A stretch of DNA of 32,000 nt from Mycobacterium leprae TN (GTDB lineage Bacteria; Actinomycetota; Actinomycetes; Mycobacteriales; Mycobacteriaceae). Positions 1 to 32,000 of this stretch are shown here, piece after piece. The stretch spans positions 270,001 through 302,000 of the forward strand of contig NC_002677.1 of NCBI RefSeq assembly GCF_000195855.1, read 5' to 3'. The notes under the pieces were generated by a model, which worked only from the letters and a program-made list of their open reading frames with translations, did no database searches and was not told the DNA's origin. Both the position numbers and the translations under genes were made by a program. The stretch's first letter is position 1, and each line of letters opens with the position of its first letter.

Positions 1-449
1 GCTGAATGCCTGGCTGCCGACCAGCTGGCGATGATGAATACTGCCCCACCGATGCCCCAGGTCACCAGGCTGATGATGGTGTGATAAAAGGGCATGCGCA
101 GTGCTCGGCTCCGGGCCAGTTCGGTCGCGGCAGGATCAGCTTCGGCGAGCCGGTTGTCACGGCGCTGCCATCGGAAAACTGGCATCAGTAGTTTCAGGTT
201 CACTGCGAACCCGGTGGAGAACGCCACGACCACCGAGAGGGTGGAGATTGCCAAGTTGCGGATGGGCAGATCCTGCAGCTCAACGCGGTCCTGGGGTGGC
301 AAACCGTAGCGGAGGAAACCGAGCACGAACAGGGCGCCGATGATGTCAGACTGCAGCATGCTAAGCGAGAACAGTGGCCACGGGGTGCGTATACCCCACC
401 GGACGAACGCACCGATCCGCCCGGGCAGTCCTGCCGCCTGGGTTGCCAC
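1..449 (-). CDS. Partial CDS (5' part, continues past window start): N-terminal membrane region of an Rv3645-like membrane-anchored protein (adenylate cyclase in M. tuberculosis)
   Basis: Frame is open on the - strand from GTG (449-447) to the window edge; it is missing from the ORF track because no stop lies in the window. An in-frame TAA sits 29 codons upstream of the GTG with no earlier start codon. Translation VATQAAGLPGRIGAFVRWG..IIGALFVLGFLRYGL..LAISTLSVVVAFSTGFAVNL..IISLVTWGIGGAVFIIASW shows several hydrophobic helices. Divergent from holB as Rv3645/Rv3644c are. The product name rests on synteny only. Confidence 0.5.
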   Translation of the reverse strand, partial: MATQAAGLPGRIGAFVRWGIRTPWPLFSLSMLQSDIIGALFVLGFLRYGLPPQDRVELQDLPIRNLAISTLSVVVAFSTGFAVNLKLLMPVFRWQRRDNRLAEADPAATELARSRALRMPFYHTIISLVTWGIGGAVFIIASWSAARHS

Positions 450-604
450 TACCTCACCGTATCGGTCTGCGGCGATTTGTTGGCAACCTCCAGCGCCTTT
501 GCCGGTTATGGGACGGCTGTGCGGGCGGTTATAAGGTTACGGAAATGTTGCGACGCGGCCGCTGATCAGTGTCATGTCGGTCGGTATCATTACTGTTGTC
601 GTTG

Positions 605-1822
605 ATGTCCGGGGTGTTTACGCGGCTGGTGGGCCAGGATGCGGTGGAAGCTGAGCTGCTGGCCGCCGCTAAGGCCGCCCGTAGTGACTTGGTTCACAGT
701 CGGCCTGCTGACGGGACTATGACACATGCATGGCTCATCACCGGTCCGCCGGGCTCGGGACGCTCGGTTGCGGCGGTGTGCTTCGCGGCTGCACTGCAAT
801 GCACTGCGGATTTTCAGGATGGCGGACCGGGGTGCGGGCGCTGCCGGGCGTGTACGACGACGATGGCCGGCACCCACGCTGACGTTCGTCGGGTGATTCC
901 CGATGGCCTGTCGATCGGCGTAGACGAGATGCGTGCCATCGTGCATGAGGCCTCGCGCCGTCCAAGCACCGGATATTGGCAGATCGTGCTGATCGAGGAC
1001 GCCGACCGGTTGACCGAAGGAGCCGCTAACGCGCTGCTCAAGGTTGTTGAGGAACCGCCGTCGTCGACGGTGTTTTTGCTGTGCGCACCGTCGGTGGCTC
1101 CAGAAGACATTGCGGTAACGTTACGGTCTCGCTGCCGGCATGTCGCGCTGGTGACCCCATCGCATGCGGCGATTGCTCGGGTATTGATTGACAGCGACGG
1201 GCTGGCCGCCGACACGGCGAACTGGGCGGCGTTGGTCAGCGGTGGCCATGTGGGTCTGGCGCGTCGGTTAGCGACTGATCCAGAGGCCCAACAACGACGT
1301 GAGCGGGCGTTCGGGTTGATCCGCGATGCCGTGGTGCCGTCGCGGGCGTATGCTGTGGCCGAGGAACTTGTGGCCGCCGCCGAAGCGGAGGCTCTGGTGC
1401 TGACCGCTGAGCGGGCCGAAGCCGAGACCGAAGAGCTGCGGACGGCTCTCGGGGCCGGCGGCACCGGAAAGGGCACCGCTGGGGCATTGCGCAGCGTTAC
1501 GGGTGCGATCAAGGATCTAGAGCGACGGCAGAAGTCCCGTCAGACTCGTGCTTCGCGTGATGCACTGGACCGAGTATTGATCGATCTGGCGACCTACTTT
1601 CGGGATGCCTTGCTCGTTTCGGCGAATGCGGGATCGGTGCAACCCAATCATCCGGACATGGCTGACCGGGTGGCGGTGCTGGCCTGCCATGCTACACCGG
1701 AGCGGTTGTTGCGCTGCATCGAAGCTGTGCTGGAGTGCCGCGAAGCGTTGGCGGTCAATGTCAAACCCAAGTTCGCGGTCGACGCTCTGGTCGCGACTAT
1801 CGGCCAGGAGCTGCGCTATTAA
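605..1822 (+). CDS. holB: DNA polymerase III delta' subunit
   Basis: ORF 569..1822. P-loop GPPGSGRS, Cys cluster CGRCRAC, and LIEDADRLTEGAANALLKVVEEPP are typical of clamp-loader delta'. The likely start is ATG 605 (MSGVFTRLVGQ); GTG 569 is the longest alternative. Confidence 0.9.
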   Translation: MSGVFTRLVGQDAVEAELLAAAKAARSDLVHSRPADGTMTHAWLITGPPGSGRSVAAVCFAAALQCTADFQDGGPGCGRCRACTTTMAGTHADVRRVIPDGLSIGVDEMRAIVHEASRRPSTGYWQIVLIEDADRLTEGAANALLKVVEEPPSSTVFLLCAPSVAPEDIAVTLRSRCRHVALVTPSHAAIARVLIDSDGLAADTANWAALVSGGHVGLARRLATDPEAQQRRERAFGLIRDAVVPSRAYAVAEELVAAAEAEALVLTAERAEAETEELRTALGAGGTGKGTAGALRSVTGAIKDLERRQKSRQTRASRDALDRVLIDLATYFRDALLVSANAGSVQPNHPDMADRVAVLACHATPERLLRCIEAVLECREALAVNVKPKFAVDALVATIGQELRY

Positions 1823-1899
1823 CTTCTCTTGTGGGGATGCACAGCTCTTGGGTTGGCCAGCGCACCTGCCGTAGACTCGTGCTGCCCGGCGCAAAGGTA

Positions 1900-1972
1900 G
1901 GCCGCCTTAGCTCAATCGGTAGAGCGATTCACTCGTAATGAATAGGTCGGGGGTTCGATTCCCCCAGGCGGC
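1900..1972 (+). tRNA. tRNA-Thr (anticodon CGT)
   Basis: Cloverleaf read by hand. Acceptor gccgcct/aggcggc, D stem gctc/gagc, anticodon stem attca/tgaat with loop ctCGTaa, T stem ggggg/ccccc with loop ttcgatt, discriminator t. CCA is not encoded. Confidence 0.9.
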
Positions 1973-2251
1973 TCCGTGTGATGTGTCGAGACATCGGAGT
2001 GGGTGTGCATCCTCGTTTAGAGTTCGCTCTTTTTCTTTGGGTTCCGTGACTCGGTGTGCGCTGGTGGAGCTTCATGGTGAGGTCCGGGGTTAGCTGGCGG
2101 ATGAGTTAGCTGGTGGTGGCGTCGGCGCGCAGATGATATCAAGTTGTGGACAATAGAGCCAACACGGCGGACGTTCTTGTGTGGCAGTCGAGTAGTGCGT
2201 AGTGGCTGGCAGTCTGGCTAGTCGTGGCGCGGACGTGGTTGTCCATTCGGG

Positions 2252-2700
2252 TTGACCTATACTAGCAGTCATAGTGAGGAGTTTTCACCTCGGCTGGTTA
2301 GGGTCTTTGCTGCTATCTGTTCCCATAAGTTCAGTCAGCTCGCGGACACCATCGACACCCCGTTCGCTTGCTGGTACCGCTCACATTTGTACAAATTCGA
2401 GCTGGGTGATGGCCGGTTCATCGGTCAGGGCGAGTTCAATGCCTTGACGTGGGCTTCATCGGCAAGTTCAGCAGCGACGTTGGCCTTTGGGTGAACAGTT
2501 CGTCTACGAATTCGATTTCGGCGATTGTTTGGACTCAATTTGTGCACGGGTCGGGCTGCTGCTAATCGACCAGGAGTCTGGGGCGGGGATTGTGTCCCGC
2601 TTACTTCTTCCGTCCTGGAGGTGGGGGCGATCCCCGATCGGTACGGGTGTCGTTGGGTCGGCGACGATAGAGAAAGCCCGAATTGTCGAATCCGGGTTCA
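2252..2700 (+). pseudogene. Frameshifted remnant of a pRiA4b ORF-3-like (PF07929-type) protein
   Basis: Two adjacent + strand ORFs in different frames read ..SHLYKFELGDGRF.. and ..GEQFVYEFDFGDCLD... A third frame gives ..VGAIPDRYG... These resemble the family motifs HLHxF, YxYDFGDxWxH and PDQYG. Assignment is from motif memory only. Confidence 0.35.
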
Positions 2701-2762
2701 ATCAAACTGCCACTTTTTCAGCTGTTACGGTAACTGCCTGCTGAGCAAGCAGCGACATGAAC

Positions 2763-2813
2763 GCGATGTGGACGCAAGAGTAGCGATCAGCGCTACTCTT
2801 GCGTCCACATCGC
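2763..2813. repeat. Perfect 23 bp inverted repeat (hairpin) with 5 nt loop
   Basis: gcgatgtggacgcaagagtagcg (2763-2785), loop atcag, cgctactcttgcgtccacatcgc (2791-2813). The arms are exact reverse complements. No T-tract follows. Confidence 0.9.
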
Positions 2814-3289
2814 ACACTTAGACCGAGCTAAAGCACGCCATGAACTACTGGATCAAGCTCCGAAGTGATTGATGCAGTTTAGTTCTGCATAATCCTGCTT
2901 AGAGCGCGATCACCGCCTTAATGCGGTGTTGGTCTGGGAAATTACTTTCAGGTGTCCACAGTCAGCTGAGCATCCCCCGTTGTTGTTTCTCCCACGAAGG
3001 CACCGCCTACACTCGCACGCGTATCCTCGTGTTCAGTGACCTGCTCCTCATACCTCTCCTATCATACTATCCGCTCAGCATCCACTCCTTCGGGATTGAT
3101 TCGCCGGCTCAACGACATTTCTGGCGCCAGCAACGCCAACGCAAGCAATACATCCAACAGTAAGACTGACCTGACTCAAGCCGCCCGCTATGCGGGCTGA
3201 CGGACGGGACTGGCTGCCTCACGGCTGTGGACGGCTAGGTTTCCGTCGAAAAAGCCCGGTGAACTAGGCGGTGTTAGCGCTGGTAACCG

Positions 3290-6008
<2,719 letters not shown>

Positions 6009-6011
6009 GGT

Positions 6012-6649
6012 GGTGGTGTTGTGGTGGGCTGGTGGGGTGTGGGTGGTTGATCTGCGCTAGAAGGTTGCCGTATGTGCCGCCGACGGCCGGATCATCGATG
6101 CACTGTTCACTAACACGATACTGCTGCACCCGGCGGCATGCCTGCTTGCTGGCTGAGGGCCGGTCAACAAGCCGCCGACACCGATACCAGCGGCAGAAAT
6201 GGTGCAAGGGATAACATCAGGTGCGAATAGTTATACCGTGCACGGGGACGTGCCTGTTCAGGTGCGGCCACATTGACCACGCCGACACCTCAAGGCCATG
6301 ACATGCACACTAAAACGCCCCTACCCCGCGGCGCTAACAACTATCCTCACACTCACGCCTGCATCGATATCGCCTTCAGCACAGCCCAGGTGCCCAGCCC
6401 CTGGCATCATCAACATGTAGACCAAGCAGCATCCACCACCGACATGCTTACGTGCGCCGCGCTAATCGTGTCCACTGCGGCAAAGCACACGAAGCCTCAT
6501 CGAAAGCAGGCAGTCAGCCACCCACCAACAAAAACCCCGCAACACAGCAAAACACGTCAACAGGATTCCGGGCTGCCCCCCACGACTACCGAACATATCG
6601 GCCAGTCATAAAACGCAAAAACAGCCATTTCACCCACCACCTATGAAAC
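6012..6649 (+). repeat. RLEP dispersed repeat, copy 1
   Basis: 638 bp, exact reverse complement of 10138-10775 (position x pairs with 16787-x). All three track ORFs are duplicated with identical proteins, and I compared the gaps and ends directly. It contains caccgataccagcggcagaa at 6179-6198, the RLEP LP2 primer as I recall it. Confidence 0.92.
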
Positions 6650-6706
6650 CAACCGAACAACTCACCGCCACAGACACAAGACAGCAGAGCCCGGGAACCG
6701 TCGCAG

Positions 6707-7777
6707 CTATGTACAGGCCTTGACCTCGCGATGATTGCGGAACACGCTCCAGGTGAGTGCTGCGCCGATGAAGAGCACGCCCACCAAGGCGGTGACGGCC
6801 TCGAGGATTTCGAATCGCGGTTCGACAGAAAGCAACATCATCACCGATAGCGCACCAATCGCCCAGTGGGCACCATATTCCAGGTACACATAACGGTCCA
6901 ATGCGTCCTGGTGGACCAGGTATATGGTGATCGAACGGATGAACACCGAGCTGATCAGTCCCAGACCCAGCGCGATGATGACTGGGTCAGAGGTGATCGC
7001 AAAAGCGCCGGTGACTCCGTCGAAGGAGAAGGTGGCGTCGAGAATCTCGAGATAAAGGAATCTGACTAGGCCGGCCCTGCCTGCCATCCTCCGCCCGGAA
7101 GCCGTGTCAATGTCGGGTGGTCGAAACGCTCGGTTCAATACGCTTACGAGCAGATACGTCACCAAGCTCAGAAGCCCTGCGATCAGCACCTTCGCGCGCT
7201 CATCGCCAGAGTGCGTCAGCGCAGTGGCGATGAGAACCAACACAAATATAGCCACCACCGACAGCGGACCAAGTCGCCCGATGCGGGTGAAGGGGGCCTC
7301 GATCCACTTGAGCCACTTGATGTCTCGGTCTTGAAAGACGAAATCCAGGAACAGCATCAACAGGAACGTTCCGCCAAAGGCTGCGATCTGTGGGTGGGCC
7401 GACATTATGAGCTTTTGATAGCTAGGTGAGCCGTCTGGAAATTCCAGCGCGTGATTGGGCGGCGGATGTAAAGCCAAGTCCATGGTGCGAACGGGATCCA
7501 GCTTGGCGGTTGCCCAGACGATAACCGCTGGGAAGATCAGGCGCATACCGAATGCTGCGATGAGGATCCCGATCGTCAGAAACATCTTCCGCCAAAATCG
7601 ACTCATCTGCTTGAGTATCGCAGCGTTGATGATGGCGTTGTCGAACGACAAGGACACTTCGAAGATAGCGAGCACTATTAGCGGCAAGAGGGAGGCAAGC
7701 CCACCGTAGATGTATGCGACTAAGAGGGCTATCGCGGTTGTTAAAAGCGAGATGCCGAAACCGCGGAACGCTGCCAT
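6707..7777 (-). CDS. Integral membrane protein, DUF475/TerC-like (Rv3629c-like)
   Basis: 356 aa ORF, about 9 hydrophobic helices, signature EVSLSFDNAIINA near the N-terminus. ATG at 7777 is preceded by aggaagga. Confidence 0.85.
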   Translation of the reverse strand: MAAFRGFGISLLTTAIALLVAYIYGGLASLLPLIVLAIFEVSLSFDNAIINAAILKQMSRFWRKMFLTIGILIAAFGMRLIFPAVIVWATAKLDPVRTMDLALHPPPNHALEFPDGSPSYQKLIMSAHPQIAAFGGTFLLMLFLDFVFQDRDIKWLKWIEAPFTRIGRLGPLSVVAIFVLVLIATALTHSGDERAKVLIAGLLSLVTYLLVSVLNRAFRPPDIDTASGRRMAGRAGLVRFLYLEILDATFSFDGVTGAFAITSDPVIIALGLGLISSVFIRSITIYLVHQDALDRYVYLEYGAHWAIGALSVMMLLSVEPRFEILEAVTALVGVLFIGAALTWSVFRNHREVKACT

Positions 7778-7833
7778 GAATCCTTCCTGTTACCCACCCA
7801 CAATAGCGGCGCTGAGCGCAGTCGCGGATCTAT

Positions 7834-7871
7834 TTGACTCCGTGCAATTAGGTTGACTCCGTGCAATTAGG
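7834..7871. repeat. Perfect tandem duplication, 2 x 19 bp (ttgactccgtgcaattagg)
   Basis: Units at 7834-7852 and 7853-7871 are identical. A degenerate third junction, gcattaggttcagttgact, lies at 7892-7910. The array sits 57-94 bp upstream of the DUF475 gene start. Confidence 0.9.
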
Positions 7872-7938
7872 TATTTTCAAACTGTGACGATGCATTAGGT
7901 TCAGTTGACTGGAGGTGTCGCCATAGTGACTAAGGTCG

Positions 7939-8002
7939 GAGGCGCTGTTGGATCCAATGGTATTCCCCAACTAGGGAATACCATTGGATCCAACAGCGCC
8001 TC
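7939..8002. repeat. Perfect 29 bp inverted repeat (palindrome) with 6 nt spacer
   Basis: gaggcgctgttggatccaatggtattccc (7939-7967), spacer caacta, gggaataccattggatccaacagcgcctc (7974-8002). The arms are exact reverse complements. Each arm also contains the self-palindrome ttggatccaa. Confidence 0.92.
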
Positions 8003-8040
8003 GCGGAGGTCAGTTGCGTGTGGCAGTGTGACACGGGTCG

Positions 8041-9047
8041 GTGCGGAGGACAGTATTGACTGCGTTGTGCGGCTATGCGGTGATTTATTTGGCCGCCCGC
8101 GACCTTAGCGCCGACTGGATTCTCGGTATTCGGGGTGTTTTGGGAAGCGTTCGATCTGTTCACTGCTGCCAATGGCTTGTTCCAAGAAAATCCACCTGCG
8201 AGGTCCGCGCTACGGGCTATGTAAACGATTTGACGACCATTCCGAGTAAGCTTAACTCTTTCCGCTGCGGGTCGCCGGGACGGTTGGTGTCGCTGCCACC
8301 ATCGTGCTCGCAGGGAACTTACTCGTGTGGAGTGGGCAAACGTTCGCCGAGGCACTCCGGCTTTCGGTGGCCCTGCTTAGCGTTGGTTTGTGCGAGTTTT
8401 CCCTGCTAGCCACACTGCTGGTCTCTCCCACGGCACGCCTGCACACACCCTGCGGCACTGCGATGTTCCTGCGCAGCGGCCGCCTATTCGATCACCGCTG
8501 CCGGTATCAGCGCGATTTTGGTTATGGGGTTTCTAGTACTGCTGAAGCTGACTTCGAGTGAGTTCGGGGCACAAGGCGGCGTCGTCATCCTGACTTTGAC
8601 GTTGACTCGTGCGCCGTTGCTGGTGCAGTTGACCTCCGTGCAGGGCAACCTCGTAGCTCATTTCCTTGACGAGCGCTTGCAACCGGCTTCGGTCGGTTCT
8701 CGTGGCCGGCAGCGATCATCGGCGGTATCGGTGCGGTAGGTGTGCTAGCGGCAGGCATTGTGGGGCTATGGCTGCTGCGCGTAGAGTTTAGTCCGCAGTA
8801 CGATGCCAGTAGTAACGTGGCTGACTGCGGCCGCGGTGGAGATTGCTATGTTGACGCTCACCGGCCCAGCAGCGGTAGCGGCGGCGCTGTATTGTGCGTA
8901 TTCACTGGGCTGGGTTTGTGCGACAGCCGTGTCGGCATCGCTGCAGCTGCAGACCCGCACTGTTGTGCGGCCCGCTGGTGGAGATCAGCGTCCACTTGGC
9001 GGCACTGGCACGTACCAGGAAACCATCCGGCCTGACCAGCGTGTATC
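8041..9047 (+). pseudogene. Fragmented polytopic membrane protein (Rv3630-like)
   Basis: Five short overlapping + strand ORFs in shifting frames encode hydrophobic segments (e.g. LRLSVALLSVGLCEFSLLATLLV, VMGFLVLLKL, LAAGIVGLWLL, LTAAAVEIAMLTLTGPAAVAAALYCAYSLGWV). They lie directly upstream of the GT2 gene, where Rv3630 lies in M. tuberculosis. Boundaries are approximate. Confidence 0.45.
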
Positions 9048-9770
9048 TTGTTGGGTATCGAAACGTGTTACCCCGGCGTCTGGATCGTCATTCCCGCCTT
9101 CAACGAAGCCGCTATCATCGGTGAAGTAGTCACAGATGTGCGCGCGGTTTTCGATCATGTCGTCTGCGTGGATGACGGCAGTGCCGACGGAACCGGAGAG
9201 ATCGCTCTGCGCGCTGGGGCGCACCTAGTCCGTCATCCAGTCAACCTGGGCCAAGGTGCGGCGATCCAGACCGGGGTTGAGTACGCTCGCCGGCAGCCGG
9301 CAGCGCAGGTGTTCGCCACGTTCGATGCCGATGGCCAGCACCGCGTCAAAGACCTGGCAGCGTTGGTAGACCGGCTCGGCGCGCATGACGTCGACGTCGT
9401 TATCGGAACGCGGTTCGGCCGCCTCGACGGGGGCCGGTTGCCGATTCTGAAAGGACCACCGTTTTTGAAAAGGGTTGTGTTGCGGACTGCGGCACGGTTG
9501 AGCCGACGCGGTCGCCGGTTAGGTCTCACCGACACCAATAATGGCCTGCGAGTGTTCAATAAGAAGGTGGCCGACGGGCTCGATATCACAATGACCGGCA
9601 TGAGCCATGCCAACGAGTTCGTCATGTTGATCGCCGATAACCACTGGCGCGTCGATGAGGTACCGGTGGAGGTGCTGTACACCGAGTACTCGAAGTCGAA
9701 GGGGCAACCACTGCTTAATGGCGTCAACATCATCTTTGACGGGTTCCTGCGCGGGAGAATGCCGAAATGA
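9048..9770 (+). CDS. ppgS: Family 2 glycosyltransferase, polyprenyl-phosphate sugar synthase type (Rv3631/PpgS-like)
   Basis: 240 aa. Motifs VIPAFNEA, DDGSADGT and FDADGQH are typical of GT2 Dpm1/GtrB-like enzymes. TTG start at 9048 or 9051. The ppgS name comes from the Rv3631 assignment recalled from the literature. Confidence 0.85.
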   Translation: MLGIETCYPGVWIVIPAFNEAAIIGEVVTDVRAVFDHVVCVDDGSADGTGEIALRAGAHLVRHPVNLGQGAAIQTGVEYARRQPAAQVFATFDADGQHRVKDLAALVDRLGAHDVDVVIGTRFGRLDGGRLPILKGPPFLKRVVLRTAARLSRRGRRLGLTDTNNGLRVFNKKVADGLDITMTGMSHANEFVMLIADNHWRVDEVPVEVLYTEYSKSKGQPLLNGVNIIFDGFLRGRMPK

Positions 9771-9783
9771 AAAGGAGCGAAAG

Positions 9784-10125
9784 ATGAACTGGATCCAGGT
9801 GCTGCTGATCGGATCGATCATCGTGCTGCTGATTTACTTGCTGCGGTCGCGCCGCAACGTGCGATCTCGGGCCTGGGTGAAGGTCGGGTACATCGCGTTT
9901 GTGCTCGGCGGTGTCTATGCTGTGCTCCGGCCTAACGACACCACCGTGGTGGCGCACTGGTTTGGGGTATGCCGCGGAACTGATCTGATGCTCTATGCAC
10001 TAATTATGGCGTTCAGTTTTACTACGCTGAGCATCTACATACGGTTCAAGGACTTGGAGTTGCGCTACGCGTGTTTGGCTCGCGTCGTTGCGCTGGAAGG
10101 AGCGCGCGCGCCCGAGCCGTTCTAG
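9784..10125 (+). CDS. Small membrane protein, DUF2304 (Rv3632-like partner of the GT2)
   Basis: ATG 9784 is preceded by aaaggag. 113 aa with 3-4 TM helices (MNWIQVLLIGSIIVLLIYLL..). The track's upstream extension to 9655 overlaps the GT2 gene and was discarded. Confidence 0.8.
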   Translation: MNWIQVLLIGSIIVLLIYLLRSRRNVRSRAWVKVGYIAFVLGGVYAVLRPNDTTVVAHWFGVCRGTDLMLYALIMAFSFTTLSIYIRFKDLELRYACLARVVALEGARAPEPF

Positions 10126-10137
10126 GGTGTTGTGGGT

Positions 10138-10775
10138 GTTTCATAGGTGGTGGGTGAAATGGCTGTTTTTGCGTTTTATGACTGGCCGATATGTTCGGTA
10201 GTCGTGGGGGGCAGCCCGGAATCCTGTTGACGTGTTTTGCTGTGTTGCGGGGTTTTTGTTGGTGGGTGGCTGACTGCCTGCTTTCGATGAGGCTTCGTGT
10301 GCTTTGCCGCAGTGGACACGATTAGCGCGGCGCACGTAAGCATGTCGGTGGTGGATGCTGCTTGGTCTACATGTTGATGATGCCAGGGGCTGGGCACCTG
10401 GGCTGTGCTGAAGGCGATATCGATGCAGGCGTGAGTGTGAGGATAGTTGTTAGCGCCGCGGGGTAGGGGCGTTTTAGTGTGCATGTCATGGCCTTGAGGT
10501 GTCGGCGTGGTCAATGTGGCCGCACCTGAACAGGCACGTCCCCGTGCACGGTATAACTATTCGCACCTGATGTTATCCCTTGCACCATTTCTGCCGCTGG
10601 TATCGGTGTCGGCGGCTTGTTGACCGGCCCTCAGCCAGCAAGCAGGCATGCCGCCGGGTGCAGCAGTATCGTGTTAGTGAACAGTGCATCGATGATCCGG
10701 CCGTCGGCGGCACATACGGCAACCTTCTAGCGCAGATCAACCACCCACACCCCACCAGCCCACCACAACACCACC
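10138..10775 (-). repeat. RLEP dispersed repeat, copy 2 (inverted relative to copy 1)
   Basis: Exact reverse complement of 6012-6649. It contains tgcatgtcatggccttgagg (10480-10499) and the complement of caccgataccagcggcagaa (10589-10608). Together these define the 129 bp RLEP amplicon. gcagtatcgtgttagtgaa and tcgatgatccggccgtcggcg (qPCR targets as I recall them) are also present. Confidence 0.92.
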
Positions 10776-11542
10776 CTTAGGCCTCAATCACCCCAACAAT
10801 GCCCCGTCCGATGCTGACTCGCACAAAGACCGACAGCACAATAAGCTGTCGCGCTCCTTGTTTGCCCGCGCATAGGCGTTTTGTCGTTACTCGCGTGCTG
10901 CCGCATCGAACCTGCAACGAGTGCAGCAGGTTTTGGGCGCTCGCTAGCTGTTGCTGTTCGTTGGCTGAGAAGGTCACTGCGGCGTCGGCGAATCGCCTCA
11001 GCCTCGGCGATCTTCAGCGGACTGATGTACTCGTGGACGGCATCGCGGTATTCGAGTTGCGCTGCTCGATCGCTGGCGATGTCGTTGGGTCATTCCGGCC
11101 GCAGCCGGTCCGGGCGACGTTTCGCCTTGTGGGAAGGCGATGGTCAGTGGATTGCGCATGCCGGTCATCAACGGGAAGTGCAGAAGTCTAGCGATATCGA
11201 GTTCGTAGTCCAACCACCGGGCGCCAATCCGCTCGTGAGCTTAGATGAGTTTGGTCAGCTCCCGGCGGGAGCTTTCCTCGTTGGTTCGCAGTCGGCCGGA
11301 TGCCTCGGTCAGGGTGATCTTGGTTTGCTGCTTCAGGTGTTAGCGCTCTAGCCGTCGCTTAGCACGCCGCTCGTTCGCGGCGGCAATAGGCCCTCAAGCC
11401 ACCGCCGAACGCGCCGCTCAGTGGGAACGATCAGCCACTAGAAAGTCGCAGCGAAATGCAACATTGGGGTCACGTGGCTAGGATGCCACCGGGCATCGGC
11501 GAGCACTCCAGCAACGATCTTCAGCTCGTCGCGAAATCCGTG

Positions 11543-12031
11543 TCAGTGCCCGCCAGCCTTGAACCGTTCCACTGAACGCTGCACTTCTGCTTCAGCTTCG
11601 TCTCGGCCTACCCAGTCTGCGGCTTTCACGAACTTGCCTGGCTCTAGATCCTTGTAGTGTACGAAGAAATGCTTGATCGCGTCCAGCTCGAAGGTCGGAA
11701 CATCGATGATGCCGTGGATGTGATCCCATCGGTGGTCGTTGACTGGAACGCACAACACCTTGTCGTCGCCGCCGTGCTCGTCGACCATCCGGAACATACC
11801 TACTGGACGTGCCTCCACTAGTACGCCAGGGAACAGCGGCTCCGGTAGCAGCACCAGTGCATCCAGCGGGTCGCCGTCTTCGCCGAGGGTGTCTTCAATG
11901 AAGCCGTAGTCTGTCGGATAGGCCATCGGGGTGTAAAGGTAGCGGTCTAGACGCACCCGCCCCGTTTTGTGGTCGACCTCGTACTTGTTCCGCTGGCCTT
12001 TCGGAATTTCGATGGTCACGTCGAATTGCAC
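11543..12031 (-). CDS. ppa: Inorganic pyrophosphatase
   Basis: 162 aa. Family I PPase motifs [31 protein letters not shown] and DDKVL. Confidence 0.95.
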
Positions 12032-12156
12032 CGTGTCGGCTCCTTAAATCTTAGCTAGGCCCGGGTAGATCGGTTACGTTGCGGAGTTCACCCTAGCCGA
12101 CGACGTTGGTCTGAAGGCTGGCTCGGCACAATGGAGCTAGACAGTCAGGAGGGCTA

Positions 12157-13542
12157 TTGAATCCTATTCGCTGGCAGAAATCTTACGTAGTTGTCGGATT
12201 GGCCATGCTGGCGTTCATCATCGCCGCGGTGAAGGCGGCAACCGTCTTCACCACGGGCGGCCACAGCACGAATGGAGCACGGTCCGCGGTACCGCCTCCG
12301 CGGGCGTCTACGGTCAAGCCGGCATTGGTTCCGGTAACCGAAACCGCCGTGGTACCCAGCGTTGGCGGACTGGCTGCCGCGCTGGCGTCGGCTTTGGCAG
12401 ATCCCAGTTTGGGTAGTTTTGGGGGACGGATCACCGATGCGATGACTGCCAAGGAACTCTGGCAGCAACAAGATGACATGCCGTTGGTGCCAGCGTCGGC
12501 CAATAAGCTCTTGACCGCAGCTGCGGCGCTGTTGACACTGGACCGCCAGACTCGGATCAGCACCCGGGTGGTGGCTGCAGGCCCGAATGCCCAAGGGCCT
12601 GTCGTTCTGGTGGGTGCTGGGGATCCGACCCTGTCGGCCGCATCGCCCGACCAGAGCACCTGGTATAGGGGTGCGCCGCGGATCAGTGACCTTGTCGAAC
12701 AGGTTCGTCGCAGCGGCGTGACGCCTACGGCTGTTCAGGTGGATACCTCGCTGTTCACCGGTCCGACGATGGCGCAGGGCTGGGATCCTGCCGATGTGGA
12801 CAACGGCTACACTGCCCCGATCGAGTCGGCGATGATCGACGCTGGGCGTATCCAGCCGACAACCGTCAAATCACGACGGTCACGTACCCCAGCTCTGGAC
12901 GCCGGGCGGGAATTGGCCAAGGCCCTGGGGGTCGCTCCCGATGCGGTTACAATCGTCAAGGCATCGTCTGGGGCGCGGCAGCTGGCTGTGGTGCAGTCAG
13001 CGCCGCTGGTCCAGCGGTTATCCGAGATGATGGACAACTCCGACAACGTGCTGGCCGAATGCATCGGCCGCGAGGTAGCGGCCGCCATAAACCGGCCTTT
13101 GAGCTTTGCCGGCGCGGTCGACGCGGTGACCAACCGGTTAGGTACAGCGCATATCGACACCACCGGCGCTGCTCTGGTGGATTCTAGCGGGTTGTCGGTC
13201 AACAACCGCTTGACCGCCAAGACACTCGGCGGTGCGGTGCAGGCGGCGGCGGGGCCGGATCAACCGGTGTTGCGTGCGCTGCTGGATCTGCTCCCGATCG
13301 CCGGCGGCAGCGGCACGTTATCGGACCGCTTTCTCAGTTCGGCGACCCACCAGGGTCCGGCCGGCTGGTTACGTGCCAAGACCGGCTCGTTGACCGCTAT
13401 TAATTCTTTGGTCGGGGTCGTCACTGACCGCAGCGGTCGGGTGTTGACATTCGCGTTCATCTCCAACGACGCTGGCCCGACCGGTCGTGCCGCGATGGAC
13501 GAGCTTGCTACTAGGCTGTGGATGTGCGGGTGCGCTACGTGA
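12157..13542 (+). CDS. dacB: D-alanyl-D-alanine carboxypeptidase/endopeptidase, PBP4 (S13) family (Rv3627c-like)
   Basis: 461 aa. N-terminal TM/signal segment, SxxK as PASANK, SxN as NSDNV, KTG as AKTGSL. TTG 12157 is preceded by aggaggg. Confidence 0.9.
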   Translation: MNPIRWQKSYVVVGLAMLAFIIAAVKAATVFTTGGHSTNGARSAVPPPRASTVKPALVPVTETAVVPSVGGLAAALASALADPSLGSFGGRITDAMTAKELWQQQDDMPLVPASANKLLTAAAALLTLDRQTRISTRVVAAGPNAQGPVVLVGAGDPTLSAASPDQSTWYRGAPRISDLVEQVRRSGVTPTAVQVDTSLFTGPTMAQGWDPADVDNGYTAPIESAMIDAGRIQPTTVKSRRSRTPALDAGRELAKALGVAPDAVTIVKASSGARQLAVVQSAPLVQRLSEMMDNSDNVLAECIGREVAAAINRPLSFAGAVDAVTNRLGTAHIDTTGAALVDSSGLSVNNRLTAKTLGGAVQAAAGPDQPVLRALLDLLPIAGGSGTLSDRFLSSATHQGPAGWLRAKTGSLTAINSLVGVVTDRSGRVLTFAFISNDAGPTGRAAMDELATRLWMCGCAT

Positions 13543-14601
13543 CCTCATCGTCGGAGTTCACGCTCGATACCGCGGTGGACTAGGGATTCGCGGCCAGCGT
13601 AGGAGAGCGGCTGGCACGTCCTGGTCCGCCGGCTTCCGAATACACGCGCCGCCAGGTGATTGATGAGTTGACCTGTGCGGCGGCGAAAGCCGAACCACTG
13701 GTGAGCGATGTCACCGGCCTGGTGACCGAACGTGTGGTACTGCTGGCGTGCATCGTCGATCGACCGGAATGGGTTCGGTTGGCGACCGAGTCCATGAGGG
13801 TTATGACGAACGGAACCGACAAGTCACGGGGTCAGTTCAACGGACGGATCACTGGTGCTCAGACAGGTGCGATCCTGGCGTGTGTGGCGTCCAGGATCCT
13901 CGGCCAGTACGATCCGTTCGCTGCTTCCAAGTCAAGTAGGGTTGTCTGCTGTTGGTGTATCCAACATGTCATCGCCGTCGAGCGTCAGCTGCGAGTTGAG
14001 CCCTCCGATTTTCGGTTGTGGATGTGCTTGCACGAGGTGACCCACTGGATCCAATTCACTGCCAACCGGTGGTTGTTCGACTACATGTCGAAAGCGCTGG
14101 ACTTGTTGACTCAAAAAACCAGTGAAGACATCAGACTGGTGGTGGGTCGGCTCGTTGACTTTGTCCGCAGTCGGTGCCATGGGTCGTCTGCAGCAGAGAA
14201 TTCCACTGCTCACGCATCGGGAATTCCCGGCTTGGTGCGCGCTGTGCAATCTGAGTCGCAGCTCGTAGCTCTAGATCAGCTTCTGGTGCTTGGCACACTG
14301 CTGGAGAGGCACGTCGACCACGTCATGGATGCGGTTGGCCCGATGGCGGTGCCATCGGTGACTATGATAAGCTTTAAGTTTGATAAGCGTCGCTATAGCA
14401 AGTAACCACCATTGCAGAGGTTGCTGCTTGTATTGCTAGGTGGCGATGCTAAGTTCAAGCAATATGACGAGGGTAAGGCGTTTGTCGATCACGTGGTGGG
14501 TCGGAATGGTACGGTTCAACACGATTTGTTCAGGTCTCGAAACGCTGCTGTTGTCTGCCGAAATCGAAGACCCGCAGAGATGGATCGACAGGGTGCTGTA
14601 G
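13539..14601 (+). pseudogene. Zinc metalloprotease-like protein (DUF2342, Rv3626c-like) inactivated by two in-frame stops and one frameshift
   Basis: GTG 13539 overlaps the dacB stop (GTGA). In-frame TAG at 13581-13583 and in-frame TAA at 14403-14405. A +1 frameshift near 14500-14535 is needed to reach the conserved C-terminus ..LETLLLSAEIEDPQRWIDRVL and TAG 14599-14601. The HExxH motif (HEVTH, 14031-14045) is still intact. Confidence 0.75.
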
Positions 14602-15551
14602 GGCAGCTGCGCAGGACAGTCGAAGAGTTTGCTGGTACCTATTGTGATATCGACGATCAATGGTGCGTAGCGCTCTCCGGCGGCTCGGACTCGTTGGCGC
14701 TCACTGCGGTTGCGGCCCAACTACGCTCTACGACCGCATTTATCGTGGATCACGGTTTGCAGTCTGACTCGGCCGCTGTCGCAGAAACCGCTCGAAAGCA
14801 AGCTATCTCATTGGGATGTGTTGACGCACAAGTGCTTTGTGTGCAGATAGATCCACCGTTTGGTCCCAAAGGCGGGCTCGAGGCAGCGGCCCGTGCTGCC
14901 CGATACGCTGTGTTGGGCGCCAATCGTAATGGCCCGGTGTTGTTAGCCCACACTCTCGACGATCAAGCTGAGACGGTGCTGCTTGGCTTGGGCCGCGGTT
15001 CTGGGGCGCGCTCAATCGCTGGAATGCGGCCGCACGATCCGCCGTGGTGCCGGCCGTTACTGGGTGTGCGGCGCAGCGTGCCGCGTGCCGCGTGCCACGA
15101 GCTGGGCCTAAACGCTTGGCAGGATCCGCACAACACAGACTGTCGTTACACCCGAACCCGGCTGCGCCTCGAGGTGCTGCCGCTATTGGAGGACGTGCTA
15201 GGTGGTGGGGTCGTCGAGGCGTTGGCCCGCACTGCGACGGCGTTGCGCGAGGACACTGAACTGATCGACACGTTCGCCGCACAGGCGCTGCCCAACATCT
15301 GTGCCGGGTCGGGGCTACATGCGCGGGCTCTGGCCGCACTTCCCGACGCGGTTCGACGCCGGGTTATCCGTGGCTGGCTGTTGAATGGAGGCGCGACCGG
15401 GCTGACCGACAAGCAGATCCGTGGAGTGGACACACTGGTTACCGCGTGGCGCGGGCAAGGCGGGGTGGCGGTGGGATCCACCTTGCGCGGACAGCGTTTG
15501 ATCGCCAGCCGGTACGACGGCGTACTGACCTTGCACTGCGCGCCCGTTTAG
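14580..15551 (+). CDS. tilS: tRNA(Ile)-lysidine synthase
   Basis: PP-loop SGGSDSLAL lies about 30 aa after ATG 14580. 323 aa. The track start at 14412 reads through the upstream pseudogene tail and was rejected. Confidence 0.85.
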   Translation: MDRQGAVGQLRRTVEEFAGTYCDIDDQWCVALSGGSDSLALTAVAAQLRSTTAFIVDHGLQSDSAAVAETARKQAISLGCVDAQVLCVQIDPPFGPKGGLEAAARAARYAVLGANRNGPVLLAHTLDDQAETVLLGLGRGSGARSIAGMRPHDPPWCRPLLGVRRSVPRAACHELGLNAWQDPHNTDCRYTRTRLRLEVLPLLEDVLGGGVVEALARTATALREDTELIDTFAAQALPNICAGSGLHARALAALPDAVRRRVIRGWLLNGGATGLTDKQIRGVDTLVTAWRGQGGVAVGSTLRGQRLIASRYDGVLTLHCAPV

Positions 15552-15583
15552 CGGCCCTTAGCGGGTCCTGATGCCGGGTCGCC

Positions 15584-16225
15584 GTGGTTTTTCGCAGGGC
15601 AGCATGGCACGCTTTGCTCGTGGCCCAGAGCTTCTCGGCGATTAACCCCGGACCGACGGCAGAGTTGTACCTGGGTGATATCAAGTCGGTCATGCTCACC
15701 CAGGAGCAGATTCAGGCTAGGATTGCCGAGCTCGGCGCCCAAATCGGCCACGACTATCGTGACCGTTCGCCTGCTAGTGACCAGGATCTGCTGTTGGTCA
15801 CCGTGCTTAAGGGAGCGGTGATCTTCGTCACTGACCTGGCGCGTGCGATTCCACTGCCAACTCAGTTCGAATTCATGGCCGTTAGTTCGTATGGATCCTC
15901 GATGTCCTCGTCGGGTGTGGTGCGGATTCTCAAGGATCTTGATCGCGATATCCACGATCGCAACGTGTTGATAGTCGAGGACGTCGTGGATTCAGGTCTG
16001 ACCTTGTCTTGGTTGCTGCGGAACTTGGCAACCCGTCGTCCGCAGTCGTTGCAGGTGTGCACGCTGCTGCGCAAGCCCGATGCGCTACGTGCCAATGTCG
16101 ATATCACTTATGTGGGTTTCGACATTCCCAACGACTTCGTCGTGGGCTATGGACTGGATTACGACGAGCGTTACCGTGACCTGCCCTATATCGGTATGCT
16201 GGATCCCCGTGTCTACCAGCAATAG
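15584..16225 (+). CDS. hpt: Hypoxanthine-guanine phosphoribosyltransferase
   Basis: PRPP-binding motif [13 protein letters not shown], plus [10 protein letters not shown] and [18 protein letters not shown]. Start is GTG 15584 or GTG 15620. Confidence 0.9.
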
Positions 16226-16263
16226 CCGCTAGTCCATCTCCCACACCGCGGTCATCGAGGAGC

Positions 16264-16700
16264 TCACTGTCTGCTGGCCAGCGTCCTTGATGTGTTGTCC
16301 GGGGCGTGGATATTGCCCTCGAGCGTCTTGCTGGCACGGTAGCCGGCTATGGTGGCGGCAAGCTCGGATTTGCTGCCCTCGGGCTGCAGAATCACGTTGG
16401 TGGTGCTGGTGTTTTGTAGTCCATCCTGATATTGATGACCGCTTGCTGGCCGGTCATTGGTCTGGTTGATCGCGGTGGTGACGTTGGACTCGGTGAATTC
16501 GATAGCGACTTCGGCGGTCAAAGTGTTCGGGACGCCTTGGACTTGCCTTGCCCTAACGACGGTCACTTGACGCGGATTCGTCCCAGTTGGCGTGAAATTA
16601 TACTCATCGTACGTTTACAGCGTGATGATGGCCAAGTCGGCAGCGGTCACAGCAATCGATTTATGGGCAAACCTCGGAGTGCTCGCTGCACGCGGCCTGC
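16264..16700 (-). pseudogene. lpqG: Truncated lipoprotein LpqG-like (SIMPL/DUF541) remnant
   Basis: The - strand reads ..SIAVTAADLAIITL*TYDEYNFTPTGTNPRQVTVVRARQVQGVPNTLTAEVAIEF..ATIAGYRA... This is a signal peptide ending in a stop where the lipobox Cys is expected, followed by the N-terminal half of a SIMPL domain. The ORF ends 38 nt from hpt, so the C-terminal half is missing. It sits where Rv3623 lies beside hpt. Confidence 0.5.
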
Positions 16701-17128
16701 CTGGCATCCTAGCGGTTTGGAGGTATTTGAATCAGTGAGGCTGTATGTCGGACAAGGAGTTCGGTTAGTTGGGTTCCCAGTTCGGAGGCAACCTTTTCGG
16801 CTCTCGGGTTCGCTCATCCAGTTACAATAGGGGCTGGTATTGGGTGTGTTTTTGAAGAGAAACAGCATGTCGCGCATGTATTTTGGAATTTTCTGGGGTT
16901 ATTTTCTGTTTTTTCGAGCATGTTCTAGGTGTTGTTGGTCTGTTGTTGACAGGTCTTTGCGCTCGGTTGTGCTTGCTTACCTATGCAATTCGTGCGCTGC
17001 GTAGTTGCTACCTGTTTTGTCTGTTGGGGGACGGTACGGAGCATGCTGGGCCGTGCGGTTGGGGGAAGAGGTCAGAGCCAGCCGGAGCCAGCCGGGGAGG
17101 TCCGGTAGGTCGGCTCGGTGGGTGAAGT

Positions 17129-17600
17129 TCAGACTACGGTGCCGTAAGCTAATTCTGTGTAGTGTAATCCACCATGGTATGTTTTGAGTTGGTGGTGTTG
17201 GCGGCAAAGGCAATTGAGGTTTTCCAGCATCGTCAATCCTCCTGTTTCGGTATTCTGATGGTTTAATGCGATGGTGCGGTAGATGTCCCAGGTGATGGAC
17301 GGGAGACACATTCGAGCACTGCCGACGGTTGGTAACGTAGTAATTCGGCTGGATTGGTTAGCGGATCGGCAAAACGTAGGGATACAGCGGCGGCAGTCAA
17401 CTGGCGAACCTGCCCGGCGTCGATGATTCCAGGTGGCCTGGCGCAGCGCTGTCACAATAGGAGGTCTGGTAACGGGCAACTGCAGTGATCACCATTTGTG
17501 CCCCACCTGTATCGTGCTCAGTATCACCATCGCTAGATTGAGGGGGTAAACAGCTACAAGCCCGGCTGCGGCCTTGGGTCAATGCGTCGGTGCTGTGCTG
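17129..17600 (-). pseudogene. HNH endonuclease (DUF222/REP13E12-like) C-terminal remnant
   Basis: ORF 17129..17479 ends ..TETGGLTMLENLNCLCRQHHQLKTYHGGLHYTELAYGTVV. This matches the HNH signature NLxxLCRxHHxLKT..GW...LxDGT. Upstream frames are broken. Confidence 0.5.
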
Positions 17601-17702
17601 ATCCGGTGTTCCCGGGTCGGCTCAGACACACCTGTGTAGCTAGCTGCGAGAATCGGCGGTCAAAAGCCGTCGCGGCCGCCGCACCGTAAACCTCGGCCCT
17701 CC

Positions 17703-17744
17703 TGTTGTCTTAGAGCATTGATTTGTTGTCTTAGAGCATTGATT
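17703..17744. repeat. Perfect tandem duplication, 2 x 21 bp (tgttgtcttagagcattgatt)
   Basis: Units at 17703-17723 and 17724-17744 are identical. They lie in non-coding or decayed sequence. Confidence 0.9.
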
Positions 17745-18039
17745 CCAATGAGACGGTAGTCAGTCCTTTGGACGAAAAAACGGCGTCGCCGGACGGTGTC
17801 CGAGTCTACCGCGCTTACTGCAGCGTCAACGGCGTTCGATGATGCGCTGTCGCAACCAGCCCATGCCGGTTGCCGATGCGCACAGCAGGCTACATGTCAA
17901 CTTTAGTGATCAACTCATTGTCAGTGAGCAAATCGATGCGGATAGTTATCAACTACATTGTTCCCCAATCGATTCTTTCTTCTGTCAGTTCATTAAGGTT
18001 CCAACCTGGGGAACTCTCTGGCCAAGTGCCTCAGAATCC

Positions 18040-19372
18040 GCTACCATTGTAGCTGGCCTCCACCTCCATGGGGATAGTTCTATTGCGGAGGCTGCATCGG
18101 CAGTAGTCTGCTTGAATCCGTCGACAACCGTGTACCTGTGCTGGTGCTTGGCTTGCCCAGGTTCGAGGACGTTCGATGCCATAGCAATGCCGTCACGGCG
18201 GCCATCCGCCGGGCCATAGGGCCGACTTGAGGTTGTTCGTGGCAACCAACGCGGTTGGAGCCAGGTTACGAACCGTGACCGAATCAGGCACTTCAATCTT
18301 CTATAGTGTCGATAATAGCTGTGGTGTCTGACAAACCTGTCGCTTAGTGGGGCTGGTACTATTGTTTGCTGGTCTGAGCACTCTACGGTCGGATTTTGCA
18401 GCGCTCGTTGTTGGGTGGTGACCATGGAATGGGTCAAGGGATTGGGACGCGGCGCTGAGTCCTAAATATCCGCTGAGCGGCACAGTGCGCTTCCTTGACA
18501 TTGGTTTGGCCGGCGTCTCTGTACCAGCGTCCTTTGGTCACACCGCAGGCGTTGTGCAGTTGTTCGACGGTGAGGTTGCGCTGTGTTGTGGCTTCTTAAG
18601 AAGCGCGCCAGTAATGGCAGCATCGATACCCATCTGCTGCGCATTATAGTTATTGCAGGGCCCGGTATCCGGAGTCGTTGGGTGTCGGTCGCCCATGTGC
18701 TGAAGAACCGCAAACTGGGTTTGTTGTACTGCACGCTGATGGATTGAGCGGCGGTGCTGGCAGCAGTGCCATCCACGCACAGTTTTTCCAACTGGGTTTC
18801 CGGCCGATCAAGGCACTGCTGTCGGCGGCGGGTGGCGAGGCGTTGGCTTACGCTGAACTATCACCGGTTGGGTGGCAGTATATCAATACAGCACTACGGC
18901 GCATTGATGAGCTAAGTGCTTAGATCAAGCCACTGAGAATCCAATTGGTGAATTTAACTCGACACCGGCAGGGGCTGCTAGGTGCTGCAGGCCCAGTACG
19001 GCATCGGCTGGCTGTGTACGGCGATAATGTGGGCATAGATTTGGTGATGCATGCTTGTTCTCACGCTCCGATCAATTGCTTCGTTTCGCTGGGCTGGATG
19101 TCACCGTCTACTCGTCTGACGGCAAGTGCATACCGAGATTATCTGTTGTTTCAGGGCTCACCGGAGCTGTGTTGGGTGGCGTTTCAGAACGTCAATGCGT
19201 CGCTCGATGCGGTTCCCCGGGGCTACTTAACCAAAAGCGAGCGACCAAGTGTGATGGCTACAACGGCAAGAATCCCATCCTGGCGGTGAAGCAGAAAATT
19301 CTGCGCTGTTGCTGTCACATGCTGCACAAGCTAACCGATGCCGCCCTGGCGTTGTCCGACAACCGACCTTAG
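18040..19372 (+). pseudogene. IS110-family transposase remnant (multiple frameshifts)
   Basis: Stitching + strand frames gives ..TIVAGLHLHGDS.. (like vGLDvHkds), ..VTNRDRIRHFNL.. (like vKTDrRDA), ..LAVYGDNVGIDLV.., ..RSDQLLRFAGLDVTVYSSDGKCIPRLS.., ..GSPELCWVAFQNV.. and ..ILAVKQKILRCCCHMLHKL... These follow the order of the DEDD_Tnp_IS110 and Transposase_20 domains. No terminal repeats were identified. Confidence 0.55.
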
Positions 19373-20407
19373 GAGGAGGGTTCCGGAGATGCGTTGCGTG
19401 CGTGCCCTGCTCATAGGTCAGCTGATGACTGAGGCCAGCTTCCTGGATTCTCCTGTAGGCGCATCGCTGTTGGGCGGACCTCCCGAAAAGATTGAGCAGA
19501 AGCATTTCTTCGGTGTCCCGCACGTCGGGCCCCTATCAGTCGCCGATCCGCCGGACTTTGTCCGTGTACCCAGGCAAGGCTGAGCATCGGAACACGCACC
19601 GAGCGCAGCTGCCACACGTACGTTAATGGTAAGCAGTAGATAATTTGGACCACAACGTTTTTCGTTTCTGGTTGGTTACAGTATATAACCTATCATATCA
19701 TCATCGATTTCAAGCTAATTTGTCCTTGCTGCACTGTTAGGCGCTTCACCTTGACTCCGATCGTGACCCAACGCCCATGAAGACAGTGAGAACAAGGTAA
19801 AGTAATATAAAACGACCAAGTATCCATTTTAATATCTGGGGTACCCAACACAGACAAGGAGAAACCACATGTGGTTTTTGATGGTTTTGTCGGAGTTGCT
19901 GGCGGTGCCGACTGCGTAGCTGGAGGCGATTGGCTTCGTGGTGAGTGCAGCTAATGGGATCGTGACTGCCCCGATCAGCGAGGTGCGCCCAGCGGGAGCC
20001 GACCAGGGTCGGTAGTAGCAGCGGCGGCCGCTTTTGCCAATCGTGTCCAGGAATATCAGGCAATCAGTGCTGAATCCAGCCCCAAAAACGTGGTCACCGT
20101 TAGCAGCGACCTCGCTGCTAACGGTGACCGGCCAGTTGCCCTGGCGGGGGTCCTTACTGCGGAGCGTAGTCAGGCCGGTGGGGCGGCACATTGAAGGCCG
20201 TACTAAAGGTTCCACTGGAAGCGGAACTGCAACCTGCAGCGAAATCAGCAGAGGCTATCCCGGCGGCCTTATCATAGGTGCCGATTCCGGCAACTTCAGT
20301 GCCAGCAGTGCAAGCGGGAGTTCGGTAAATGTGAGTTGCTGCTCTGCTGGGCGTAACCATCTACGGACTAACCAGCATTTTGCAGTGCCGTTTGGGTTCG
20401 GGAAGGT

Positions 20408-21368
20408 CTAGCCCACCACGTCCAGATCGACCTCTACGGTAATCAGCGGGGTGGCATCGGTGTAGCCTTCGGCGATCACGCGCAGCGACTCAGCGAATTC
20501 GTCCGGGTAATATTAGGGCGCGAATTACACACTGATTTCCTTAGTTATCGCAAAAAATGGATGCATGGTGTCGGCCTGCATACACATTCCGGCGACTATC
20601 AGATGCATACTGTATGCGCCCGTAATCGTTACGTCGTAGACGATCCTGGGCACCCTTACCTCCTCAACGCCGCCGCGGGTTCCCGTTGTCGAACGGGGAA
20701 CCCTCTTCCGGATCTAGTTTTTGATGCGTGCCCATCGCGCCGGTCAGCTCGCGTAGCTGCGACGAAAAATTTGATTCTACAATGGCTTATATGCTACTTG
20801 CGGCAAGGAGGCGATGACTTCCAGGTTGATCGGACTGCAACCAAGCAACAGGGCAGTTCACCGGTAGCTATGTTGGACTTGTAACCGGCATGCAACCCTA
20901 CCGCTATGGATCCGGTCAGTGCTGCGTGTTTGAGATCTAGGCTGTTGGTGATTGGCAGCAACGGCGGCGCCGAGAGCAGCCTCCTATAGGCGCAGACGAC
21001 GATCGGATACTGTTCGAAATAATCGGTTCGATGCCGTTGGAAGACAGCAACATCGGGAGCGATGTGACCAGGATTCCTGGAGGGTATAAGTTTTTTTAGT
21101 CTCTGTCGCGGCTTCTAGCGCCCCGTAGTCGAATTCGTGGCCCACGATAGACATCGCAGCTCAAATCTACTTGTATGCGTCAGAATCACGCGCAATCCGT
21201 TCAGCGAGCCCAGCATGTCAGCACCGTTAATTGCGAAATGCCAGACAAGTCGATGCCACGGATTCCACACGACCGCACACCGACCAGAACTCGACCTGGT
21301 TTGGGTATCGGTTCAAGCACGCCGTACCGGTAGGCCATGCGTCCATTGTGAAACACTGCGGCGCTCAT
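20408..21368 (-). pseudogene. Zinc-dependent medium-chain alcohol dehydrogenase family remnant
   Basis: The - strand from ATG 21368 reads MSAAVFHNGRMAYRYGVLEPIPKPGRVLVGVRSCGIRGIDL (MDR N-terminus with a degraded CGICGSD motif). After frameshifts come ..SIVGHEFDYGALE.. (GHE zinc ligands) and the C-terminus ..FAESLRVIAEGYTDATPLITVEVDLDVVG, with stop at 20410-20408. Confidence 0.55.
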
Positions 21369-21379
21369 CAATTATTTTC

Positions 21380-22470
21380 GGTTTCTAGAATCTCGGTAAC
21401 GGCTTTCACCTACTTCTCGCCGTCGTAGCGAATCAATTTGGCCAAATTTTCCTTTGTCCTAGTCGTGAGAAGATTGCTATGCTTCTAGCTGTCCTTTGCA
21501 ATAGAGAATCACCTTGCGGGCGAATAGTTCATAGCAGTGTTACGTTGCATGGGGGAGGACCAGGTATGGTCAAGCACCCGTAGTATTCTGAAGTCACCGT
21601 ACTTTTCGAGTAAAGTCTTCAATATGTGCTATTGTGTTTATCGGATGTACCGATACGGTAATTACCTTTGCCAGTTTAGTCGTTGACTAAACTAATGAGG
21701 TTTCTGTGTGCTGTCGACTGTATTGGCAACCGGAAAAACCCCTCAACGTTGCAATAATTGGCGCAATTCTGCAGCTCGTAGGTGCAGTCGTCGATCGCCT
21801 GATAGCGGCTTTTAGCAATATGCATGATGCTCAGAACCCGCTAATTAGCTCGGTCCGGCTCGTCCCGGTCGACTGTGTCGGCCTGTTTGCGCACCACTTT
21901 CCAGATGTTTTCCAGCCCAGCATGGCCGCTGGACACTGACATCGACAATAGGCGACGTGCCCAGTGTGTCGGCCAGGCGTGGTGCAGACGGCTAGTGCTA
22001 CTATTATGGGTGTGGCGATTTCTGGTGTAGGTTCATGTGTCAGGTGGATGTGTAATTGTGCGTTGAGCAAGGTGAACTATGTATGAAGTGGCGATAGACT
22101 CACTCAATGAGATCGGAATAACGCGAGGATCTCCTCGATAGATTTTTTGCACCATACCTTCGCTACCCAATTGGTTTGCTAACCATCATATTCGATGTCC
22201 GATAACAGCACCCAAGACCACGCCCGGTGCTGAGCCTTACGTGCTTTGGTCCGCTCCAGCTGCTGCGCGATGAACACTTCCAGGCACGCCATCAACTCGT
22301 AGCCGCATGAAGTGGTGTTCGCCGAACCACGCCTCGTCTATCCCCACGCTATCCAGCGCAACAACGCGCTCCATATCGTATTCCAACGCCACTATGGGGG
22401 ATTGGCCGATATATTATTAAATATTAAACGGTATGATGAAGATGTTGAAAAGCAGTGGAGCACCGACCAC
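21380..22470 (-). pseudogene. Luciferase-like monooxygenase remnant (Rv3618-like)
   Basis: The - strand from GTG 22470 reads VVGAPLLFNIFIIPFNI**YIGQSPIVALEYDMERVVALDSVGIDEAWFGEHHF.., an LLM N-terminus with the EHHF motif interrupted by a double stop. Downstream frames are broken. It lies immediately after the ephA remnant, as Rv3618 follows Rv3617. The 3' boundary is approximate. Confidence 0.4.
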
Positions 22471-23374
22471 TACATCCAATCCGTTGAGGAAATCCAACAA
22501 GGTGGTGTTCTAAAGGTCGGGTCGTTCCTACTGCAGTCAGTGCTCCGCTCCATCAATCATCACCTGACGGTAAGGGACCGTAGATCATCCCCGAAGCACG
22601 GTCGGTGCGGGTGAATGCCAGCACCACCGGGTTAGCTGCGCCGGCGATAAACAACGATGGTACGGGGATAGCGGCGTCCGTGCGTTCAGCAGTGGTCTCC
22701 CTAGTTGCAGTCAAAATTGCGATGCCAATTTAGGCCGCTCATGAAGCCGACCGAAAAACTCGCTGATGTATATGTATTATATAGTCCAGTTGATCCTGGC
22801 TGATCCAATCCGGCAGCTGGTCCGGTTCCGGAAGCCGATCGATGAAAGCCTTTCGGGCTGGGGGCGACCATCCGTATTGCCTTGCTCTGGTTGCCGGACG
22901 GTGCTCGTATGGTGCCTAAATCATTCGGCGAATCGTGCGTGCGGGGTTCGGCGTTGGCAACATGGTGCTCCATGTAAATACAAAATGTTAAAGAAGTTTT
23001 CCCGAGTATCCCGTGGAACGCGTGTGTTGAGGGAAGAAGTGGCGCGTTCCACACCACGATGGCGCCCCAAATCGTGGCTCATCTAGACGGCCTGCTAGAC
23101 GCTGAAAACCATGTCGGCGGTCTGCTCATGGATGGTGTAGGTCTCTAACGCATCCGGATGAGACAGAGCCGCTGTAACCCACACTGTTCGGGAGCCAAGA
23201 CGTGGTAGCTCGCTTGGTGAAGGTCGGAATTTGGTTCCTACACGAGTAGACCAGTTCGTGAAAGTCATGGGCCAGAACCACCACCGGTGTGTTGCGATCC
23301 TTGGCCTCTATTATCCGTAGCGACACACCATTGGTATTTGCGTATTGTTCGGTATTCAGCCGACTTGAACGCAT
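22471..23374 (-). pseudogene. ephA: Epoxide hydrolase EphA remnant (alpha/beta hydrolase)
   Basis: - strand fragments in different frames: NGVSLRIIEAKDRNTPVVVLAHDFHELVYSCRNQIP, VWNAPLLPS, IRMVAPSPKGF, GLNWHRNFDCN and IPVPSLFIAGAANPVVLAFTRTDRA. They track the full length of an EphA-type hydrolase, with stops and frameshifts. Confidence 0.7.
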
Positions 23375-23701
23375 CGTCTAAACCAAATCACTATGGCCAC
23401 TATGGCGCCGGGCCTGAGAAGGACTTGTTTACCCTCGCCATTTGTTATGGTGCGCGCGGCTAGCCCAGTCGACTATGCGTTCAGGGTTATGTTCCCCAGG
23501 ATGTGCACTGGCTACCCCCACTCGGGGGCGGAGCCGCGGTGTCGGCCAGACTCGGGAACTGCCGGTCGTTGGTTTGTGCAAGTTGGTGGAGACCCGCTGC
23601 ACCCGGCTCTGCCGAGCTGGCGATCGTCACTGACGGTAGCCTAAACTTTTTTAGCTGCGTGTATCGGGGAAGGAACCTGGCCGGCACGGCCGATGTTATT
23701 G

Positions 23702-26065
23702 ATGAACCGAAAAAACGTTATCCGCATGGTTACGGCGATCGCTGTAGTGGTGCTGCTCGGCTGGTCGTTTTTCTACTTCAGCGACGACACTCGTGGTTAC
23801 AAGTTCGTCGACACCTCGGTGGCGATGTCCCAGATCAACGGCCACAACGTCAAGAGCGCGCAAATTGATGACCGGGAACAGCAGCTGCGGTTGACCTTGA
23901 AGAAGGGCAACAACGACACCGATGGCTCTGACAAGGTCATAACCAAATACCCCACCGGGTACGCGGTCGATTTGTTCAACGCGCTGAGCGCTAAGAACAC
24001 GAAGGTCACCACCGCCGTAAACGAAGGCAGCATCCTGGGCGAGTTGCTCGTTTATGTGCTGCCATTGCTTTTGCTGGTGGGCCTGTTTGTGATGTTCTCT
24101 CGTATGCAGGGCGGCGCTCGAATGGGCTTTGGATTCGGCAAATCACGCGCTAAGCAACTTTCCAAAGACATGCCCAAGACCACTTTCGCTGACGTTGCCG
24201 GTGTTGACGAGGCGGTCGAGGAGCTCTACGAGATCAAGGACTTCTTGCAAAACCCCTGTAGGTACCAGACGCTCGGCGCGAAGATCCCCAAGGGCGTGCT
24301 GCTCTACGGGCCGCCGGGCACCGGTAAAACGTTGCTGGCCCGCGCTGTGGCGGGAGAGGCAGGCGTTCCGTTCTTCACCATCTCCGGATCCGACTTCGTC
24401 GAGATGTTCGTTGGCGTTGGCGCTTCACGCGTAAGGGACCTGTTCGACCAGGCTAAGCAGAACAGCCCGTGCATCATCTTTGTCGATGAGATAGACGCGG
24501 TGGGCCGCCAGCGCGGCACCGGGCTCGGCGGTGGCCACGACGAGCGCGAGCAAACACTGAACCAGTTGCTGGTCGAGATGGACGGTTTTGGCGATCGGGC
24601 GGGCGTCATCTTGATCGCGGCAACCAACCGGCCTGACATCTTGGACCCCGCGCTTCTAAGGCCCGGGCGTTTCGACCGGCAGATCCCGGTGTCCAACCCG
24701 GACCTGGCAGGTCGTCGCGCGGTGCTGCGCGTGCATTCGAAGGGCAAGCCGATTGCCGACGATGCTGACCTCGACGGACTGGCCAAACGCACTGTCGGAA
24801 TGACCGGCGCTGACCTTGCCAACGTTGTCAACGAGGCGGCGCTGCTGACCGCCCGAGAGAACGGCCTGGTGATTACCGGACCCGCCTTGGAGGAGGCGGT
24901 GGACCGGGTGATCGGCGGGCCACGTCGCAAGGGCCGGATCATCAGCGAGCAGGAAAAGAAAATCACAGCGTATCACGAGGGCGGGCACACCTTGGCGGCT
25001 TGGGCTATGCCTGATATCGAGCCTATCTACAAGGTGACGATCCTGGCTCGGGGACGTACCGGCGGGCACGCGGTGGCGGTGCCCGAGGAAGACAAGGGCT
25101 TGAGGACCCGCTCGGAAATGATCGCGCAGCTGGTGTTCGCGATGGGTGGACGTGCCGCCGAGGAGTTGGTGTTCCGCGAGCCGACGACCGGTGCGGTATC
25201 GGATATCGAGAAGGCCACCAAAATCGCGCGCTCGATGGTTACCGAATTCGGTATGAGCTCCAAACTTGGAGCGGTCAGATATGGTTCCGAGCACGGCGAC
25301 CCGTTCCTCGGCCGGACCATGGGCACCCAGGCGGATTACTCTCATGAGGTCGCCCGCGACATCGATGATGAGGTTCGCAAGCTTATTGAAGCCGCGCACA
25401 CCGAGGCGTGGGAGATTCTCACCGAATACCGCGACGTGCTTGACACCCTGGCCGGCGAGCTGCTGGAAAAAGAAACTCTGCACCGACCAGAGCTGGAGGG
25501 GATCTTCGCCAGCGTCGAAAAGCGACCCCGGCTCACCATGTTCGACGATTTTGGTGGGCGGATCCCGTCGGACAAGCCGCCGATCAAGACACCCGGCGAG
25601 CTGGCGATCGAGCGCGGCGAGCCCTGGCCCCAGCCAGTCCCCGAGCCGGCGTTCAAGGCAGCCATCGCCCGTGCTTCGCAGGCCGCTGAGGCCTCGCACC
25701 AAGCAGCACAATCGGATACCGATGGGCCCCCCGGCCAGGGGGCCAATGGTTCACATGCCGGGGACCGTCAGCGCCAGCACGGCCCTACTCAACCCGACTA
25801 TGGCGCTCCGCCGGGTTGGCATGCGCCTGGATGGCCGCCACAACAGCCGCCGGATTACTGGTATCCGCCTGAACAGCAACCCTCACAGTCGCCCTATTGG
25901 CCGCAGCCCGCGCCCAGCTATCCGGGCCAAGCCCCCCCTCCGTATCCGTCGTACCCGCCTTGTCCTTCTTACCCGCCGCCTGGTCAATCCGCCCCGGACG
26001 CGGGTAAGCCCCCTGCACAGTTGGACGAGGGCGTGAGCCCCTCCAACCCACCGGCGCACGGCTGA
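23702..26065 (+). CDS. ftsH: ATP-dependent zinc metalloprotease FtsH
   Basis: Starts at ATG 23702 (MNRKNVIR), 787 aa. Two N-terminal TM helices, Walker A GPPGTGKT, Walker B IIFVDEID, zinc site HEGGH, and a long Pro/Gln/Tyr-rich tail. Confidence 0.95.
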
Positions 26066-26081
26066 CGAAACGGAGAATTCG

Positions 26082-26699
26082 ATGGCCTTACTGGATTTAG
26101 GGCTGGAAAGCACCGCGGTCCCGCGCATCCGGGTTTTTGACCAGCAGCGTGCCGAGGCCGCGATTCGCGAGTTGCTGTACGCGATTGGCGAGGACCCGGA
26201 TAGGGAGGGTTTGGCCGACACCCCGGCTCGCGTGGCCCGCGCATGCCGCGAGCTGTTCTCTGGGCTCTACACCGACCCGCAAACTGTGCTGAACACCATG
26301 TTCGACGAAGAACACAATGAACTGGTGATCGTCAAAGAGATTCCGATGTACTCTACCTGCGAACACCATTTGGTGTCTTTCCATGGTGTGGCGCACATCG
26401 GCTATCTTCCAGGCGCGGACGGTAGGGTAACCGGGCTTTCGAAGATCGCTCGGCTAGTGGACCTCTACGCCAAACGGCCACAAGTGCAGGAGCGGCTCAC
26501 CAGCCAGATCGCCGACGCCTTGGTCAGCAAGCTCGATCCACGCGGGGTCATCATCGTCGTCGAGGCCGAGCACCTGTGCATGGCAATGCGCGGTGTCCGC
26601 AAGCCTGGCGCGATCACGACGACGTCGGCGGTGCGCGGTCAGTTCAAAACTGATGCTGCTTCTCGTGCCGAAGCGCTCGGCCTCATCCTGCGTAAGTGA
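26082..26699 (+). CDS. folE: GTP cyclohydrolase I
   Basis: 205 aa. Motifs [18 protein letters not shown] and QVQERLT. Confidence 0.95.
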
Positions 26700-27550
26700 G
26701 TTTGGCGCCAGTGCAGGTTATTGGGGTTTTGAACGTCACTGACAATTCGTTCTCAGATGGCGGACGTTACCTTGATCCTGACGATGCTGTCCAGCACGGC
26801 CTGGCAATGGTCGCGGAAGGCGCGGCGATTGTCGACGTCGGTGGCGAATCGACCCGGCCCGGTGCCATTAGGACCGATCCTCGAGTTGAACTCTCTCGTA
26901 TCGTTCCTGTCGTAAAAGAACTTGCAGCACAGGGGATTACAGTAAGTATCGATACTACGCGCGCTGATGTTGCACGGGCGGCGCTGCAAAGCGGCGCACG
27001 GATCGTCAACGATGTGTCTGGTGGGCGAGCAGATCCCGCGATGGCTCCTCTGGTGGCTGAAGCCGGTGTTGCGTGGGTGTTGATGCACTGGCGACTGATG
27101 TCGGCTGAACGGCCGTATGAGGCTCCGAATTACCGCGACGTGGTGGCTGAAGTGCGTGCCGACCTACTGGCTGGTGTCGATCAGGCTGTGGCCGCAGGTG
27201 TTGATCCTGGGAGTCTAGTGATCGATCCCGGGCTTGGATTCGCCAAGACGGGACAGCACAATTGGGCGCTGCTGAATGCGTTACCGGAGTTGGTGGCTAC
27301 TGGGGTCCCGATTCTACTTGGCGCCTCGCGTAAACGGTTCCTGGGTAGGTTATTAGCTGGGGCTGATGGCGCGGTACGACCGCCGGACGGACGTGAGACG
27401 GCGACCGCGGTGATTTCCGCACTTGCTGCCCTACACGGGGCTTGGGGTGTTCGGGTGCACGATGTGCGTGCCTCGGTCGACGCACTCAAGGTCGTCGGGG
27501 CTTGGCTGCATGCTGGGCCGCAGATTGAAAAGGTTAGATGTGATGGCTGA
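26696..27550 (+). CDS. folP1: Dihydropteroate synthase
   Basis: 284 aa. Pterin-binding fold motifs [24 protein letters not shown] and [11 protein letters not shown] 26696 overlaps the folE stop (GTGA). Confidence 0.95.
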
Positions 27551-27941
27551 CCGAATGGAGTTGCGCGGTTTGATAGTTCGTGGACGACACGGTGTCTACG
27601 AGGTCGAGCGCGCCAACGGACAAGACTTCATCGTGGATGTCATCTTATGGATCGATCTGGCCGATGCGGCCGCGAACGACAACCTAGCTGACACCTATGA
27701 CTACGTGGTTCTGGCCGAGCGGACTGCCGCGATCATCGCCGGCCCACCACGGAACCTGATCGAGACAGTCGGCAGCGAGATTGCCGACTTCGTGATGGAC
27801 GACGAACGCGTGCACGCCGTCGAGGTGGTGGTGCACAAGCCGCAGGCGCCGATCCCGCAGCAGTTCTCTGATGTGGCGGTGGTGGTTCGGCGATCGCGAC
27901 GCGGCGGTCGCGGTTCGATGATTCCTGCGAGCGGGGTGTGA
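27543..27941 (+). CDS. folB: Dihydroneopterin aldolase
   Basis: ATG 27543 overlaps the folP1 3' end. [33 protein letters not shown] is typical of FolB. The upstream part of track ORF 27423.. lies inside folP1. Confidence 0.9.
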
Positions 27942-28516
27942 TGACTCGCGTCGTACTGTCTATAGGATCCAATCTGGGTGACCGGCTGGCGTGGCTGCAG
28001 TCAGCCGTCGATGGGCTGGGTGATGCGGTTGTCGCGGTCTCTCCGGTGTATGACACCGTCCCGTGGGGAGCCGTGGAGCAGAGATCGTTCCTCAACGCGG
28101 TAGTGATCGCCGACGGCCCGGCGTATGACACGAAGGCCTGGCTGTGTCGGGCTCAGGAGCTCGAGCGGAACGCGGGTCGGGTGCGGGGACAGCGCTGGGG
28201 CGCACGCACACTCGACGTCGATCTGATCTCCTGCTATCAGACTTCGGGTGCTACGACCGGTGCGGTCGAGGTGATTACGTGCGAAAGCAACTTGACGTTG
28301 CCGCATCCGCGGGCTCATCTGCGGGCTTTCGTGCTGGTTCCGTGGTTGGCTGTCGACTCGGATGCTGAGCTGACCGTCGCTGGGCGGGCGCAACGGGTCG
28401 ATCGGCTGTTGGCAGAGATGGAGCCGACCGAGCGGGAAGGTGTGCGGTTGACCAATCTGACGCTCAAGCTGAAACGTAGTTCGCCGGCGCGGCCAGTCAG
28501 TCCGAAATCAGACTGA
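27938..28516 (+). CDS. folK: 2-amino-4-hydroxy-6-hydroxymethyldihydropteridine pyrophosphokinase
   Basis: Motifs [19 protein letters not shown] and [16 protein letters not shown]. Start is GTG 27938 or ATG 27941, overlapping the folB stop. Confidence 0.9.
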
Positions 28517-28992
28517 TGGGACCGACCCGGAAACGTGACCTGACGGCCGCGATGATTGGCGCTGCGGTAGTAGGTTATCTGCTGGTGCTTGTGCTGTACC
28601 GGTGGTTTCCACCCATCACCGTGTGGACTGGTCTGTCGTTGCTTGCGGTTGCTATCCCCGAGGCGTTGTGGGCGCGCTACGTGCGGACCAAGATCAGCGA
28701 TGGTGAGATCGGCGATGGCCCCGGTTGGCTGCACCCGCTAGCGGTAGCACACAGCCTGATGGTTGCCAAGGCGTCGGCCTGGGTGGGTGCGCTAGTGCTG
28801 GGTTGGTGGGTCGGTGTATTGGTGTACTTTTTGCCGCGGTGGCCGTGGCTGCGGGTTGCTGACAAGGACACCTCTGGAACGGTCGTGGCGGCTCTCAGCG
28901 CTCTGGCGTTACTAGTTGCAGCCTTGTGGCTGCAACATTGCTGCAAATCTCCGCAAGATCCCACCGAGCACGGCGAGGGTGCCGAAAATTAG
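28516..28992 (+). CDS. Small integral membrane protein (DUF3180, Rv3605c-like)
   Basis: 158 aa with four hydrophobic helices. The ATG overlaps the folK TGA by 1 nt (TGATG). Position after folK is conserved. Confidence 0.75.
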   Translation: MGPTRKRDLTAAMIGAAVVGYLLVLVLYRWFPPITVWTGLSLLAVAIPEALWARYVRTKISDGEIGDGPGWLHPLAVAHSLMVAKASAWVGALVLGWWVGVLVYFLPRWPWLRVADKDTSGTVVAALSALALLVAALWLQHCCKSPQDPTEHGEGAEN

Positions 28993-29137
28993 CTTGCTCG
29001 CCAACGTTGCTGACCGCCAAGTGTAGCTTTGGTTAGTAGTCGGGCACTTCACCGCAGTTTGACCCACGATTGATGCAGGTGGGAATCGCCGGACTGGCGC
29101 GACAAGCGGATTGACCTCACCCGGGTACAGTCAGGCC

Positions 29138-30436
29138 ATGACCGTTCTGTCCCGCGGCGGCCGCGTCCGGCGCGGCGGCCGCAGGCCGGGTTGGGTGCTC
29201 TTGACGGTTTCGCTGATCCTCGCGATGGGGGCTAGTTCCGCACTAGTTTTCACCAATCGGGTGGAACTTCTCAAGCTCGCGGTGATCCTGGCGTTGTGGG
29301 CCGCAGTCGCCGGCGCTTTTGTGTCGGTGTTTTACCGTCGGCAGAGCGACGCGGATCAGTCTCGGGTGCGTAATCTCAAGCTCGTCTACGACCTGCAGTT
29401 GGATCGGGAAATCTCGGCCCGCCGCGAATATGAGTTGACGGTGGAATCCCAATTGCGTCGCGAGTTGGCCTCCGAGCTGCGCAGTCAGGCCGCTGACGAA
29501 GTGTTGGCACTGCGGGCGGAGCTGGCGGCGTTACGAACCAACCTGGAGATTTTGTTCGACACAGACCTTCAGCACCGCCCGGCGTTGGCGGGTGCGGAGG
29601 CACCGCAGGCAAAAGCAGCCCCCCCAACGTGCGCTTATAGTAATTGGGTCCGCGATGGCCAGAGCAAGCCCGTCGACTGGGTGCCCAGCAATCGTGTCAC
29701 GTCGGTTCGCCAAGACCGGGTGACCAACAGCGCCGACGACACCTCGATCATCGACGTCCCCGAGGAACCACTGTTGCCGCCTCGAGGGCAGGCGCCTCAG
29801 CAGGGGGGGGTGCTGCCGCACTTTGAAGACCCGCCGTCACAGTCAGATTCGCGGTTCGAACCTCGTCACCGGCCGCCACGATCAGCCCCACTACAGGAAC
29901 TGTTGCAACCGCATATGAAGGATTGGCAACCGGACGCCGCCGACGAACAGTGGCTGCCTCCTGGTACACAAGACAGTGCCTGGACGGACGTCGAGTCCGC
30001 GAGTGCCTCGGTTGCCGCCCCGTCGGGTCGTCGGCGGCGGTCCCGCCATTCCAGCCTGGACGAAGCCGCGGCAAGCTCGCCCGGCGAAGCCGAGACCGCG
30101 CAGCAGCACAGTGGGTCGGGTCGCCGGGCGCGGTCGCGCCACTCCGCCGAATATCGCGCTTACAGCATTGAGGGCATCACTGCCAAAGGCAGCACCCCGA
30201 TCAGCCAGCCGACGCCACCTGCTGGTCCTGCTTTCGCCGAGCAGCCACCACGGCTGGTGCCGGCGTCGCCTTCTGATCCGGTACCCCGGCACCGCAGCGC
30301 GGATCTCTTGACGGACGGGGTAAAGGGACGTGACTTAGCAGCTGGTGGTCAGTCGGTCGCCGATTTGATGGCGCGGCTAGGGGCCGAGTCGACCGATGGT
30401 GGCCGGCGGCGCAGACGTGAGGGCCATTACGCATGA
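29138..30436 (+). CDS. Membrane-anchored Ala/Arg/Pro-rich protein (Rv3604c-like)
   Basis: Arg-rich N-terminus, two TM helices (WVLLTVSLILAMGASSALVF, LAVILALWAAVAGAFVSVF), a coiled-coil-like segment, then a long low-complexity tail. Start is ATG 29138; the track uses TTG 29111. Confidence 0.7.
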   Translation: MTVLSRGGRVRRGGRRPGWVLLTVSLILAMGASSALVFTNRVELLKLAVILALWAAVAGAFVSVFYRRQSDADQSRVRNLKLVYDLQLDREISARREYELTVESQLRRELASELRSQAADEVLALRAELAALRTNLEILFDTDLQHRPALAGAEAPQAKAAPPTCAYSNWVRDGQSKPVDWVPSNRVTSVRQDRVTNSADDTSIIDVPEEPLLPPRGQAPQQGGVLPHFEDPPSQSDSRFEPRHRPPRSAPLQELLQPHMKDWQPDAADEQWLPPGTQDSAWTDVESASASVAAPSGRRRRSRHSSLDEAAASSPGEAETAQQHSGSGRRARSRHSAEYRAYSIEGITAKGSTPISQPTPPAGPAFAEQPPRLVPASPSDPVPRHRSADLLTDGVKGRDLAAGGQSVADLMARLGAESTDGGRRRRREGHYA

Positions 30437-30536
30437 CACTGGGTCTAGGCTGTCAAATCGACTACCGTCATAGTGACCGTCCGGTACCCCTGCCATGGGA
30501 CTGGAACGAACCAACAAACATGTGAGGCCGTCTGCG

Positions 30537-31466
30537 ATGGTGCAGTTCGATGGTTTGCGCTCGGCCAGGCTCAATATTGCGATCCTCTCCACCGGCCGGG
30601 TAGGTGTCGCATTGGAGCGCGCCGACCAAGTCGTGGTGGCATGCAGCGCAGTCTCCCATGCATCGCGGCAGTGGGTGCAGTTTAGGTTGCCCGAAACCTC
30701 GGTGGCCTCGCCACCGGAGGTAGCCTCCAGTGCTGAGCTGCTGCTGTTGGCGGTTCCCGACTGTGAATTCGCCGGACTGATGTCCGGCGTGGCTGTGACT
30801 TCGGTGCCGCGACCCGGGACGATCGTGGCCCACACTTCGTGGGCCAACGGGGTCGGCATCCTCGCACAGCTGGGCAAGGATGGCTGTATTCCTCTGGCAA
30901 TTCACCCGGCGATGATGTTCTCCGGCTCCGACGAGGACCTCAGTCAATGTCAATTGAGGGATACCTACTTCGGGATCACCAAGACTGACGATGTCGGGTA
31001 TGCGATCGCGCAGTCATTGGTTTTGGAGATGGGCGGAGAGCCGTTTTGTGTGGTAGAGTACGCCCGCATCCTCTACCATTCCGTTTCGCCCCATGTGGGC
31101 AATCACATCGTGACGGTGTTAGCTGACGCGCTTGAGGTACGGCGGTCCGCGTTGCGCGGCAGCGAACTACTCGGACTAGGGGTACCTCCAGCTTGCAGGG
31201 GCGAGGTCGTCGATGACCAGCTCGACGTTATTGTCGAACGCATCGTTGGGTCATTGGCCCGGGCTGCGTGCGAGAACACCCTGCAGCGCGGCCAGGCCGG
31301 GCTTACCAAACTGGTCGCCCGCGGTGATTTGGACGCGTTAGCGGGACACTTAGTCGCGCTGATGCGGATTGGCCCAGAATTGGCCCAGGCTTATCGGGTT
31401 AATGCCCTACGGAAGACTCAGCGTGCCCATGCTCCCTACGATGTCGTCGAAGCGCTGGCGCCATGA
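30537..31466 (+). CDS. Rossmann-like/DUF2520 conserved hypothetical protein (Rv3603c-like)
   Basis: N-terminus [15 protein letters not shown] resembles a dinucleotide-binding fold. The C-terminal ..[14 protein letters not shown].. region resembles DUF2520. The stop overlaps the panC start (ATGA). Start is ATG 30537; the track uses 30495. Confidence 0.65.
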
Positions 31467-32000
31467 CGAACAGTCGGCAGCCGGCATTCAACCCGGGCGA
31501 GCTCAATGTGTACTCGACGCCCCGTGACGTCACCAATGTCAGCAGCGCGTTGCGCCACACCGGCCGCCGGGTGATGCTGGTGCCGACGATGGGTGCGCTG
31601 CACAACGGGCACCTGGCCCTGGTGCGTGCGGCTAAACGTGTGCCTGGTTCGGTGGTTGTGGTGTCGATCTTCGTTAACCCGCTGCAATTCGGCGCCGCGG
31701 AAGACCTCGACACTTACCCATGTACCTTCGACGATGATTTGGCTCTACTGCGCGCAGAAGATGTCGAGATCGTGTTCACGCCGACTGCCGCGGCGATGTA
31801 TCCGCACGGATTGCGTACCACCGTACGCCCCGGGGCGTTAGCGTTCGAGCTCGAAGGTGGTCCGCGGCCAAACCATTTCGACGGTGTGCTAACCGTCGTG
31901 CTCAAACTACTCCAGATCGTGCGGCCTGACCGAGTTTTCTTCGGGGAGAAAGATTACCAGCAGCTGGTCCTGATCCGGCAGATGGTAGCCGATCTGAACG
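31463..32000 (+). CDS. panC: Pantothenate synthetase (partial, 3' end beyond window)
   Basis: Frame is open from ATG 31463 to the window end. [14 protein letters not shown] (HxGH), [10 protein letters not shown] and FGEKDYQQL are PanC signatures. It is missing from the ORF track because no stop lies in the window. Confidence 0.9.

Follow-up and report, generated by a model that had tools for sequence, protein, structure and literature searches.

The segment between galE1 and ppa in M. leprae TN very probably represents a fixed, ancient chromosomal inversion that arose when two RLEP-family repeats in opposite orientation recombined. A repeat search of the window (the whole 32 kb stretch of DNA analysed) returned one inverted pair, at 6012-6649 and 10138-10775 (638 nt each, 100% complementary), with a spacer of 3,488 nt, and no other long repeat besides it. 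The features of the locus are the following.

5001-6008, plus strand: galE1-like NAD-dependent epimerase, left outer flank (Pfam PF01370, 4.8e-57), collinear with M. haemophilum to 6008; its TAG stop at 6006-6008 lies 3 nt upstream of the left RLEP
6012-6700, plus strand: left RLEP (exact arm 6012-6649, 3' extension 6650-6700), 5' end toward galE1 and 3' end toward DUF475
6707-7777, minus strand: DUF475/TerC-family membrane protein, ML0205 (Pfam PF04332, 7e-141; JK2ML_0205 in Kyoto-2), Rv3629c-like by position, intact, inverted with respect to relatives and with a C-terminus a few codons shorter than theirs
8035-9028, plus strand: Rv3630-like membrane-protein pseudogene, recovered as fragments in three reading frames by tblastn with the intact orthologue L003; frameshifted here, intact in M. 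lepromatosis and M. uberis
9048-9770, plus strand: GT2 glycosyltransferase, ML0207 (Pfam PF00535), intact and inverted; orthologue of Rv3631/ppgS according to PMC3756022
9784-10125, plus strand: DUF2304 membrane protein, ML0208, Rv3632 orthologue (Pfam PF10066; 113 aa in the Br4923 gene call), whose TAG stop at 10123-10125 sits within a retained CTAG
10126-10775, minus strand: right RLEP (exact arm 10138-10775, 3' end 10126-10137), 5' end toward the pseudogene adjoining ppa
10780-11503, minus strand: pseudogene of a conserved protein of ~240 aa, here called gapORF, found by tblastn in three frames and with no Pfam family match; its place in relatives is between DUF475 and ppa, and it is intact in M. 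lepromatosis
11543-12031, minus strand: inorganic pyrophosphatase ppa, right outer flank (Pfam PF00719), collinear with relatives
12157-13542, plus strand: S13 peptidase (Pfam)

The published RLEP qPCR primer GCAGTATCGTGTTAGTGAA (PMC2570796) matches once in each arm, which identifies the arms as genuine RLEP, and a further 638-nt copy at 2.68 Mb in the Br4923 genome (L091) is identical to them at 638 of 638 positions. RLEP copies have been described as sharing a middle part of 488-545 bp that is specific to M. leprae, surrounded by variable flanking sequence (PMC8620619), and both arms carry the diagnostic PCR target in the core and variable sequence around it. The reported number of dispersed copies is 37 per genome; four distinct ones were present among the sequences compared here, namely the two in the window, the 2.68 Mb copy and a copy in L082 with 47 additional nt at its 5' end. 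At both 3' ends the elements extend somewhat beyond the exact repeat: the left one reaches 6700 through 51 nt (6650-6700) that it has in common with the 2.68 Mb copy and that represent the canonical end, and the right one ends in 12 nt (10126-10137) that are truncated and non-canonical. The preliminary description, in which two exact inverted RLEP copies bracketed a four-gene segment, was confirmed, with three corrections: the elements run a little past the exact repeat, identity between the arms is confined to this strain, and the Rv3630-like member of the four is a frameshifted pseudogene.

The sole ORF within RLEP (6303-6611) matched Pfam DUF1067; no transposase domain was found in the element with Pfam, and a plasmid database queried with RLEP gave zero matches. 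In both leprosy bacilli, the galE1/DUF2304 junction hinted at a MITE-like element that has terminal inverted repeats (CTAGGGTGTTG...) and duplicates a CTAG target. We dropped this as a general rule, as the apparent 3' repeat is the truncated canonical 3' region, and both the DUF475 junction and the independent 2.68 Mb copy have neither a CTAG nor a duplication. ORFs of 76 aa from the M. lepromatosis repeat RLPM are listed in one 90% protein cluster with the RLEP ORF, but BLASTP showed no similarity, and we take their listing as a clustering oddity.

The genes enclosed by the arms are flipped in order and strand compared to every non-leprosy mycobacterium examined (about 80, including M. uberis and M. 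haemophilum), while the flanks are collinear. The comparison set comprised the 80 closest relatives, without M. tuberculosis; 78 genome loci, M. haemophilum and a metagenome-assembled genome from ENA all had the order up622-, galE1+, DUF2304-, GT2-, Rv3630-, DUF475+, ppa-, dacB+, and the window reads galE1+, DUF475- ... GT2+, DUF2304+, ppa-. In these relatives, galE1 and ppa have the enclosed genes as native neighbours; in the window, the genes are reversed between inverted repeats that stand at both ends, with breakpoints that coincide with the repeat edges. In the dot plot against M. haemophilum, the diagonal is plus up to 6008, minus from 6716 to 10126 and plus again from 10778, the switches being the RLEP edges. 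Both the flip in order and strand and a dot-plot inversion ending at the repeats had been anticipated in the preliminary description. The H37Rv strand pattern on which it drew is the same as the consensus of the relatives, and the H37Rv gene order agrees with that consensus and with M. angelicum, a species that also has a PhyH (Rv3633-like) gene. The segment's GC skew agrees in sign with that of the flanks in the window (+0.074) but takes the other sign in relatives lacking the inversion (-0.01 to -0.04); this change fits an inversion, and we discarded it as a clock because it is too weak for dating.

M. uberis and M. haemophilum preserve the ancestral junctions: neither junction carries a repeat there, and the CTAG stops overlap. 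Each of the two sites in M. uberis is a palindromic CTAG, which provides the stop codon for both strands. At both breakpoints, convergent genes abut with their stop codons (galE1/DUF2304 and DUF475/gapORF), so that no transcription unit is broken. In the window, CTAG stands at the galE1 side and at the DUF2304 side, as CCTAG ahead of the left 5' end and as CTAG past the right 3' end. The missing Rv3633 remnant that had been pointed out earlier needs no explanation, since M. uberis, M. haemophilum and 32 other relatives already show galE1 and DUF2304 with overlapping stop codons; room for a gene between the two was found in 2 of 76 relatives, one of which has a PhyH gene.

We propose that, after the lineages of M. 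uberis and M. haemophilum had separated, one element would have inserted at each of these two convergent stop-codon meetings in the ancestor shared by M. leprae and M. lepromatosis. The inverted copies would then have crossed over and flipped the intervening ~3.4 kb. With breakpoints between 3' ends, every gene would have kept its promoter and its stop codon, and the inversion would therefore have been neutral and kept in both species. The repeat family would later have been homogenised within each species, while its core diverged between species until it could no longer be aligned. We infer that the inversion came about by homologous recombination and not through transposition, in a single event that preceded speciation, and that the similarity of the arms is maintained by gene conversion.

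In M. lepromatosis FJ924, the locus is collinear with the window at 85-89% identity, repeat cores excepted, and has the same flipped order. Its inverted arms (L001, 6846-7470 and 11113-11723) are RLPM_04 and RLPM_03, catalogued by Silva et al. 2022 (Table S3A; PMC9248898), and they occupy both orthologous junctions. Junction sequences are common to the two species, such as CAACACCCTAGAACGGCT at the DUF2304 side. This overturned the earlier expectation that M. lepromatosis would be RLEP-free with the ancestral order, an expectation that was borne out for M. haemophilum. An RLEP-free relative with the order of the window would speak against an inversion; M. lepromatosis is not such a relative because it has repeats. 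Its repeats at both junctions together with the flipped order indicate that the insertions, and most likely the inversion, are ancestral rather than specific to M. leprae. As judged from these junctions, both RLEP-family insertions would have arisen in the common ancestor of the leprosy bacilli, and the inversion itself most likely also predates the split of M. leprae from M. lepromatosis. The FJ924 assembly was made by aligning 75-bp paired reads to a template from M. leprae, and its orientation at the locus is therefore not independent evidence. In a second M. lepromatosis genome (CP155806.1), RLPM likewise links DUF475 to galE1, and the two assemblies disagree on the ppa side of the segment. 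Furthermore, if the ancestor carried inverted repeats, repeated flipping would still give a matching orientation in two lineages half the time.

An alternative explanation, which we consider improbable, is that a single element at the DUF475/gapORF junction made an intramolecular replicative copy into the galE1/DUF2304 CTAG, which would have produced the second copy and the inversion together. The pattern of ends and flanks fits such an event, as the copy that retains gapORF on its 5' side is flanked by DUF2304 on its 3' side, the one that retains DUF475 on its 3' side is flanked by galE1 on its 5' side, and CTAG occurs at both new junctions; however, two insertions followed by a crossover predict this pattern equally well. 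RLEP, with its DUF1067 ORF, also has no recognisable transposase, the 2.68 Mb copy shows neither CTAG nor target duplication, and the DUF2304-side 3' end is truncated compared to the canonical one, whereas a fresh replica should be whole. The crossover between two independent insertions that we favour and a one-step replicative event leave identical junctions, which the sequence itself does not separate.

The segment has the same orientation in three complete M. leprae genomes (the window's strain TN, Br4923 and Kyoto-2), whose assemblies are possibly not mutually independent. Short-read drafts and Logan contigs break off at the RLEP edges (L083 spans 6655-10139 exactly), scaffold L082 has an N-gap inside RLEP that is bridged into a different RLEP locus, and both are uninformative on orientation; assembly CP029543.1 lacks the RLEP copies and is hence silent. 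Short reads are unable to orient 3.5 kb between 640-nt inverted repeats, and one M. leprae assembly is even without the repeats, which could suggest an assembly artefact, or else the flipped order could be the ancestral mycobacterial arrangement. We regard this pair of explanations as scarcely credible, as the three complete genomes agree, with the reservation on their independence just given, and the opposite order in about 80 relatives contradicts an ancestral arrangement.

Differences between the two arms amount to none in the window's strain, two positions in Kyoto-2 and one in Br4923. The window and Br4923 differ at 5 positions in 13,071 nt, all five within the arms. The strain differences cluster at three RLEP positions (333/342/421), with a shuffled pattern: the two arms read TTT/TTT in the window, TTT/TCC in Kyoto-2 and TCC/CCC in Br4923. 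This shuffling could reflect either gene conversion or assembly noise in repeats.

An active invertible segment, which would still flip in M. leprae populations through its near-identical arms, possibly with a regulatory effect, is very unlikely. In its favour are the arms themselves (638 nt, 99.7-100% identical), their haplotypes in the three strains, which suggest recent exchange between copies, and the confinement of all window-versus-Br4923 differences to them. However, a single orientation was found in the three complete genomes and in M. lepromatosis, no recombinase gene was detected with Pfam in or beside the segment among all ORFs of at least 80 aa between 3.3 and 13.5 kb, and with convergent 3' ends at both breakpoints neither promoter nor coding sequence would be reconnected.

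More tentatively, RLEP copies, including both arms, might still exchange sequence through gene conversion on the time scale of the living M. leprae strains, a few thousand years. Such ongoing conversion would explain the arm haplotypes alongside essentially no other nearby differences. Homologous recombination would then be at work in a species that passes for strictly clonal and almost invariant, both orientations of the 3.5 kb block could be present at low frequency, and copy-specific RLEP haplotypes would provide a new class of strain marker. Orthologous repeat copies are identical within each of the two species but have cores that cannot be aligned between them, and at their few variable sites the M. 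leprae strains show a shuffled pattern. This pattern bears on whether recombination still operates in M. leprae, and on the trust placed in RLEP-based assays and in the repeat regions of reference assemblies.

Several known systems can be compared with this locus. In a site-specific invertase switch, a recombinase is present and promoter or coding sequence is reconnected; here, the ORFs of at least 80 aa in 3.3-13.5 kb include no recombinase, and the breakpoints lie between convergent stops. The locus also differs from a composite transposon, as the flanking RLEP copies have no recognisable transposase and the cargo is native to the locus. It is closer to inversions mediated by IS elements or rRNA operons in clonal pathogens and to the flip-flop isomers of plastid inverted repeats, in which long inverted repeats likewise recombine homologously and reverse the intervening DNA without sequence loss. 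Those repeats are functional and both isomers are often observed, whereas RLEP has no known function or transposase and one orientation is seen. Since the arabinogalactan-modification genes (the ppgS/Rv3632 orthologues) are intact with their promoters, the inversion has no evident functional consequence.

The RLPM_03/RLPM_04 pair (PMC9248898) resembles the RLEP pair in being inverted, in occupying orthologous junctions and in enclosing orthologous genes in flipped order. The termini of RLPM are homologous to those of RLEP (5' end, ~35 nt; 3' end, ~95-124 nt at 75%), but its ~500-nt core is unalignable save for short shifted patches, despite flanks that are 85-89% identical, and the Rv3630-like gene and gapORF are intact in M. 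lepromatosis, whereas both are pseudogenes in M. leprae. RLEP and RLPM have been located at synteny breaks and blamed for rearrangements (PMC12035532, PMC9248898), and repeat-mediated rearrangement of this kind is already known (Cole et al. 2001; Silva et al. 2022). The RLEP-associated breaks in M. leprae reported by Cole et al. 2001, as far as the summary in PMC12035532 describes them, share with this locus the repeat family, the organism, the discontinuity of gene order at repeats, the 3' gene ends and the proposed cause, recombination between dispersed copies, with no essential difference. The locus described here adds a clean, fully resolved example of dispersed repeats reshaping the genome of a leprosy bacillus, with repeat-free ancestral junctions preserved in M. 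uberis and M. haemophilum and both insertions apparently dating from before the split of M. leprae from M. lepromatosis.

The only long repeat in the window, as found by a repeat search, is an inverted pair at 6012-6649 (left arm) and 10138-10775 (right arm), 638 nt long, 100% complementary and with a spacing of 3,488 nt, which bears out the preliminary description of two exact reverse-complement RLEP copies. The repeat was identified as RLEP, a dispersed repeat of M. leprae, because the RLEP qPCR primer (Truman et al., PMC2570796) matched each arm once and a further 638-nt copy identical to the arms is located at 2.68 Mb in M. leprae Br4923. Near-identity to Br4923 and Kyoto-2 (99.96-99.98% across 13-16 kb) confirms the window as M. 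leprae. An RLEP-internal ORF (6303-6611, 102 aa, mirrored in the right arm) matched Pfam DUF1067 at 7e-58; this predicted ORF may be a mere reading frame within the repeat, and a domain search of it returned DUF1067 only and no transposase. Its 90% protein cluster also includes unrelated 76-aa ORFs of RLPM, the M. lepromatosis counterpart of RLEP. The genes in and around the segment are as follows:

5001-6008, + strand: galE1-like epimerase (Pfam)
6707-7777, - strand: DUF475/TerC membrane protein (Pfam)
8035-9028, in three frames: Rv3630-like pseudogene, inside the segment
9048-9770, + strand: GT2 glycosyltransferase (Pfam)
end at 10125, + strand: DUF2304 protein (Pfam)
10780-11503, - strand: pseudogene of gapORF (a conserved ~240-aa gene between DUF475 and ppa in relatives), bordering the right RLEP by its gene end and without a Pfam family
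11543-12031, - strand: inorganic pyrophosphatase, ppa (Pfam)
12157-13542, + strand: S13 peptidase (Pfam)

With the DUF475 protein as query and one genome per species, 80 loci were returned and then searched by tblastn with seven window proteins. Wherever both flanks were present, non-leprosy mycobacteria had a single arrangement (up622- galE1+ DUF2304- GT2- DUF475+ ppa- dacB+), whereas the window reads up622- galE1+ DUF475- GT2+ DUF2304+ ppa- dacB+, so that the enclosed genes are flipped in both order and strand, as the first reading had claimed. The ancestral order was also found in M. haemophilum, in an ENA metagenome-assembled genome and in M. uberis, which has been described as the nearest relative that the leprosy bacilli have (PMC12035532). 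A blastn dot plot with M. haemophilum showed a plus diagonal up to 6008, a minus diagonal over 6716-10126 and a plus diagonal again from 10778; the switches at 6008/6716 and 10126/10778 match the repeat edges and leave the single inverted diagonal that had been anticipated. GC skew is weak, but agrees with the inversion. The H37Rv gene order given in the preliminary description equals the ancestral order of the relatives examined. The inversion is real, and the earlier observation of it was correct.

At the ancestral junctions, galE1 and DUF2304 of M. uberis overlap in a palindromic CTAG (7468-7471 of the M. uberis locus L004) that supplies each gene with its stop codon, and DUF475 and gapORF likewise share a palindromic CTAG as double stop codon. 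A four-base overlap of the galE1 and DUF2304 stops occurred in 34 of 76 relatives and a gap above 1 kb in only two, which accounts for the lack of an Rv3633 remnant. M. angelicum carries a 291-aa PhyH gene (Rv3633-like) between galE1 and DUF2304. The window retains the galE1 TAG (6006-6008), three bases ahead of RLEP, and the DUF2304 TAG (10123-10125), which lies within a preserved CTAG; a few C-terminal codons of DUF475 are gone. Each of the four RLEP flanks is the 3' end of a gene; the inversion therefore swaps convergent partners and parts no gene from its promoter. The inversion is neutral.

Gene decay at the locus differs by species: the Rv3630-like gene is decayed in M. leprae and intact in M. 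lepromatosis and M. uberis, and gapORF is decayed in M. leprae and M. uberis and intact in M. lepromatosis (intact gapORF and Rv3630-like counterparts at 6131-6847 and 8562-9794 of L001, the M. lepromatosis FJ924 locus). At the 5' end of the Rv3630-like pseudogene lies a 64-nt hairpin (7939-8002; perfect 29-bp stem, 6-nt loop; RNA fold -62 kcal/mol, z = -10.7); at this place M. lepromatosis and M. uberis show no more than the short quasi-palindrome CCAATGG..ATT...AAT..CCATTGG. The left arm of the M. leprae hairpin seems to have been overwritten with a copy of the right arm, as is characteristic of a template-switch (quasi-palindrome) mutation. Upstream of the DUF475 gene, at 7834-7872, TTGACTCCGTGCAATTAGG occurs twice as a perfect 19-nt tandem duplication, its unit being single-copy in M. 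lepromatosis. The window's only Rfam match is a tRNA gene at 1901-1973 (+; RF00005, 74.5 bits).

M. lepromatosis had been proposed as an RLEP-free relative with ancestral order; instead, FJ924 showed the same flipped order as the window and an inverted pair of its own. The two sequences are collinear across 17.5 kb at 85-89% identity, repeat cores excepted, and the FJ924 pair sits at both orthologous junctions (L001 6846-7470 and 11113-11723; mutually identical over the common 611 nt), and its members are listed as RLPM_04 and RLPM_03 by Silva et al. 2022 (PMC9248898, Table S3A). RLEP and RLPM have common termini and junction sequences, and the similarity of their cores is limited to short, shifted patches, consistent with the 'some homologous genome locations' and at best 75% identity over 126 nt reported by Silva et al. 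(PMC9248898). Repeats at orthologous junctions in both species imply two insertions that are older than the M. leprae/M. lepromatosis split and younger than the divergence of the M. uberis and M. haemophilum lineages. FJ924 cannot independently orient the segment because its 75-bp paired reads were assembled by alignment to an M. leprae template. In a second complete M. lepromatosis genome (CP155806.1), RLPM likewise links DUF475 to galE1, and unrelated DNA follows the other RLPM instead of gapORF/ppa. The most parsimonious reading, though not a proven one, is that the segment inverted once, in an ancestor common to both leprosy bacilli; the inversion is old and most likely present in both by descent. 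CP155806.1 (locus L092, 1-4861) and FJ924 (here locus L093) agree from RLPM_04 through galE1 onward and diverge completely upstream of RLPM_04 (gene-poor DNA in CP155806.1 versus gapORF/ppa/dacB), owing either to strain-level RLPM-mediated rearrangement or to assembly error in one genome.

A crossover between two inverted insertions would flip the enclosed segment, and it predicts the observed end-to-flank pattern (copy A with its 5' end at galE1 and 3' end at DUF475; copy B with its 5' end at gapORF and 3' end at DUF2304). A one-step intramolecular replicative event, making second copy and inversion together, predicts the identical pattern, and sequence alone cannot separate the two. RLEP lacks a recognisable transposase and the 3' ends of the window copies are unlike, one canonical and the other truncated; recombination between two copies is favoured on both grounds, and also because RLEP/RLPM recombination is generally held responsible for the synteny breaks of the leprosy bacilli (PMC12035532, PMC9248898). 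A MITE-like element with CTAG target duplication was dropped, as the independent Br4923 copy at 2.68 Mb (L091) has neither feature. A further RLEP copy (L082 3717-4059; GCA_001653495.1, LYPH01000069.1) lies beside CbiQ/ABC-transporter genes, and 47 nt on its 5' side are identical to window 10779-10825, the 3' end of the gapORF pseudogene, which suggests that it derives from the copy at this locus and took part of the flanking DNA along. On the same scaffold, the DUF475 flank is connected to the unrelated CbiQ/ABC locus across an N-gap that falls within RLEP.

Orientation is identical in the window, Br4923 and Kyoto-2. In the 'complete' assembly CP029543.1 (L099; 3,187,112 bp), window position 10778 is contiguous with 10043, and 6730 with 6068; this assembly has neither RLEP copy and also lacks some adjoining sequence. 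Draft M. leprae contigs end at the repeat edges. A Pfam search of ORFs of at least 80 aa across 3.3-13.5 kb gave no recombinase in or near the segment, and a flip at these breakpoints would give no promoter or coding sequence a new connection. From three same-orientation genomes and the content of the locus, nothing points to an invertible switch.

Although the copies have been in place since before the species split, and the DNA flanking them is 11-15% diverged between species, arms within a species differ at only 0-2 positions, which suggests concerted evolution. Over 13,071 nt the window departs from Br4923 at five positions, every one of them in the arms (6353, 6432, 10355, 10434 and 10443, equal to RLEP positions 342, 421, 421, 342 and 333), an outcome with a chance of ~9e-6 if differences were evenly spread. 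Kyoto-2 differs from the window at 10355 and 10434, plus unique-sequence SNPs at 7449 and 8888. Arm haplotypes at RLEP 333/342/421 are shuffled among the three strains (window TTT/TTT, Kyoto-2 TTT/TCC, Br4923 TCC/CCC), and another Br4923 RLEP copy has TTT. The pattern resembles that of gene conversion between copies as recent as the divergence of the strains, though consensus errors made in assembling repeats would produce a similar picture. It is the only lead here that is perhaps worth further work.

A literature search found no paper naming this particular 3.5 kb inversion. It is nevertheless evident from the published gene numbering, part of which we infer: ML0204-ML0210 presumably correspond to Rv3634c, 3629c, 3630, 3631, 3632, none and 3628, where ML0205 as the DUF475 gene and ML0207/ML0208 as Rv3631/Rv3632 are supported and the remainder follows from gene order and the H37Rv numbering. 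The inversion is an instance of a phenomenon already described, repeat-linked synteny breaks having been noted in the M. leprae genome in 2001 (Cole et al., as related in PMC12035532) and again for M. lepromatosis (Silva et al. 2022, PMC9248898).
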